Numbered from the stretch's first letter, positions 1 to 64,000 are shown. The stretch: DNA of 64,000 nucleotides from an uncultured cyanobacterium (GCA_963744145.1 CAVUSO010000001.1:2976001-3040000); one strand, 5' to 3'. The notes: generated by a model not told the origin, from the letters alone. Translations and numbers: made by a program.

Positions 1-52
1 CTAAACTTGTCGTAGTAAGATTAACTTTACACTTATATGTTTTTGAGGCCGA

Positions 53-328
53 ATGTTCATCAATATCGACTTGATGCTGAAGCATACATCCACGCCCCTT
101 TCGGTTCAACGTCAATCAGTAGATGAAGCTGCCAAGGTTTATCAGCAAATTCTCGAGGCGATCCGAGATGGTAGTCCCAAGATTATTGAGCTGACCTGTG
201 AGCGTTATCCAGATAAAAAATTAGCGATCATCACTAGCGAAATTTGTGCGGTCCAGATGGCTGATCGCATGAGTACAACTTCAGCTAGTAGTGGAAAACC
301 TCCTGGTTTTGCTGCACTTGCTTCATGA
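53..328 (+). CDS. Conserved cyanobacterial small protein (UPF0367-like)
   Basis: 91 aa; motifs PLSVQR and ELTCER..KK.AI..SEI.AVQM resemble the UPF0367 family; stop overlaps the next ATG (ATGA). Confidence 0.65.
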   Translation: MFINIDLMLKHTSTPLSVQRQSVDEAAKVYQQILEAIRDGSPKIIELTCERYPDKKLAIITSEICAVQMADRMSTTSASSGKPPGFAALAS

Positions 329-1002
329 ATGAATTTGGAATTACTGTAAAAGACCTCTGCTTTAGTTGGCCAAAGGGAACAGAGGTTCTAAATTCCTGCT
401 CTTTGGCCGTTCCCAAGGGTGAGTTTTGGATGCTCTTGGGTACTAATGGGAGTGGTAAATCGACTCTACTCAGGTTGTTGGCTGGTTTATTAACTCCCCA
501 GTCTGGTCAGATTGATATTAGTCAATATGTAGGTTTTGTGTTCCAAAATCCTGACCATCAGTTGGTGATGCCCTCAGTTGGGGCGGATGTAGCGTTTGGA
601 CTGGTGGAGGAAAATCTGTCTTTAACCCAAATCCATCATCGGGTTGAAGAAGCTTTAAATGCAGTCAATTTGTTGGCTTTCCAGCGTCGTCCGATTTATG
701 CTTTGAGTGGTGGACAAAAACAACGGATTGCGATCGCTGGTGCGATCGCTAGGCATTGTGAAGTTTTACTTTTAGATGAACCGACAGCTTTATTAGATCC
801 GGATTCCCAGTTAGAGTTGGTGGCTCAAGTCCAGCGTTTGGTCAAAAGTCGAGGTTTAACTGCTTTATGGGTGACTCATCGTTTGGATGAGTTAAATTAC
901 TGCGATGGGGCTTTTTTATTAGCCCAGGGACAAGTAGTTGATCAGGGTGACCCTGAACCTCTCAAGCAACGTCTGATGCGGATCGATTTTGGCCAAGATT
1001 AG
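325..1002 (+). CDS. ECF/CbiO-type ABC transporter ATP-binding protein
   Basis: Walker A GTNGSGKST, Q-loop VFQNPDHQ, signature LSGGQKQR, Walker B LLLDEPT. Confidence 0.9.
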   Translation: MNEFGITVKDLCFSWPKGTEVLNSCSLAVPKGEFWMLLGTNGSGKSTLLRLLAGLLTPQSGQIDISQYVGFVFQNPDHQLVMPSVGADVAFGLVEENLSLTQIHHRVEEALNAVNLLAFQRRPIYALSGGQKQRIAIAGAIARHCEVLLLDEPTALLDPDSQLELVAQVQRLVKSRGLTALWVTHRLDELNYCDGAFLLAQGQVVDQGDPEPLKQRLMRIDFGQD

Positions 1003-1121
1003 GAGTTAGCTCAGAGGTATTTTTTTTTGAACTTTTGTTAAAAAATGTCACGATAATGAAATAATTTTCAGTACGATAGAAGGTAACCCTAGATCAGCCG
1101 GATATAGCTTGGCTTCGGAAA

Positions 1122-1679
1122 ATGCCTTCTTCATCAGTGGGAGCGATTTTACTAGTAGACGGATATAATGTGATTGGCCTATGGCCTTGCTTATGCAAGA
1201 CCCGCGATCGCTATGGTTTAGAAGCTTCACGTTGTCAGCTAATCGAAGTGCTGATTAGCTATAGTGCTTTCCAGGGATATGACACCAGAATAGTTTTTGA
1301 TTCTCAGTATCGAGATGGTCCCAGTACGACGGAAACATTTAGTGAAAATTTATCAGTTTATTATACTAACTTTGGCCAAACTGCCGATACTTTTATCGAA
1401 AAAGCTTGTGCTTCCTTTCGTTATGATATTCAAAAGTTACATAAACGTCTAATTGTGGCGACATCCGATCGCGCCCAGCAACTGACAGTAGTTGGTTATG
1501 GAGCAGAGTGGATGTCTGCACATCAGTTAGTTACCGATGTCGAAGTAAGTAAATATCGCGTTCGTCAAAAACAGCAGCAAAAAAAACGAGCCGATGGTCG
1601 CTTTTTGGGCAATTCCTTAAATCAAGCCGCCTTGGAACGTTTGGCCAATCTTCGTCAAAGTCTACATCAAAAAAAATAA
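1122..1679 (+). CDS. NYN-domain (YacP/Rae1-like) ribonuclease
   Basis: LLVDGYNVIG, IVFD, TADTFIE and VATSD motifs of NYN_YacP. Confidence 0.85.
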   Translation: MPSSSVGAILLVDGYNVIGLWPCLCKTRDRYGLEASRCQLIEVLISYSAFQGYDTRIVFDSQYRDGPSTTETFSENLSVYYTNFGQTADTFIEKACASFRYDIQKLHKRLIVATSDRAQQLTVVGYGAEWMSAHQLVTDVEVSKYRVRQKQQQKKRADGRFLGNSLNQAALERLANLRQSLHQKK

Positions 1680-1699
1680 AAAAAAGTTGCTTTCAGGTA

Positions 1700-1729
1700 T
1701 TGACAAACTTGCTCAGGTGTGAGTAACAT
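1700..1729 (+). promoter_or_regulatory. sigma70-type promoter of tRNA-Asn
   Basis: TTGACA (1700-1705), 18 nt, TAACAT (1724-1729), about 30 nt upstream of the tRNA. Confidence 0.55.
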
Positions 1730-1760
1730 AAGAAAATGTGAATAGCTACTAAACACACAA

Positions 1761-1832
1761 TCCTCAGTAGCTCAGTGGTAGAGCGATCGGCTGTTAACCG
1801 ATTGGTCGTAGGTTCGAATCCTACCTGGGGAG
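1761..1832 (+). tRNA. trnN: tRNA-Asn(GTT)
   Basis: Acceptor stem TCCTCAG/CTGGGGA, D arm AGCTCAGTGGTAGAGC, anticodon loop CTGTTAA, T arm GGTTCGAATCC; CCA not encoded. Confidence 0.97.
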
Positions 1833-1975
1833 TTAAATTATATTATCATTTCTATGAGTTTGTGCGACAACAAAGCTTATGCACTTGACTGACCTGTACA
1901 ATTATGCTGTAATGCAAGCATAGGCCCTGACTGACCCCAAAAAATCTTGTATGGCTAACTATATTCAAGAAACCA

Positions 1976-2869
1976 GTGGGTTACTGCAAATATCTCATGG
2001 TCGAAATAGAGAAGCGAATCGACCAACACAGATTATTTGGACTAGATTCCCTACAAGAGCATTTGTTTCGGTTTTGTAAGGCTGTCATAACAGCAGATAG
2101 TGCTACAGTAAAGAAATTTATTTTTTACGATTTGGTTCCTTCTATATTTCTTTACGGACCGCCAAACACAGGGAAAACAACTCTGTGTTATTTGTTGTTT
2201 GACCGTCTGAAAAAAGAAGTCACCAATGAAATCAATTTTTACACTATTGATATTGGTAAGATGCTTGATCCTGCGTTAGGACAGTCATCTCGTAATTTAG
2301 AGCAAGCATTTGAAGATTTACGGAAAGCTTGTTCAGATGATTCATCAGCATTTTTAGTGCTAGATGAACTGGATTCTTTCTGTATGAACCGTAGTCGTGT
2401 TCAGGAGCATGATGCGATCCGTCGAGCAATGACAACTCTCATATTAGAACTTGACAAATTACATCCATCCTCAACCAGAAAATTGATTTTGTTCGGGATT
2501 ACTAATGTAGATCAACTAATTGATACAGCAGTGGTGCGTAGATTTTCCCTAAAGTATTGTGTTGATGCTAATCTTTTTTGGGAAGATTTTCGAGCTTATA
2601 TTGAGTATTTGAGTAAGCCAATTAACTACTCTCCTCAAGATCAAGATTTGCAGGCTTTATATGATATTTATCAACATCGTGCTTTCAAATCAGGAGACAT
2701 AAAAGCTCTTTATAAGGTTTTATTGATTGATGTCATTTGTGAAAACAAAGAAATTTCGATCAGAGATAAATTATTTAAGCTCTTTGAAGAAGGGTTCTCA
2801 ACTCACGAGCATTTAGTTAAAACTTACGGAGAATTTGCAAATGGCAGACAAAAAATGGCTAACAGATGA
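1976..2869 (+). CDS. Classical-clade AAA+ ATPase, Pch2/TRIP13-like (start may be ATG 1997)
   Basis: Walker A YGPPNTGKTTLC, Walker B FLVLDELDS, EHDAIRRAMTTL, sensor GITN, arginine finger IDTAVVRRF. Confidence 0.8.
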   Translation: MGYCKYLMVEIEKRIDQHRLFGLDSLQEHLFRFCKAVITADSATVKKFIFYDLVPSIFLYGPPNTGKTTLCYLLFDRLKKEVTNEINFYTIDIGKMLDPALGQSSRNLEQAFEDLRKACSDDSSAFLVLDELDSFCMNRSRVQEHDAIRRAMTTLILELDKLHPSSTRKLILFGITNVDQLIDTAVVRRFSLKYCVDANLFWEDFRAYIEYLSKPINYSPQDQDLQALYDIYQHRAFKSGDIKALYKVLLIDVICENKEISIRDKLFKLFEEGFSTHEHLVKTYGEFANGRQKMANR

Positions 2870-3065
2870 GGATAGGATGATCGATAGTTATAAAGCTCAC
2901 AGAGACTTGATCACCTGGATTATGAACAAGTTGCAAGCAGAGGGAATTGATTGTCGTAGAACAACAAGCAATGATTCTCATGGTGATATTCTTTACTATA
3001 AGCATGAAGACGCGCCAAGAGTGAAGGAAATTATCCGCGAAATTAACTCTAAGTATAATCCGTAG
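2841..3065 (+). CDS. Small protein (74 aa), possibly the N-terminal half of a PD-(D/E)xK nuclease fold
   Basis: ATG 2841 with GGAG upstream, overlaps the ATPase 3' end; LQAEGIDCRRTTSNDSHGDILY resembles the Mrr-type L..GY.V..T..s.D.G.D segment. Confidence 0.6.
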   Translation: MADKKWLTDEDRMIDSYKAHRDLITWIMNKLQAEGIDCRRTTSNDSHGDILYYKHEDAPRVKEIIREINSKYNP

Positions 3066-3074
3066 GATGTTTAT

Positions 3075-3282
3075 ATGCCATATATTGAAATCAAAGTCCG
3101 TCAACAGATCGACTCAACTTTAGCACAAAAGATTATTGACAAGAAATGTGTGACCGCTGTACTAACTACAGGGAAAATTACGGGTCCAAGCAAAGAAACT
3201 CTTTGATGAAAATGACATAGCATATGCAGAAAATGTTCCTGAGAAAGAGTTTAGGGAATCTGAAGCTAAGGAGGAAGGATAA
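3075..3282 (+). pseudogene. Frameshifted 68-aa ORF, possibly the C-terminal half of a PD-(D/E)xK nuclease fold
   Basis: Reads MPYIEIKVRQQIDSTLAQKIIDKKCVTAVLTTGKITGP, then one extra A at about 3188-3189; the corrected frame AKKLFDENDIAYAENVPEKEFRESEAKEEG ends in a TAATG overlap with ATG 3282; not in the ORF track. Confidence 0.7.
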
Positions 3283-3650
3283 TGTTAGACATTTCATTCT
3301 ACTCAGACGACAAAAAGATAGTTGATACAGTTTCTCTTTCAGAAGGATTTTACCTTTGGCTAAGTAAGTCAGACTTTTCTAAGATTGGCAAGTCTGAAGA
3401 AAAGGAGATGAAAGCAGATGAAGAAGTTGTAAAAGTTCCTGTTGTTTTTCTTGAAGGTGAAAATCGGAGAAAGTTTAGCACTTTTTTTCGTGATGCAATT
3501 GTCCAAGAAAGTAATGAAATGTTAGATAAACTAGGTTCTTCACCTTCAATGAAAGAATACTCTGACTATTCCTATAAGCTGAAAACTTTGCATGATATAC
3601 TTAAGCTGGTAGAGAATGAAAAAAACAAGTATTTGGGGCGAGTAGAATAA
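3282..3650 (+). CDS. Hypothetical protein (122 aa), last gene of the AAA operon
   Basis: Strong RBS AGGAGG and TAATG coupling; no recognised motif. Confidence 0.7.
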   Translation: MLDISFYSDDKKIVDTVSLSEGFYLWLSKSDFSKIGKSEEKEMKADEEVVKVPVVFLEGENRRKFSTFFRDAIVQESNEMLDKLGSSPSMKEYSDYSYKLKTLHDILKLVENEKNKYLGRVE

Positions 3651-3940
3651 CCATATTAGCATAAAAAGACTTTGAAGTGAATTGCCTTATCCATCACTTT
3701 AGCTAAGTGCGATCGCCAATTTTGACTGCTAAAACTAGAGCGATCGCCTTTCGTTCCGCTTTTAAACCTGTCAATAGATCAGCCAAAGTAACATTGTTAT
3801 TTTCCATATTGGAAAATAAGATTCTGCCCTGTCATTGCGATCGAAACGACACAATCTCAAACTCTGGCGATCGCTCAATAAAGTTCAGTTAAATGTAGGT
3901 GAGGGCGATCGCACTTCCAACTACACCAATTTTCCCTAAT

Positions 3941-4040
3941 ATATAGCGGTTCTCAATGAGAGTGAGGTACGCTTTTAATCTTGAAAGCCTTTCTCTGCTT
4001 ACAGTTAAGCGTACCTTATGGCTCACAGAAACGCGCTTAT
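3941..4040. repeat. Short imperfect palindromic dispersed element (TATAGCGGTTCTC...GAGGTAC type)
   Basis: Perfect inner inverted repeat AGGTACGCTT (3965-3974) / AAGCGTACCT (4007-4016), with degenerate outer arms. Confidence 0.5.
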
Positions 4041-4871
4041 TTAACGAACACGATAGGTAACAGCTACTTCACGGAAGACTTCAATCACCGTTAGTCTTTC
4101 AGGATTGTAAGCGGAAGGGGGATGGCGGAAAACTTCTGTAACAATATTTTGCTCCTGGCTGCAAGGAGAGTAGAAGCGTCCGATAAAAGGAAGCTCGGCA
4201 ACAGATGGTACATCTGCTAACTGTACTCCCATTGCTTTGGCGATCGCATCAGCCCGCAATTTAGCATCTTTCATGGCAGCTTGGTAGGCATTTTGCTCCA
4301 CCAGTTCACAGCTATCCACCAGATATTGAACATAGATATCTTCCAGGTGGATTTTCTTGGAATTATCGGTTTTAGATGGTAAGACATTTTTGACAGCGTT
4401 GACAATCTCGGCCAGCTTTACCTGGGTAGGTTTCTCTAATTCAATAGCAATAGTAGCCGCATTCCTTCTGTTATAGTAGAATCTCTTGTCTTCAAGTGGA
4501 TTAATCAGGACTTTAATTTTATTTTCAGGTACACCGGCTGCTTTCAGAGCTGCTACAATATAGTTTAGCGACTCTGCCGTAATAGGTTCTTGGGGGGATT
4601 TGGGTGGCTGATTGGGTAAGGGGGGATACTCGTCTGGGGGATTCTGATTGGTGAGCACAATATCAATCCGAGCCAAATCTGCTGGAACTCTGGCATAACC
4701 CTGTCCAGTGACTGCAATGGTTTGCCGATCGCCACTAGGTGGATAGAAAAACTGGGCAAGACGGGTGTTCTGGACAGGAGCAGGTGCAGCAATTGTACAA
4801 ACTGGAAAAATCGATTCAACAGCGATCGCCAGAATAGCAAAAACCAAGTTGAAGTGAATTGGCCTAGTCAT
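4041..4871 (-). CDS. SIMPL (DUF541) domain protein with signal peptide
   Basis: N-terminal hydrophobic stretch; TIAVTGQGYARVPADLA and AAMKDAKLRADAIAKAMGVQL motifs. Confidence 0.85.
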   Translation of the reverse strand: MTRPIHFNLVFAILAIAVESIFPVCTIAAPAPVQNTRLAQFFYPPSGDRQTIAVTGQGYARVPADLARIDIVLTNQNPPDEYPPLPNQPPKSPQEPITAESLNYIVAALKAAGVPENKIKVLINPLEDKRFYYNRRNAATIAIELEKPTQVKLAEIVNAVKNVLPSKTDNSKKIHLEDIYVQYLVDSCELVEQNAYQAAMKDAKLRADAIAKAMGVQLADVPSVAELPFIGRFYSPCSQEQNIVTEVFRHPPSAYNPERLTVIEVFREVAVTYRVR

Positions 4872-4988
4872 TGATGAATTCCTAAAAACTAGAATTTTCT
4901 CATTTAAATAATGGCTCTACTCTAAACTGAATTGCGATCAACGCACAAAGGGATTTGCTATAGCGGGGTGCGATCGCCATAAATACTA

Positions 4989-5750
4989 TTATTTATCCCA
5001 AATACAAATAGACTCTGGTTTGACTGGACAAACTTTGTTATTAATTGGATTATTTTTGAGATAAACTCTATCAAGTTTAGTTAAGGATTGTAATGGGGTT
5101 AGATTTGTAATTTGATTATTATTAATGTAGACATCACGAAGATTAGGCAAAGATTTTAATGGGCTTATATCTGTAATCTGATTACGGTCAAGCTGAAGAT
5201 ATTCAAGATTAATCAAAGGTTTTAATGGGGTTATATCAACAATTTGATTATCGTTAAGATAGAGAAAATCAAGATTAGTTAAAGATGCTAATGAGGTGAT
5301 ATCACTAATTTGATTATTATTAATATAGAGAGAGCCAAGATTAATCAAAAATTGTAATGAGGTTATATTATTAATGTGATTATTATTAAGATAAAGAAAT
5401 TTAAGATTAATCAAAAATTGTAAGGTCGTTATATTACTAATTTGATTATGATCAAGCTGGAGAGCTTCAAGATTAATCAATGATTGTAAGGGAGTTAGAT
5501 CACTGATTTGATTGTTACCAAGAGTTAGGGATTGAAGATTAGTCAATGATTGTAAGGGAGTTAGATCACTAATTTTTTTGTACCATGTTTCTATTAGTTC
5601 TATATTTGTTAACTTTAAAAGTTTTTGATTAGCCTGATCACAATCATTGCTCTTGATATAGTTCAATAACGCCTCAACTGTATATTTAACTGGAGCAGCC
5701 AAACTATCTTTATTATTACACCAATCTGCAAAGTTCCAGAGGCTACTTGT
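4989..5750 (-). pseudogene. Internalin-like leucine-rich repeat protein, 5'-truncated
   Basis: About eight 22-aa LRRs (ISDLTPLQSLTNLxxLxLxxNQ); the frame continues upstream of TTG 5702 as TSSLWNFADWCNNKDSL to an in-frame TAA preceded by AIAE at a HIP1 site; no ATG. Confidence 0.7.
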
Positions 5751-5783
5751 TTACTCAGCGATCGCCCGTACTTTCTAATTGAG

Positions 5784-6296
5784 TTAAGCATCAGGATTAT
5801 CTCCTTGGTGGAGCTGATTTAATAGAATATCAAGGATGCGACGATTTTCAGTTTGGAGTCCGCGAATTTCCTCTTGTTGTTGAAAAATAATTGTTTGTTG
5901 ATGTGTGATATTTGCTTGATGTTGATCCATTCTTTGAAATAACTGTTCTCGTTCCTCTCTAGCTTCTGCTGCTACATTTACTAAAGTTTGAATAGCGCGA
6001 GCATTACTCTCAATTAAGCGATTGTTATTCTCAGTCGCGATCGCAATATTATCCACCCGATTGGTCAAAGTTTCGAGGGAACTAGCGATATTATCCACCC
6101 GATTGGTCAAACCTTCTACCGAACTAGCGATATTATCCACCCGATTGGTCAAACTTTCTACCGAACTAGCGATATTATCCACCCGATTGGTCAAACTTTC
6201 TACCGAACTAGCGATACTATCCACCCGATTGGTCAAACCTTCTACCGAATTAGCTAGACGATCTAGTCTTCCATCATCCCATTGCTGTCTACTCAT
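5784..6296 (-). CDS. Coiled-coil heptad-repeat protein (paralog 1)
   Basis: Starts MSRQQWDDGRLDRL; 14-aa repeats (IASSVESLTNRVDN); C-terminus EIRGLQTENRRILD. Confidence 0.75.
   Translation of the reverse strand: MSRQQWDDGRLDRLANSVEGLTNRVDSIASSVESLTNRVDNIASSVESLTNRVDNIASSVEGLTNRVDNIASSLETLTNRVDNIAIATENNNRLIESNARAIQTLVNVAAEAREEREQLFQRMDQHQANITHQQTIIFQQQEEIRGLQTENRRILDILLNQLHQGDNPDA
6042..6255. repeat. In-frame 42-nt tandem repeat (about 5 units)
   Basis: GCGATATTATCCACCCGATTGGTCAAAcTTTCTACCGAACTA repeated head to tail. Confidence 0.9.
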
Positions 6297-6505
6297 AAAT
6301 TTTTTCCCCAACTTGCTGGTTTTTATGATAACTTAGATTTTAGTTATTTTACTTAATCATTCTGCGATCATCTTACTTTTCTGCGATGCGATCGCGCAGG
6401 ATAGATTTTTGGGGATAAATATTATCGTGTATAATGCTCAGAGAATACACCTATTAATCGAGCCAGATAGAAACATTAACTACTTTGAACAGGGTAAAGA
6501 TCGCC

Positions 6506-7081
6506 ATGACTAGCTTAACATTAAACCTTAACCCCATTATTAAACTGACAGATGAACAATTTTTTCAACTCTGTCAAGAAAATGACAATATTAGATTAGA
6601 ACGCACCGCTAAAGGAGAATTAATTATCATGTCACCCGCAGGAGGAGAAACTGGAAATCGGAATGGAAGATTAACACAGCAATTATTCAATTGGGTGGAT
6701 CAAGATGCTAGCGGTATTGCGTTTGATTCTTCCACGGGATTTAAACTACCTAATGGTGCAGATAGATCACCTGATGCTGCTTGGGTAAAGTTAGAACGTT
6801 GGAATGCTTTAACTCCTGAACAAAAAACGAAATTTCCTCCTTTGTGTCCAGATTTTGTGGTGGAATTACTTTCACCGAGTGATAGTTTGAAAGAAACTCA
6901 GGATAAGATGAAGGAATATCGAGATAATGGTGTACTTTTGGGGTTGTTAATTAATCGCAAAAATCAACAAGTAGAAATTTATCGACCAGGTAGAGAAGTT
7001 GAGGTATTAGATCATCCTACTCAGATATCTGGTGATCCGGTTCTCCCTGGTTTTGTGTTAAACTTAGCATCAATTTGGTAG
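6506..7081 (+). CDS. Uma2 family PD-(D/E)xK putative endonuclease, copy 1
   Basis: RLERTAKGELIIMSP, FDSSTGFKLPNGADRSPDAAWV, CPDFVVELLSPSD, KMKEY motifs. Confidence 0.93.
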   Translation: MTSLTLNLNPIIKLTDEQFFQLCQENDNIRLERTAKGELIIMSPAGGETGNRNGRLTQQLFNWVDQDASGIAFDSSTGFKLPNGADRSPDAAWVKLERWNALTPEQKTKFPPLCPDFVVELLSPSDSLKETQDKMKEYRDNGVLLGLLINRKNQQVEIYRPGREVEVLDHPTQISGDPVLPGFVLNLASIW

Positions 7082-7225
7082 CGATAACAGTGATGAGAAA
7101 TGCGATCGCTTTTTTTCTAAAGTGCGATCGCACCTAATTTATTATAGTGTATAATGCTCAGAAAATGTACCTGTTAATCGAGCCAGATTGAAACCTTAAC
7201 CACTTTGAAAAGAATAAATATCGCT

Positions 7226-7801
7226 ATGACCAGCTTAACATTAAACCTCAACCCCATTATTAAACTGACAGATGAACAATTTTTTCAACTCTGTCAAGAA
7301 AATGACAATGTTAGATTAGAACGCACCGCTAAAGGAGAATTAATTATTATGTCACCCGCAGGAGGAGAAACTGGAAATCGCAATGCAGGACTAACTGCAC
7401 AACTTTGGATTTGGAATGAGCAAAATAAACAAGGTATTGTTTTTGATTCTTCCACGGGATTTAAACTACCTAATGGTGCAGATAGATCACCTGATGCTGC
7501 TTGGGTAAAGTTAGAACGTTGGAATGCTTTAACTCCTGAACAAAAAACGAAATTTCCTCCTTTGTGTCCAGATTTTGTGGTGGAATTACTTTCACCGAGT
7601 GATAGTTTGAAAGAAACTCAGGATAAGATGAAGGAATATCGAGATAATGGTGTACTTTTGGGGTTGTTAATTAATCGCAAAAATCAACAAGTAGAAATTT
7701 ATCGACCAAGTAGAGAAGTTGAGGTATTAGATCATCCTACTCAGATATCTGGTGATCCGGTTCTCCCTGGTTTTGTGTTAAACTTAGCATCAATTTGGTA
7801 G
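7226..7801 (+). CDS. Uma2 family PD-(D/E)xK putative endonuclease, copy 2
   Basis: Same motifs; near-identical to copy 1 apart from one 20-codon block. Confidence 0.93.
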   Translation: MTSLTLNLNPIIKLTDEQFFQLCQENDNVRLERTAKGELIIMSPAGGETGNRNAGLTAQLWIWNEQNKQGIVFDSSTGFKLPNGADRSPDAAWVKLERWNALTPEQKTKFPPLCPDFVVELLSPSDSLKETQDKMKEYRDNGVLLGLLINRKNQQVEIYRPSREVEVLDHPTQISGDPVLPGFVLNLASIW

Positions 7802-7867
7802 CGATAACAGTGATGAGAAATGCGATCGCTTTTTCTCAAGTACGATCGCCTCAACCTTCTAATTTAA

Positions 7868-8359
7868 TTAAGCAGTAGGATGATCTCCCTGATTACGCTG
7901 ATTGATTAGAATATCAAGAATGCGACGATTTTCAGTTTGGAGTCCGCGAATTTCTTCTTGTTGCTGAACAATAATTGCTTGTTGCTGTGCCATATTTGCT
8001 TGTTGCTGTGCTATATTTTCTTGATGTTGATCCATCCTTTGAAATAACTGTTCTCGTTCTTCCCTTGCTTCTGCTGCTACATTTGCTAATGCTTGAATAA
8101 CGCGAGCATTACTCTCGATCAAGTGATTGTTATTCTCGGTCGCGATCGCAATCCGATCAACCCGATTGGTCAAATTTTCGACCGAGTTAGCGATATTATC
8201 AACCCGATTGGTCAAATTTTCGACCGAGTTAGCGATATTATCAACCCGATTGGTCAAATTTTCGATCGAGTTAGCGATATTATCAACCCGATTGGTCAAA
8301 TTTTCGACCGAGTTAGCTAGACGATCTAGTCGAGCGTCATCCCATTGCTCCCTACTCAT
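7868..8359 (-). CDS. Coiled-coil heptad-repeat protein (paralog 2)
   Basis: Starts MSREQWDDARLDRL; 14-aa repeats IANSVENLTNRVDN from 42-nt units at about 8148-8315; same C-terminus as paralog 1. Confidence 0.75.
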   Translation of the reverse strand: MSREQWDDARLDRLANSVENLTNRVDNIANSIENLTNRVDNIANSVENLTNRVDNIANSVENLTNRVDRIAIATENNNHLIESNARVIQALANVAAEAREEREQLFQRMDQHQENIAQQQANMAQQQAIIVQQQEEIRGLQTENRRILDILINQRNQGDHPTA

Positions 8360-8547
8360 AAATTTTTCTCCTAAATTGCTGATTTTTATCATAACTTCTC
8401 TTTGAGTTCTTTTGCTTACCCTGCCACGTTCGCTAATTTTTCCCCAGGTGTGAACAGCACTATGTTATAATCAAAAGGATTAAACACATATTAGTGACTT
8501 TTTATTGAGCAGCAAATCAATAATAAATTTTTAAGTGCCTAGGATAA

Positions 8548-11500
8548 ATGATTACTATTACTAATTACGTCATTACTGAAAATCTCTATATTGGCAAAAA
8601 ATCAAAAATTTATCGGGGATACCGTCAATCTGATTCTGTCCCGGTAGTAATCAAAGTTTTGCATACCCAATATCCTCAGTTTCAAGAGCTAGTTATGCTC
8701 AGAAATGAATATAACTTGACTAAAAATCTCAATCTTCCTGGGATAATTAAATCTTATAGTTTGGCACCATATAATAATAGTTATGCAATTATTATGGAAG
8801 ATCTAGGTGGAATTTCTTTGCAGGAATATATTAGAACTAAAGTTTTAGATTTAGCGGAATTTTTAGCGATCGCGATTAAGATTGTCCAAATCTTAGCAAA
8901 TTTATATGAGGAAAGAGTTATTCATAAAGATATTAAACCTGCTAATATTTTAATTAATCCTGATACTAAAGAAATTAAATTAATTGACTTTAGTATTGCC
9001 TCACTTCTACCAAGAGAAACTCAATCTTTAAGTAGTATTAATAATTTAGAAGGAACTCTTGCTTATATTTCCCCAGAACAAACTGGGAGAATGAATCGCG
9101 GGATTGATTATCGAACTGATTATTATTCTTTAGGGGTAACTTTCTATGAATTACTGACAAGACAGTTACCTTTTACAGGGGATGATCCCATAGAAATAGT
9201 ACATTGTCATATTGCCAAACAACCACCTTTGGTCAATGAAATTAATCCCAAGATTCCCCCTGTAATTGCTCAGATTGTTGAGAAATTAATGGCTAAAAAT
9301 CCAGAAAAGCGTTATCAAAGTGCATTGGGTTTACAATATGATTTGGAAAAATGTCTAGAGCAACTACAACTAACTGAGCAAATTCCAGAATTTCCAATTG
9401 GGACAAGAGATGTAAGCGATCGCTTTATCATCCCAGAAAAATTATATGGTAGAGCAGAGGAAGTTGAGCAACTATTAGCAGCTTATGAACGGGTAGCATC
9501 TGGGAGCGAAACAGAAACTGGATGGAAAAATCGGGAAATAATTTTAGTTTCAGGTTATTCAGGAATTGGTAAGAGTGCGCTAATTAGTGAAGTTCATAAA
9601 CCAATTGTCAAGAACAGAGGTTATTTTATCAAAGGGAAGTTTGATCAATTTAATCGTAACATTCCTTTTAGTGCTTTTGTCCAAACCCTGCGAGACTTAA
9701 TGGGACAATTACTGAGTGAAACTGATCAACAGTTAGCACAGTGGAAAACCAAAATTTTGACCGCATTAGGTGAAAATGGACAAATAATTATTGAAGTGAT
9801 TCCGGAACTCGAGAAAATAATTGGTAAACAACTACCAGTACCAGAATTATCAGGAATAGAAGCTCAAAATCGGTTTAATTTATTATTCCAAAAATTTATT
9901 GAAATATTTACAGCTAAAGAGCATCCTCTGGTCATATTTTTAGATGATTTACAATGGGCAGATTTAGGCTCATTACAGTTAATAAAATTGCTAATGAGTG
10001 AATCAAAGGTAGGATATTTACTATTAATTGGTGCTTACCGAGATAATGAAGTATCCCCGAGTCATCCTTTGATATTAGCTTTAGAAGAGATGAAAAAAGC
10101 ATCAGCCATAATTAATACTATTAATTTAGCTCCCCTAAGTCTTTTAAGTTTAAATCAATGGATATCTGATTTGCTTAATGCTGATTTGGAAATAGCTCGA
10201 CCATTGACAGAATTAATCTTGAAAAAAACTCAAGGAAATCCATTTTTTAGTATTCAATTCTTGAAAGCATTATATGAATATGGATTAATTAAATTTGATT
10301 TAGATCAAGGATATTGGCAATGCGATCTTGCTCAAGTCAAAGTGTTAGCTCTGACTGATAACGTAGTAGAATTTATGGCTATGCGCTTACAGGAATTACC
10401 TGAAGCAACACAAAATGTCTTGAAGTTAGCAGCTTGTGTGGGAAATCAATTTGATTTAGCGACTTTAGCAATTGTATCTAAACAATCAGAAATAGAAACA
10501 GCTACAGCTTTATGGAAAGCATTACAAGAAGAATTCATTATTCCTAAAAATGAAGTTTATAAGTTCTACTTAGGACAAGAAACATTAGAATTACAATCAG
10601 ATCCAGAGCCAGGAGAATATAAATTTTTGCATGATCGGATTCAACAAGCAGCTTATTCATTAATTCCTGAACTAGAACGAGCGATCGCTCACTATCAAAT
10701 TGGCAAATTACTATTAGAACAAATGTCTCCTACCGCGCTCGAGGAGCAAATATTTGAAGTAGTTAATCAGCTAAATTATGGAATTGAATTAATTACTAAT
10801 CAAACTGAGCGAGATCAACTAGCACAATTAAATCTTTTTGCTGTTGAGAAAGCTAGCACAGCAACTGCTTATCAAGCAGCGCTTGGATATATAGAAAAAG
10901 GGTTAATTTTACTTGGTAATGAAGCTTGGGATAGACAATATGAGACAACTTTGAAATTACAACAAATCGCAACAGAATTAACCTTCCTTTGTGGTGAATT
11001 TGACCAAATGGAAACTTGGTTTAATTCAGTGATTACTCATGCTATAATTCCGCGAGATCAAGTAGAAGTTTATATCGTAAAAATTCAGGGATTAATCTCT
11101 CAAAATCGACTGATAGAAGCAATTAATAATGGTGTAGTAATTCTCACAAAATTGGGAGTTGAATTAATTGAAAATCCTACCTATCAGGATATTAAACAAG
11201 TAATTCAAGAACTTAATATCTTAGTTGGCGATCGCCCAATAGCAGACCTATTTCATCTGAATAAAATGACCGATTTAGACCAACTAGCGATCGTCAAACT
11301 TGCTGCAATTATTATGCCCGCTTGCTATCATGCTGGATCAGGTTTGTTTCCAATTTTGATCACTTTACAGGTAAAGTTATCTTTACAGTATGGTAATAGT
11401 CCAACTTCATCTCTAAGTTATGCAGCATATAGTATTTGCTTAATTAACCTGACTGATAATATTCCAGAAGCTATGCAATTTACTCAATTAGCATCTCGTC

Positions 11501-13989
11501 TAGCTAATGAACCAGATGCAAAAAAAATTCGCGCGGAAACTTTTTTGGTGATTGGATTATTTTTACACCATCGTCAGTTTGCACTACGGGAAACTTTACC
11601 GACTTTTCCCATAGCTTATCAAAATCACATTGAATTAGGTCAGTTAGATAAAGCTGGACTTAGTATAAATGGATTTTGCATGAATTCTTACTGGTCTGGT
11701 CAAAATTTAGCAGAATTAGCACCCCAAATTTTCAGCTATTATCAGCAACTGTTTGATTTAAAGCAGACAATATCAGCAAACTATTGTTTGGTGTATTGGG
11801 AAACCACACTATTTTTGTTAGGTAATCCTGACCAGATTGAACTTTCTTTTGACGATCTTAGTGCTGAAGAAAAAATGGTAGCTGAGTGTCTTAGCTCTCA
11901 TGATATGTCGAGAGGATTTTTCTTTTATTTACACAGAGCAATGCTAAGATTTTTAATATTAGATATTCAATCAGCTCGAAGAGATGTCATTCAAGCTAGA
12001 CAATATCTTACCGGAGTGAAAGGGTTTGTTTGTGAAGCTGGATTATATTTTTATGACTCACTGATTCATCTTGCTGATCAGAGTGAATTAGAAACTAAAT
12101 TAGAGCAAATCCAAGCAAATCAAACGAAATTAAATCATTGGTCTGAATATGCACCGATGAATTATTTGCACAAATGGCAATTAGTTGAAGCGGAAAGATA
12201 TCGAGTATTGGGAGATAAATTAGCTGCGATTGAGATGTATGAACAAGCGATCGCCGGTGCGAAAAATAACGGTTATGTTCAAGAAGAAGCTTTAGCAAAT
12301 GAATTAGCAGCTAAATTTTATCTAAATTGGGAGAAAGAGAAAATTGCGACCGCATATATGCAATCAGCATACTATTGTTATGCTCAGTGGGGGGCAAAAT
12401 GCAAAACAGATGATTTAGAAAAATGTTATCCCCACTTGCTTATTCCCATCATCCCATCTCCAAACAATCAAGTTAATGAACGAATGGGAACAATTTCCGA
12501 ATTACACTCTATCCGCCAGACTCATAGTAGCAATAGTTTTAGTTTTATTGACTATGATGCGATTATTAAAATGTCTTTAGCCCTATCAGGAGAAATTCAA
12601 ATTGAACAATTGCTGACGACTTTAGTGGAAATTATTATGGCTAATTCTGGAGCAGATAAATGTGCTTTAATTTTACTCAAAGACACTCAGTTATTTATTG
12701 AAGCAACGGGAATTTTTGGAGGAGAAACTACTACGGTGTTGCGATTGATCCCCCTAGAATCTAGTCAAGAGCTACCAGTTTCTCTCATTAAATATGTATA
12801 TAGAACTCAGACAAATGTCTTAATTAATCAAATCCAAAACAACTTTGTTAATGATCCTTATATTCAAAAACAAAAGCCCCCAAGTATATTATGTACTCCG
12901 ATTATTAAACAAGGAAAAATTATCGGGATTATTTATTTAGAAAATAGCCTAATTCAAGGAGTATTTAATTCTTCTCGTCTAGAAATGATTAATCTCTTAA
13001 CCGCTCAAGCAGCTATTTCCTTGGAAAATGCTCAACTTTATGGGAAATTAGAAGCTTATTCTTATACTTTAGAGCAAAAAGTTACAGAGCGGACTCAAGA
13101 GTTAAAAGAAAAAGCTACTCAGCTCGAACTAATTCTTCAAAAACTTTATACCACTCAATCCCAAATGATTCAAACTGAAAAAATGTCCAGCTTGGGTCAG
13201 CTAGTAGCAGGGATTGCTCATGAAATTAATAATCCAATTAGTTTTATTTCTGGTAATATTGATCATGCAAATGAATATATTATCACCTTAATTGAATTGA
13301 TTAAATTATACCAACAACTTGAATATCAACCGACTCTAGAGATTGCTGAAAAATTAGCAGAGCTTGACCTAGACTTTCTAATTTCTGACTTGCAAAAATT
13401 ATTAAATTCCATGAAAACTGGTAGCGATCGCGTCAAACAAATTGTCAATTCTCTCCGCAATTTTTCCCGGTTAGATGAATCCAAAATTAAATCTGTTGAT
13501 CTACACACAGGTATTGAAAGTACATTACTAATCCTACAACATCGATGCCAAGATGATAGTAAGTATCAGAAAATTAAAATAATTAAAGAATATGGTCAAC
13601 TTCCATTAGTTAAATGTTACGCATCGGAATTAAATCAGGTTTTTATGAATATCATCAATAATGCTATTGATACATTACATCAAGCAGATCAAGAGTTTTC
13701 TGAATGGAATCAAGAACCGACAATTAGGATTAATACGAGCATGAATGATCTCCAAACTGTGGTGATCATCAAAATTGCGGATAATGGGATGGGGATCAAA
13801 CCAGCTCTACTCACTAAAATTTTTGATCCCTTTTTTACCACTAAACCAGTGGGTCAAGGAACAGGATTAGGATTATCAATTAGTTACTCGATTATCGTGG
13901 AAAAACATCACGGTAAGTTAAGCTGTATTTCTCCTCCTGGGAGGGGAGCAGAATTTATCATTGAAATTCCCCTTTTTATTGACAATTAG
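8548..13989 (+). CDS. Giant Ser/Thr kinase - AAA ATPase - GAF - histidine kinase (kinase 1)
   Basis: HKDIKPANILI and DFSIA kinase motifs, P-loop GYSGIGKS, FLDDLQWAD, GAF ILCTPI...IYLEN, H-box AHEINNP, G-boxes DNGMGI and [15 protein letters not shown]. Confidence 0.95.
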   Translation: MITITNYVITENLYIGKKSKIYRGYRQSDSVPVVIKVLHTQYPQFQELVMLRNEYNLTKNLNLPGIIKSYSLAPYNNSYAIIMEDLGGISLQEYIRTKVLDLAEFLAIAIKIVQILANLYEERVIHKDIKPANILINPDTKEIKLIDFSIASLLPRETQSLSSINNLEGTLAYISPEQTGRMNRGIDYRTDYYSLGVTFYELLTRQLPFTGDDPIEIVHCHIAKQPPLVNEINPKIPPVIAQIVEKLMAKNPEKRYQSALGLQYDLEKCLEQLQLTEQIPEFPIGTRDVSDRFIIPEKLYGRAEEVEQLLAAYERVASGSETETGWKNREIILVSGYSGIGKSALISEVHKPIVKNRGYFIKGKFDQFNRNIPFSAFVQTLRDLMGQLLSETDQQLAQWKTKILTALGENGQIIIEVIPELEKIIGKQLPVPELSGIEAQNRFNLLFQKFIEIFTAKEHPLVIFLDDLQWADLGSLQLIKLLMSESKVGYLLLIGAYRDNEVSPSHPLILALEEMKKASAIINTINLAPLSLLSLNQWISDLLNADLEIARPLTELILKKTQGNPFFSIQFLKALYEYGLIKFDLDQGYWQCDLAQVKVLALTDNVVEFMAMRLQELPEATQNVLKLAACVGNQFDLATLAIVSKQSEIETATALWKALQEEFIIPKNEVYKFYLGQETLELQSDPEPGEYKFLHDRIQQAAYSLIPELERAIAHYQIGKLLLEQMSPTALEEQIFEVVNQLNYGIELITNQTERDQLAQLNLFAVEKASTATAYQAALGYIEKGLILLGNEAWDRQYETTLKLQQIATELTFLCGEFDQMETWFNSVITHAIIPRDQVEVYIVKIQGLISQNRLIEAINNGVVILTKLGVELIENPTYQDIKQVIQELNILVGDRPIADLFHLNKMTDLDQLAIVKLAAIIMPACYHAGSGLFPILITLQVKLSLQYGNSPTSSLSYAAYSICLINLTDNIPEAMQFTQLASRLANEPDAKKIRAETFLVIGLFLHHRQFALRETLPTFPIAYQNHIELGQLDKAGLSINGFCMNSYWSGQNLAELAPQIFSYYQQLFDLKQTISANYCLVYWETTLFLLGNPDQIELSFDDLSAEEKMVAECLSSHDMSRGFFFYLHRAMLRFLILDIQSARRDVIQARQYLTGVKGFVCEAGLYFYDSLIHLADQSELETKLEQIQANQTKLNHWSEYAPMNYLHKWQLVEAERYRVLGDKLAAIEMYEQAIAGAKNNGYVQEEALANELAAKFYLNWEKEKIATAYMQSAYYCYAQWGAKCKTDDLEKCYPHLLIPIIPSPNNQVNERMGTISELHSIRQTHSSNSFSFIDYDAIIKMSLALSGEIQIEQLLTTLVEIIMANSGADKCALILLKDTQLFIEATGIFGGETTTVLRLIPLESSQELPVSLIKYVYRTQTNVLINQIQNNFVNDPYIQKQKPPSILCTPIIKQGKIIGIIYLENSLIQGVFNSSRLEMINLLTAQAAISLENAQLYGKLEAYSYTLEQKVTERTQELKEKATQLELILQKLYTTQSQMIQTEKMSSLGQLVAGIAHEINNPISFISGNIDHANEYIITLIELIKLYQQLEYQPTLEIAEKLAELDLDFLISDLQKLLNSMKTGSDRVKQIVNSLRNFSRLDESKIKSVDLHTGIESTLLILQHRCQDDSKYQKIKIIKEYGQLPLVKCYASELNQVFMNIINNAIDTLHQADQEFSEWNQEPTIRINTSMNDLQTVVIIKIADNGMGIKPALLTKIFDPFFTTKPVGQGTGLGLSISYSIIVEKHHGKLSCISPPGRGAEFIIEIPLFIDN

Positions 13990-14012
13990 GTCTAAGCTAG
14001 GTTATGATAAAA
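13718..14012 (+). repeat. 295-bp direct repeat, left copy (kinase 1 3' end plus downstream)
   Basis: Matches 21287-21581 with only two mismatches seen by eye. Confidence 0.92.
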
Positions 14013-14060
14013 CCTAGGCTAGAATTCGTTTAAAAAGTATGGAGTTATTTAGGGGTTAGC

Positions 14061-15281
14061 TCAAAGATTTATTTTTTTTGACTGAGGGTTGACTGAGCAG
14101 TTCTGAATTTTGGCATAGATAGCAAGTGCAGCGATCGCAAACAGTGCCATCACACCAGACATAGCGTAGGTTGTGTGTCCGTCAAAGAAAAAGCCAATCA
14201 GCGCACTTGATATAGCACCTGCTAACATTTGCAGAAATCCAATTAATGCCGTAGCAATCCCAGTAGCCTCTGCTCCTACCATAAGTGCGCTAAAGATAGC
14301 ATTGGGTGGAATTAGTCCAGCACAGAATGTATTAATGATCAGGCATGGCATCAGTGTTGTCACCCCTGCCCAACCACTAACCGATAGGATGACAAGTGCA
14401 ACAGATGAGGTAGCAGAAAGCACTAACCCAACACTGAGCAAACGTGCCGATGATATCCCAAGGCTAGTCAAACGTCCATTGAGAAATGAGCCAGCCATAA
14501 TCCCGCAAGCAGTTAATGCGAAGAGTAAACCATAGGTTGTGGTCGAGATCCCTAAGACCTTGAGCATGACAAGTGGCGACCCCGCAACGTAAGCAAACAT
14601 ACACCCAAAAGTCAGAGCGTTGATCATCGCATAGCCTAGATAAATCGGATTACTGAGGAGCTGGATATAATTCCCTATTAACTGTCGTGGTTTTAGGGCA
14701 CTTAGATCTCGGCTTTTAATTGACTCACCCAGACCGATGGCCACAATCAGCACCAGGAGCATCCCGCCAACAGCCAGGAATCCATAGATTGCACGCCAAT
14801 TGGCGATCGCTAATATTGCCCCGCCAATTGTGGGTGCAATCATTGGTGCTATGGTCATTACTACGTTGACATAGGAGAGCTTGGTGCGAGCCGCTTGATC
14901 CTCAAACAGATCACGGATGATTGCCAGCATCAAAACCATCCCAGCACCTGCACCTGCGCCCTGAAATAAGCGACAAGCTATCAGTACATTTATTGATGGG
15001 GCAATAGTACCACCAATACTGGCCAGTGCAAAGAGGATGCAGCCTATGAGTAAAGCTGGTTTGCGTCCATAGTAATCGGAGAATGGACCAAAAATCAGTT
15101 GGGAGGTAGCGAACCCAAGCATAAACAGACTCAGGGTTAGCCCCACCGATCCACTTGATGCCTCCAGTGATGCACTAATCATTGGCAATGCTGGTAGTGC
15201 CATATCTATTGATAAAGGTGGCAGTGCGGCAATTATGCCAAAAAGCACGGTAAAGCTAATCGAGTTAGGGTTAATCCGCAT
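14061..15281 (-). CDS. Bcr/CflA-family MFS efflux transporter
   Basis: LPPLSIDMALPALP, GPFSDYYGRKP, RLFQG, AIIRDLF, APTIGG, WRAIY; 12-TM pattern. Confidence 0.92.
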   Translation of the reverse strand: MRINPNSISFTVLFGIIAALPPLSIDMALPALPMISASLEASSGSVGLTLSLFMLGFATSQLIFGPFSDYYGRKPALLIGCILFALASIGGTIAPSINVLIACRLFQGAGAGAGMVLMLAIIRDLFEDQAARTKLSYVNVVMTIAPMIAPTIGGAILAIANWRAIYGFLAVGGMLLVLIVAIGLGESIKSRDLSALKPRQLIGNYIQLLSNPIYLGYAMINALTFGCMFAYVAGSPLVMLKVLGISTTTYGLLFALTACGIMAGSFLNGRLTSLGISSARLLSVGLVLSATSSVALVILSVSGWAGVTTLMPCLIINTFCAGLIPPNAIFSALMVGAEATGIATALIGFLQMLAGAISSALIGFFFDGHTTYAMSGVMALFAIAALAIYAKIQNCSVNPQSKKINL

Positions 15282-15284
15282 ATT

Positions 15285-16499
15285 TTAATGTTGACTAAAG
15301 TGCGGATATGTGAAATGTCGATTTCCGATAAATTCTAATAGGCTCTTACCGTAATTCTGGAGAAGCTGATCAGAGAATAAATACTTGTGGTGAGCAGCAG
15401 CACTGATGTCACGATAACATTTCTGTAGCGCACTCTCCCGTAGCGCAACTCCATCGCTAGCCCGATAAGCAAATGTGCATACTTCTAATGCTACCTCATA
15501 CACATATCGGCTACTAAGTTGCGATAAGACCATTTGTGGGGAGCTAGCAACGCTGCCATTTTCTAAAGTACAGAAAACATCGTTCCATACTTCCAAGCTA
15601 AAGCTACGCGCCGATCGCATCTTGGCTTCAGTTAAGGCAAATTTCTCCTGAAAACTAGGCGAATTACTAATAAATTTGGACGATTCCTCTTTGACTACAG
15701 CGATCGCCGCCAGTTCATCCAAAGCTCTCCGTCCCACTCCTAAAGCGAAACCAGCATGAGCCAGGGAAAGTAAACCAGCCATCCCTAACTTATAAAGCCC
15801 TCCTCCACGCTTTGGCTCCGATTCATTGATTAAAAAGCTAAATGCTTCCGATTGGTATAGATTGCTAACCGAGAAATCAAAACTACCAGTACCTTGTAAA
15901 CCTAACACCCACCAATTATCACCAACAGTAATGGCATTTCGTGGGCAATAAAAAACCCGTTGTTCAGGGCAACCATTCGGTAGTAATCTAGGTCGATCTT
16001 CATCTATAACCGTGACTCCACAAAAAACATAATTTGCATGTGTAATACCACTGCCATAACTGTACTTGCCATTAATTAGGTATTGGTCTCTTTTCTGTAC
16101 TGCTTGTCCGCGATAACAAGCTCCGCTTCCAGCTACTACTAAGTCAACCGTATTGCCAAATATTTCTGCAACTGCATCATTTCCCAAAAATGCACCTGCT
16201 AGTGCTGTTTGTGCTACGCTATTTAACAGACACCAACCTGCCGATGCATGATGGTAAGAAATTTCCTCAATCACTTGGATAACTGTCAAAGGATCTACTT
16301 CAATACCCCCAATACTTTTCGGAACCAACATCCGGTAAAGTCCAGCTCCTTTCATGGTTGCAACGGTTTGATCAGTGAGATGCCGTTGTTGTTCGGCATT
16401 ACTCATTTCAGCCCGCAGAATTGGTGCAATTAACTTAGCATTTTCAATTAAATTTTGGCTGACTTTTTTTGATTGGATACCTGGTGATTCTAGTTGCAT
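15285..16499 (-). CDS. Acyl-CoA-dehydrogenase-fold flavin-dependent monooxygenase (aromatic hydroxylase, HsaA/IacA/NcnH-like)
   Basis: GLYRMLVPKSIGG, SAGWC, NGKYSYGSG..HA, DNWWVLGLQGTGSFD, LQKCYRD motifs; ATG 16499 (TTG 16511 possible). Confidence 0.85.
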   Translation of the reverse strand: MQLESPGIQSKKVSQNLIENAKLIAPILRAEMSNAEQQRHLTDQTVATMKGAGLYRMLVPKSIGGIEVDPLTVIQVIEEISYHHASAGWCLLNSVAQTALAGAFLGNDAVAEIFGNTVDLVVAGSGACYRGQAVQKRDQYLINGKYSYGSGITHANYVFCGVTVIDEDRPRLLPNGCPEQRVFYCPRNAITVGDNWWVLGLQGTGSFDFSVSNLYQSEAFSFLINESEPKRGGGLYKLGMAGLLSLAHAGFALGVGRRALDELAAIAVVKEESSKFISNSPSFQEKFALTEAKMRSARSFSLEVWNDVFCTLENGSVASSPQMVLSQLSSRYVYEVALEVCTFAYRASDGVALRESALQKCYRDISAAAHHKYLFSDQLLQNYGKSLLEFIGNRHFTYPHFSQH

Positions 16500-16556
16500 A
16501 AATTTTTCCAATATCTGCCTAAGTTTGCTATTGCTGATCTAATTGATCTATGTTAG

Positions 16557-17810
16557 TTAACCTAACTGAAACAGAATCCCTTCTATACCTACTCCTGGTG
16601 AAAATGAAAAGGCAATACCAGTTAATGGTGTCAGTTGTTTGTCGGATGACTTTTGAGTTTCATGATGGTGATTGTTCAATCCCACATATTCTTGATCATT
16701 AATAGGATAATCCTTATTCCTTCTTAATATCATACGTTGGAGTACAAACAGTACCGAGGGACTCAGCATATTGCCATATTGACGAAGGATCTCCCAACTA
16801 TCAGCCACTTGGCTATCACTCAGTCCAAGAGAAAGCTGTGACTTCTCAATAATGCGTGTCCCACCAGGATGAATAGCCCACAGATCAATATTTTCTTTTG
16901 TTAGTTTATGCTTTGCTAGAAAACGTTCAATAATTGGACCGACTCCAGTTTCAATGTAATCAGGTAATTGGCGTGATAACTTACAGGTAATTCCATTATC
17001 TTTTATGCCCAAAACAATACCATCTTTGGTCTGGGGAGCCAGGTAACTTAAGTGATCTTTAATGACGACTTTACCTTGACCGAATGCTTGCTGTTTTTCA
17101 ATCGCTCCGATTACCATTGCCGCACATCCATCGCCAAAAATACTATGAATAATTACATCTCCAATTTCATCTTCAAATACGGCGTTGACTGAACTCAATT
17201 CCAGACAGATTACCAGAGCTTTATGGGCTGGATGAGCTAGCACATGATTGCCCGCAACTAACAGTCCATTCATGGCAGCAGCACAACCCATAAAACTTAT
17301 TGTCACCCGAGCTGTATCTGGTCTGAGTTCGAGTTTCTCAATTAATTCTATATCTACTCCTGGTGCTACAAAACCTGTACTCGAAACAAAAACAATGAGA
17401 CGAATAGAATCAACAATGTTCTCCTGACTTACAGATGCCTCTTTAAGTGCTTGTCTAGCAACCCGTTCAGCCAGAGGAACAGCATACTTCTTATAAAGAT
17501 GCATCCGGAACTCAATATTACCTTGCTGTTGACTGAATGCTACTGTCTCATCACATAGTAAATTAACAGCCAAGTGTCTCGTCTCAATTCGAGTATTTTG
17601 GTAAAGCTTATCGATCCGGGTGCGATTTTGTTCTAAGTTAAGCAGGTTCGTAACAACTCTAGCTGCATCGGATTGTGGAATGATGTTCTCAGGAGTCCCA
17701 GTTGCGATACTTTTAATGATTGGAAAAAACTGCTTTGATTTCTGCATACTAGCTCGCAAAATAAATATTTTACTGAAATACGGGATACTGCGGGCACAGC
17801 TTCTTGTCAA
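16557..17810 (-). CDS. Type III polyketide synthase, Pks18-like (probable start ATG 17747)
   Basis: Cys-His-Asn triad in FMGCAAA, WAIHPGG and YGNMLS; ELSSVNAVF..IIHSIFGDGCAA resembles mycobacterial Pks18. Confidence 0.93.
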   Translation of the reverse strand: MTRSCARSIPYFSKIFILRASMQKSKQFFPIIKSIATGTPENIIPQSDAARVVTNLLNLEQNRTRIDKLYQNTRIETRHLAVNLLCDETVAFSQQQGNIEFRMHLYKKYAVPLAERVARQALKEASVSQENIVDSIRLIVFVSSTGFVAPGVDIELIEKLELRPDTARVTISFMGCAAAMNGLLVAGNHVLAHPAHKALVICLELSSVNAVFEDEIGDVIIHSIFGDGCAAMVIGAIEKQQAFGQGKVVIKDHLSYLAPQTKDGIVLGIKDNGITCKLSRQLPDYIETGVGPIIERFLAKHKLTKENIDLWAIHPGGTRIIEKSQLSLGLSDSQVADSWEILRQYGNMLSPSVLFVLQRMILRRNKDYPINDQEYVGLNNHHHETQKSSDKQLTPLTGIAFSFSPGVGIEGILFQLG

Positions 17811-19210
17811 ATCGAGTTGAATCCAACAAAACCTTCACTAATATATTTTAGTGACGTTAATAATTGTTGTGGATGAAGATGTTCCTTGAAAATGCCAAAG
17901 TTATTTTCTTTGGCGATTCTTGATGGACTAAATAAGTAATATTTAATCAAGGTTGGTAATCTGTCCAGAAAAAAGTTTTTTGGTGGTAACCAGACAATGT
18001 TAAATTTCTCCGCTTCCTCTTGGACAAGATCTTCACTGATAATATTGGCAAAGCCACTTTTTTGATATGGCAGTGTATGGTGTACACGGTGTGAAGCAAG
18101 GCCAGCCGACAAAAAGCAGTCAATGTACTTGTTGCCAATCATCGTCAAATCGTAGGCATTTTTAATTTGGAAGACTGCCCAATCTTGATTCTCTATAAGA
18201 TCGACTTTTGCTCCGGCTTCTTCTTCAAAATCGTGACTAGCAACAATCAGAAATGTGCCGATCCATAGAGTAATAAAAAATTGGATAAACCAAGCCCCTA
18301 AATCATCGTTTATCCAAAACAAAATTAACTCACTAAAAAGAAGTATCCGCATAGCAAAGAGACCAATATAATGGGGAATACTTTCTTGCCAAGAGCCATA
18401 TAAATCTTTAGGAACACCGAAATTGTATCCAAATAATAAGCTAATCGCTCGAAAAAACATTCCTGTCAGAACATGGGCTAATTTATGTAAAGTATGAAGT
18501 GGGATTCGATAGTAACGAGGCAGTTCTAGGATGGCGGTAAAAACATTTCTCTTGATGTCAGGTTCGCACTGAGTAAAAGGATGATGCATCAAAGTATGAC
18601 CATCCGTAACTACAAAAGCCATCGGCACGTAGTTGAGATCAAAAATGTGTGAAAATATTTTGTTGAGACCAACCTGTTTTCGATGAATTAGATAATGACC
18701 CGCACCTGAGAGCGAGATTCTTAACACCACCATTAGTGGAACAAACAGATAAATTGGCATATAGGACGTAAATTTTAATCGCAGCAATTCCACGAGGATA
18801 TACATCACGAACAAAATCGCGGTAATGACATCAAAAAGCAAGTCCATTTTCTCAATTCTTTTTGTCATTTCCTGCGTTTTTAGTCTGCTTTTGATCCGAT
18901 CAAGAAGTTGCTCCTTATTGTCGAAGTTAAACTTTGGTGTATCTCTCCAGCTATCAAATTTTTCCTTAAACAAAAATTCTGGAGCGCTATATTTAGGATG
19001 AACGTCATCAGGTACAGCTTTTCTTCCTAAAGCATATTTCTGGAGAATTTTCTTATTCTTCTCAATGTTGGGATGAAAAATATTAATCAATGTTGTAATA
19101 TCTCTATTTCTCATCCGTCCAATGAAGAAACCACCACCGGGATGCTGCTTGATAAAGTCAGATAGATCGTATGCTTCTCCCTCGTAAACCCATATATTAG
19201 ACATATTCAA
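17807..19210 (-). CDS. Cytochrome b5-fused membrane fatty-acid desaturase/hydroxylase
   Basis: N-terminal b5 motif YDLSDFIKQHPGG; His boxes HYLIH, HTLMHH, HRVHH; several TM helices. Confidence 0.88.
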   Translation of the reverse strand: MNMSNIWVYEGEAYDLSDFIKQHPGGGFFIGRMRNRDITTLINIFHPNIEKNKKILQKYALGRKAVPDDVHPKYSAPEFLFKEKFDSWRDTPKFNFDNKEQLLDRIKSRLKTQEMTKRIEKMDLLFDVITAILFVMYILVELLRLKFTSYMPIYLFVPLMVVLRISLSGAGHYLIHRKQVGLNKIFSHIFDLNYVPMAFVVTDGHTLMHHPFTQCEPDIKRNVFTAILELPRYYRIPLHTLHKLAHVLTGMFFRAISLLFGYNFGVPKDLYGSWQESIPHYIGLFAMRILLFSELILFWINDDLGAWFIQFFITLWIGTFLIVASHDFEEEAGAKVDLIENQDWAVFQIKNAYDLTMIGNKYIDCFLSAGLASHRVHHTLPYQKSGFANIISEDLVQEEAEKFNIVWLPPKNFFLDRLPTLIKYYLFSPSRIAKENNFGIFKEHLHPQQLLTSLKYISEGFVGFNSI

Positions 19211-19277
19211 TTGCTGCTGCTTCTAAGTGTTGTTATTTGTCAGGATTGGATGATTATTGAAAGAGCGCTAATATAGG

Positions 19278-20021
19278 TTATGTAGGAGAACGTCTTAATG
19301 TAATGTCAAATTTCCACTGTTTAGCCCCCTCCAGAATATTTTTTTTCTGATTAGCCAGAGATTTTTCCTGATTAGTTAGAGAATTTTCCTGATTAGCTAT
19401 GACTAAATACTGAAGACGGGGGGGCACTTCTTGTATTACTCTGTCTTGTTGATGTAAAGGATCACCCGCAAAAAACATCTGCGTTATTAAATCGTGGAAT
19501 CCTAACTTAGAAACATGAAAATGAATATGGGATGGACGAACCCAACCTCCCCATGCGGGATAGCTACTCGGCATAATCGTAAGGAATTCGTACCGACCCT
19601 GAATATCTGTTTGACAAAATCCCCAATGCTGAAAATTTGGATCTATAGTCCCATTTGTATCTTCAGGATGATCGTATCGCCCTTGTGCATCGGCTTGCCA
19701 TATCTCTACCTGAGCATTCTGAATAGGACGACATTGCTGATCAGTAACCCGTCCATACAAGTAAATCACCTGTCCTGCTGCAGGTTGGTTACGTCCATTG
19801 ATCAGGGTTAAATCATTGTCTTTATCTTCCTGGTTTTTTGTGGGATAAAATGGCCCTTCACCGAGAGGAGGAGTAACTATTGCCTTACAAGATTGAGCAT
19901 TTGTTTCTGTACGCCCAGATTGAGCTGACAATGGTAATCCTAGACCAATAGCTCCAGCCGACAGGAGTATTGATTTTTTTAACAAGTCACGTCTACCGAT
20001 TTTAAGAATTTTATGATCCAT
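19278..20021 (-). CDS. Intradiol ring-cleavage dioxygenase (protocatechuate 3,4-dioxygenase beta-like) with Tat signal
   Basis: GRRDLLK twin-arginine plus hydrophobic segment; EGPFY, VEIWQADAQGRYDHP, PSSY and RPSHIHF give the Tyr/Tyr/His/His iron ligands; start ATG 20021 or TTG 20042. Confidence 0.88.
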   Translation of the reverse strand: MDHKILKIGRRDLLKKSILLSAGAIGLGLPLSAQSGRTETNAQSCKAIVTPPLGEGPFYPTKNQEDKDNDLTLINGRNQPAAGQVIYLYGRVTDQQCRPIQNAQVEIWQADAQGRYDHPEDTNGTIDPNFQHWGFCQTDIQGRYEFLTIMPSSYPAWGGWVRPSHIHFHVSKLGFHDLITQMFFAGDPLHQQDRVIQEVPPRLQYLVIANQENSLTNQEKSLANQKKNILEGAKQWKFDITLRRSPT

Positions 20022-20132
20022 ATCGAAACTATATTTCTCCAATTTATATACAAATTTTGCTTGGCTGTTAGCAAAACCTGGTTAGAGCGGGTTTTCAGGT
20101 CAGAATCTTGGGGTTTGGATTCAACACCTATT

Positions 20133-20175
20133 CCCCTACGGATTAATGTAGGGGCGCAAAAGCTCTGCCGCCCGT
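20133..20175. repeat. REP-like palindrome remnant
   Basis: CCCCTAC-n8-GTAGGGG followed by GTAGGGGCGCAAAAGCTCTGCCGCCC. Confidence 0.5.
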
Positions 20176-20223
20176 TGATCTCAACCAAAGCTTTTAGGGC
20201 GGGTGTTTTTCTATTGTTTTTCT

Positions 20224-20244
20224 ATTATAACATGATTATAACAT
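20224..20244 (-). promoter_or_regulatory. Doubled extended -10 motif, candidate promoter of the PKS operon
   Basis: Two copies of ATGTTATAAT (TGnTATAAT) on the minus strand, 11-nt period, about 200 nt upstream of the dioxygenase. Confidence 0.45.
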
Positions 20245-20312
20245 TTTTTACCGAGGGTTTACCTCAACCAATTCCAGCGCTCATCTCCAGATAACTTTGG
20301 TTACTTCACAAC

Positions 20313-20408
20313 GGGTGCATCTCATATTTGCAAATTTATCAATCAGGTAACGAAAAACAAGCATTTCAGCCTCCTGTTTCAAGGTTTTTGCAAAACTGAG
20401 ATGCACCC
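20313..20408. mobile_element. 96-bp MITE with 22-bp TIRs and 9-bp target duplication
   Basis: TIR GGGTGCATCTCA(ta/gt)TTTGCAAA; CTTCACAAC at 20304-20312 and 20409-20417; empty site TTACTTCACAACCATTAG present in kinase 2 (about 25890). Confidence 0.92.
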
Positions 20409-20842
20409 CTTCACAACCATTAGATACTTACCGCTCAAATTAATCCAATTGGTGAAAAGAACTCTCAATCATGTTGTACTTGATAGTTGGGAAAATCCTA
20501 GTCATCTGATTGACAATTATGGTTCTTCAATATCAACCTAAAAGCACTTTAGGTCTCCCCATCCTTGCTCCAGGGAGATTTGGTAGAGATTTTTGATCTC
20601 GAAAATTACTTAACCCAAGGAGTATTTACTCGCGATCGCTTAGTAGTGGTTCAGTTTCTCTGTACTCAAGCTGCTATTTCTCTCGTCAATGCTCGACTTG
20701 ATCAAAAAACACAAGCAGCATGACAAAATTTACAACCCAATTAGTTTTATTTCTGGTAAAATCGCTCATTCAAATGAATACATTACACTCTTAATTGAAT
20801 TGATTAAATTATACCAACAACTTGAATATCAACCGACTCTAG

Positions 20843-21267
20843 AACACCGATTCAGTAATAAAATACTGAGTATAAATATTTAAGAGATTTACCAGAAATA
20901 GGGCTGACTAAATTTAACTGGAATGTATAATCAGGACAGATTTTAACTGCTTGGACAGTTCAAGGAGACCAAGCTCGTTATTTTGGGATTCGGAAAAACT
21001 TATTTGATTTGCGACGTAGTGCTGTAGTTCATCACCTACATATTTTGGCGCGATTAGGAATAGATCACCTCCGAACAAGTCAGTTCACCGAGTCCCTCTC
21101 CAGTTTAATTAGGTTACATTTGTTTTCTGTCAGCATCAACTCTACCAATTTTCTTCAGATTTACTCAAAATCCTTTTCTTGGAAGATATTTGTTTTTTTG
21201 CGGAAACGCAATTACCGGATTAATATCCTCAGTATTTCTACTTATAATCTATTACTGAATCGGTGTT
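20843..21267 (+). mobile_element. 425-bp internally deleted IS, IS1182-family-like
   Basis: TIR AACACCGATTCAGTAATA / TATTACTGAATCGGTGTT; CTAG duplicated at 20839-20842 and 21268-21271 (empty site CGACTCTAGAGATTG at about 13331); broken transposase tail QGDQARYFGIRKN..DLRRSAVVHHLHILAR. Confidence 0.88.
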
Positions 21268-21286
21268 CTAGAGATTGCTGAAAAAT

Positions 21287-21581
21287 CGACAATTAGGATT
21301 AATACGAGCATGAATGATCTCCAAACTGCGGTGATCATCAAAATTGCGGATAATGGGATGGGGATCAAACCAGCTCTACTCACTAAAATTTTTGATCCCT
21401 TTTTTACCACTAAACCAGTGGGTCAAGGAACAGGATTAGGATTATCAATTAGTTACTCGATTATCGTGGAAAAACATCACGGTAAGTTAAGCTGTATTTC
21501 TCCTCCTGGGAGGGGAGCAGAATTTATCATTAAAATTCCCCTTTTTATTGACAATTAGGTCTAAGCTAGGTTATGATAAAA
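21287..21581 (+). repeat. 295-bp direct repeat, right copy
   Basis: Matches 13718-14012 at offset 7569. Confidence 0.92.
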
Positions 21582-21613
21582 TTGGCCTAAAATCAGTTGA
21601 TTGATGAGAGTAT

Positions 21614-24600
21614 ATGATGAAAATCATCAACAATTATAATATTAATGAAGAAATATATCATGGTTCTCGCACTATTATTTATCGAGGAAATAGAAACTCT
21701 GACTTATTACCAGTAGTAATTAAATTATTAAAAAATCCGACTCCAAGTTTTAGTGAAATAGTCCAATTTCGGAACCAATATGCAATTCAAAAAAATCTGA
21801 ATTCACCATTAATTATTAAAACCTATAGTCTGGAATTTTACCAAAATAGTTATGCTTTGGTAATGGAAGATTTTGGTGGTATATCTTTGTCGGAATATTT
21901 ACAAACAAAAGACACATTAGGATTAAGTGATCTGGATGAATTTTTAACCATAGCCATCCGGATGTGTGATATTTTAGAAATACTACATGAGCAACGAATT
22001 ATTCATAAAGATATCAAACCAAGTAATATTTTAATTAATCCAGAAACTAAGGAAATTAAATTAATTGACTTTAGTATTGCATCTCTCTTACCAAAAGAAA
22101 ATCAAATTTTAATCAGTCCAAACGTTTTAGAAGGAACACTAGCATATATTTCCCCTGAACAGACGGGACGAATGAATCGGGGGATAGACTATCGCACGGA
22201 TTTTTATTCTTTAGGAGTAACTTTTTATGAACTACTGACAGGAAAGTTACCATTTAGAGCTGATGACCCAATGACTTTAGTGCATTGTCATATTGCTCAA
22301 TCAGCTCCATTAGTCAATGAAATTAATCCGCAAATTTCTCCAGTAATTGGGAAGATTGTTAATAAATTAATGGCTAAAAATGCGGAGGAACGTTATCAAA
22401 GTGCATTAGGATTGAAGCAAGATTTAGAACAATGTTTAAAAGCACTAATTACCACTGGTAAGATTAATGATTTTCCAATTGGTCAACAGGATATATGCGA
22501 TCGCTTTATTATTCCGGAAAAATTATATGGTCGTGAGCAAGAAGTCGCAACAATTTTAGCAGCATTTAATCGTGTAGCAAATCCCCAGGAAATCGAAGGT
22601 AATAGTAGAGGAAATAGAGAAATTATTTTAGTAACAGGTTTTTCGGGAATTGGCAAAACCGCAATCATTAATGAAGTACATAAACCGATAGTCAAACAAA
22701 GAGGATATTTCATTAAAGGAAAGTTTGATCAATTTAACCGTCATCTTCCCTTATCAGGGTTTGTCCAGACATTTCGAGATTTAATGACACAATTGTTACA
22801 TGAAACTGACTCAGAGTTAGCTGGATGGAAAACTAAAATATTAGCAGCATTAGGTGATAATGGACAAGTAATAATTGAAATAATTCCCGAATTAGAAAAA
22901 ATTATTGGTAAACAACCAGCAGCACCAGAGTTGTCGGGAATAGCAGCACAAAATCGGTTTCGTTTATTATTGCAAAAATTCGTGAAAGTATTCACGAGTA
23001 AAGAACATCCATTAGTGATATTTTTAGATGATTTGCAATGGGCAGATTCAGCATCATTACAATTAATTCAGGTACTGATGAATGAAGCAACAGCAGGATA
23101 TTTATTATTAATTGGAGCCTATAGAGATTATGAAGTATCGACCGTACATCCTTTAATGCTAACCTTAAATGAACTTAGGAAAAATTCTAAAATTATTAAT
23201 ACAATTACCTTAAATCCTCTGGAGAAATCAAGTTTAAATCAGTTAATCGCAGACACCTTAAACTGCACCATAGAAATCGCTCAACCATTAACAGATTTAG
23301 TTTATCAAAAAACTCAAGGAAATCCATTTTTTAGTATCCAATTTATCCAGAAATTGTCTAGAGATGGATTAATTAAATTTGCTGTCAAAAAGAGATATTG
23401 GGAATGTGATATTAGCGAAATTAAAGCGTTAGTATTAACTGATGATATCGTCGAATTTATGGCTTTACAGTTGCAGAAATTACCAAGGGAAACCCAGCAA
23501 GTATTAAAATTAGCAGCTTGTATCGGGAATCGATTTAATTTAGAAACTGTCGCAATGGTTTCAGAAAAATCACAATCAGAAACTGCTGGAGATTTATGGA
23601 CAGCATTATCTACAGGTTTAATCTTACCACAAAATGAAGTTTATAAATGCTATATCGAGCAAGAATTACCAGAAATAGATCAAGAATCACACCAAGTTGA
23701 ATATAAGTTTCTCCATGATCGGGTTCAACAAGCAGCTTATTCTTTAATTCCTGAATCAGAAAAAGCGATCGCTCATTATCAAATTGGTAAATTACTACTA
23801 GCACAAATGTCTCCCACCGACTTAGATGAGCAAATTTTTATCGTGGTGAATCAATTAAATTATGGGATTGACCTAATTGTAGACCAACAGGAACGCGATC
23901 AGCTTGCTCAACTGAATCTTAGTGCTGGTGATAAAGCAAGAACTGCAACTGCTTATCAAGCTGCGTATAATTATACAGAAATCGGGCTAACCTTACTTGG
24001 AGATGAAGCTTGGAGACGCGAGTACCAGATGACTTTGAAATTGTCTGAACTCGCGACAGAAGTAGCTGCTCTATGTGGATACTTTGAGCAGATGGAACAA
24101 TGGTTTAATGCGGTGATCACTCATGCTCAAACTTCCACCGAAAAAGTAGGAGTAACTATAGTAAAAATTCAGACATTATTTGCTCAAAACCAGCTTTTAG
24201 AAGCAATATCTATCGGTTTGGTAATGATCAAAGAATTAGGAGTTGAGATCCCTGATGTACCGACGAACCAGGATATTGAAGATGCTGTCGCACAAATTAA
24301 CAAATTAATCAGCGATCGCGAAACCAATGACCACAACTATCAACCGATTGAAGAATTATTTTATCTCCCATTAATGACAGATGAGCAAAAACTAGGGATT
24401 ATGCAGGTAGCGACAAGTATTCAAGCAGCTTGTTATATAGTCGGGTCGCTCCTGTTTCCGTTGCTAGTTGCTTTACAGGTAAAGCTATCAATCCAGTATG
24501 GTAACAGTCCTACTTCAGGTCTAAGCTATGCTTTTTATGGTCTTTTTCTGATTAACTTTCTCCAAAATGTAACAGATGCGATCCAGTTTAGTAAATTAGC

Positions 24601-27061
24601 ATACCAGCTAGCGGCTGAACCAAATGCCAAAAATATTCGCTCTGCAACTTTTCTGGTCATCGGTTCTTTTTTGCACCATCGTCATTCACCAATGAGGGAG
24701 ATTTTACCCTTACTTGAGTCAGGTTATCAAGCTGGATTAGAAACAGGTAATCTCGAATATGTTGGACATAATGGACAGGCGTTTTGTTTAAATTCCTATT
24801 GGTGTGGTCAAAATCTGACCGAATTAGAAACCCAAACCCGTGCTTATCGTCAGCAATTACTCGATTTGAATCAACTAACAACAGCAAACTACTGTTTAGT
24901 TTATTGGGAAACAATGCTATTTTTACTAGGTAATACTGACCAGATCGAACTCTCTTTTGAACAACCCCAATCTCAAGCAAAACTGGTTTCTGAGTCCCTC
25001 GCTTCTAACGATCTGTTCCGTGTATTTATCTTCTATTTATTCAGAGCAATTTTACAATTTTTAGAGAGAGATATTGAGTCAGCTACTACCGATATCGGGC
25101 AAGCAAGACAGTATGTAGCTGGAGGTATCGGATCTATTCCTGAAGTTGCTTTATATTTTTATGATTCTCTAATTATCCTTGCCAATATTACTCAATCTCA
25201 AACTGATTTACAAGGACAGCAACAACAAATCCAAGAAAACCAAATTAAATTACAGTTTTGGGCAGAACAAGCTCCGATGAATTATTTGCACAAGTGGCAA
25301 TTAGTAGAAGCTGAACGCTATCGAGTTTTGGGACAAAAAGCCGAAGCGATCGCGCTTTATGACGAAGCGATCTGTGGTGCTAAAGAAAATGAATATATCC
25401 AAGAAGAAGCTTTAGCTAATGAATTAGCAGCTAAATTTTATCTTGACTGGGGTAAGGAAAAAGTAGCCCAAAGCTATATCCAAGAAGCTTACTACTGTTA
25501 TGCTCGCTGGGGAGCAAAAGCTAAAACTGATGACTTAGAAAAACACTATTCTCACTTACTTCAACCAATTCTGCAATCACCAAATCTGAGTTTCAATCCC
25601 CTAGAAAGCATTAGTATTATTGCTACTACTTCTAGCCAAAAATCAATTCATCCTTCTATTTCTAGTAGTAACCGAATGACTGATTTTCTTGATTTTGCCT
25701 CTGTGATCAAAGCGGCTCAAGTTATTTCTACTAGTATTCAGTTAGAAGAATTAATTACTACCGTTAGCAAAATTATTATTGAAAATGCGGGAGCGAAAAA
25801 ATGCGTACTCATTCTACCTGATGAGAATGAATGGCAAATTCGAGCAATTACCTCAACCAATCCCAGTGATAATCTTCCCATAACTTTGTTTACTTCACAA
25901 CCATTAGATACTTATTCTGATCTACCGCTTAAATTAATCCAATTGGTGAAAAGAACTCTCAATCCTGTGGTATTTGATAGTTATGAAAATCCTAGTCATC
26001 TGATTGATAATTATCTCCTCCAATATCAACCCAAGAGCGCTTTAGGTCTCCCCATCCTGTATCAAGGAGATTTGGTGGGAATTTTTTATCTAGAAAATCA
26101 CTTAACCCAAGGAGTGTTTACTCGCGATCGCTTAGTAGTAGTTCAGTTTCTCTGTACTCAAGCTGCTATTTCTCTCGTCAATGCTCGACTTTACCAACAA
26201 ACACAAGCAGCATTACAAAATTTACAACAAGCCCAATTACAAATTGTGCAAAGTGAAAAAATGTCAGCTTTAGGTAATTTAGTTGCTGGAGTTGCCCATG
26301 AAATTAATAATCCGACTGGCTGTATTATTGGTAATATTGATTTTATGCAAAATTATATTCAAGACTTATTTAACATTATTGACCTCTATCGTGAAGAATT
26401 GCCCCAACCGAGTAGAAAACTTGCCAATGAATTGGCAAATATTGATCTAGATTTTCTGAGAAAAGATTTACCGAAACTGATTAAATCTATGAACGATGCA
26501 GCTGATCGCATTACCTCAATTAGTAATAGTCTTCGCACTTTCTCTCGTGCTGATTACGAATCTAAGCAGGAATTTAATCTCCATGAAGGACTCGATAGTA
26601 CAGTCATGATTTTACGTCATCGTCTCAAAGCAAATGAGCAGCGTCCCGCCATTGAAATTATCACTAATTATGGAAATATTCCCCATCTAAAATGTTTTCC
26701 TGGTCAACTTAATCAAGTATTTATGAATATTATTGCCAATGCGATCGATGCTCTAGAAGAATCTAATCAAGGACGTAGCTATGAAGATATTCAAACTGAT
26801 CCTAATCGCATCACCATTAGCACATCATTCCACCATCAATATATCCAGATTAGCATTGCTGATAATGGTACGGGAATGACAGAAGCAGTCAAACAACGGA
26901 TTTTTGAGCATTTATTTACTACTAAAGGTGTGGGTAAAGGTACGGGATTAGGACTAGCGATCGCCCGACAAATCATCGTAGACAAACATGGAGGGAAAAT
27001 TACGGTCAATTCCACTCCTGGAGTAGGAACAGAATTCTTGTTGGAATTACCAATAGTTTAA
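21614..27061 (+). CDS. Giant Ser/Thr kinase - AAA ATPase - GAF - histidine kinase (kinase 2)
   Basis: HKDIKPSNILI, DFSIA, GFSGIGKT, FLDDLQWAD, GAF domain, AHEINNP, LFTTKGVGKGTGLGL. Confidence 0.95.
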   Translation: MMKIINNYNINEEIYHGSRTIIYRGNRNSDLLPVVIKLLKNPTPSFSEIVQFRNQYAIQKNLNSPLIIKTYSLEFYQNSYALVMEDFGGISLSEYLQTKDTLGLSDLDEFLTIAIRMCDILEILHEQRIIHKDIKPSNILINPETKEIKLIDFSIASLLPKENQILISPNVLEGTLAYISPEQTGRMNRGIDYRTDFYSLGVTFYELLTGKLPFRADDPMTLVHCHIAQSAPLVNEINPQISPVIGKIVNKLMAKNAEERYQSALGLKQDLEQCLKALITTGKINDFPIGQQDICDRFIIPEKLYGREQEVATILAAFNRVANPQEIEGNSRGNREIILVTGFSGIGKTAIINEVHKPIVKQRGYFIKGKFDQFNRHLPLSGFVQTFRDLMTQLLHETDSELAGWKTKILAALGDNGQVIIEIIPELEKIIGKQPAAPELSGIAAQNRFRLLLQKFVKVFTSKEHPLVIFLDDLQWADSASLQLIQVLMNEATAGYLLLIGAYRDYEVSTVHPLMLTLNELRKNSKIINTITLNPLEKSSLNQLIADTLNCTIEIAQPLTDLVYQKTQGNPFFSIQFIQKLSRDGLIKFAVKKRYWECDISEIKALVLTDDIVEFMALQLQKLPRETQQVLKLAACIGNRFNLETVAMVSEKSQSETAGDLWTALSTGLILPQNEVYKCYIEQELPEIDQESHQVEYKFLHDRVQQAAYSLIPESEKAIAHYQIGKLLLAQMSPTDLDEQIFIVVNQLNYGIDLIVDQQERDQLAQLNLSAGDKARTATAYQAAYNYTEIGLTLLGDEAWRREYQMTLKLSELATEVAALCGYFEQMEQWFNAVITHAQTSTEKVGVTIVKIQTLFAQNQLLEAISIGLVMIKELGVEIPDVPTNQDIEDAVAQINKLISDRETNDHNYQPIEELFYLPLMTDEQKLGIMQVATSIQAACYIVGSLLFPLLVALQVKLSIQYGNSPTSGLSYAFYGLFLINFLQNVTDAIQFSKLAYQLAAEPNAKNIRSATFLVIGSFLHHRHSPMREILPLLESGYQAGLETGNLEYVGHNGQAFCLNSYWCGQNLTELETQTRAYRQQLLDLNQLTTANYCLVYWETMLFLLGNTDQIELSFEQPQSQAKLVSESLASNDLFRVFIFYLFRAILQFLERDIESATTDIGQARQYVAGGIGSIPEVALYFYDSLIILANITQSQTDLQGQQQQIQENQIKLQFWAEQAPMNYLHKWQLVEAERYRVLGQKAEAIALYDEAICGAKENEYIQEEALANELAAKFYLDWGKEKVAQSYIQEAYYCYARWGAKAKTDDLEKHYSHLLQPILQSPNLSFNPLESISIIATTSSQKSIHPSISSSNRMTDFLDFASVIKAAQVISTSIQLEELITTVSKIIIENAGAKKCVLILPDENEWQIRAITSTNPSDNLPITLFTSQPLDTYSDLPLKLIQLVKRTLNPVVFDSYENPSHLIDNYLLQYQPKSALGLPILYQGDLVGIFYLENHLTQGVFTRDRLVVVQFLCTQAAISLVNARLYQQTQAALQNLQQAQLQIVQSEKMSALGNLVAGVAHEINNPTGCIIGNIDFMQNYIQDLFNIIDLYREELPQPSRKLANELANIDLDFLRKDLPKLIKSMNDAADRITSISNSLRTFSRADYESKQEFNLHEGLDSTVMILRHRLKANEQRPAIEIITNYGNIPHLKCFPGQLNQVFMNIIANAIDALEESNQGRSYEDIQTDPNRITISTSFHHQYIQISIADNGTGMTEAVKQRIFEHLFTTKGVGKGTGLGLAIARQIIVDKHGGKITVNSTPGVGTEFLLELPIV

Positions 27062-27092
27062 AAATTTTCACCTCTAGTCATAATTGTGAGAC

Positions 27093-27273
27093 TATTGATG
27101 CGTTACCAAGCAGATAAAGGGTCTTCTCGATCGAATTAAGCACCGATAATTAGGATTAATACTAGTATGAATGATTTCCCAACTGGGGTGTACCGAATCA
27201 TGGAATGGGATCAGAATTGATCATTAAGATTCCCCTTTTTATTGACTTTTGGCTCTAAGTTAAGTTATCATAA
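27093..27273 (+). pseudogene. Degenerate, internally deleted third copy of the kinase 1 3' end
   Basis: AATTAGGATTAATACTAGTATGAATGATTTCCCAACTG and ATCATTAAGATTCCCCTTTTTATTGAC..CTAAG..GTTAT match about 13665-13760 and 13957-14010. Confidence 0.75.
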
Positions 27274-27308
27274 GCAACGGACTACAATTAGTTAACTTCT
27301 TACAGATA

Positions 27309-30158
27309 ATGATCAAAAAAATAATAAATAATTATCTGCTCAATCAGAAAATAGATAATGGTTCTGGTAATAGACTTGTTCAAAAAAAAATAAAATCTGA
27401 CTTAATTTTGCCGAAAATCTTTCACCAAGTCCCTCTGCGAACCGTCTTAATTGTGCCTTTTGTGTTACAAATTTTTGTAGCAGTAGGGTTAACGGGGTGG
27501 TTGTCATTACGGAACGGACAGAAAGCAGTTAATGATGTTGCTACTCAGTTACGGAGTGAAATTAGCGATCGCGTCAAACAATATCTGGATAATTACTTAG
27601 AAAAACCTTTCATCATTAATCAACTGAATGCAGATGCGATCAAACGCGGAGATTTGAGCTTAGATTTGAATGACCCAACCTCATTATTACAAGCTCAAAA
27701 GTTACTTTTGCAAGAAATAAAAGTATTTACTTTTACCAGTGCAATTTCTTTGAGTTCAGCACTAGGAGGAGAATTTTTGTCTTATCGGCGACAAAGCATT
27801 AATAAAGAAGATAATTTACTGCAATATACCATTAGCAACAATTCTACTGACTATACTCTTCATACCTACGAGCTAGGTTGGAATGAAATTCCTACTGGAA
27901 AGGTTGAAAAAGATCCTAAAAAATATGATGCTCGACTCCGACCTTTTTACACTGTTGCTGAACAAAAAAAACAACCAACTTGGAACGAAATCTATGTAAA
28001 TCTTACTACACTTCAACCACAGTTGAGTGCGAGCTTTCCGATTTATAACGATCACGGTAAACTCCAAGGTATAGTGTCTAATGCTTTTGTTCTAGACGCG
28101 ATTAGCAAATTTCTAAATAATCTCAAGATTGGGAAATCCGGACAGATTTTTATTATCGAACGATCGGGATTATTAGTAGCAACTTCAACCCAACAACCAC
28201 TCTTTATATTAAGTCAAAAGAAAGGTGAGGAACCACGACGGGTTAAAGCTGGAGACAGTCATGATAGTTTGATTAGTTTAACTACTCAAAATTTAACCCA
28301 AAGATTTGGAAACTTAATTAATATTAAAAATCAACAATCCCTAGAATTTATGCTGTCCAAGCAGCAACATTTTATTCAAGTGATGCCATTTCAAGATGGT
28401 CGAGGACTTGATTGGATAGTAGTGGTCGTGGTGCCAGAATCTGACTTTATGGATCAAATTAATGCTAATACCCAGATTACAGTTTTATTGTGTTTATTAG
28501 CTTTAATTGTAGCCACAGCTATGGGGATATTTACTTCCAATTGGATTGCGGCACCAATTGGTCGGTTGAATCAAGCTAGTGAAGCGATCGCGTCTGGAGA
28601 ATTAGAGCAAAATATCTCTGACTTTCCCGTGCAAGAGCTAAGTGCTTTAGCTAAATCATTTAATCAAATGAGTCAGCAATTAAAGCATTCCTATCAATTC
28701 CTAGAACAACGAGTCCAAGATCGGACAGCCGAACTAGTAATAGCCAAAGAAAAAGCCGATGTAGCTAATCAGGCAAAAAGCACATTTATTGCTAACATGA
28801 GCCACGAATTACGCTCTCCGCTTAACGCTATTCTCGGTTTTGCTCAAATCATGACTCGCTCTCAAAATCTGCCCCGTGAGCATCAAGAAAGTGTGGGGAT
28901 TATCTCCCGGAGTGGGGAACATCTCCTTACTCTGATCAATAATATTCTTGACCTTTCTAAAATTGAAGCAGGTAAAACGACCCTTAATCCTAAAAACTTT
29001 GACCTTCATCGACTCCTGGAAGATATTCATGATATGTTTCAAATCAAGGCTGAAGAGAAAAATTTACAGTTACTCATGGAATATGCTCCTCATCTACCTC
29101 GTTACATCCGAACTGATGATATTAAATTACGTCAAGTGCTAATTAACATCATTAACAATGCTCTCAAATTTACTCAAACTGGAGGGATTTCTGTCAGAGT
29201 AGACCTTGGTGAAACTAAGACCTCATCCCACAGCATTCATTTTGAAATTGAAGATTCTGGAGCGGGGATTGCTCCAGAAGAACTAGGAAATTTATTTGAA
29301 GCATTCACTCAAACTGAGACGGGAAAACAAGCTCAAGAAGGAACAGGTTTAGGATTACCAATTAGTCGTCAATTTGTACATCTGATGGGAGGTGATATTA
29401 CCGTTAAAAGCCAAGTAGAAATTGGCACAACTTTTCTATTTGATATTCAAGTCACTGTCGTCGAAGCTAGCGATGTTACCACTCAACAACCTACGAGTCG
29501 AGTCATTGCTCTTGAACCGAATCAACCCAAATATCGTATTCTCATTGTTGACGACAAACCCCTCAATCGTCAGTTATTAATTAAGCTGCTTTCTCCTTTA
29601 GGATTTGAACTACAGGAAGCAATTAATGGACAAGAAGCTGTCAACATCTGGTCGGAGTGGGAACCCCATTTAATTTGGATGGATATGAGAATGCCAGTGA
29701 TGGATGGTTACACTGCTACCCAAATGATTAAAGCCCATATCAAAGGTCAAGCAACAGCGATTATTGCTCTTACTGCTAGCGTATTAGAAGAAGAAAAAGC
29801 AATGGTATTATCAGCAGGATGTGATGATTTCTTGAGAAAACCTTTCCGAGAGGAAGAAATTTTTAAAGCTATGCACAAACATATTGGTGTCACCTATATT
29901 TATGAAGATTTAACTCCTAATAATCTGGGAGTAAAGCATACAAAAGAGATTTTAACTGTCGCCGAAATGGCTAAATTACCGACGGAGTTATTAGCTCAAC
30001 TTCAAGAAGCAGTGATGTTTTCTGATGAGGATTTAATGGCTAAATTAGTCAATCAAATTACTCATCATAATGAACCTTTAGCACGGGCAATTGAAAATTC
30101 CCTGCATCATTTTGAATATGAAAAGATTTTGAATTTAATTGCAGCAACTCAACCATAA
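27309..30158 (+). CDS. Membrane hybrid sensor histidine kinase (Cache-HAMP-HisKA-HATPase-REC)
   Basis: TM1 [40 protein letters not shown]-boxes, [14 protein letters not shown]. Confidence 0.93.
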
Positions 30159-30171
30159 AAGAGAGATAAAA

Positions 30172-31521
30172 ATGAATAATAGTCACTGTCAAATTATGGT
30201 AATTGATGATATTCCTGCTAACTTGCACTTACTTACTAATCTTTTAAGAGAAAATGGCTATCTGGTGCGGGCATTTCCTAGTGGAAAGTTAGCTTTAGCC
30301 GCGATTGAAAAAACTTCTCCTAGTTTAATTTTGTTAGATATTTCTATGCCCGAAATGAATGGTTATGAAGTTTGTCAACATCTCAAAGCTAACGAATTTA
30401 CTTGCGATATTCCGGTGATTTTTATCAGCGCTTTGGATGAAGTAATGGATAAGATTAAAGCTTTTAATGTCGGGGGAATAGACTATATCACCAAACCTTT
30501 TCAAGCGGAAGAAATTTTAGCGCGTATTTCTACTCATTTAGAACTAAGTCGCTTGCAAAAAATGCTAAAACAAGAAAATTATCTGCAATCTCAACAGCTA
30601 GCAGAACAAAATCAACAACTCCAATGGATCAATCAGGAATTAGAGCAAGCTAATCAAGAACTCAAACAACAATACTCTCAACTTCAGCAAGCCCAATTGC
30701 AAATTGTGCAAAGTGAAAAAATGTCAGCATTGGGGAATTTAGTTGCTGGTGTTGCCCATGAAATTAACAATCCACTGGGCTGTATTGTTGGCAATATTGA
30801 TGCTGTTCAAAATTATACTATTGATCTATTTGATCTGATCAATCTCTATCGCGAAGAATTCCCCCAACCTAGTCCAAAAATTGAAAATAAATTGGCAGCA
30901 ATTGACCTGGAATATGTCAGTGAAGATTTGCCCAAGCTGATTAAAGCCATGAAAAATGCGGGCGATCGCATTACTTTGATTAGCAATAGTCTTCGCATTT
31001 TTTCCCGTGCTGATCGAGAATGGAAGCAGGAATTTAACCTCCATGAAGGACTCGATAGTACAATTTTAATTTTGCATCATCGTCTCAAAGCAAATGAATA
31101 TCGTCCAGAAATTAAAATTATTACTAATTATGGTAATATTCCTAACCTAAACTGTTTTCCTGGTCAACTTAATCAGGTGTTTATCAATATGATCGCCAAC
31201 GCGATCGATGCTCTAGAAGAATCTAATCAAGGACGTAGCTATCAAGATCTACAAAAAGATCCTAATTATATCACCATTAGCACATCTTGTCACCATCAAT
31301 ATATCCAGATTAGCATTGCTGATAATGGTATTGGTATGACAGAAGCAGTCAAACAACGGATTTTTGAGCATTTATTTACTACGAAAGGTGTGGGTAAAGG
31401 TACGGGATTAGGACTAGCGATCGCCTGGCAAATCGTAGTAGATAAACATGGGGGGAAAATTACCGTCAATTCCACTCCTGGAACAGGAACTGAATTCTTG
31501 TTGGAATTACCAATAGAATGA
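30172..31521 (+). CDS. Response regulator receiver - histidine kinase hybrid
   Basis: VIDD, LLDISMPEMNG, DYITKPF; AHEINNP; HATPase; ATG 30172. Confidence 0.92.
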   Translation: MNNSHCQIMVIDDIPANLHLLTNLLRENGYLVRAFPSGKLALAAIEKTSPSLILLDISMPEMNGYEVCQHLKANEFTCDIPVIFISALDEVMDKIKAFNVGGIDYITKPFQAEEILARISTHLELSRLQKMLKQENYLQSQQLAEQNQQLQWINQELEQANQELKQQYSQLQQAQLQIVQSEKMSALGNLVAGVAHEINNPLGCIVGNIDAVQNYTIDLFDLINLYREEFPQPSPKIENKLAAIDLEYVSEDLPKLIKAMKNAGDRITLISNSLRIFSRADREWKQEFNLHEGLDSTILILHHRLKANEYRPEIKIITNYGNIPNLNCFPGQLNQVFINMIANAIDALEESNQGRSYQDLQKDPNYITISTSCHHQYIQISIADNGIGMTEAVKQRIFEHLFTTKGVGKGTGLGLAIAWQIVVDKHGGKITVNSTPGTGTEFLLELPIE

Positions 31522-31576
31522 AATAGCCCAATTATCGGTATAATGAGTCAATCAAATTCAAGATGGGTCCATTAAT

Positions 31577-33064
31577 ATGAATATCCCACTAATTCAACAA
31601 GCTACAGCAAACGAAGATAAAATTGCTATTGTCACTCCAGAAAAAGCTTATATATATAGGGATTTACTTGAAAATTCTGGTTCAATTGCTACCACTCTGT
31701 TAGGTGAGTTACAGGATTTACAAGAACAGCGAGTCGCTTTTCTCATCCCTCCAGGGTTTGAGTATGTAGTTACTCAATGGGGGATTTGGCGCTCTGGTGC
31801 GATCGCAGTACCTTTGTGTGTTTCCCATCCCCGACCGGAATTAGAGTATGTGATTACCGACTCCGATGTGTCTATCATCATTGCTCATCCTAATTTCGAG
31901 ACTTTATTACGTCCCATTGCCCAATCCCGAGGTTTACGATTTCTGCTCACTTCCGAAACACGCGCTCCATCAATTAGTTCACTTCCAGAAATATCTCTCT
32001 CAAGACGAGCATTAATCCTCTATACTAGTGGCACAACTGGGAAACCCAAAGGAGTAGTCACAACTCATCAAAATATTCAAGCTCAAATTACTAGCTTGAT
32101 TACTGCTTGGGAATGGACATCAACAGATCGAATTTTACATATTCTACCACTTCATCATATTCATGGCATCATTAATGTCCTATCTTGCGCTCTCTGGGTT
32201 GGAGCTGAGTGTCATATTCTCCCTAAGTTTGATGCTCAAATAGTTTGGGAATACATTAGTCAAGGTAATTTAACCTTATTTATGGCTGTACCCACAATTT
32301 ACGTCAAACTCATTGCAGCTTGGGAACAAGCAGATCGCGATCGGCAAAAAATCCTGTCTGCTGGTTGTCAGAAAATGCGTCTCATGGTTTCTGGTTCAGC
32401 AGCTTTACCGATTCAAGTATTAGAAAAATGGCAAAATATCAGCGGTCATTTTCTCCTAGAACGTTATGGAATGACGGAAATAGGAATGGCGTTATCTAAT
32501 CCTTTACATGGTGAACGTTTACCCGGATATGTTGGTAAACCCTTACCCCAAGTAGAAGTGCGTTTAGTTGATGAAAGTGGCAATTTAGCTGCTACTGAAA
32601 TACCAGGAGAAATCCAAGTTAAAGGACCGGGAATTTTTCTTGAATATTGGCAAAAACCAGAAGCAACTACCAAAGCTTTCCATGACGGTTGGTTTGCTAC
32701 AGGTGATCTAGCTGTAGTGGAAAATGACAATTATCGGATCTTAGGAAGAATCAGTGTAGATATTATCAAAACTGGAGGTTATAAAGTTTCTGCACTAGAA
32801 ATTGAAGAAGTTTTGCGGACCCATTTAGAAATTCAAGATTGTGCTGTAGTTGGAGTTATTGATCCAGAATGGGGTGAAAGAGTTTGTGCTGCTTTAGTGT
32901 TGCAACCAGACAGCAATTTAACCTTAGAAACTCTCAGAACTTGGGGAAAAGAACGATTAGCAGTTTATAAAATTCCGACTCAAATTATGATCCTACCAGA
33001 ACTACCTCGTAACGCGATGGGAAAAATCCATAAACCGACTTTATCTAAATTATTTTTGGCTTAA
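31577..33064 (+). CDS. Acyl-CoA synthetase, malonyl-CoA synthetase (MatB/ACSF3)-like
   Basis: YTSGTTGKPKG, LPLHHIHG, ERYGMTE, DIIKTGGYKVSALEIE, PRNAMGK. Confidence 0.85.
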   Translation: MNIPLIQQATANEDKIAIVTPEKAYIYRDLLENSGSIATTLLGELQDLQEQRVAFLIPPGFEYVVTQWGIWRSGAIAVPLCVSHPRPELEYVITDSDVSIIIAHPNFETLLRPIAQSRGLRFLLTSETRAPSISSLPEISLSRRALILYTSGTTGKPKGVVTTHQNIQAQITSLITAWEWTSTDRILHILPLHHIHGIINVLSCALWVGAECHILPKFDAQIVWEYISQGNLTLFMAVPTIYVKLIAAWEQADRDRQKILSAGCQKMRLMVSGSAALPIQVLEKWQNISGHFLLERYGMTEIGMALSNPLHGERLPGYVGKPLPQVEVRLVDESGNLAATEIPGEIQVKGPGIFLEYWQKPEATTKAFHDGWFATGDLAVVENDNYRILGRISVDIIKTGGYKVSALEIEEVLRTHLEIQDCAVVGVIDPEWGERVCAALVLQPDSNLTLETLRTWGKERLAVYKIPTQIMILPELPRNAMGKIHKPTLSKLFLA

Positions 33065-33073
33065 ATAGCACTG

Positions 33074-33553
33074 CTATAACTGAAACAAAGCTGCTAATGC
33101 TATCCCTAAAGCATCAGCAGCATCATCCGGTTTCGGAATATAACCTAAATCTAATTCTCGAGCTACTGCTTGTTGTACTTCTAACTTATCCGCATTACCA
33201 TATCCAGTTAGTGCTTGTTTAATTTGGGCTGGAGTAAATTCGACTAGAGGTAATTTATGCTGTGCTAATACTAACATCATCACTCCCCGAGCTTGAGCAA
33301 CTAAAATAGTATTCCCCATCCGATAGAAAAATAACTTTTCTGTCGCTACTAAATCCGGCTGTATTCCTTTAATTAAAGTATGTAAATCATCATAAATTGT
33401 ACAAAGACGTTGACCTATTTCTTGTTTAGCAGGAGTTTGAATTACACCAAAATCTAACATAATTGGATTATTTTTAGCAGCAATTTGATAAGTAATAGCA
33501 CCAAATCCTAAGGTCGCTAAACCTGGGTCTAATCCCAAAATAATTTTCTTCAT
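33074..33553 (-). CDS. ruvC: Holliday junction resolvase RuvC
   Basis: [36 protein letters not shown]. Confidence 0.95.
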
Positions 33554-33557
33554 AAAG

Positions 33558-33992
33558 TTAAAAAGAATTAATTAAATAAGTAATCCAATTATGATTTTGA
33601 AACCGTGCTAAACGCCAGGTTTTGCCTTCTGATTGACGCTGTAAATAAATTTCAAAGAAATTTTGCCGTCGGACCTGCTCATCACCAGAGAGCTGTAATT
33701 TCAGATCATAAGTCCCCTGCACATGGAAAGAAGATAAATGCTGAATTTGTAAAGGTTCAAGTAAAGTAATTACGACCTGATCAATTTGCCATTGCTGGGG
33801 TTGGGAAAGCTCCAAATAATGACTGAGTTGCTGTTGTGTTTGACTGAGCTGGAGCGCGATCGCTTGTTTTACCAGTTCTTGATTTGGTTCTAACCCGCTA
33901 ATGCTAAAAGTAACATTACAGGCACTCAGTAAACTAAATAACCACGCGATCGCGATAAGCTGGACGATTTCTTTGACTATTTTAGACATCAA
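33558..33992 (-). CDS. Putative lipoprotein
   Basis: Signal peptide with lipobox LLSAC; C-terminus [17 protein letters not shown]. Confidence 0.65.
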
Positions 33993-34042
33993 TGGTACTC
34001 AAGATAATATAGAGATAGGGCTATTTTAATTGGCAAACCACA

Positions 34043-34732
34043 ATGACAAAACAAAGCATTGGCTTGAACAACCAACTCTATGACTACTTTATGTCCATTT
34101 CTCTCCGTGAACCGGACATCCTACGTCGGTTACGAGAAGAAACTGCTACCCATGAGCTAAGGATAATGCAAGTTGCACCAGAACAAGGTCAATTTATGGC
34201 ACTGTTGGTGCAATTGATGGGAGCAAGCAAAATCTTGGAAATAGGAGTTTTTACTGGTTACAGCTCTCTGTGTCTAGCTCTAGCACTTCCTCCTAATGGG
34301 ACTTTGCTCGCTTGTGATATCAATGAAGAATATACCTCAGTCGCTCGTCGCTATTGGCAAGAAGCAGGAGTCGCAGATAAAATTAGCTTAAAATTGGCAC
34401 CAGCACTAGAAACCCTAGACCAACTTTTAGCCAGTCCTCAAGCTGGAACCTTTGATTTGGTATTCATTGATGCTGATAAAGAAAATTATGAACATTATTA
34501 CGAGCGATCGCTGCAACTAATCCGTAATGGTGGCTTAATTTTGATCGATAATGTCCTTTGGGATGGACAAGTTGCCAATCCGGAAATTCAAGATATCACC
34601 ACTCAGACGATCCGTGACTTTAACGAAAAACTGCGTCATGATGCTAGGGTTACTCTTAGTTTAGTTCCCATTGGCGATGGTTTAACTCTCGCACTCAAAC
34701 GCAGATGGGCGAGTATTTTGGGCGAACAATAA
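34043..34732 (+). CDS. Caffeoyl-CoA-type SAM-dependent O-methyltransferase
   Basis: MQVAPEQGQF, LEIGVFTGYS, FIDADKENY, DNVLWDG, PIGDGL. Confidence 0.92.
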   Translation: MTKQSIGLNNQLYDYFMSISLREPDILRRLREETATHELRIMQVAPEQGQFMALLVQLMGASKILEIGVFTGYSSLCLALALPPNGTLLACDINEEYTSVARRYWQEAGVADKISLKLAPALETLDQLLASPQAGTFDLVFIDADKENYEHYYERSLQLIRNGGLILIDNVLWDGQVANPEIQDITTQTIRDFNEKLRHDARVTLSLVPIGDGLTLALKRRWASILGEQ

Positions 34733-34884
34733 GGTAAATCTGTTCCATTGAGCATTAAGGGAAGTTTTCTAGCAGAGGAGAAAGCTTCACCCATCACGGT
34801 TGCTAGTTTAATTATTATATTTCCTCTGCTCCAATTTTCTCAATCCATTAGTCCGGTGACGATCTCCCAAAAAGTCCCAATCTG

Positions 34885-34926
34885 GTAATAGCTGTTACCA
34901 TAATTTATTTTTTTATTTGATATCAT
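34885..34926 (+). promoter_or_regulatory. NtcA-activated promoter
   Basis: GTA-ATAGCTGT-TAC (34885-34898), exactly 22 nt, then TATCAT (34921-34926): matches GTA-N8-TAC-N22-TA-N3-T. Confidence 0.75.
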
Positions 34927-34961
34927 TGACTAAATAGATAACTAATTTGAAGGAGTCTCCC

Positions 34962-35306
34962 ATGCAATATAGCTTTGGTATATTAGGGATCTCTCCAGTA
35001 TTGGAGTTTTTTACCCATCAGCAAGATGTTGTTCAGCCTCAATCCCCCACTGGTGTAGAATATATCGGTGCCTATAAATGCACTCTTGATGCTGTAATTA
35101 AATCCGTTGAACCTGTCCCACCCAAACGCGGTTGGGATTTAGAGGAAGTCGTGGAAACTGTGATTAATTTTTGGGTGAATAACCCCGATAGTATTTGGTA
35201 CTGGCGCGAACGATTAGAAGATGCAGGCAATGCTAATATATTAGTAGCCAGAATTGGTAATACAAAAGGGTTAAAGGCTGAGTTTGAATCCCTCTTGTTG
35301 AAATAA
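34962..35306 (+). CDS. Hypothetical protein (114 aa), probably nitrogen-regulated
   Basis: RBS AGGAG at 34951-34955, ATG 34962, NtcA promoter directly upstream. Confidence 0.75.
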   Translation: MQYSFGILGISPVLEFFTHQQDVVQPQSPTGVEYIGAYKCTLDAVIKSVEPVPPKRGWDLEEVVETVINFWVNNPDSIWYWRERLEDAGNANILVARIGNTKGLKAEFESLLLK

Positions 35307-35331
35307 TTAAGTCAATCGGGCGATCGCGCTT

Positions 35332-36078
35332 TCAATCTCCGTTTAAAAATTCTAGATAAGTGTTACCCAGTTCTTTTACAGCCAGTTCATAAAACTGTTT
35401 TCCATGTTCTGGTGTCGCTAAAGCTGGATCAGAACCCATTCGACCATCCGGATAGCGACGACGAAAGTCTGTCGGACCATAAATTGCGTGTCCAGAGCCA
35501 ACTTCTGAGGAAAGTTCTGCTTGTTTAATTGCGGCTGGATAGATATACTGAGTTAGTGCTACCTCACTAGGAGTTGCATGGGAACCTTCGCGATCGCCAT
35601 ATAATTTTTTCGCTAATTTATAAACTGAACTGCACATAAACCAATTCCCAATTTGACATTGCACCAGATCAGCATTAGGGATATTTAATTCGGCTAATAC
35701 TGTATAACTTTCTGAAAAAGCTGCTTTGAGAGTAGCAATGTTACCACCATGACCATTAATAAAAAATATCTTGGTAAAACCAGTTTTAGCTAAACAAATC
35801 ACATAATCACGAATTACCTGAATCATGGTACTCGGTCGTAAACTAATCGTACCGGGAAAATTAGTATGATGTAATGCCATCCCCACATTAATTGTTGGAC
35901 CGACTAAAACATCGATCTCTTGACCAATCCCTTGAGCGATCGCTTCAGCACAAATTGTATCTGTACCAATTAATCCGGTTGGTCCATGTTGTTCCGTCGA
36001 ACCAATTGGTAAAATTATCCCTGGAGATTTTTCCAGATAGGTTTCTACTTCTGTCCAAGTGCTTAACTGCAATAGCAT
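35332..36078 (-). CDS. Creatininase-family amidohydrolase
   Basis: PIGSTEQHG, FPGTISL, NGHGGN, HATPSE. Confidence 0.9.
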   Translation of the reverse strand: MLLQLSTWTEVETYLEKSPGIILPIGSTEQHGPTGLIGTDTICAEAIAQGIGQEIDVLVGPTINVGMALHHTNFPGTISLRPSTMIQVIRDYVICLAKTGFTKIFFINGHGGNIATLKAAFSESYTVLAELNIPNADLVQCQIGNWFMCSSVYKLAKKLYGDREGSHATPSEVALTQYIYPAAIKQAELSSEVGSGHAIYGPTDFRRRYPDGRMGSDPALATPEHGKQFYELAVKELGNTYLEFLNGD

Positions 36079-36126
36079 AGAAAATTTATCAGTGGTGTTT
36101 TCTGGTTAAATTTTAGCTTAGATTAA

Positions 36127-36250
36127 TAGACCTCTTGCAAAAGTCCTTATTGATCTATTTATTGACAGGCAAGATGCCTGTCCCACCAGAAAAAATCACT
36201 TTTGTGGGACAGGCATCTTGCCTGTCCTATTTATTTTTGCAAGAGGTCTA
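36127..36250. mobile_element. 124-bp MITE enclosing a REP-like inverted pair
   Basis: Outer IR TAGACCTCTTGCAAAA / TTTTGCAAGAGGTCTA; inner IR GACAGGCAAGATGCCTGTCCCAC / GTGGGACAGGCATCTTGCCTGTC. Confidence 0.85.
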
Positions 36251-36391
36251 ATGAAAATTTTGGTAAAATAGTCAGATTTTGGGCATATTAAAGTTAGAGA
36301 ATTAAGCAGGGAAAGCAAGGTTGTCCTTAGGTATGTAGTTGCGATCAGAGTGTTCTAATCTTTTTTAATAAAATAATTGATCGAGGTGAAT

Positions 36392-36862
36392 ATGATTAAA
36401 ATTTTGGAGCTGACATCTGATGTCTTGGTAATCAAGCATAAACCAAGCTTATTATCACTAATAATAATTGTGATTGTTTTAACATTAATTGTATCGATTT
36501 TCTACCTGTATAGATCAAATATTGCAGAGACAATAGCTTTATTTTTACATTCATCAGTAATGGTAGGTTTCTGGGTTTTATTGCTATCTTCCCAAACCAC
36601 GATCTGGACAGTCGAAAGAGATAAAAATTTATTGACAATCCGCAAAAAATTTCATTCAAGCAAAACCTACTCCCTATCACAAATACAATTAATACATATA
36701 ATTTCCGATCGTTATGATTTAGATGAGTCTTGGTGTGAAATTCAACTGGCTTCTCCCCAGAAATCCGTTAAAATTGATTTAGGAGTTGGGATCTGGACAA
36801 GAAAAGACCAAAAAATCCTGGTTGAATCTATTAGCTCTTTTCTCGGTATCTGCAAAAGTTAA
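36392..36862 (+). CDS. Hypothetical two-TM membrane protein
   Basis: Two hydrophobic segments followed by a beta-rich C-terminus; ATG 36392 after GAGG. Confidence 0.6.
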   Translation: MIKILELTSDVLVIKHKPSLLSLIIIVIVLTLIVSIFYLYRSNIAETIALFLHSSVMVGFWVLLLSSQTTIWTVERDKNLLTIRKKFHSSKTYSLSQIQLIHIISDRYDLDESWCEIQLASPQKSVKIDLGVGIWTRKDQKILVESISSFLGICKS

Positions 36863-36886
36863 CTAAGTAATTCAAAAATATAGTAA

Positions 36887-39437
36887 TTAATTATTAGAAT
36901 TAATCATCGAAACGGTCGGACTAATCGCCGACTTAGGATAGGCAATTCTTTGATGATTAGATTGCAGCCAAACTTGCACAAAAATATTAGTGATTTGTGA
37001 CATTTCTTCGCGAGTTATTCCAGAATCTATCAACTGATTTTCTTGCCATCGACAACGCAGAATTTTATTCACCATTGAGAAAGCTTCTTCTCGACTAGCA
37101 TCTTTTAGACTTCGCAAAGCCGCTTCACAAGAATCTGCTAAAATCACAATTCCTGTTTCCCGTGATTGGGGAATTGGTCCGATCATAGCGAAAATCTGCT
37201 TCTGATAAAGTTAGACTCGGATCTTTTTCCACCATCTGCTTGGCTTGATAATAAAAATAAGCAATTAACATGGTGCCTTGATGTTCTGGGATAAAAGCTT
37301 GGATTGCTGTTGGTAAATGATGTTTCCGGGCTAATACTAATCCTTCAGTAACGTGTTTTTTAATAATCTGGGCACTTTTCCACGGATCGTTTAGTTCGTC
37401 ATGTTTGTTTGGTGACCCCATTTGATTTTCAATAAAATATTCAGGAGCGTGCATTTTTCCAATATCGTGGTATAATATACCTGCTCTAACCAGTTCAACA
37501 TTACAACCCAATTCTTTCGCCGCAGCTTCGGCTAAGGTAGCGACAAACAAAGTATGTTGAAAAGTCCCAGGGGCTTGGGCTGCTAATTGCTTGAGTAAAG
37601 GACGATTGGGATTAGCAAGTTCAGCTAAACGAATTGGTGTAATTAAATCAAACAGACGTTCTAAATAAGGACTTAAACCTAAAGCAACAATACTCCAAGC
37701 TAAACCAGCTAAACCTTGGCAAGCGGCAGAGGTAAGTATATTATACCAAAAAGGGATGACGGTGACGCTGAGGATTAAGGTCAGCACTAGATAGACGCAA
37801 CCTTGAATTAATCCTACACCACCACCTAAGATCGCTAATTCTTCCCGCGATCGCAACTTGCCCGCTAGCATACCCCCCAGCATACCCCCTACACCACTAG
37901 CCACCAAGGAGATCCCCTGAATATTCATGCCCACAGGTAGCACAATCATTAACAGGGCGATCGCCGAGATCGCTAATGCTGAACTATAAAAACTACCTAC
38001 CAATAAACCAACTGCGGGCAAACTCAGGTAGGGCACACCTAAACTGGGCAGTAAGGGTGTACTTAAACTTAACAACAGCAATAAAATACAATCTCGGCGT
38101 CTTAAATGAGGCTGAAAACGGCGTTTGACTAACCAAAAAATCCCCACTCCACTACTAATCAAAAACGCGTATCCAATTAAACCTAACCAGTTAATCCCGC
38201 GTCTGCTCAAGTGAAAATGATCAAGCAAGAGGAAATCTGCATGGCTAATCATCTGCCCCGCCGCGACAATTACTTGTCCTTGTTTCACTTCTAGCATCAC
38301 TGGTTTGACGGCTTCGGCTGCTTGTGCTGCTTTTTTGAGACTTTCTTCTTTGTCCGCGATTAAATTTGGTTTTATTATGGCTAATAAAATTTTATTTGCC
38401 AAAGTTTCGGTGCTAGCTGGAATGGAAATTTTGACCTGTTTATTAATGGCGGTAGCTAAGATATTTTCCGGTAATCCTGGGGGAATTCCTTGGCTGAGAA
38501 TCCGATCTAAAGCCTGCTCCATCCCAGCACTCATTTCTTCCCATTGGGCATCAGATAGGTCAAAAACTGAACTATCATAGATAGTATCCAGGGAAAAGTT
38601 AGCCGAGCGATCGCGATTTGGTGATGCAACTGACTGTGAGATCAATGCGATCGCTTGCTGATACAATTGACGAGCTTGAGTAATGGTGACTAACAGCTCA
38701 GAAAACTCATTGCTAGCAGCCAGATAATGATAAGCTTGAAGTTCTTGGAGCGCCTTCTGTCCAGAGTTATTTAATCGCTGAAAATCTAACTCATTGGCCG
38801 AATTAAGATCAGACAAAAAATATTTAGACAGAGATTGATTATCGATCTGTGGATCTTCTAAGATCATTAACAGAGTTCGCCATTCCCATTCTTGAGCGCG
38901 ACGCAAATAAATTTGGGTAGCCAGAGAAAGAATAGCGGTATTAGTAAAAGGTAAATCACCTGCTTGTTGACGAATGCGTTTACCTTGAGCTAAAATTTCT
39001 TGAAAATTTTGATATATTTGCTGATTAATAGCTGGATCAATTGCCAATACTGGAATAATCTGACTAATGGCAACTTTCTGATTTGCTTCTGTTGTTTTCG
39101 GATCGGCAATCGTGATTGGTTCGGGAGCAACAATTGTATAAGGTGCAATTGTGCCTACATCTAATTTGGGCTGATTATAGAAACGATGTCCCATTGTCCC
39201 GGTGAGAGAGCCAATGGCCACAATTAAAATCAGGCGAGAACGCTTTTCTTTAGTCAGGGACATTCTCAGCCCTGTCTGACGGGAAGAATGGCTAGTTTGC
39301 CCAATACGCTCTTCAATAGAAGATTGATCAGATAATTCGGGTTTTTGCGGACTGCGTAGCAACTGGTCAGAGGATAAAGCTAAACAGATTCGCCACCACT
39401 GCTTAAACTGCTGTGTCAACAACTGAAGCGTTTTCAT
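36887..39437 (-). pseudogene. 7TM-HD (PgpH-like) phosphodiesterase split by a +1 frameshift
   Basis: LAELANPN, APGTFQH, YHDIGK, KKHV..G and EHQGT motifs; the conserved FRYDGPIPQSRETGIV.LADSCEAA is interrupted by one extra base at about 37181. Confidence 0.85.
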
Positions 39438-39530
39438 AAATGAAAATTAGTGGCATATTAAAATATTGTGCCAGTAAAATTAGAATTTCTAGATTTTCGC
39501 GACTGAGAATATATCGGGTAATCGCGCTCA

Positions 39531-39559
39531 TAATCTCCAGTTGATTAAACCGGAGATTA
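39531..39559 (-). terminator. Possible hairpin terminator after pdhB
   Basis: Inverted repeat TAATCTCC...GGAGATTA about 16 nt past the pdhB stop. Confidence 0.4.
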
Positions 39560-39575
39560 CTTATTATATCAATTT

Positions 39576-40559
39576 CTAGATTCGTTTTGCCACCATTTTT
39601 TCGACAGCTTCGACAATTTGTTCTGGCTGCACAATTGTCATTCTTTCCAGAGTACCATTATAAGGAGTAGGGATATCCTGGGAAGAAAGCCGCAATACAG
39701 GAGCATCTAGTTCATCAAAAAACTGATCATTAATTGAGGCAATTAATTCTGCCGCAATGCCACCAGTTTTCATACATTCTTCTACAATTATAACTCGGTG
39801 AGTTTTCCGGATGGAAGCACCAATAGTTTCTAGATCAAGTGGCTTGAGGGAAATCAAGTCAATTACTTCTGGGTCATACCCCTGAGGCTCCAATTGTTTG
39901 ACTGCTTGCATAACATGATGACGCATCCGGGAATAAGTCAAAATTGTGACATCCTTACCCTGACGTACCATTTCTGCTTGATCAATTGGTATTAAGTATT
40001 CGTGGTCGGGTAAGTTTTCTTTTAAGTTGTAGAGCAGAACATGCTCAAAAAATAAAACTGGATTATCGTCGCGAATGGCTGATTTGAGCAGACCTTTAGC
40101 ATTGTATGGTGTCGAACAAGCTACAATGCGTAAACCTGGTACTGCTTGGAAATAAGCTTCTAATCGTTGGGAATGTTCTGCACCTAATTGACGCCCCACA
40201 CCTCCTGGGCCGCGGATTACCATTGGGATTTTAAAATTACCACCAGAAGTATAACGGAGCATCCCAGCATTATTAGAAATTTGGTTGAAAGCAAGGAGTA
40301 AAAAACCCATATTCATGCCTTCAATAATTGGTCTTAGTCCAGTCATAGCAGCCCCAACCGCCATTCCCGTAAAACTATTTTCTGCGATCGGTGTGTCAAG
40401 AACCCTTAATTCTCCATATTTTTTACATAGATCTTTAGTGACTTTGTAGGAACCGCCATAGTGTCCCACATCTTCACCTAGGACAAATACCACGGGGTCG
40501 CGAGCCATTTCTTCATTGATTGCTTCACGCAGGGCGTTAAAAAGAAGAGTTTCTGCCAT
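39576..40559 (-). CDS. pdhB: Pyruvate dehydrogenase E1 beta subunit
   Basis: [35 protein letters not shown]. Confidence 0.97.
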
Positions 40560-40749
40560 TTTTAGTTTAGCTGCTATGTCAGAATAGAATGATTAGCATA
40601 TTAACCTTTCTCTGTCGCTCATGCGGCACAAAAGTGTAGTAAAAAACCAAAAATTACACTCTAATCACTCATTAATTTTGGGCAATGATCCCCTTAAATA
40701 CTTATTTAATTTTGGGTAATCCTGGGACTATCAAATAGTCAGGTAAGTC

Positions 40750-41724
40750 TCAATTCGATGGCCGCCAAATTTTAATTGTACCATCACCACTACCACTAGC
40801 TAGAGTTTGACCGTCTGGGCTAAATACTACTGCCGTCACCCCATGTAAAATTTTTAAATAACCAGTCAGGGTTTGGAGATGTTGACCCGTGGCGAGATCC
40901 CACAGCTTAATCGTGCCATCCCCACTACCACTAGCTAAAGTTTGTCCGTCAGGACTAATCGCCACTGAATAAATTACATCCTGATGCTCAATCAGAGTAT
41001 ATTGGACTTCGCCCTGGGGCAAATGCCACAGCTTAATCGTGTTGTCACCACTACCACTAGCTAAAGTTTGCCCATCAGGACTAATGGCGATCGCATAGAC
41101 CGCATCGCTATGACCAGTCAGAGTGGCCACCAAACTAGAACTGGCCAAGCTCCAGATTTTAATCCGATGGTCTCTGCCACCACTAATAATATTTTGGCCA
41201 TCGGGAGTAAAAGTAATGCAATTAACCGATGACCATGATTCAGTCAGTTGAATTAAGCGTTTGCCACTGAGCAAATGCCAAATTTTGATAGTAGAGCGCT
41301 CCGGATCATTGAGTGGTGGTGGATTGTCGGTTGGTGATGTCGTAAAAACAGTATCAAATAAGGAGTCATCACTACCACTAACCATCATCTGACCATCTGG
41401 ACTAAAGCTCAGATCAGTGACCCATCCTTGACCAAAGAGAGTACGCAACCGTTCCCCCGTATCGATCTGCCACAAATCTATGGTGCCATCGGGAGCACCA
41501 ATCGCTAAAATTTGGCCATCGGGACTGATGGCGATCGCGTTCACACCTAGAGGATAGCCAAATAGGTTATGGAGCCGTTTCCCTGTTTCCAGATGCCACA
41601 ATTTAACTGCGGCATCGCAACTAGCGATCGCCAGAATTCGGCCATCAGGGCTGAATGCCACCGAAGCAACTGGCCCTGATTGTTCGGAGATGGTGCGGAT
41701 GAGTTGAGCATCTTTCCAGGACAT
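40750..41724 (-). CDS. WD40-repeat protein
   Basis: About seven repeats of the type AISPDGQTLASGSGDNTIKLW. Confidence 0.92.
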   Translation of the reverse strand: MSWKDAQLIRTISEQSGPVASVAFSPDGRILAIASCDAAVKLWHLETGKRLHNLFGYPLGVNAIAISPDGQILAIGAPDGTIDLWQIDTGERLRTLFGQGWVTDLSFSPDGQMMVSGSDDSLFDTVFTTSPTDNPPPLNDPERSTIKIWHLLSGKRLIQLTESWSSVNCITFTPDGQNIISGGRDHRIKIWSLASSSLVATLTGHSDAVYAIAISPDGQTLASGSGDNTIKLWHLPQGEVQYTLIEHQDVIYSVAISPDGQTLASGSGDGTIKLWDLATGQHLQTLTGYLKILHGVTAVVFSPDGQTLASGSGDGTIKIWRPSN

Positions 41725-41952
41725 GGGTTCGGTAGGGTTAAGGTTGAGGCATCTAGAATTTTTTTTTTCGCAAAAATAAGTGCTATGGCCAAATTAGAAA
41801 ATTGAGGCAATGAAGAAATTGCCCCTAAAATTGCTTGTACCTTTAGTAATATTTAGCGTCCCATCACACTATAGCTGAAGAAATCTAAAAATCCCTGGCT
41901 GAGACGAGGATTTTTAATCAGGTTTTAGGGATGAGGCTGACACTTGACCAGA

Positions 41953-42987
41953 TCAATCTTCAGCAAACACATAGCGATGTAGTTCGCTCGGATCTGGCTC
42001 CGGACTTGATTCGGCAAACTGAACTGCATCTTCGATCACAGCTTGAATTTTCTTGTCGATCGCCTTGAGTTCTGCTTCTTCAACTAAATTTTGGTTAATC
42101 AGGTCAGTAGCTAGCTTTTTAATTGGATCACGAGTTAACCAAAATTCTTTTTCTTCCTTAGAACGTAACTCATCTGGATCAGCTAGGGAATGTCCGCGAA
42201 AACGATAGGTTAAAGCCTCAATCAAGGTTGGACCTGCTCCAGCTCGCCCACGGGCCACTGCTTCTTTCGCCGTAGCATAAACCGCTAATACATCCATCCC
42301 GTCTACTTCCACACCGGTCATTCCAAATACACTAGCTTTCTGATAAATTTCCGTTTGGGATGTTGCTCGTTCATGGGCCATGCCAATTGCCCACTTATTA
42401 TTTTCCACCACAAAGAGAATGGGCAGTTTCCAGAGCGCAGCCATATTCAAACACTCAAAGAACTGGCCATTATTACAAGCCCCATCACCAAAAAAGCAAG
42501 CTACCACCTGATCAGCTTGCTGATCATTCATCGTTTCCCGCCGATATTTAATCTGTAAAGCTACACCTGTAGATACGGGTATTCCTTCAGCTACAAAAGC
42601 ATAACCGCCGAGCAGACGATGGGGAGCGGAGAACATGTGCATCGAGCCACCCCGTCCTTTACTGCAACCAGTAGCTTTACCAAATAATTCGGCCATGACT
42701 TCGCGAGCTGGAACTCCTGCACTTAAGGCGTGGACGTGATCCCGATAGGTACTGCTAACATAATCTTCATCCAGACGCATCGCCTTAATAATGCCTGATG
42801 ATACGGCTTCTTGACCATTGTAAAGGTGAACAAAACCAAACATCTTGCCCCGATAATACATCTCGGCACATTTATCTTCAAACAAGCGTCCCAAGACCAT
42901 ATCTTCATACAACAGCAGCCCTTCAGCTTTCGTAATGGGGAGAGCATCACTGATGTTAAAGTCTGGTAGTTTTCGTTCCTGAATCAT
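41953..42987 (-). CDS. pdhA: Pyruvate dehydrogenase E1 alpha subunit
   Basis: [22 protein letters not shown]...N TPP motif, [12 protein letters not shown]. Confidence 0.97.
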
Positions 42988-43225
42988 TTTTTGTGTCCTT
43001 GCAGGAGTTGGCGAACTGATCTTTTTAGAATACTCTGCTTTGCCAAAAATAAGTCGATTTCGCTCAAGGTCACGGCACTCCCTTGGCTCAAAATCTGACC
43101 AACAAATTTTTCATCACTTTGCTGAAATTCTTAATTGTGATATATATGATGAAAATGAGAGAGACGATATGTACTACATAATTGATTTTCTCTAATCTAG
43201 TTGCTCATCCCTGGGGAAGTAGACT

Positions 43226-45577
43226 GTGCGAATTCCGCTCGATTACTACCGGATTCTTGGCCTGCCAATTCAAGCCACTGCTGAGCAATTGGTGCAGGCA
43301 CACCGCGATCGCACCCTGCAACTTCCCAGATCCGGTTATTCCAGTGCAGCGATCGGGTCTCGAAAAAAATTGCTGGATGAAGCAGCAACGGTGCTGGGTG
43401 ACCCGCAATCACGTCAGACCTACGACACCAGTTTTCTGGCCAAAACCTACGATACTGAAACTGTCCTATCGACCGAGCTGACTTCAGCCCCAGTTGCCCC
43501 GTTGTCTGAGGTTGATCCAGATCCCCATACCCCCAGTGTGGAAATTGATGATCAGCAATTTGTAGGTGCGTTGCTCATCCTCCAAGAACTGGGAGAATAC
43601 GAGTTAGTTTTAAAGCTAGGTCGCTCCTATCTCAATAGCAGCATGAGTCTCAAAGATGAGCAGTTGCCAAACCCACAGATTGTTCGAGCCGATATCGTGT
43701 TAACTGTTGCCCTCGCTTATTTAGAACTAGGTCGAGAACAGTGGCAACAAGGTCAGTATGAAAATGCAGCCGGCTCTTTGCAAGCTGGACAAGCCTTACT
43801 GTTGCGTGAAGGTTTGTTTGCTAGTGTGCGTGGGGAAATGCAATCGGATCTCTACAAATTACGCCCATACCGCATTTTAGAATTACTAGCTAAACCAGAA
43901 GAAGATCCAGAAGAAAGACGCAAAGGCTTACAATTGCTCAAAGATATGTTGCAAGAACGCAGCGGTATTGATGGCAATAAGATCGATGGTTCGGGATTAA
44001 GCACTGATGATTTCCTCCGTTTTATTCAACAGTTACGCAGCTATTTAACCGCGAGTGAACAGCAAAACTTGTTTGAAATTGAAGCCCGTCGTCCTTCGGC
44101 AGTAGCTACTTACTTGGCAGTTTATGCTTTGTTAGCAAGAGGTTTTGCCTATGGACAGCCAGAATTGGTACATCGAGCGAAACTGATGCTCATGCGTTTG
44201 GGGCGTCATCAAGATGTACATCTGGAAGTAGCGATCTGTGCGCTGCTCCTAGGACAAACAGAAGAAGCATCTCAAGCTTTAGAACTTAGTCAAGAATATG
44301 AAGCGATCGGCTTTATTCGCGAAAATTCCCAAGGATCGACCGATCTGCTCCCAGGATTGTGTCTATATACAGAACGCTGGTTACAAGCAGAGGTATTTCG
44401 CTATTTCCGAGATTTAATCAATAAACCAGCTTCCTTAAAAGATTACTTTGCTAACCAACAAGTCCAATCCTATTTAGAAAAACTGCCCACTGAAGATGAT
44501 TCTGCTCATGAATGGGTGCCCCTCCAAAAAACCCGCTCTTCTTCACCTCAGATTAGTTTACCCCCAGCCGGAGAAAAAGAGCCATCTCAGCCCAAGTCGT
44601 CCTGGAGCATTAATCAATTTCAAACAGCTACTGCTACTCTGATTTCTAGTTTAGGCAATTCCCCAGCTAATAATGCTAAGATGCCTCAAGCTGAACGGAT
44701 GGCGGAGCGCGATCGCCAAATTGGTCGCAGAGAATCGGGTAAGATCGGTAATAATGGCACCAGAACTTGGTCAGAGCCTGAGTCGGCTGTAAGTCAACAA
44801 CCACAAGGTCTTAAAAAACCGGGGGAAAGGAAAAGCCGAGGATCAGGATTAGGTAATAATCAAACTGTAACCCAACCAGGAGGAAAGAGAGGAGTAAGTA
44901 AATCTTCTGTTCCGAAAGTTACTTGGGGAAAAAGATTAACTAATACCATTCAGTCCGTCAGAACTAAATTTAGAACGAATAATTTATCATCTAATCAGGT
45001 AATTTGGTTAGCTATGATGGTGGTGATTGGGCTGGGGTTACTCAGTTTTGTGAGTATTAATACTTATGCTTGGTTAGTGAAGACGATCGGGGAATTATCT
45101 GGTCCAAAACTAATCGCAGAATTACCTGGAGTAAGCATAAATCATCCCCCAATCACGATTCCCAATCCGAATGAGACTAACACTAGTACCGGTCCACTGA
45201 CGGAAAGCATAGCGAAACAAACCTTAGATAATTGGTTATCGATTAAAGCACAAGCATTGGGTAAAGACCATAATGTTAAAGCGTTAAAAGATATTTTAGA
45301 TAATCCGGCTCTAGCAGAATGGCAAAAAATTGCTGAGGAAGCGGAACATACTGGAAGTTATAGAGAGTATGAACATGATCTGAGTATAGATACAGTAACT
45401 GTCGATGAAAAAAATCTCGACCAAGCTACGGTTCAAGCTCAAGTAAATGAAGTTACTCAGTTTTATGAAGATGGCAAACTAAGTTATACTCAAAATGATC
45501 AAAAAATGCTCTTAGAATATAATTTAGGTCGTCAGGATGGTCAGTGGCGAATCAAATCTTGGCAAGTAAAAAAATAG
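43226..45577 (+). CDS. ftn2: Cell division protein Ftn2/ZipN (ARC6 homolog; J-like and IMS domains)
   Basis: MRIPLDYYRILG, GALLILQELGEY, KLRPYRILELL, DLLPGLC, TM helix and C-terminal WLSIKAQALG; divergent from pdhA. Confidence 0.92.
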   Translation: MRIPLDYYRILGLPIQATAEQLVQAHRDRTLQLPRSGYSSAAIGSRKKLLDEAATVLGDPQSRQTYDTSFLAKTYDTETVLSTELTSAPVAPLSEVDPDPHTPSVEIDDQQFVGALLILQELGEYELVLKLGRSYLNSSMSLKDEQLPNPQIVRADIVLTVALAYLELGREQWQQGQYENAAGSLQAGQALLLREGLFASVRGEMQSDLYKLRPYRILELLAKPEEDPEERRKGLQLLKDMLQERSGIDGNKIDGSGLSTDDFLRFIQQLRSYLTASEQQNLFEIEARRPSAVATYLAVYALLARGFAYGQPELVHRAKLMLMRLGRHQDVHLEVAICALLLGQTEEASQALELSQEYEAIGFIRENSQGSTDLLPGLCLYTERWLQAEVFRYFRDLINKPASLKDYFANQQVQSYLEKLPTEDDSAHEWVPLQKTRSSSPQISLPPAGEKEPSQPKSSWSINQFQTATATLISSLGNSPANNAKMPQAERMAERDRQIGRRESGKIGNNGTRTWSEPESAVSQQPQGLKKPGERKSRGSGLGNNQTVTQPGGKRGVSKSSVPKVTWGKRLTNTIQSVRTKFRTNNLSSNQVIWLAMMVVIGLGLLSFVSINTYAWLVKTIGELSGPKLIAELPGVSINHPPITIPNPNETNTSTGPLTESIAKQTLDNWLSIKAQALGKDHNVKALKDILDNPALAEWQKIAEEAEHTGSYREYEHDLSIDTVTVDEKNLDQATVQAQVNEVTQFYEDGKLSYTQNDQKMLLEYNLGRQDGQWRIKSWQVKK

Positions 45578-45639
45578 TGTTATTCGGGATTAATTATTAT
45601 TGGTAAATACGAGGGTAATTTAGGAAAAGATCAACAAAT

Positions 45640-46026
45640 ATGAAAACTGAATCTGATCATTTAATGCAATTAATCCAAAAAGGATTTCATCTGACAGTCG
45701 GTGCTACGATGACTCTAATCGATGCGCTACAAGAACCTCAGCAGTTAGGAGAGAATTTGTCGAAGCTAGGGTTAGAATTAGCCCAAAAGTGGACTGAAAA
45801 AGGTGAAGTAACTGAGCAAGAAGCTCGCAATTTGGTTGAGAATATTTTCACGAAATCAACTCATCCTCAGACAGAGGAAACTGCTGTTTCTCCTCCAGTT
45901 TCGACTGAATCATCGACAGCACCAGAAAAATTAGATTTGCAAGGGTCGTTACAAGAGTTGACAGCACAAATTACTGCGATACGCGCTGAATTAGAAAAAA
46001 TTCAAGATGTAGAATCTTCTGAATGA
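45640..46026 (+). CDS. Conserved hypothetical coiled-coil protein
   Basis: QKGFHLTVGA, KGEVTEQEAR, LQELTAQITAIRAELE. Confidence 0.7.
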   Translation: MKTESDHLMQLIQKGFHLTVGATMTLIDALQEPQQLGENLSKLGLELAQKWTEKGEVTEQEARNLVENIFTKSTHPQTEETAVSPPVSTESSTAPEKLDLQGSLQELTAQITAIRAELEKIQDVESSE

Positions 46027-46162
46027 TTTTTTTTTTGAGTTTTTAGATCAGCATGGAAAAATGGTTAAGAAATGATCTAATGAAGATAGGATTCGGGAGT
46101 GCAGTCGGGAAATATCCTCTGGGAATTAGTAAAAAGTAACCAAAATTAGCTAACCAACGAAT

Positions 46163-48094
46163 ATGGGAGCAGTAATTCAGTCTCAAGATCAAAAATATCA
46201 AGCGCTATTGAAAGCGATCGCTAGAATTAGAGAATCCCTTGAGCTTGATACCATTTTTAAAGCTACCGTCACCGAAGTACGTCAACTCTTAGAAGCTGAT
46301 CGAGTCGCACTATTTTACTTTAATCCAGACCAAGATTGGATAGGAGAAGTAGTCTGTGAAGATGTCAAACCTGGGATCAAGTCAGCGTTAACAATTAAAG
46401 TTCATGATCATTGTTTTAGCGATCGCTATGCTAGTGAATATCAGCAAGGAAGAATTTCGGCGATTGAGAATATTTATACAGCTAATTTGACGGATTGTTA
46501 CTTAGAAATTTTAGCTCAATTTCAAATCAGAGCTAATTTAGTTGCACCTGTGATCAAAGGAGAAAATCTCTGGGGGTTACTCTGTATTCATCAATGTACA
46601 AGACCTCGTCATTGGGAAACATCGGAAATCGAATTCATCATGCAAATATCGGCTAATTTAGGAGTAGCTTTACAACACGCTGAATATCTCAACCAAGTCC
46701 AGAAACAGATGACCCAAATAACAATGGGAGCGGAACGAGAAAAAACTTTAGCTACTATTGTTGATAAAATTCGGTGTTCTTTGGATTTGGATATTATTTT
46801 CAATACAACTACTCAAGAAGTTTTGCATTTATTTCAAGCAGACCGAGTAAGTGTATATCGATTTGCACCTGATTGGAGTGGTGATTTTGTCGCTGAATCT
46901 GTGGTTAGTGGTTGGAAAAAATTGCTGGGTATTTCGATTCGTGATACTCATTTTCAAGAAACTAAAGGAGGTCGATATATTAAAGGAGAATCCTTAGCAG
47001 TTGATGATATTTATCAAGCTGGACATAATCAATGTCATATTGAACTTTTAGAATATTTTGAAGCCAAAGCATATATAATAGTACCAATTTGTCAAGGTGA
47101 AAAATTATGGGGATTATTAGCAGCTTATCAAAATTCTAGTCCTCGTCATTGGGAAGAATATGAAATTAAATTACTCACGCAAATTGGAGTACAATTAGCA
47201 GTCGGAATTCAGCAAGCAGAGTTACTAGCTCAAACTAAAACTCAAGCAGAAGAACTAACTCAAATACTCAATCACTTACGGAAAACCCAATCCCAACTAA
47301 TTCAAAGTGAAAAAATGGCTAGTTTGGGTCAATTAGTTGCTGGAGTAGCTCACGAAATTAATAATCCGGTTAACTTTATTTATGGGAATATTACCTACAT
47401 TAGGAATTATACCAAAGATTTACTTAGATTAGTTGAACTATACCAACAGCTTTATTCTACACCTAAACCAGAAATTACCGCATTAATAGCAGAAATAGAC
47501 TTGGAATTTTTAACGGGAGACTTGTCAAAAATTTTAGCTTCAATGAAAGTAGGAGCAGAGCGAATTCGGGAATTAGTATTATCGTTGCGTAATTTTTCTC
47601 GATTAGATGAAGCGGAAATGAAGTTGGTTAATATCCACGAAGGAATTGACAGCACTCTGATGCTTTTACAGTATCGTTTAAAAGCTAATATCGAAATAGA
47701 AGTAATTAAGGAATATGGAGATTTACCCTTAGTTGAGTGTTACGTAGCTCAGATGAATCAAGTGTTTATGTATTTGTTAAATAATGCGATCGATGCTCTG
47801 GAATCCTCTGGACAAGTGACACCGATGATTAAAATTACTACTGAAGTAAGCAATGTTAGTCATGATGCTAGAGGGACAATTTTGATCAGAATTATGGATA
47901 ATGGTCCGGGGATGACTGAAGATGTGCGATCGCGTATTTTTGACCCTTTCTTTACGACTAAACCAGTTGGACAGGGGGTGGGGTTAGGATTAGCGATTAG
48001 TTATCAAATTATTGTCGAAACTCATCATGGTAATTTACAATGTTTTTCTCGACTAGGAGAGGGTGCAGAATTTTTGATCGAGATTCCGATCTAA
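46163..48094 (+). CDS. Cyanobacteriochrome: tandem GAF-GAF histidine kinase
   Basis: GAF1 DHCF and [12 protein letters not shown]2 [12 protein letters not shown] and QCHIELL; AHEINNP; HATPase. Confidence 0.88.
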
Positions 48095-48182
48095 GAAATG
48101 AAAATTAAATAACATCATGATCTAGGTATGTAGTCAGGGTAAGAACAGAAAAAGGGTAATCAACCGATTGAGAAATTTCTGC

Positions 48183-49434
48183 TTAAAGTTTAGAGAAGAG
48201 AAGCAAAAACTCAAGACTACACAATATATCTTTCCCCCTACACTCCACACCATCACCTCCCCCCCATATCCTAAAATGCTCCAGACATTTCCACGGAAGG
48301 TGACCTTCTGGAGCCGAGATATTAAAAGTGAGATCAAGATCAGAGTAGCTCAACCACTTTCCTCCTTTTCTAAAACCAACTTGATCTGCTAGCTTAAAAT
48401 AAGCATCGTAGTAATCTACAACATCTAGCTTACTAAGCAAATTGAGCCAGATTTTCTTCTGGACTGAAAACCCAAATTTATTATTAGAATACTTTAACCA
48501 CAACTGGTCAATGATCCGCAGTTCCTCTTTTGGAAAATTACGATAGTCGTCTTCTGTTAACCATCCCTCTTCTTCCTTGTTCATAATTTTTAACATGACT
48601 CGAGCAGTTTCTTCATCTGCTTTTTTCCATTCTTGGGTTGCTAATAATCGATCAAGTTCTCTAAAATCACCTCTAGAAGTAACTAAATTTACTTGGGGTG
48701 AAGCAGACTGAGGAACAGTAGGTTGTGGACTATAAAAAATTACTAACGACTGGAGGATTTTTTCCAGTTCTGCTGGAGTGATACTCGTATTTCTACTGCA
48801 TTCATCGCCCCACTCTTCTACATCGACATAGTAGTAGGGCGATCGCTGTGAGCTAACGAGTCTTTTTGTGCCACATCCACAAATCGGACTGAGGTACTGT
48901 CAACTGCTCGGTCGTGGAAGGTTTGTGTGTTCCCGGATGTTGACCAAACTCAATGTCTACTTTTCCCAGTAAAGGGGTGTCTGCTTGAAAGGTAAACTCG
49001 CTGTCTGCACCACTTAGGCTGCGACCTGTCGCACCGACGATCAGACAGTTATTCTGGGCATTTTTGTACACAATGGAATAGTATAGAATTTCCCGGCAAA
49101 AGTTATGTTGGGGAGAAGTCATACAGGAATTGTAATCAATCCTGGAATACTGAAACCCATCTGGTACATAGGAAGGAACAAGAATCGGAATCCCCAGATC
49201 CCTTCCCAGGTTCATTAAAGAAACTTTGGTTTGTCCACTTAAACCAGTAGAGGGTCCAGAATCCGCTAGAGTATTAGAACTGCTACTGAGACAAAGCAGA
49301 ATTATTCCTGAAAATAAGAAATTCTTGGATGCGTTGCTGATTTTGGGAATGAATAAGTTTGCAGAATGATTGGAATGTTGTTTAGAATCATCCTGCTTTT
49401 TAGCAATGCCGAAATTTTTGTATAACCACTTCAT
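48183..49434 (-). pseudogene. Exported-domain plus GUN4-domain protein split by a frameshift near 48870
   Basis: The GUN4 frame (LDRLLATQEWKKADEET...DQLWLKYSNNKFGFSVQKKIW...APEGHLP) is open upstream to about 48870 without a start codon and overlaps the end of ORF 48853-49434. Confidence 0.75.
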
Positions 49435-49560
49435 AAAATGAAATCCATTAGATTTGCTAATAGTTTACAACTTCATTGACTCGTGAGCTCGCACTCCAGA
49501 ATAAAAACAAAATTTCTCGGTGCGGACTGGTAGTCATCGCATCCAGGAACAAAAACACCG

Positions 49561-49971
49561 CTAGCTTTCATTCCTAATTAACCATTGTTTAATTTCTAAT
49601 GGTAACTCTTTTTTACTTCTGCTGCTTGGATCGATACAGATATGTCTGGTAGTTGCTTGAGCTAGTAACTTATCTCCCGTTGTGTGATAAATTTGATATT
49701 CAATTTCAAACTTATTTTCGGTTAACTGTTTAGGACTTAAATTAATCCTGATGCGATCGCCACAAAATAGGGGACTAAAAAAATCAATACTAGCATGAAC
49801 AATGGGAATTGCAAATACCTGATTCTGAAAAAATACTTTTAGATCAATTTCAGATTGAGCTAGGGAATCTTCATAAGCTTCATGACAGATCCCGAAAATA
49901 TTAGCAAAATAAACTACCCCAGCTGCATCAGTATCTTGAAAATGAATAGTGCGATTATAAATAAATCCCAT
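49561..49971 (-). CDS. Hotdog-fold thioesterase, probable DHNA-CoA hydrolase (phylloquinone pathway)
   Basis: [29 protein letters not shown]. Confidence 0.8.
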
Positions 49972-50006
49972 ACCAGTGTATCATCTAGAGGTGAAATTGA
50001 CAAATA

Positions 50007-51653
50007 TTGGTTGTAATGATGCTGAGTCCCCAAAAATGGCTAGAAGATACCTCAAGTTTAACCCCCGAACTCCGGTTAGTGATTAAGGTAGCAATAGTCT
50101 TTTTTACCCTCAGCTTGATTTTATTACTATATCGACATTACAGTCTGTATGACGCTTATGACCAGGGACTTTTTAATCAAGTTTTCTGGAATAGTATGCA
50201 AGGTAGACTATTTGAGGGTTCTCTATCTTCTGCATTATCTACTAATGTGATTCATGGAGGTAATGTCCCAGAAGTATTTTATCGTCACCTCGGTCAGCAT
50301 TTTAACCCGATTTTTCTGCTGTGGTTACCTATTTATAGTTTATTTCCGACGGTAATTACCCTGACAATGATCCAAATTGTGTTGGTGACAGCAGCAGGAA
50401 TGGTGCTGTATGCTTTAGCTCGTCAACACTTAGAACCCAAAGTATCAGCAGCGATCGCAATTAGTTTTTATGGAGCGAATCCAGTCATTGGTCCGACTTT
50501 AAATAATTTCCATGATTATAGTGCGCTCCCACTCATGATGTTTACCTTATTTTTAGCATTGGAAAAAAGATGGTGGTGGTTTTTTGCTCTGATGCTAATT
50601 TTAGCGTTAGGAGTGCGCGAAGATGCGGGAGTAGCAGTATTTAGTTTGGGAGTTTATTTAATTTTCAGTCGTCGTTATCCTCGGATTGGGATCGTCGTTT
50701 GTATATGTAGTCTTGCTTATATTCTAATTACCACTACTTTAATTATGCCACAATTTTCAGCCGATGTGTCTGAGCGCATGATTGTGGAAAAGTTTGGACA
50801 ATATACTGATGGTAAACCGACTTCTACACCTGAAGCAATTTTGGCGATCGTTACCCATCCAGACAAAATTATCCAAGAATTGTTTTCCCGTTTTCCTCGC
50901 AAAATTCAGTATTTATTGGGACAGGGACTCCCCTTGTTATTTATTCCAGTGATTTCGATCGATACTTGGTTAACAGCAGGATTTCCTCTATTACAACTTT
51001 TATTAATGAAAGGTCAATCAGCACTAGCAATCAATATTCGCTATGCTATGTTACCAGTAGCAGGATTATTTTATGGGACAATTCTCTGGTGGACTAAATA
51101 TCCAGATTTGTTTCGCTCTTCCATCTGGTCCCGCAGGTTTTGGCAAATTTGTGTGGGACTTTCCTTATTTTTTACTCTGACTTCCAATCCTAATCAAACT
51201 TTTTCTTGTATTTTTCCAGACGCAATTCAACCTTGGGTATATATAAATCCAGTGCGTCAGTGGGAACATATTGGACAAGTCCAGCAACTTTTTCGACAAA
51301 TTCCTCCTCAATCAAGTGTAGCAGCAACAACTTTTCTACTTCCCCAACTTTCTGCTCGACGAGCGATCGTGCGATTTCCGGAGTTACGACAAATCCGTAA
51401 TGATGCTGGACAAGTGGAAAATGTGGAGTATATCATGGCTGATCTATGGAGATTAGAGCAATATCAGTCCGCATTTAAACCAGAACGTCAACTCCTGAAA
51501 GATAGTATTGCTTTGATTGACAAAATTGTGCAAAACCAGGAATATGGTATGCTCAATTGTTTAGATGGAGTAGTTTTATTAGGTCGTTCTGCTCGGTCAA
51601 ATCCGATAGCGATCGCTAATTGGATTGCTTTTCAACAAAGTTTAGTTAAATAA
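50007..51653 (+). CDS. DUF2079 polytopic membrane protein (GT-C-like), paralog 1
   Basis: YDQGLFNQVFWN, HLGQHF, NFHD, VREDAG; multiple TM helices. Confidence 0.85.
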   Translation: MVVMMLSPQKWLEDTSSLTPELRLVIKVAIVFFTLSLILLLYRHYSLYDAYDQGLFNQVFWNSMQGRLFEGSLSSALSTNVIHGGNVPEVFYRHLGQHFNPIFLLWLPIYSLFPTVITLTMIQIVLVTAAGMVLYALARQHLEPKVSAAIAISFYGANPVIGPTLNNFHDYSALPLMMFTLFLALEKRWWWFFALMLILALGVREDAGVAVFSLGVYLIFSRRYPRIGIVVCICSLAYILITTTLIMPQFSADVSERMIVEKFGQYTDGKPTSTPEAILAIVTHPDKIIQELFSRFPRKIQYLLGQGLPLLFIPVISIDTWLTAGFPLLQLLLMKGQSALAINIRYAMLPVAGLFYGTILWWTKYPDLFRSSIWSRRFWQICVGLSLFFTLTSNPNQTFSCIFPDAIQPWVYINPVRQWEHIGQVQQLFRQIPPQSSVAATTFLLPQLSARRAIVRFPELRQIRNDAGQVENVEYIMADLWRLEQYQSAFKPERQLLKDSIALIDKIVQNQEYGMLNCLDGVVLLGRSARSNPIAIANWIAFQQSLVK

Positions 51654-51699
51654 GAAATTATTTGACTTTCATCAGCTTAAGATTAAGAATCGCTAGGGG

Positions 51700-53379
51700 A
51701 TGATTGGAAAAATGCTGAGGGAAAAGAGGTGGTTGACAGTTGGGCAAAATCTGTCTTCTGAATTACAATTAGTGATTAAAGTCGCGATCGCTTTTTTTAC
51801 GGTCTGTTTCCTACTATTGCTCTATCGACATTATAGTTTTTATGATTCCTATGATCAAGGGATTTTTAACCAACTGTTTTGGAATAGTATCCAAGGTAGG
51901 TTATTTGAAGGATCTTTATCTTCGTCTCTCTCTACTAATGTATTAAATGCTGGTCAAGTACCAGAAGTATTTTATCACCATTTAGGACAACATTTTAATC
52001 CAATTTTTCTGCTGTGGTTACCTCTTTATGCTGTATTTCCTGGGATTATTACTCTGATTTTGATCCAGGTTAGTTTAATGACCGCATCAGGTTTGGTATT
52101 ATATGCGTTAGCTCGTCAATATTTAATTCCTCAGATATCCGCAATGATCGCAATTAGCTGGTATGGAGCTAATACGGTAATTGGTCCGACTTTGGGAAAT
52201 TTCCATGACTATAATTCCCTCCCACTCATGCTATTTACTTTATTCTTAGCATTGGAAAAAAAGTGGTGGTGGTTATTTTCAGGAATGGCAATTTTGACTT
52301 TAGCAGTTCGGGAAGATGCGGGAGTTGCGCTCTTTAGTGTGGGAGTTTATTTAATTTTCAGTCGTCGTTATCCCCGGATCGGATTAGCTATTTGTACCTT
52401 GAGTCTCAGTTATATTCTGATTGTGACTAATTTAATTATGCCACAATTTTCTGCTGATGTTTCTCAGCGCATGATTGTGGAAAGATTTGGACAATATACC
52501 GATGAACAACCTACTTCTACAATAGAAGCAATTTTGGCAATAATTACCCATCCAGATAAGATTTTTCAAGAAATATTCTCACGCTTTCCTGATAAAATTC
52601 GTTATTTACTTGGACATTGGCTCCCCTTAGCATTTATTCCCGCAATTTCGGTAGATGCTTGGTTGATTTCAAGTTTTCCATTGCTCCAAATTATGCTCAT
52701 GAAAGGTCATTCAGTGCTAGCAATTAATATTCGATATGTGATGTTAATTGTCCCCGGATTTTTTTATGGTACTATTCTCTGGTGGAGTAAACACCCAGAT
52801 GCTTTTAAATCCTCGATCAAATGGTCTAATTTCTCTATTCCTAGACGCAGATTTTGGCAATTTTGTATTGGTCTTTCTTTATTCTTTACCGTGACATCTA
52901 ATCCTAATCAAACTCTTTCTTTTTTACTTCCTGATGCAATTATCCCTTGGGTCCATATCAATCCAATTCGTCAATGGGAACATATCAGTCAGATCCATCA
53001 AGTTTTAGATCAGATTCCTACTCAAACAAGTGTCAGTGCTACAAATTTTTTGATTCCTCCACTGTCCGATCGACGTGCAATTGTGCGATTTCCCCTATTG
53101 ATGCAAATTCGTAATGATGCTGGGATGGTGGAAAATGTTGAATATATTGTAGCAGATCTATGGCGTTTTCAGCAATATCAGTCTGCTTTTAAACCAGAAC
53201 GTCAATATTTGCAAAAAAGTGTTGCTCTGATTGACCAATTTTTACAGAATCAACAGTATGGTATTCTGGATTTTCAGGATGGAGTGATTTTGTTAGGTCC
53301 AATTACTCAAGCGAATCCAACTGCGATCGCGAATTGGATTGGGTTTCGACAAGATTTACTCCCAATTATAAGTAAGTAG
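51700..53379 (+). CDS. DUF2079 polytopic membrane protein, paralog 2
   Basis: Same motifs as paralog 1. Confidence 0.85.
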   Translation: MIGKMLREKRWLTVGQNLSSELQLVIKVAIAFFTVCFLLLLYRHYSFYDSYDQGIFNQLFWNSIQGRLFEGSLSSSLSTNVLNAGQVPEVFYHHLGQHFNPIFLLWLPLYAVFPGIITLILIQVSLMTASGLVLYALARQYLIPQISAMIAISWYGANTVIGPTLGNFHDYNSLPLMLFTLFLALEKKWWWLFSGMAILTLAVREDAGVALFSVGVYLIFSRRYPRIGLAICTLSLSYILIVTNLIMPQFSADVSQRMIVERFGQYTDEQPTSTIEAILAIITHPDKIFQEIFSRFPDKIRYLLGHWLPLAFIPAISVDAWLISSFPLLQIMLMKGHSVLAINIRYVMLIVPGFFYGTILWWSKHPDAFKSSIKWSNFSIPRRRFWQFCIGLSLFFTVTSNPNQTLSFLLPDAIIPWVHINPIRQWEHISQIHQVLDQIPTQTSVSATNFLIPPLSDRRAIVRFPLLMQIRNDAGMVENVEYIVADLWRFQQYQSAFKPERQYLQKSVALIDQFLQNQQYGILDFQDGVILLGPITQANPTAIANWIGFRQDLLPIISK

Positions 53380-53388
53380 AGCTAGATC

Positions 53389-55080
53389 ATGATGAAGATT
53401 TTGACTGAACAGAAATGGATCGATATTTATAAAAATCTGTCCCCAGAATTCCGGTTGGTTTTGCAAGTAGCGATCGCTTTTTTCACCCTCTGTTTAATCT
53501 TATTGGTCTATCGACATTACACTTTTTATGATAGCTATGATCAGGCACTTTTTAATCAGATTTTTTGGAATAGTATGCAAGGTAGACTATTTGAAGGTTC
53601 TTTAACTTCATCTCTATCTGCTAATGTGGTTCATGGTGGTAATCCTCCAGAAGTATTTTATCGTCATTTAGGACAGCATTTTAATCCAATTTTTTTACTG
53701 TGGTTATGTTTTTATGCGGTTTTTCCTTCAATTGTTACTCTGGTTGTGATTCAGGTAACTTTAGTAACCACAGCAGGGATAGTTTTGTTTGTTCTAGCTC
53801 GTCAATATTTAGACCCAAAACTATCTGCTGCGATCGCAATTAGTTTTTATGGAGCAAATGCAGTCCTTGGTTCAACTTTGTCTAATTTTCATGATTATAG
53901 TTCCTTACCTTTATTCCTGTTTACTTTATTTTTAGCTCTGGAAAAAAAGTGGTGGTGGTTATTTGTCGGAATGGCAATTTTAACTTTAACAGTCCGAGAA
54001 GATGCAGGAGTTGCTTTATTTAGTTTTGGAATCTATTTGATTTTAAGTCGTCGTTATCCCCGGATTGGATTAGGAATCTGTACCTTAAGTCTGAGCTATA
54101 TTTTGATTGTTACTCATATAATTATGCCACAATTCTCTGCGGATGTTTCCGAACGGATGGTTGTGGAAAATTTTGGACAATTTACCGATAATAAACCTAC
54201 TTCTACGATCGGAGCAATCTGGGCAATAATTACCCATCCAATTGAAATTTTCCAAGATGTATTCTTTGTTCATTTTGACCGTAAATTTCGGTATTTATTA
54301 GGACATTTATTACCCTTAGCATTTATTCCAATAGTTTCTGTTGATACTTGGTTACTGACAGGATTTCCCTTCCTGCAAGTATTGCTAATGGATCATAACA
54401 ATTACAATGCACTATCAATAAATATCAGATACACTATGTTAATAGTACCAGGATTATTCTATGGTGTGATTCTCTGGTGGGCTAAACATTCTGACTTATT
54501 TCAGTCTTCACTCCGATGGAGAGGATTTTCGATCCGATGGAAACAGTTTTTAAAGATTTGTGTGGGACTATCTTTATTTTTTACTCTGACATCTAATCCT
54601 GGTCAAAGTTTTTCTTGTCTAATCCCAGACTATATTATACCTTGGGCATATATAAATCCAATCAGTCAGTGGTATCATGTCGGACAAGTACATCAAATTT
54701 TCAATCAAATTCCTGATCAAGCAAGTGTAGCTGCTCCCACAATTTTACTTCCTACTCTTTCTTATCGACGAGCAATCATTAAGTTTCCTTATTCCCTGCT
54801 GCAATTTCGTAATGATGATCAGCAGATCGAAAATATTGAGTATGTGGTCATGGATATCTGGAGACCCCTACAATATCAGATTGCGTCTAGACCTATGCGT
54901 AATTTAATCAAGGATAGTGTAGCAAAAATTGACCAAATTACGCAAAACCAAGTGTATGGGATAATTGATTTTCGAGAGGGAGTGATATTGTTACGTCGAT
55001 CGGTTCAATCCAATCCAACTGCTTTAGCTAATTGGTTAACTTTTCGTGAGACTTTAGTTCCAGTTCTCAACCATCCTTAA
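53389..55080 (+). CDS. DUF2079 polytopic membrane protein, paralog 3
   Basis: Same motifs as paralog 1. Confidence 0.85.
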   Translation: MMKILTEQKWIDIYKNLSPEFRLVLQVAIAFFTLCLILLVYRHYTFYDSYDQALFNQIFWNSMQGRLFEGSLTSSLSANVVHGGNPPEVFYRHLGQHFNPIFLLWLCFYAVFPSIVTLVVIQVTLVTTAGIVLFVLARQYLDPKLSAAIAISFYGANAVLGSTLSNFHDYSSLPLFLFTLFLALEKKWWWLFVGMAILTLTVREDAGVALFSFGIYLILSRRYPRIGLGICTLSLSYILIVTHIIMPQFSADVSERMVVENFGQFTDNKPTSTIGAIWAIITHPIEIFQDVFFVHFDRKFRYLLGHLLPLAFIPIVSVDTWLLTGFPFLQVLLMDHNNYNALSINIRYTMLIVPGLFYGVILWWAKHSDLFQSSLRWRGFSIRWKQFLKICVGLSLFFTLTSNPGQSFSCLIPDYIIPWAYINPISQWYHVGQVHQIFNQIPDQASVAAPTILLPTLSYRRAIIKFPYSLLQFRNDDQQIENIEYVVMDIWRPLQYQIASRPMRNLIKDSVAKIDQITQNQVYGIIDFREGVILLRRSVQSNPTALANWLTFRETLVPVLNHP

Positions 55081-55081
55081 T

Positions 55082-56851
55082 GTGACAAATAGAACTAAAC
55101 ACCATCAGAAAAAATCCATGATGCTAATTACACATCTACAAATAATGTTGACAACACCAATTACCGAAATCAGTAACAAAACTACAGCTAAATTTTCGAT
55201 ATTTTTTTGGTTTAGTTTAAGTTTGTGTTTTCCAATTAGCTATGCAATCGTTGCACTTAAGAAAGCTTTCAGTGCTGAGTATGTGGTTGGAGATAATGCT
55301 CGAGAATATCTGTCTTGGATGTATCGCTATATCCAACCAGAGTTATTTCCAAATGATTTAATTGCTGATTATTTTCAATCCATTACACCAATTGGTTATG
55401 GTTTTTTATATCAATCCTTAGCTAATTTAGGGATTGATCCAGTGCTGTTAAGTAAAATTTTTCCTTTAGTATTGGTTCCCTTTACCACAGGTTATTGTTT
55501 TTTTGTATGTCTAGAATTATTTCCAGTTCCTTTAGCAGGATTTATTGCTACACTATTATTAAATCAATCTATTGGTATTGCTGATGATTTCGTTTCTGCT
55601 TGTCCCAGGGATTTCTTTTATGCTCTATTCTTAGCATTTGTCTATTATTTATTGCGCGGTTCCTTATTACCCACCTTAATCGCGATCGCGCTCCAATCTC
55701 TCTTTTATCCCTTGATTGCTTTTATTTCTTCCGCGATATTAATATTACGATTATGTCGATGGCAAAAAATCCAATTTTTTTCGACCGTCAGCAAAGATTA
55801 TCTATTTGGTTTTACGGGAGTAGGGATAGCGATTTTAACTCTGATTCCCTATAGTATCCAATCTTCAGAATTTGGACCAACAATTACCGACGCGATCGCA
55901 CGAACCTTACCCGATTATCTAGCTGGAGGAAGAGTAAGTTATTATAATCTCAATCCATTAAATTTTTGGTTGGATGGTAGAGATAGTGGAATTTTAGCTT
56001 TAATGAGTCCGCTCCAATTATTTATTGGGTTATTGTTACCGATCCTGCTGCTTAACCAACACCGATTTCCACTCAGCAAACATCTCAATCATCAGATTAA
56101 AATCTTACCTCAGATTGTCTTAGCATCGGTAACAATGTTTTTTATTGCCCATGCTATAGCATTTAAACTGCATTTTCCTAGTCGCTATACTCATCATACT
56201 ATTAAAATCGTATTGGCGATCGCGGCTGGAATGGTAATTACAATTATCCTCAATGCGGCTTTTAATTGGGCAATTAATTCTCAATTGCGCGGAGCAAAAA
56301 TTTTGGTATTAGGAATTGCTACTTGTGTCGGATTAGGATTAGTTAGTTATCCAAGCTTCTTAAAGACTTTTCCCAGAACTCCCTATATCGTCGGTAAAGT
56401 TCCCGGACTATATAAATTTTTGCAACAGCAACCAATTAATAGTGTGATTGCCTCATTGACAAGTGAAACAGATAATATTCCAGTTTTCTCCCAAAGATCC
56501 ATATTAGCAGGAAAAGAATATGCTTTACCCTTCCATCTCAAATATGATCGGCAATTTCGGCAAAGAATGTTAGATTTAATTAATGCTCAATATAGTCGCG
56601 ATCGCCAAGAAATAACAGATTTTATCCATAAATATCGGATTAGTTTCTGGTTACTTGATCGTCAGGCTTTTACCCCTAATTATATCACCAGTAATAACTG
56701 GATTCGACAATATCAACCAGCCGCAACAAATGCGTTAACACAACTTAACCAATCGCAGTTACCAATTTTAGTTCAGCAAATGAAATCTTGTAATATTTTC
56801 GAGGCGGAAAATTTAATTTTACTGGCAACTAAATGTATCGAGAAAAATTAA
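55082..56851 (+). CDS. Polytopic membrane protein, GT-C-like architecture
   Basis: TM1, acidic loop (GDNARE..PELFPNDLIADYF), about 10 TM helices, FPSRY, soluble C-terminal domain; start uncertain. Confidence 0.65.
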   Translation: MTNRTKHHQKKSMMLITHLQIMLTTPITEISNKTTAKFSIFFWFSLSLCFPISYAIVALKKAFSAEYVVGDNAREYLSWMYRYIQPELFPNDLIADYFQSITPIGYGFLYQSLANLGIDPVLLSKIFPLVLVPFTTGYCFFVCLELFPVPLAGFIATLLLNQSIGIADDFVSACPRDFFYALFLAFVYYLLRGSLLPTLIAIALQSLFYPLIAFISSAILILRLCRWQKIQFFSTVSKDYLFGFTGVGIAILTLIPYSIQSSEFGPTITDAIARTLPDYLAGGRVSYYNLNPLNFWLDGRDSGILALMSPLQLFIGLLLPILLLNQHRFPLSKHLNHQIKILPQIVLASVTMFFIAHAIAFKLHFPSRYTHHTIKIVLAIAAGMVITIILNAAFNWAINSQLRGAKILVLGIATCVGLGLVSYPSFLKTFPRTPYIVGKVPGLYKFLQQQPINSVIASLTSETDNIPVFSQRSILAGKEYALPFHLKYDRQFRQRMLDLINAQYSRDRQEITDFIHKYRISFWLLDRQAFTPNYITSNNWIRQYQPAATNALTQLNQSQLPILVQQMKSCNIFEAENLILLATKCIEKN

Positions 56852-56986
56852 CCTAAACTTTCATCTTTTGGTAGACAAAATGTGCTAAATTAATCAATTA
56901 TTTAGGTTGAACATATAGCAGCAAAGCCCAACAATTTTTCAAACCGATACATTGATCATCTAAATTAGCAAAACAGGGCAAAAACT

Positions 56987-58352
56987 TTGGATAAATTAGA
57001 GCAACAGTTAAAACTGAATTGACCGGATCTGATCAAAGCGATCGCGATCGCCTGGATTTTTCTTAACCACGCGATCGAACTCATCTTTGGTGGGCCACTT
57101 ATTTATAATCCCACTCTTAATTGGCCACCTTTGGCTGAACGTCTGGCCCAATTGCGTCCATTAGCAGAATATGGTTGGTGGAATCTTCCCCTAAATCTAA
57201 TCCGCTATGTCGGTTGGTTGGGCGATCAAGGAGTGCAATTATTTCTAATTGTGAGCGGTTTTGGTTTAACTTGGGGACTGTTAAAACGCTCCGATCTGGT
57301 AGCTTTACCTTTACGTCAATTTTATCAACGTCGTTTCAGTCGGATCTATCCCCTCTGGTGGGGAGCGCACTTAATCTTCGCTCTAACTTGGTTGCTAACT
57401 GGATGGGGGATATCTTTAGCAGAACCAGCTTTTTACTTCAGTTTTCTCGGTATCCGTTTCGCTCCGGGCGTTTTTAATTATTTTGCTCCAGCTTGGTGGT
57501 TTATCGGTTTATTGATCCAGCTTTACCTCATCTATCCACTACTCTGGGAAGGATTGCGTCGTTGGGGGCCAAAATGGCTGCTCCTGACAAGTTGCACCGT
57601 TGCTTTCCTAGCTAGGGCTGCGGGATTATTGTTTTTGGGTAATTATATAGCCGTTTGGAGTCGCGGTCTGATTTTTATCACTCAACTACCAGCGTTTGTG
57701 TTTGGGATCAGTTTAGCACTATGGCTATATCGCGATCCTGAACGGACCGATCGCTTTTTGCGACTACCATTAACTTTGATCATAGCGGCAATTATCTACA
57801 TTATCGGTGTATTTCTATCCCTAACTTTATTGGGGATGGCGATCGCTCCTTTCCTAGTAGGAGTAGGGTCATTCATATTGCTATATGGGGCTTTAGGTGG
57901 CAATCAAACTCCTCATCAGGTGGTTGGTCAATGGGTTGGTCAACACTCTTATTCCATCTACCTAGTACACCAACCGTTAATTTTACTTTTGGTGGAAGCA
58001 AATGCGATTACTTGGCGATCGCTATTGGCAACGATCGCCGCAGCTTTTTTAACCATGATTGTGGCGATCAGTCTGGAATTTTTAGTTAACCGAATCTATC
58101 GGTTTCGATCAACCCCCACCAAATGATTTGCTGGCTATAATTCGTTTAGCTCATCTGCAACGTTCGCTACCCTCGCGTTTCGGAGAATTAATAGCTAAAA
58201 TTCAGGGTAAACATTTGCTTCCTGTCTTGCGTTCCGCTCATACCTGTCTTTACTATCCCCACAATATGCACTGGTTAGCAATGGGACACCGCATCGTTGC
58301 TGATTATTTAGTGACAAAATTTAACTCAGAAGCTTTTTGGAAAAGGAAATAA
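56987..58352 (+). pseudogene. Acyltransferase-3 (OafA-like) with remnant SGNH tail
   Basis: In-frame TGA at 57020 where Trp is expected (LN*PDLIKAIAIAWIFLNH); GVQLFLIVSGF, RRFSRIYP, WWFI..IQLY and SYSIYLVHQP motifs; 58128-58352 encodes LYYPHNMHW...GHRIVAD. Confidence 0.75.
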
Positions 58353-58364
58353 CTACTGTTTTTT

Positions 58365-58410
58365 AGGTATATAGTTGCAGTAAAGAACGCTGAAGCGCAA
58401 CTACATACCT
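58365..58410. terminator. Hairpin or REP-like palindrome between convergent genes
   Basis: AGGTATATAGTTGC / GCAACTACATACCT, 13 of 14 complementary. Confidence 0.5.
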
Positions 58411-58416
58411 GTGCCC

Positions 58417-59664
58417 CTACTTTTGTGTTACACGCCAGTTAAGTTTAAGATTAATCCAAAAGTTCCAGATGGTAACCATCATGATCGCGATAAAATTAGC
58501 CAGGTAAGCATTCATTTGCCAGCCATTAAAAAAGATATTTAATAACACTATTTTAATCATCAAGCCCATTAAGCAGATGATATTAAATTTCAGCAGACGC
58601 TTTAGTACCTTACGTCCCTGTCGCTGGGATTTGGCAATATCATCAAAAGTCCAAAGGTCATTCCAGCAAAAGTTATTGAGAATGCCTAGTTCTCCTGCGA
58701 CAATAGCACTACGGGTTAGACCTAATCCAATCATATGATAGAGCAAATAAAGCAACCCCATATCCACAAATAGACCGCTAAACCCGACAATAATAAAACG
58801 GATAAAGCGACTGATCGGAAAATTAAACCGTTTTCCGATCAATCCTGGTAACCCTATGGACAATCGGAGTCGCCACAGATGATGTAGATATTCTTGATAT
58901 TGTTTCCATGTGACTTTGCTCTCTCCTGTTTCGCGCTCCTGGAAAATGTAACCTACTTCAGCAATTTGGCCAATCCGACCACGTCCTAACACTTCAATCA
59001 GAATTTTATAACCCAAGGGATTTAATTTCTTGCCCGCGATCGCACTCCGTCTGACCATAAAATAGCCACTCATTGGATCAGAAACTCGGTTCATCACTTC
59101 TGGTAAAATTATTAATCCCAGAATCTGTGCCCCACGAGAAAGAACTCGTCTAACTATACTCCACTCACTAACTCCACCATCTTCCACATGACGACTCGCA
59201 ACCGCTAGATCGGCACCCTGATCTATGGCTGAAATTAATTTTAATAAGATCTCTGGCGGATGTTGTAAATCACCATCAATCACCCCCAAGACTTCTCCTC
59301 GCGCCACTTGCCAACCCCGAATTACTGCGGTGGAAAGACCTTTCTCTCCTTGACGACGCATTACTCGTAAACAAGGATAATCTGGGATTAGCTCTTGTGC
59401 TATTTTCCAGGTTCGATCTGGACTGTCATCATCAATGATTAATAGTTCATATTGCTTGGACAATCTCTGCTCTAAAATGTCAGATAATATCTTCACTAAC
59501 TTTTCAATATTCCCCACTTCATTATAAGTTGGAATAATTAATGAAAACCGAATATTTACAGTCTCAAAATTAGGGTAAATATCCTGTTCTAATCCAGGCA
59601 ATTCAGGGATTTCGAGGGAACCAGATGGAACAAAAAGAAGTTGGTAATTTTTTTTAGCACCCAT
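58417..59664 (-). CDS. GT2 polyprenol-phosphate glycosyltransferase (DPM1-like) fused to a GtrA flippase domain
   Basis: IIPTYNE, DDDSPD, DGDLQHPP, DPMSGYF, GYKIL; C-terminal RFIIVGFSG..VD and NNFCWNDLWTF. Confidence 0.92.
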   Translation of the reverse strand: MGAKKNYQLLFVPSGSLEIPELPGLEQDIYPNFETVNIRFSLIIPTYNEVGNIEKLVKILSDILEQRLSKQYELLIIDDDSPDRTWKIAQELIPDYPCLRVMRRQGEKGLSTAVIRGWQVARGEVLGVIDGDLQHPPEILLKLISAIDQGADLAVASRHVEDGGVSEWSIVRRVLSRGAQILGLIILPEVMNRVSDPMSGYFMVRRSAIAGKKLNPLGYKILIEVLGRGRIGQIAEVGYIFQERETGESKVTWKQYQEYLHHLWRLRLSIGLPGLIGKRFNFPISRFIRFIIVGFSGLFVDMGLLYLLYHMIGLGLTRSAIVAGELGILNNFCWNDLWTFDDIAKSQRQGRKVLKRLLKFNIICLMGLMIKIVLLNIFFNGWQMNAYLANFIAIMMVTIWNFWINLKLNWRVTQK

Positions 59665-59681
59665 TAATTATCCTCAGCAAA

Positions 59682-61055
59682 TTATTGACTAGCGATCGCT
59701 AAATCACCTTTGAGAAAATCCACAAATTGACGTGCTGTTCGTCCAGATCTACCATTATGATGAGTTGCCCATTGTAAAGCACGCTTTTCTAATTCTCCTT
59801 CACTTAGATAAATTTCTGCTTGTTTGGCTAAATGATTGACTATTTCTAAATAGGTTTTTTGATCTGCTGACTCAAAAGTCAGGGTTAAACCAAAGCGATC
59901 GCTAAAGGAAAGTTTCTCCTGTACTGTATCCCAAGCATGAACTTCATCACCATCACGCGGACGAGGACGATCGTCAAAAAATTCCCGAATTAAATGTCTC
60001 CGGTTGGAAGTTGCATATACTACTACATTTTGGGGTCTGGCGGTTAAACTTCCTTCTAAAACAACTTTTAAAGCTTTGAAAGCGTCGTCATCTTCCTCAA
60101 AAGATAAGTCATCCACAAAAATAATAAATTTTTGGGGAACGTCTCGCAATTCTTCGACAATAGTGGGTAAATCTCTTAAATCAGATTTGGCTAGTTCAAT
60201 CAGTCGTAAGTGGCGATCGCTATACTCATTTAATAACGCTTTGACCAAAGAAGATTTCCCCGAACCACGACTGCCATACAACAAAACATGCAAGGCTGGA
60301 TATCCAGCTAACAAAAACTCTGTATTCTTTAATAATTGCGATCGCTGGTATTCATAGCCAACTAATTGCGTTAATTTCACCGGATCAGAATTTTTAACTC
60401 CGATTAATTTCCCAGACTGCCAACGTAAAGCTTTATAATTGGCAAATAAACCTGTACCAACCTTTTTATAATAAACTAACAAATCTTCGATCGCATCAGT
60501 CCATTTTTTGAGTTTATGGAGTTTATCTCGTAACGACTTTTCATAAATCGTTTTCACGGTAATCGGTCGCAAATGCCAAATCACTGGGGCAACGGGTAAT
60601 CCCGTCGCATCTTGTACCAACCGACTCAGTTCTTGACCCCTACATTTATATAGACTATGCAAAGCTTGTAAATCATTTTCCACCGCAGCGATTAAAGCTG
60701 GCGAAATTTTCCATCCTCCTGGTGTTTGTGCTTGTCTAGTAAACGGATTATCATCTTTGAGAATTTGGCTGATCAAATAATCTTGCCAACTTTCATTGCC
60801 CACAGCCATTGCTTTAAACCAACGTCCATAGGCCCTTATACAAGCTAAAGCAATTTCTTCATTGTTATTGCTATAGCGGATCGCTTGTAAAAGTTCTATA
60901 AATGCTTGACCTGGTTCTTCACTCAGCACATTTTGATAGAGTAGTATAGACGCCGCTTGGCGCTGGAGAAATCGAATAGATGCAATATCTTTGGGGTCTA
61001 AAGAGGACATAATTGATATTTTAGAAGCGGCCAGATCACAGCTAATGTCTTCCAT
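59682..61055 (-). CDS. DUF815-family AAA+ ATPase
   Basis: LLYGSRGSGKSS, FVDDLSFE, YATSNRRHL, SDRFG, RSGRTARQF. Confidence 0.9.
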   Translation of the reverse strand: MEDISCDLAASKISIMSSLDPKDIASIRFLQRQAASILLYQNVLSEEPGQAFIELLQAIRYSNNNEEIALACIRAYGRWFKAMAVGNESWQDYLISQILKDDNPFTRQAQTPGGWKISPALIAAVENDLQALHSLYKCRGQELSRLVQDATGLPVAPVIWHLRPITVKTIYEKSLRDKLHKLKKWTDAIEDLLVYYKKVGTGLFANYKALRWQSGKLIGVKNSDPVKLTQLVGYEYQRSQLLKNTEFLLAGYPALHVLLYGSRGSGKSSLVKALLNEYSDRHLRLIELAKSDLRDLPTIVEELRDVPQKFIIFVDDLSFEEDDDAFKALKVVLEGSLTARPQNVVVYATSNRRHLIREFFDDRPRPRDGDEVHAWDTVQEKLSFSDRFGLTLTFESADQKTYLEIVNHLAKQAEIYLSEGELEKRALQWATHHNGRSGRTARQFVDFLKGDLAIASQ

Positions 61056-61177
61056 AAAAGTAATACTCTCCTTTGGCTACATTAGCCTGTCTTATAAAAA
61101 TTTATCATTTTTTGCCAATAAAAAAACAGGGCTATAAATGCCCTGTCAACCCAACAAAATCTAAAGCTAACCAAATC

Positions 61178-61348
61178 TCAGGATTCTTCTTCGTCGTCAT
61201 CCTGAGCATAGACAAAGTTAGCACGCCCGGTCAAAATCGATTTTCCGAGAGAGAGCGCTTTCTGAGCTTGGATAGTAGCTTTATGCTTCCAAACAGCTTT
61301 ACGCTTATCTCGCTTGGACTTGGAGGTTTTCTTCTTTGGAACAGCCAT
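61178..61348 (-). CDS. rpmF: 50S ribosomal protein L32
   Basis: Manual translation [56 protein letters not shown] (56 aa, below the ORF-track cutoff). Confidence 0.96.
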
Positions 61349-61475
61349 GATTCTAAAAGACTGTAATTATGGACAACCTTTCTATACTAAGGCATTAAAC
61401 CAGATTCTGGTAATCGAAATTCACTCAAAAACAATTTTTTCCGCTCAATCTTAAGAAAATTTAATAATTAGCCGA

Positions 61476-62099
61476 TTATTTAGGTTGGTCAGGAGTTGGT
61501 TGGGCCGGTGGTTGTCCAGGAGTCGGGTTCGGATTAGCCCCATTAGGGGGAGGAGGTAAAGCAGGAGTTGGACTTGGGGGAGTAGTAGTTGCAGGAGGAT
61601 TAGCTGTTCCTGGTGAGGTAGGAGTAGTAGGAGGGGAATCAGAAGTAGGTTGGTCAAACTTTAATAGGGTCTGAGAAGTAGGAAAATATTTTGCCCATTT
61701 TTTTGGATCAGGGCGACTTTTCCATTGAGGACGACTGACAGAGATCTCCAGAATCTGAGCTTCTAACCCTTTATTAACCCCAATAATAATAATCGAAACA
61801 TCGCTCACCAAAAGATTGCTGTCAAAGCTACGCTGAACCGCAGCACGAGCAACTGACTCAGCTCTACTGATAAAACTTTGATAGCTCTCATCATTGTCTC
61901 GGTCAAGGGAAATATCAACGCTGGCAGTATAAGCTTGGGCAATTTCTGGCGCGATCGCAATATTAGCTAACCACCAACATCCACTCCCAGCCAAAATTAC
62001 CATCAAACCCAGGGAAATAATTGGCGTATTTCCCCACAAATGAGGGAAAATAGCACTAAAATTGTTACCTGTATGGGGAGAACGAGATTTCCGCAGCAT
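61476..62099 (-). CDS. Conserved cyanobacterial exported protein with Pro/Thr-rich tail
   Basis: Hydrophobic N-terminal segment, RAESVARAAVQRSFD core, low-complexity C-terminus. Confidence 0.7.
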   Translation of the reverse strand: MLRKSRSPHTGNNFSAIFPHLWGNTPIISLGLMVILAGSGCWWLANIAIAPEIAQAYTASVDISLDRDNDESYQSFISRAESVARAAVQRSFDSNLLVSDVSIIIIGVNKGLEAQILEISVSRPQWKSRPDPKKWAKYFPTSQTLLKFDQPTSDSPPTTPTSPGTANPPATTTPPSPTPALPPPPNGANPNPTPGQPPAQPTPDQPK

Positions 62100-62208
62100 A
62101 GGTACTTAGCTTGTTACTCTTGAATAGCATTATAGCAGTCAAGACTAATGGCAAGTTGATTTGTGGTAAATTCTGAGCATTGGGAAAAATGGGAGAAGTG
62201 GGGGAAAA

Positions 62209-64000
62209 ATGAAAAATCATTGGGCGATCGCGATCGGTATCAATCAATATCAATGCTTCCAACCTTTAAGTTACGCCCAAAAAGATGCAGAAGCACTGCA
62301 CAGTTTTTTAATCAGTGAAGCTGGCTTTTTGCCCGAGCAATGTCTGCTATTGACTGACACATCTCCACCCACTGCGACTCAGCCAACCTATCCAAATCGA
62401 GAAAATATTCAAACTTGTCTAGAACGAATTTGTCGAGAACAACTACAACCAGGAGATCACCTGTGGTTTTTCTTCAGTGGTTATGGTGTCAATCCGGATG
62501 GTGCAGATTACTTGATGCCCATTGAAGGAAACCCAGAGCAAATCGAAGCAACAGGTATTTCCATTCAAACAATTTTTAATAATCTGAAAGCAGCCCCCAC
62601 CCCAAATCAGTTGGTACTGCTAGATATAAACCGTTCCCAGGGGATTCGCACGGTCGGAACTATTGGGACTCAGACAGCCCAGTTAGCACAACAGATGGAA
62701 ATTGTGACGGTGCTATCCTGTCAAGCCAACCAATTTTCGCGAGAAACATCAACCCTGCAACATGGTTTTTTTACAGCAGCTCTCCTCGAAAGTTTGCGTT
62801 CACAACATGGTCACATTTTAGAAAAGTTAGGAAGTTATTTAAGCGATCGCTTACCAGAATTAAGCGAACAACATTGGCGTCCCAAACAAGAACCTGTGCT
62901 GATCATTCCCACAGGTCAAGAGCAACGAGTGATTTTACCTGTCCCTGAACTAGCCCCAACGACAGAAAATCTCCCCATCCTGGTGGCTACTTTAGCTGGT
63001 AATTCATCCCAGCCATTTACAGAACTACCGATCACACCACCCCCCATATCTACCAATGGTGCTACCCCGATCGCTCCGACTCCCCCAGTACCAGTAGTAA
63101 CTCCTACCCCGATTCCCGTTACCACTCCCGCACCAATTCCACCCAAGAAAACCCCCTGGTTGCTCTGGCTCAGTGTTTTTGTCCTAGCTTTCTGTGGGAT
63201 CATGTTTGCTCTGAGTAAAACGGGATGGCTCGGACAAAGACAACCCGAAATTGTGACTGAAGGAAATCTCCCCTCTACAACTGAGTCCCTCAGTAAACCT
63301 AGTACCAAACCATCCACTTTATCTACAACTAAGACTTCTCCAAGTAAGAATTTGTCTTTAAATCTACCTCCCGATCGCCAAAATCCCTTAAATCAGGCTA
63401 GAGTCGTTTTACAAGGAAATCCCGCTTCTCATTTTAGTAATGCAATTAAAGCAGCTCGCCAAATTCCCCCCAATAGCCCACTTTATGCCCAAGCACAGCA
63501 GGATATTAACCGCTGGAGTCAGGTAATTTTAGATATCGCCCAGGGACGAGCCGAGCAAGGAAATTTTGATCTGGCGATCGGAGCTGCTTTGTTGGTTCCT
63601 AATGATCGAAGTGAGATTTATCAAGCAGCACAGCAGGATCTATCGGTTTGGCAACAGCAACTTCAATTGCAAAAAGAACGACAAAAATTGTTACAGACAG
63701 GTAAGCGATTGGCTCAAGGAGAGTTAGCATCTTCCTATAGTGATGCTATTTTTCAAGCTCGGAAAATTCCCCCTAGTGACCCGTTATTTAAGCAAGCCCA
63801 GGAAAATATTGATCTTTGGAGTCGTGGGATTTTAAATATTGCCAAAGAACGCGCTCTCCAAGGAAAATTTGTAGCGGCAATTGCTGCGGCTCGCTTGGTC
63901 CCTAATGATCGTCCTAGTGTATATCAGGAAGCCCAGCAGCTAATTGTTACTTGGCAAAAACCTTCTCAGCAGCAAACATTTATTGCTCTGTTGCAAAAAG
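62209..64000 (+). CDS. Caspase-like (peptidase C14) membrane protein with substituted catalytic dyad; runs off the window end
   Basis: MKNHWAIAIGINQY, FFFSGYG (His to Tyr), LLDINRS (Cys to Asn), HGFFTAAL, Pro-rich linker, TM helix, repeated A.KIPP..PL...AQ..I..WS units; no stop inside the window. Confidence 0.9.
   Translation, partial: MKNHWAIAIGINQYQCFQPLSYAQKDAEALHSFLISEAGFLPEQCLLLTDTSPPTATQPTYPNRENIQTCLERICREQLQPGDHLWFFFSGYGVNPDGADYLMPIEGNPEQIEATGISIQTIFNNLKAAPTPNQLVLLDINRSQGIRTVGTIGTQTAQLAQQMEIVTVLSCQANQFSRETSTLQHGFFTAALLESLRSQHGHILEKLGSYLSDRLPELSEQHWRPKQEPVLIIPTGQEQRVILPVPELAPTTENLPILVATLAGNSSQPFTELPITPPPISTNGATPIAPTPPVPVVTPTPIPVTTPAPIPPKKTPWLLWLSVFVLAFCGIMFALSKTGWLGQRQPEIVTEGNLPSTTESLSKPSTKPSTLSTTKTSPSKNLSLNLPPDRQNPLNQARVVLQGNPASHFSNAIKAARQIPPNSPLYAQAQQDINRWSQVILDIAQGRAEQGNFDLAIGAALLVPNDRSEIYQAAQQDLSVWQQQLQLQKERQKLLQTGKRLAQGELASSYSDAIFQARKIPPSDPLFKQAQENIDLWSRGILNIAKERALQGKFVAAIAAARLVPNDRPSVYQEAQQLIVTWQKPSQQQTFIALLQK

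Follow-up and report, generated by a model that had tools for sequence, protein, structure and literature searches.

Can the catalytic core of a nuclease be divided between two small neighbouring genes? This question is raised by a locus in the DNA of an uncultured cyanobacterium. Within the window, as we call the whole stretch of 64,000 nt that was analysed, four genes lie head-to-tail on the + strand downstream of a tRNA-Asn gene (1761-1832). Their coordinates are given in Table 1. A sequence-only reading of the locus had proposed that a PD-(D/E)xK nuclease fold of the Mrr type is spread over two tiny ORFs, here called ORF1 and ORF2, with the catalytic Asp on one polypeptide and the ExK motif on the other. 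Our analysis favours a related reading, to which we assign a probability of roughly 0.6. According to it, ORF1 and ORF2 are the split halves of one PD-(D/E)xK-like domain, which would have a composite putative active site and would act together with the product of ORF3.

Table 1. Features of the cassette and of its disrupted second half in the window
Feature	Coordinates	Strand	Description
AAA ATPase gene	1976..2869	+	297 aa; Pfam AAA (PF00004), E 1.3e-20
ORF1 (N-half)	2841..3065	+	74 aa; contains LQAEGIDCRRTTSNDSHGDILYY
ORF1 stop and spacer	3063..3074	+	in-frame TAG plus 9 nt, followed by the ORF2 start
ORF2 (C-half) as encoded	3075..3206	+	43 aa; begins MPYIEIK (ExK strand)
Frameshift site	3188..3189	+	one surplus A compared with the family and the public contig
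ORF2 remainder, +1 frame	3190..3282	+	AKKLFDENDIAYAENVPEKEFRESEAKEEG; stop TAA 3280-3282; matches the tail of P0002 exactly
ORF3	3282..3650	+	122 aa; constant partner gene

ORF1, which could also start from a TTG at 2835, overlaps the preceding AAA ATPase gene by 29 nt; it shares a frame with ORF2, from which a single TAG and 9 nt separate it, and the stop of the ORF2 remainder has 1 nt in common with the ORF3 start codon. Where the cassette has four genes, the AAA gene comes first. A search downstream of the cassette found no att-like repeat of the 3' end of the tRNA-Asn gene, and the scan for promoters and terminators gave no signal above that of shuffled sequences.

ORF1 is as the sequence-only reading described it, and the motifs quoted for both ORFs are real. 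The second ORF, in contrast, was said to run from YIEIK to IAYAE, but the window contains no such open frame, a frameshift of one nucleotide having been missed. The frame that starts with YIEIK and extends to TTGKITGP reads MPYIEIKVRQQIDSTLAQKIIDKKCVTAVLTTGKITGPSKETL, which includes AVLTTGKITGP. It is broken after Pro38 and continues as GPSKETL to a stop at 3204-3206, whereas the AKKLF and IAYAE strings are found only in the +1 frame; 3075-3282 is therefore not one open frame. A profile of the 68-aa family run against the window's genome likewise matched in two frames, covering profile positions 1-43 and 32-68, and identified a single copy of ORF2. A public contig of 905 nt matches the window over 816 nt, the one difference being a base missing at 3188; with that base missing ORF2 becomes an intact protein of 68 aa, already on record as P0002. 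This contig comes from the only public run that contains the region, a soil metagenome stored in contig form with a depth of 5.3; no RNA data set was listed for the region. The extra A of the window may reflect either a fault of the assembly or genuine damage to the gene.

Whether the two ORFs belong to one domain can be judged from their homologues. When 1.84 billion representative proteins were searched with a profile at E <= 0.001, 126 matches were obtained, most of them single halves; in nine of the 126, however, one stretch spans both halves within a single protein of 144-165 aa. These fused forms align collinearly with ORF1-stop-ORF2, their linker being 10-17 residues longer. The existence of collinear, natural single-chain homologues argues that ORF1 and ORF2 are halves of one domain and not the remains of a pseudogene. 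The fused forms that bear a name are cyanobacterial 'hypothetical proteins' of the Microcoleaceae, and one cluster has 23 members. Two proteins of a different kind, P0048 and P0176, consist of three to four tandem ORF2-like modules without ORF1, suggesting that the C-half may not strictly need the N-half.

The two encodings also occur side by side. Metagenome contigs L061 and L062 carry a fused gene followed by ORF3, flanked by purA and the L25 gene, and in L064 the same purA-L25 site is occupied by a split cassette; L063 carries a fused cassette and a split cassette in tandem. A tree built from ORF3 groups all seven fused cassettes in one clade (support 100/99), within which the split cassette of L064 is nested. 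This unrooted tree requires at least two changes between split and fused, which may have been fissions or fusions.

The putative catalytic residues are among the most conserved of the family. The alignment of the ORF1 family (16 sequences) has a mean column identity of 65%, and all members but one, L007, retain Asp49 of the Gly48-Asp49 pair (15/16). The predicted helix 1 of ORF1 carries an invariant TDED and an invariant His20. In ORF2, residues I4, E5, I6 and K7 are invariant in 18/18 sequences. When fused and split forms are taken together, the Glu of ExK is invariant and the Gly-Asp nearly so (at least 90%), IEIK being replaced by IEFR in two distant fused forms. The residues proposed as catalytic do lie on separate chains, as had been claimed: D49 on ORF1, E5 and K7 on ORF2.

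Complex predictions for ORF1 and ORF2, made with family alignments, scored 0.61, 0.61 and 0.67, compared with 0.01 for the best control; 116 of 157 solved complexes, but also 2 of 215 mismatched pairs, attain the mark applied to such predictions, and the halves of one domain can pass it through resemblance to solved single-chain folds. At least 88% of contacts were common to the runs, and the partner pLDDT was 77 or more. Predicted contacts connect ORF1 residues 49-55 (Asp49 and strand 2) with ORF2 residues 1-9 (MPYIEIKVR), helix 1 of ORF1 with ORF2 residues 6 and 32, and the C-terminal helix of ORF1 with ORF2 residues 27-30 and 49-56. The complex model supports, rather than demonstrates, binding between the two chains. 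In the predicted arrangement, the N-half would bring helix 1 with TDED and His, strand 1, a loop whose last residues are the Gly-Asp, strand 2 and an extra helix, and the C-half would open with strand 3, which holds Glu-x-Lys, followed by a helix, a strand with TTG, another helix and a strand. Strand 2 of ORF1 is predicted to pair with strand 3 of ORF2, thus completing one sheet, and the C-terminal helix of ORF1 is predicted to pack onto the ORF2 sheet. This pairing would bring the Asp of the first chain and the Glu-x-Lys of the second together in a PD-(D/E)xK-like core.

The fold was modeled with AF2 on the in-frame read-through of locus L001, with the stop entered as X and 7 sequences in the input; the confidence of this model is moderate (pLDDT 68.7, pTM 0.61). 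The order of elements in the model is helix-strand-strand-helix-strand-helix-strand-helix-strand-helix: a helix at 14-38, strands at 43-45 and 55-58, an inserted helix at 60-77, a strand at 87-91, a helix at 98-106, a strand at 110-115, a helix at 121-129 and a strand at 133-135 can be delimited. The core topology of PD-(D/E)xK proteins, helix-strand-strand-strand-helix-strand with a mixed sheet, is present in the prediction. The Gly-Asp directly precedes the strand at 55-58 and IEIK lies within the strand at 87-91, so in the model the Asp stands at the start of strand 2 and ExK within strand 3. An unusual feature for this fold is the helix of 18 residues that the model inserts after strand 2, ahead of strand 3. 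A Foldseek search with the same model gave MspJI as the best match (5e-4), followed by EndoMS/NucS, AF1548 and Rpb5. Of the 50 VIA matches listed, at least 15 have titles that name a nuclease, a restriction enzyme or a resolvase, and many of the others also contain the restriction-endonuclease fold. Judging from the predicted structure, we regard a restriction-endonuclease-like fold as probable, not certain.

A complex and a restriction-endonuclease-like fold are thus both predicted, in line with what the sequence-only reading had anticipated for the two peptides. The collinear fused homologues, the complex model compared with its controls, and the structural matches to endonuclease folds are independent lines of evidence, and together they support a catalytic core in which the Asp and the ExK belong to two parts of one split domain.

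The proposed membership in the Mrr family did not fare as well. Neither the halves, nor the 7 read-throughs, nor the 9 fused forms matched any nuclease family in Pfam, and in none of them did Mrr_cat (PF04471) give a match at E <= 1; the search with the Mrr_cat family at its cut-off of 21 bits found no match in the window's genome. Pfam detected no domain on the 68-aa ORF2 family either, and no family was assigned to ORF1, ORF2, ORF3 or the fused forms by NCBIfam, PADLOC, PHROGs or Pfam. For hhalign, an Mrr_cat alignment (A5) was built from the genomes of relatives. Comparison with Mrr_cat gave P values of 0.0029 (A4) and 0.035 (A6) with shallow alignments, the aligned parts being helix 1 and the GD and TTG..A regions, but not ExK. 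Comparison with UPF0102 gave P 0.04 over the IEIK stretch only. These values have to be read against a calibration in which Mrr_cat and UPF0102, which we take to be two PD-(D/E)xK families, matched each other at only P 9e-4, so the method has little power here. At the level of sequence, the family cannot be filed under Mrr_cat.

Searches for other relatives were similarly unproductive. Sequence and profile searches of PDB gave nothing significant for the domain; matches to a designed TIM barrel and to a MarR wing (E 0.18) were considered and set aside as local motifs. The hairpin-helix motif of ORF1 also matches Secretin_N repeats, and the ESM Atlas contained nothing usable for the fused protein P0036. 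The relation of the family to the PD-(D/E)xK superfamily rests on the predicted structure together with the placement of the motifs.

These results bear on the possibility that the alpha/beta domain formed by the two chains is no nuclease but has a structural, regulatory or binding role, its likeness to nucleases reflecting a common arrangement of helices and sheet. Such a domain would be expected to lack a profile link to any nuclease family, as is the case, and it would sit comfortably with the Secretin_N and weak MarR wing matches of the ORF1 motif, with the tandem ORF2-only proteins and with the one locus that is devoid of the Asp. It would leave unexplained why the Asp before strand 2 and the ExK in strand 3 occupy the exact positions of the PD-(D/E)xK signature, why these residues are among the most conserved in both fused and split forms, and why nucleases make up most of the top structural matches. 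On balance, we consider a non-nuclease domain the less likely reading.

If ORF1 and ORF2 are halves of one PD-(D/E)xK-like domain, is their separation a lasting property of the family? Intact relatives of ORF2 are 67-68 aa long and common in cyanobacteria. Scanning one genome per species with patterns derived from split-type ORF2, a choice that favours split loci, yielded 16 loci, including two from Chloroflexi (a Caldilineaceae MAG and Litorilinea). All 15 complete loci have a separate ORF1 (68-80 aa) and ORF2 (67-68 aa), the 16th being cut by the end of a contig. The spacer between the two ORFs in these relatives is 3-25 nt long and holds one to three stops. Ten of the 16 loci have both ORFs in one frame; ORF2 is shifted by +1 in five and by +2 in one. 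At all split loci ORF2 keeps its own ATG. Locus L036 has a premature stop in ORF2.

A sample of the phylum, in which 401 genomes were drawn evenly and searched with a profile of the whole domain, is less biased than the pattern scan. It gave matches in 22 of the 401 genomes and 12 of 156 genera: 14 split cassettes (the window included), 4 fused ones, 2 distant split variants and 2 fragments. The pair is therefore split in 14 of 18 full cassettes, the single fused ORFs being those of genomes G366, G225, G076 and G132. The very distant variants, in G307 and G008, have four genes and are also split, at 34-38% identity. Estimates of dN/dS range from 0.06 to 0.22 for ORF1 and from 0.06 to 0.44 for ORF2, with most ORF2 pairs at or below 0.25. 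The pairing of ORF1 and ORF2 goes far beyond chance, the pair being conserved in dozens of loci and under purifying selection.

Seen from the window alone, the arrangement could be the product of decay, a nonsense mutation (the TAG at 3063) having broken a single gene into pseudogene fragments. ORF1 and ORF2 are in frame there with one TAG between them, fused homologues do exist, the window's ORF2 is frameshifted, and that of L036 is truncated by its stop. The relatives speak otherwise. Decay does not account for a split found in 15/15 and 14/18 cassettes, with an ATG of its own for ORF2, varying frames and one to three stops, nor for its retention in the distant variants; in addition, the window's own ORF2 is intact in the public contig. 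Purifying selection on both halves excludes a simple pseudogene, which makes decay a very improbable explanation of the locus. The homologues, about which the sequence-only reading had left the matter undecided, are mostly split and by no means always fused, contrary to what a simple pseudogene would imply.

Programmed read-through of the stop, or programmed frameshifting, would instead join the products of ORF1 and ORF2 in one continuous protein. The read-through product does fold as a single domain in the model, and the in-frame fraction (10/16) exceeds the one third expected by chance, a weak indication given that the loci are related. On the other hand, 6 of the 16 loci are out of frame, several of the in-frame loci have two or three spacer stops of mixed kinds, and ORF2 always keeps its ATG. 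The varying frames and the one to three spacer stops indicate separate genes, and the dN/dS values argue in the same direction, leaving recoding only the slimmest of chances. A TIR-like domain, suggested by a TIR_2 match (PF13676) on the window's read-through (E 4.8e-4), hardly deserves any credence, as this match scores 21 bits against a cut-off of 28, TIR_2 is matched by only 2 of the 7 read-throughs (in L001 on a different stretch) and by none of the 9 fused forms, and no TIR is among the structural matches listed.

Two further genes accompany the split pair. ORF3 directly follows the pair in 38 of 38 cassettes, with overlap of stop and start, and its constant synteny goes together with the conserved split, the collinear fused homologues and the purifying selection described above. 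Its predicted fold (pLDDT 91.4) comprises a four-stranded sheet and a long helical hairpin. Pfam searches with 16 members, Foldseek and the structural matches, and the ESM Atlas revealed no recognisable family or fold for ORF3; in the ESM Atlas, it hit unnamed clusters only, with recognition below the mark. ORF3 homologues form 318 clusters at 90% identity and are about 121-128 aa long among the 120 matches listed. The UniRef label 'LAGLIDADG homing endonuclease', attached to 2 of these 120, is not supported: no Pfam match to LAGLIDADG was found in the 16 members, and I-CreI appeared only at a Foldseek E of 1.4. A tblastn search with ORF3 against plasmids and phages gave no match.

The AAA ATPase is a less constant companion. 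A full-length homologue stands directly upstream of ORF1 in 8 of 15 genome loci and in 5 of 18 cassettes of the phylum sample, as well as in both distant variants (G307 and G008); remnants are seen in L006 and L007, and the gene is absent beside all seven fused forms. Being missing from most cassettes, the AAA gene cannot be an obligatory controller. It resembles the AAA component of IetAS in that it scores 4e-20 on the PADLOC model IetA (and 2e-15 on TRIP13) and 1.3e-17 on the NCBIfam model IteA (NF042959). However, the PADLOC matches run through the generic AAA core only, the IteA score amounts to 64 bits against a cut-off of 510, and the cassette contains no IetS protease gene; together with the absence of the AAA gene from most cassettes, this sets the locus apart from IetAS, and identity with IetA/IteA was rejected.

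What might such a cassette do? If the split domain assembles as predicted, the product would be a putative metal-dependent nuclease. ORF3 would be a candidate regulator, inhibitor or targeting subunit of this nuclease, and the AAA ATPase may serve as an optional remodeller. Because the distribution is patchy and the context variable, we infer that the cassette may be an accessory conflict module, of the defence or toxin-immunity type. One could go further and picture the split itself as functional: the nuclease would be gated by assembly, with an active site present in the heterodimer alone, ORF3 would restrain or aim it, the AAA ATPase of four-gene cassettes would act as a classical unfoldase that assembles or disassembles the complex, and the whole would represent a new kind of conflict module based on regulated fold complementation. 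We offer this extension as a speculation that is rather unlikely in its entirety.

The proposed domain can be compared with known minimal PD-(D/E)xK domains, namely AF1548 (1y88), the C-terminal domain of NucS/EndoMS (2vld, 5gke), MspJI, AspBHI and Mrr_cat. It shares with them the predicted helix-strand-strand-strand-helix-strand core, the Asp before strand 2 and the Glu-x-Lys in strand 3, and with the Mrr_cat consensus also the T-T-G/S turn after strand 4 that is followed by a helix. It differs from them in being made of two chains, with the cut between strands 2 and 3, and in the insertion of the 18-residue helix at this position, in the fused forms too. Unlike the minimal domains, it has no significant HMM or profile match and no attached DNA-binding domain, and it ends in an acidic C-terminal tail.

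The active sites of phage T7 endonuclease I are composite. The 2012 survey of the superfamily (PMC3424549), in the passages cited here, treats permutation, swapping and insertions as variations of the core, lists 'domain swapping (endonuclease I, phage T7, 2pfj)' among them, and does not include split genes. As in T7 endonuclease I described there (PMC3424549), the fold would be completed from two chains. The phage enzyme, however, is a homodimer in which two copies of one full-length product exchange elements, whereas here two genes would each contribute half a core.

Other two-gene systems are more remote. In cyanobacteria, XisH pairs with XisI. The XisH/XisI pairs gave a weak match only (2okf, which we take to be XisH), XisH is one chain, and no XisI is among the 50 structural matches listed for ORF3. 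The order of an effector and a small partner with overlapping stop and start recalls CdiA-CT/CdiI, but the scores are in the range of noise, the present cassette has no secretion or delivery domain, and an inhibitor role of ORF3 is putative.

Among the papers listed by full-text searches of the literature, none describes the family, and 'split nuclease' has 0 occurrences in those listed by one of these searches. ORF1 and ORF2 appear to represent an undescribed, sizeable, mostly cyanobacterial and wholly unannotated family, a variant of a known fold. If both fold and activity are confirmed, nature would have kept a minimal nuclease core whose catalytic hairpin is stably interrupted, one polypeptide holding the signature Asp and the other the ExK, and with fused relatives in the same genus, even in tandem within a contig. 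Naturally split nuclease halves may also suit split-enzyme tools. The coexistence of fused and split forms within one genus provides natural experiments. The family would then be a system for studying how domains survive gene fission, whether heterodimerisation gates a dangerous activity, and what roles the 121-aa partner and the optional AAA ATPase play.

Both arrangements of the putative nuclease-like domain can occur side by side. A single metagenome contig carries a tandem pair of cassettes (L063:690-2402), bounded by purA and an L25 gene. In the first of these the domain is encoded by one 155-aa gene followed by ORF3, the gene for the partner protein, and in the second it is split into 68 and 72 aa and accompanied by an ORF3 of its own. 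A very distant form of the four-gene cassette, including the AAA ATPase, was found at two further loci, L050:446-2164 and L052:425-2137, where only the ORF2-like (C-terminal) half passes the threshold of the whole-domain profile. We also observed signs of decay, each confined to a single locus. At one of them (L007:3604-3982), the AAA gene is reduced to a remnant and ORF1, the N-terminal half, lacks the Gly-Asp; at the other (L036:1498-1956, genome G398), ORF2 is interrupted by a premature TAA.

The window cassette itself lies downstream of a tRNA gene, which is preceded on its 5′ side by a YacP-like gene. The sequence downstream of the cassette yielded no repeat copy of the tRNA-Asn end. Elsewhere in the window, at 5784-8392, a near-identical gene pair is situated between two paralogous minus-strand genes, whose products contain an internal 11-residue repeat, SVE.LTNRVDNIA.

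Features of the window and of the distant four-gene loci
Feature	Location	Strand	Size or remark
YacP-like NYN-domain gene	1122-1679	+	Pfam 3.8e-44
tRNA-Asn (GTT)	1761-1832	+	lies 144 nt 5′ of the AAA ATPase gene
Paralogous flanking genes	5784-6311 and 7868-8392	minus	174/175 aa
Nearly identical genes	6485-7081 and 7205-7801	+	198 aa each
AAA ATPase	L050 / L052		283-284 aa
ORF1-like gene	L050 / L052		75 or 100 aa; contains ...NDxxGD...
ORF2-like gene	L050 / L052		74 aa; YIEVK
Fourth gene	L050 / L052		127-134 aa

Two of the 120 ORF3 homologues listed (P0181 and P0272) bear the UniRef name 'LAGLIDADG homing endonuclease'. None of 16 ORF3 family members gave a LAGLIDADG Pfam match, and the Foldseek comparison of I-CreI with ORF3 reached an E-value of only 1.4.

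As for proteins matching one half of the domain, seven giant ones (P0073, P0109, P0111, P0120, P0131, P0135 and P0142; 1209-5106 aa) match the profile solely in the hairpin-plus-helix stretch of ORF1, in 4-8 repeats. One of them, P0073, consists of Secretin_N domains strung together, matched by Pfam in 18 stretches (3.5e-112). These matches probably reflect a common local strand-PED-helix motif and not homology. Two metagenomic proteins, P0048 and P0176 (226 and 280 aa, respectively), are built of three to four ORF2-like modules in tandem, with the repeated pattern SYIEIK...VISR..I.P.A.K.F....I.YA, and have no ORF1-like part. Their make-up suggests that the C-terminal half can pack against its own copies.

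What the first reader, a model, noticed from the sequence alone, without database searches (positions are those of the whole stretch)
14061..20042. Unusual type III PKS cluster with a Tat-exported ring-cleavage dioxygenase
Seen: five co-oriented, closely spaced genes: a Tat-signal intradiol dioxygenase with intact iron ligands, a b5 desaturase, a PKS with intact Cys-His-Asn, a flavin monooxygenase and a Bcr/CflA exporter. Known: Pks18-type enzymes extend long acyl-CoAs to alkylpyrones, related type III PKSs give alkylresorcinols, mycobacterial pks18 also has a desaturase-like neighbour, ACAD-fold monooxygenases hydroxylate phenols, and intradiol dioxygenases cleave catechols. Inference: an unsaturated alkyl-aromatic is made, ortho-hydroxylated to a catechol or triol, exported, then ring-cleaved outside the cytoplasm. 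That could be maturation to a muconate, lactone or furanone lipid, or self-protection from a redox-active product. I do not recognise this combination from characterised cyanobacterial alkylresorcinol clusters.
Basis: partly seen in the sequence, partly recalled or inferred. Interest (0 to 1): 0.82.

Follow-up and report, generated by a model that had tools for sequence, protein, structure and literature searches.

The report
Polyketide cassette with exported ring-cleaving enzyme
A mobile five-gene cyanobacterial cluster appears to build a fatty-tailed phenol, add hydroxyls, export it and cut its ring open outside the cytoplasm, which would give a first job to a group of secreted ring-cleaving enzymes whose role is unknown.

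Summary
The five genes are real, intact and co-oriented. The core (cytochrome-b5/di-iron enzyme + PKS18-like type III PKS) is a published, uncharacterised cassette (Larsen 2021, clade 3.1); 76 of 80 related PKS loci have it, often followed by an ABC transporter. What is new is a rare sub-lineage carrying an ACAD-fold flavin hydroxylase and a Tat-signal intradiol dioxygenase. It is optional: the nearest named relative (Dolichospermum MAG) lacks it. The Tat peptide is family-wide (60 of 91 relatives). A sister copy sits beside a 2-deoxy-scyllo-inosose-synthase-like gene, a second possible route to a benzenetriol. No beta-ketoadipate pathway was found in the genome. Direct repeats and an IS remnant bound the unit. 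Best model: alkylresorcinol → alkyl-1,2,4-benzenetriol → export → ring cleavage outside the cytoplasm, most likely as maturation. Chemistry, location and co-transcription are inferred, not shown.

The parts
19278..20021 (-). Tat-signal intradiol ring-cleavage dioxygenase, single catalytic domain, 247 aa (alternative TTG start 20042)
   Evidence: PF00775; below the PcaH/CatA equivalog cut-offs; Fe ligands invariant; intradiol fold, model pLDDT 84.5; Tat rule; only PF00775 gene in the genome
17807..19204 (-). Cytochrome b5 fused to a membrane di-iron (FADS-like) desaturase/hydroxylase; Rv1371/MMAR_2189-like neighbour of PKS18-type genes
   Evidence: PF00173; invariant His boxes in 37 of 37; VIA-align 8xks_K Z 12.8 (rmsd 5.0, 302 aligned), AlkB Z 10.8 (rmsd 5.5, 265), SCD1 Z 5.5; Foldseek gave no hit with E<=0.001
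16557..17747 (-). PKS18-like type III polyketide synthase (alternative TTG start 17810 overlapping the b5 stop)
   Evidence: Best PDB 7CB3 E 7e-107, PKS18 1TED 2e-104, Ectocarpus PKS 4B0N 2e-92; Cys-His-Asn intact; Ser185 at the PKS18 Cys205 position, Ala189 at Ala209
15285..16499 (-). ACAD-fold two-component (class D) flavin monooxygenase, oxygenase subunit; no reductase gene in the cluster
   Evidence: PF08028/PF02771; HsaA model 102 bits against cut-off 450; best PDB Rv3094c 1.5e-27, then HsaA-type, XiaF and HPAH C2; two stand-alone PF01613 genes elsewhere in the genome
14061..15281 (-). Bcr/CflA MFS exporter, recruited from a stand-alone cyanobacterial family
   Evidence: TIGR00710 above cut-off; 64.5% identical to a stand-alone paralogue at C1:7604120-7605250
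20224..20243 (-). Two tandem perfect extended -10 motifs (TGnTATAAT), 202 and 213 bp upstream of the dioxygenase ATG; candidate operon promoter
   Evidence: Pattern match only; the general promoter scan was at chance level (20 found, 21.1 expected)
13712..14012 (+). Left copy of a 301-bp direct repeat (3' end of kinase gene 8548-13989 plus 23 bp)
   Evidence: 98.7% identical, 4 differences
21281..21581 (+). Right copy of the 301-bp direct repeat; removing one copy and the intervening DNA leaves the two kinase genes 55 bp apart
20839..21270 (+). Internally deleted IS remnant: both ends of the transposase element at C1:2798654-2800542
   Evidence: 97% identity over 112 and 312 bp
20259..20843 (+). 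Mosaic of kinase-gene fragments (85-92% to the flanking kinases) and a 96-bp dispersed repeat (20313-20408, 5 copies in the genome)

Best explanation
A mobile operon for an oxidatively opened phenolic lipid. (1) The PKS18-like enzyme extends a long acyl-CoA with three malonyl units and closes a carbocyclic ring (5-alkylresorcinol; acylphloroglucinol possible). (2) The b5/di-iron membrane enzyme desaturates or hydroxylates the chain. (3) The class D flavin monooxygenase, supplied with reduced flavin in trans, hydroxylates the ring ortho to an OH, giving an alkyl-1,2,4-benzenetriol. (4) The Bcr/CflA protein moves it across the membrane. (5) The Fe(III)-loaded dioxygenase, exported folded by Tat, cleaves between the vicinal OH groups to an alkyl-maleylacetate/hydroxymuconate that can close to a butenolide- or tetronate-type lipid. 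This is the matured product. Shown: gene identity, intact active sites, operon-like spacing, purifying selection, co-inheritance of dioxygenase + b5 + ACAD, and transfer as one unit. Inferred: every substrate, product, the order of steps, co-transcription and the compartment.
For: Consecutive accessions MGB7712671 (dioxygenase)...672 (b5) and ...674 (ACAD) on a 16,870-bp Microcoleus contig, and MGB8690639/640 on a 5,741-bp contig. 7 of 12 members of the nearest dioxygenase cluster share an exact contig length with one of 40 b5 rows, and 3 of them also with an ACAD row; 100,000 random draws gave at most 2 matches. ACAD-linked b5 proteins form one clade (100/100, 12 rows). Window + Microcoleus-type dioxygenases form their own subclade (SH-aLRT 96, quick tree) with a distinct motif after the axial Tyr (SSYPAWGG..RPSH). 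No CoA-transferase PF01144; muconate cycloisomerase and PcaB models stay below cut-off; no alpha subunit (genome 96% complete). A PKS18 orthologue, MMAR_2190, makes alkylresorcinols and acylphloroglucinols besides pyrones (PMC12329547). Resorcinol is degraded via 1,2,4-trihydroxybenzene and a 1,2-dioxygenase (PMC7764795). The secreted enzyme SACTE_2871 cleaves hydroxyquinol (PMC12420386). Intradiol dioxygenases, one from the sister subclade and one unrelated cytoplasmic type, flank DOI-synthase-like + TIM-barrel genes in 2 of 14 such loci, which points to a benzenetriol as shared substrate.
Against: The dioxygenase is in 0 of 80 PKS loci from species-representative genomes and is missing from the nearest named variant, which keeps b5-PKS-ACAD (L009). 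The triol or quinone can therefore be an end product. Many of the 7 linked contigs are near-identical (100% b5 identity for two of them), so there are only about three lineages. The PKS and MFS genes on those contigs were not seen. The Tat peptide occurs in 60 of 91 relatives regardless of context; two distant copies examined (L090, L093/L143) have no biosynthetic neighbours. Pyrones were the most abundant in vitro products of MMAR_2190, and Larsen predicts pyrones for this clade; a pyrone is not a normal intradiol substrate. The genome has its own DOI-synthase-like cluster without a dioxygenase, which the enzyme could serve in trans.
Confidence: 0.42

Rival explanations
1. Self-protection or turnover: the useful product is the alkyl-benzenetriol or its quinone (redox shuttle, reductant or antimicrobial), and the exported dioxygenase destroys what stays in the envelope before it autoxidises.
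For: The variant without the dioxygenase keeps ACAD and lies beside a porin and an EF-hand NOX/ferric-reductase-like gene (L009), which fits a redox-active end product. Secreted monomeric mite intradiol dioxygenases act as broad detoxifiers (PMC9167512). The enzyme is optional in both cluster types where the clade is seen.
Against: Placing the destroying enzyme first in the same operon and in the export compartment would waste product. The PKS-linked subclade has its own active-site-adjacent motif, which fits specialisation more than general scavenging.
Confidence: 0.25
2. Passenger or trans-acting gene: the dioxygenase joined the cassette once and hitch-hikes. It acts on external phenolics or on the product of the DOI-synthase-like cluster elsewhere in the genome, not on the polyketide.
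For: Family-wide Tat peptide. The sister copy lies beside a DOI-synthase-like gene, and this genome carries such a cluster (82% identity) without a dioxygenase at C1:1717652-1723129. Linkage rests on about three related lineages.
Against: Linkage persisted across dS of about 0.4-0.5 (measured for the L009 pair) and across a b5 gene that diverged to 80% while the dioxygenase and ACAD stayed at 91-92%. The dioxygenase tree follows gene context. No route to use ring-cleavage products as carbon was found.
Confidence: 0.18
3. The cassette makes an alkylpyrone or acylphloroglucinol; ACAD hydroxylates it to an enediol or tetrol, and the dioxygenase performs a non-standard cleavage or ring contraction.
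For: PKS18 makes only pyrones, and the Ectocarpus relative makes (acyl)phloroglucinols.
Against: Known class D enzymes and intradiol dioxygenases act on benzenoid phenols and catechols (established knowledge; relatives).
Confidence: 0.1
4. Iron handling: the catechol-type lipid binds or reduces Fe(III), and the periplasmic dioxygenase frees the iron by destroying the ligand, replacing the ferric-reductase-like gene of the sister variant.
For: L009 has an OprB/SLH porin in the operon and a ferric-reductase/NOX-like gene 730 bp downstream.
Against: A single locus. No TonB receptor or iron-uptake gene lies in the five-gene unit, and EF-hand NOX proteins are more often superoxide sources (recalled).
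Confidence: 0.05

Closest known systems
[quoted passage not shown] 2021, PMC8086630; noted in PMC6836626)
   Same: b5 gene directly upstream of a PKS18-like gene, with a transporter downstream; product unknown
   Different: Usually an ABC/RND export set (ABC-family ORF in 33 of 45 loci). Here ACAD hydroxylase + Bcr/CflA + Tat dioxygenase; the word 'dioxygenase' occurs 0 times in both main texts
Mycobacterial rv1371-pks18-rv1373 and mmar_2189-2193 loci (PMC13141999, PMC12329547, PMC8730385)
   Same: Putative desaturase + PKS18-type synthase; MMAR_2190 gives resorcinols, acylphloroglucinols and pyrones
   Different: Tailoring there is by sulfotransferase and methyltransferase, with no ring hydroxylase or ring-cleavage enzyme
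Extracellular intradiol dioxygenases (SACTE_2871, fungal EIDs, mite DOGs; PMC12420386, PMC9167512)
   Same: Signal peptide + catalytic domain only, 2-Tyr/2-His iron site; hydroxyquinol is a substrate of SACTE_2871; function of EIDs stated as unknown
   Different: Sequence is nearer PcaH (E 7e-28) than SACTE_2871 (E 1.4e-7); no carbohydrate-binding module; sits in a biosynthetic operon
Resorcinol catabolism via hydroxyquinol (rol/rhc of Corynebacterium, PMC7764795; Rhizobium gra genes, recalled) and the HsaA/HsaC pair (recalled)
   Same: Phenol ortho-hydroxylase followed by ring-cleavage dioxygenase
   Different: Those are cytoplasmic and followed by maleylacetate reductase and beta-ketoadipate enzymes; here the substrate is made in-house and cleavage is outside the cytoplasm
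Streptomyces srsABC alkylresorcinol/alkylquinone and cyanobacterial hidABC hierridin clusters (passages)
   Same: Type III PKS + ring hydroxylation to a trioxygenated alkylbenzene
   Different: Different PKS clades and hydroxylase folds; the ring is protected by O-methylation, not cleaved
Fungal ring-fission polyketides (multicolic acid, penicillic acid; recalled, not found)
   Same: Alkyl-trihydroxybenzene opened oxidatively to a tetronate or butenolide
   Different: Fungal, type I PKS, intracellular

Membership tests
Intradiol ring-cleavage dioxygenases | Dioxygenase_C domain and fold | tested here: met
   PF00775 117 bits; Foldseek E 1e-18 to 3,4-PCD beta
Intradiol ring-cleavage dioxygenases | 2-Tyr/2-His Fe(III) ligands plus catalytic Arg | tested here: met
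   Y116, Y154, R162, H165, H167 aligned to PcaH and invariant in 50 of 50
Intradiol ring-cleavage dioxygenases | O2-dependent cleavage of a vicinal diol | not testable with these tools
   needs an enzyme assay
Protocatechuate 3,4-dioxygenase (PcaGH) | Equivalog score and alpha-subunit partner | tested here: not met
   TIGR02422 145.8 against 296.4; one PF00775 gene in the genome
Protocatechuate 3,4-dioxygenase (PcaGH) | Downstream beta-ketoadipate genes | tested here: not met
   PF01144 none; TIGR02534 and TIGR02426 below cut-off; genome 96.3% complete
Catechol/hydroxyquinol 1,2-dioxygenases | N-terminal helical dimerisation domain (PF04444) | tested here: not met
   no PF04444 hit; the N-terminus is a signal peptide with low pLDDT
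Extracellular intradiol dioxygenases (EID) | Signal peptide and catalytic domain only | tested here: met
   rule-based Tat motif, TatC present; SignalP not run
Extracellular intradiol dioxygenases (EID) | Placement in the SACTE_2871 clade | tested here: inconclusive
   closer to PcaH by E-value; no tree with reference EIDs built
Extracellular intradiol dioxygenases (EID) | Actual export | not testable with these tools
   periplasm versus thylakoid lumen needs fractionation
PKS18-like type III PKS (clade 3.1) | Cys-His-Asn triad, small tunnel residues, best hits in the PKS18 group | tested here: met
PKS18-like type III PKS (clade 3.1) | Adjacent cytochrome b5 gene | tested here: met
   window; 76 of 80 related loci
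PKS18-like type III PKS (clade 3.1) | Product ring type | not testable with these tools
   relatives give pyrone, resorcinol or phloroglucinol
Membrane di-iron desaturase/hydroxylase superfamily | Three His boxes plus extra His, and FADS-like fold | tested here: met
   Z 12.8 and 10.8, moderate for a helical protein
Fatty acid desaturase (PF00487) | Family score | tested here: inconclusive
   no hit on this protein; listed for 9 of 120 homologues
Class D two-component flavin monooxygenase | ACAD fold with monooxygenase best hits and C-terminal His | tested here: met
   7 of 8 PDB hits are monooxygenases/hydroxylases; AAAHH aligns with Rv3094c His351; role of that His recalled
Class D two-component flavin monooxygenase | Flavin reductase partner | tested here: inconclusive
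   none in the cluster; 4 PF01613 matches in the genome, 2 stand-alone
HsaA / HPAH C2 equivalogs | Curated cut-off | tested here: not met
   102 against 450; 75 against 650
Bcr/CflA MFS | TIGR00710 cut-off | tested here: met
   255.6 against 200.9

The most novel reading that the evidence does not exclude
Cyanobacteria use a small dedicated clade of Tat-exported intradiol dioxygenases as an extracytoplasmic maturation step for home-made benzenetriols. It was recruited to two unrelated routes: a type III PKS/flavin-hydroxylase route (alkyl-benzenetriol, giving ring-opened butenolide or tetronate lipids) and a 2-deoxy-scyllo-inosose synthase/dehydratase route (hydroxyquinol from glucose-6-phosphate). 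This would be a biosynthetic role for secreted intradiol dioxygenases and would define two unreported product families.
Probability: 0.3. Interest if true: 0.8.

Novelty: new variant of a known kind. Interest (0 to 1): 0.6.

Why it matters
Secreted intradiol dioxygenases are a recognised clade with no known function (PMC12420386), and no product is known for the b5 + PKS18-like clusters of cyanobacteria (PMC8086630) or for the homologous mycobacterial operon (PMC13141999). This 6-kb self-contained cassette gives a testable substrate for the first and an easy expression target for the second. A natural variant without the dioxygenase serves as a built-in control. If maturation is right, it is a bacterial route to ring-opened phenolic lipids with the last step outside the cytoplasm.

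Tried and rejected
Viral contigs: no PKS relative. Whole-genome searches for close dioxygenase relatives gave only distant hits or none: 17 of 151 order genomes had any hit, the best other than the window being 45%; 0 of 121, 0 of 144 and 0 of 79 at E<=1e-20 in family and genus samples (no positive control inside those samples). DNA search of 301 genomes gave no match to the dioxygenase part outside G000; ACAD 1 of 301, own genome only. So no DNA of a second five-gene locus was read, and linkage elsewhere rests on accessions and contig lengths. Co-conservation of the MFS could not be tested; its closest genome hits are stand-alone or in other contexts. The metagenome scan gave 3 loci. Plasmids: only PcaH-like hits under 60%. 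No RNA holder was listed, so nothing can be said on expression. Run X1 matches the window letter for letter and may be its source, so it is not independent; one contig bridges the b5/dioxygenase junction. One contig joins 21532 back to 13964, which could be an excised circle or a collapsed repeat (49 shared letters, depth about 5); not used as evidence. Promoter and terminator scans were at chance level. The Atlas gave only PF00775 clusters. Foldseek gave no significant hit for the b5 protein. Earlier-findings look-ups returned nothing. My first reading, 'dioxygenase is a bystander' (from 0 of 80 loci), was dropped as the leading view. 'Catabolic PcaH' was rejected. No complex prediction was run. 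Literature searches for the combination: (open-access library only); none listed a paper describing it. The one paper holding all terms is a retracted metagenomics paper, seen as a listing only. MIBiG and antiSMASH were not available. The supplements of PMC8086630 (cluster table, clinker figure) were not opened and could list such a cluster. PMC3689997 (SACTE_2871) was not held.
Full report
OBSERVATION. The five ORFs are present on the minus strand at the stated place, in the order dioxygenase (19278-20021), b5 protein (17807-19204), PKS (16557-17747), ACAD-fold protein (15285-16499) and MFS (14061-15281), with gaps of 73, 59, 57 and 3 bp. The dioxygenase keeps both Tyr, both His and the Arg of the intradiol iron site, invariant in 50 of 50 aligned relatives, and folds as an intradiol dioxygenase. 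It is not PcaH or CatA: it scores below every equivalog cut-off, has no N-terminal dimerisation domain, and is the genome's only PF00775 gene. The b5 protein has no PF00487 hit, but its haem and di-iron histidines are invariant in 37 of 37 sequences. Its model aligns best to FADS-like and AlkB chains (Z 12.8 and 10.8; Foldseek not significant), so it is a membrane di-iron enzyme that may desaturate or hydroxylate. The PKS is nearest to 7CB3 (recalled as M. marinum MMAR_2190; not confirmed), PKS18 and the Ectocarpus enzyme. dN/dS of 0.17-0.31 for three genes and 0.35 for the dioxygenase core indicate maintained genes.

BOUNDARIES. The unit lies between two 301-bp direct repeats (13712-14012 and 21281-21581, 4 differences) that copy the 3' end of the left Ser/Thr-His kinase gene. 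Removing the intervening DNA leaves the two kinase genes 55 bp apart. Next to the right repeat are both ends of an IS found intact elsewhere in the genome (97%) and scraps of kinase genes. I infer that all five genes arrived as one insertion.

WHAT IS COMMON AND WHAT IS RARE. Of the best 80 of 261 PKS-relative loci, 76 have the b5 gene, 1 has the ACAD gene, and 0 have the dioxygenase or this MFS at E<1e-5. An ABC-family ORF was in 33 of the 45 loci annotated. This core is the published clade 3.1 (PMC8086630: parts 1-4 of 8 read plus term search; PMC6836626: passages), with unknown products. The one ACAD locus (Dolichospermum MAG, L009; 85% nucleotide identity over ACAD-PKS-b5) has an EF-hand gene where the dioxygenase would be. 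It is followed by a different MFS, a porin and a NOX-like gene, and its genome has no PF00775 hit above cut-off.

CO-INHERITANCE OF THE DIOXYGENASE. Its close relatives form one isolated clade (516 bits, next 214) of four 90% clusters besides the window's own. In the nearest cluster (77% identity), accessions MGB7712671, 672 and 674 (dioxygenase, b5, ACAD) share a 16,870-bp Microcoleus contig; the gap at 673 fits the PKS but was not seen. MGB8690639 and 640 share a 5,741-bp contig. In all, 7 of 12 members share an exact contig length with one of 40 b5 rows, and 3 also with an ACAD row. The 5 misses are contigs of 1,047, 1,048, 1,905, 3,628 and 7,288 bp. Random lengths gave at most 2 matches in 100,000 draws. 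These records are related, so they count as about two lineages besides the window. All ACAD-linked b5 proteins form one clade (100/100; 27 selected rows). The window and Microcoleus-type dioxygenases form a subclade (SH-aLRT 96; quick tree of 20 selected rows). None of the 7 sister-subclade records shared a length with the b5 or ACAD rows listed (by eye).

THE SISTER CONTEXT. The one sister copy whose DNA I could read (P0005 in L089) lies 47 bp after a cyclase whose best solved relative is 2-deoxy-scyllo-inosose synthase (E 1e-56) and before a TIM-barrel gene. This cyclase occurs in 13 of 301 genomes of the order, including the window's own. Among 14 such loci, 13 show a TIM-barrel gene and 2 an intradiol dioxygenase: L089 (Tat type) and G119 (cytoplasmic hydroxyquinol-dioxygenase type, with a flavin halogenase) (several contigs are short). 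Loss of two waters from DOI gives a benzenetriol (stoichiometry; chemistry recalled), so two unrelated clusters may converge on a 1,2,4-triol substrate. This is an inference from 2 loci.

EXPORT. The RR motif passes a simplified, recalled TatFind rule, and TatC is present. 60 of the 91 best relatives pass as well, so export is inherited. Secreted single-domain intradiol dioxygenases are known; their function is called unknown, and SACTE_2871 cleaves catechol, protocatechuate, caffeate and hydroxyquinol (PMC12420386, passages). Mite enzymes detoxify plant catechols as monomers (PMC9167512, passages). In cyanobacteria Tat also serves the thylakoid lumen (recalled), so the compartment is open.

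MECHANISM. Catabolism is unlikely: no 3-oxoacid CoA-transferase was found and the cycloisomerase models stay below cut-off. MMAR_2190 makes alkylresorcinols and acylphloroglucinols besides the more abundant pyrones (PMC12329547, parts 1-2 of 6), and resorcinol is opened via 1,2,4-trihydroxybenzene (PMC7764795, passages). I therefore favour alkylresorcinol → chain oxidation → ring hydroxylation → export → intradiol cleavage. The probability that the dioxygenase acts on the cassette's own product is about 0.7-0.8. Within that, maturation to a ring-opened lactone lipid is 0.42, self-protection 0.25, non-benzenoid variants 0.10 and iron release 0.05. A passenger or trans role is 0.18. No step is shown biochemically, and there are no expression data.

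NOVELTY. Ten literature searches listed no description of a type III PKS cluster with an intradiol dioxygenase; the library is open-access only, and MIBiG and the Larsen supplements were not seen. Other papers seen: PMC13141999 (part 1 of 5 and passages; Rv1371 function unconfirmed), PMC8730385 (one passage) and PMC6274091 (passages). Verdict: a new variant of a known but uncharacterised cluster type. Interest 0.6.

Noticed in passing
G000:C1:1717652-1723129 (L147:11652-17129, minus strand): DOI-synthase-like cyclase, secreted vanadium-haloperoxidase-like gene, ureidoglycolate-lyase-like gene, MFS split in two ORFs and TIM barrel: an apparently undescribed cluster in the window's own genome; cyclase found in 13 of 301 genomes of the order
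   Followed up: partly
L144:7022-15639 (G119:C7): DOI-synthase-like cyclase, TIM barrel, cytoplasmic hydroxyquinol-type dioxygenase, flavin halogenase, MFS, Na/H antiporter and cupin: candidate halogenated ring-cleavage pathway from glucose-6-phosphate
   Followed up: partly
L164-L167, L169-L172: A second conserved arrangement in 8 loci: DOI-synthase-like cyclase, (cytochrome b561), MFS, TIM barrel, short-chain dehydrogenase
   Followed up: no
L009:5628-16685: Dolichospermum variant: EF-hand protein, b5, PKS, ACAD, MFS-EF-hand fusion, OprB/SLH porin, then an EF-hand NOX/ferric-reductase-like gene
   Followed up: partly
L039, L045, L049: The b5-PKS pair is embedded among violacein-type genes (VioE, ferritin-like VioB-type, flavin oxidases, anthranilate synthase) in three cyanobacterial loci
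   Followed up: no
window 13964-21532: One low-depth contig of run X1 joins the right repeat back to the left flank: an excised circle or an assembly artefact
   Followed up: no
window 5784-8392: Two coiled-coil ORFs with an 11-residue repeat (NRVDNIASSVE-like) flank two near-identical Uma2-like endonuclease genes (label recalled): a local duplication
   Followed up: no
proteins P0123 and P0261 clade: One sister dioxygenase (P0123) has lost the twin arginines. ACAD-linked b5 proteins are mostly short (465-488 aa) while many ABC-linked ones carry N-terminal extensions
   Followed up: no
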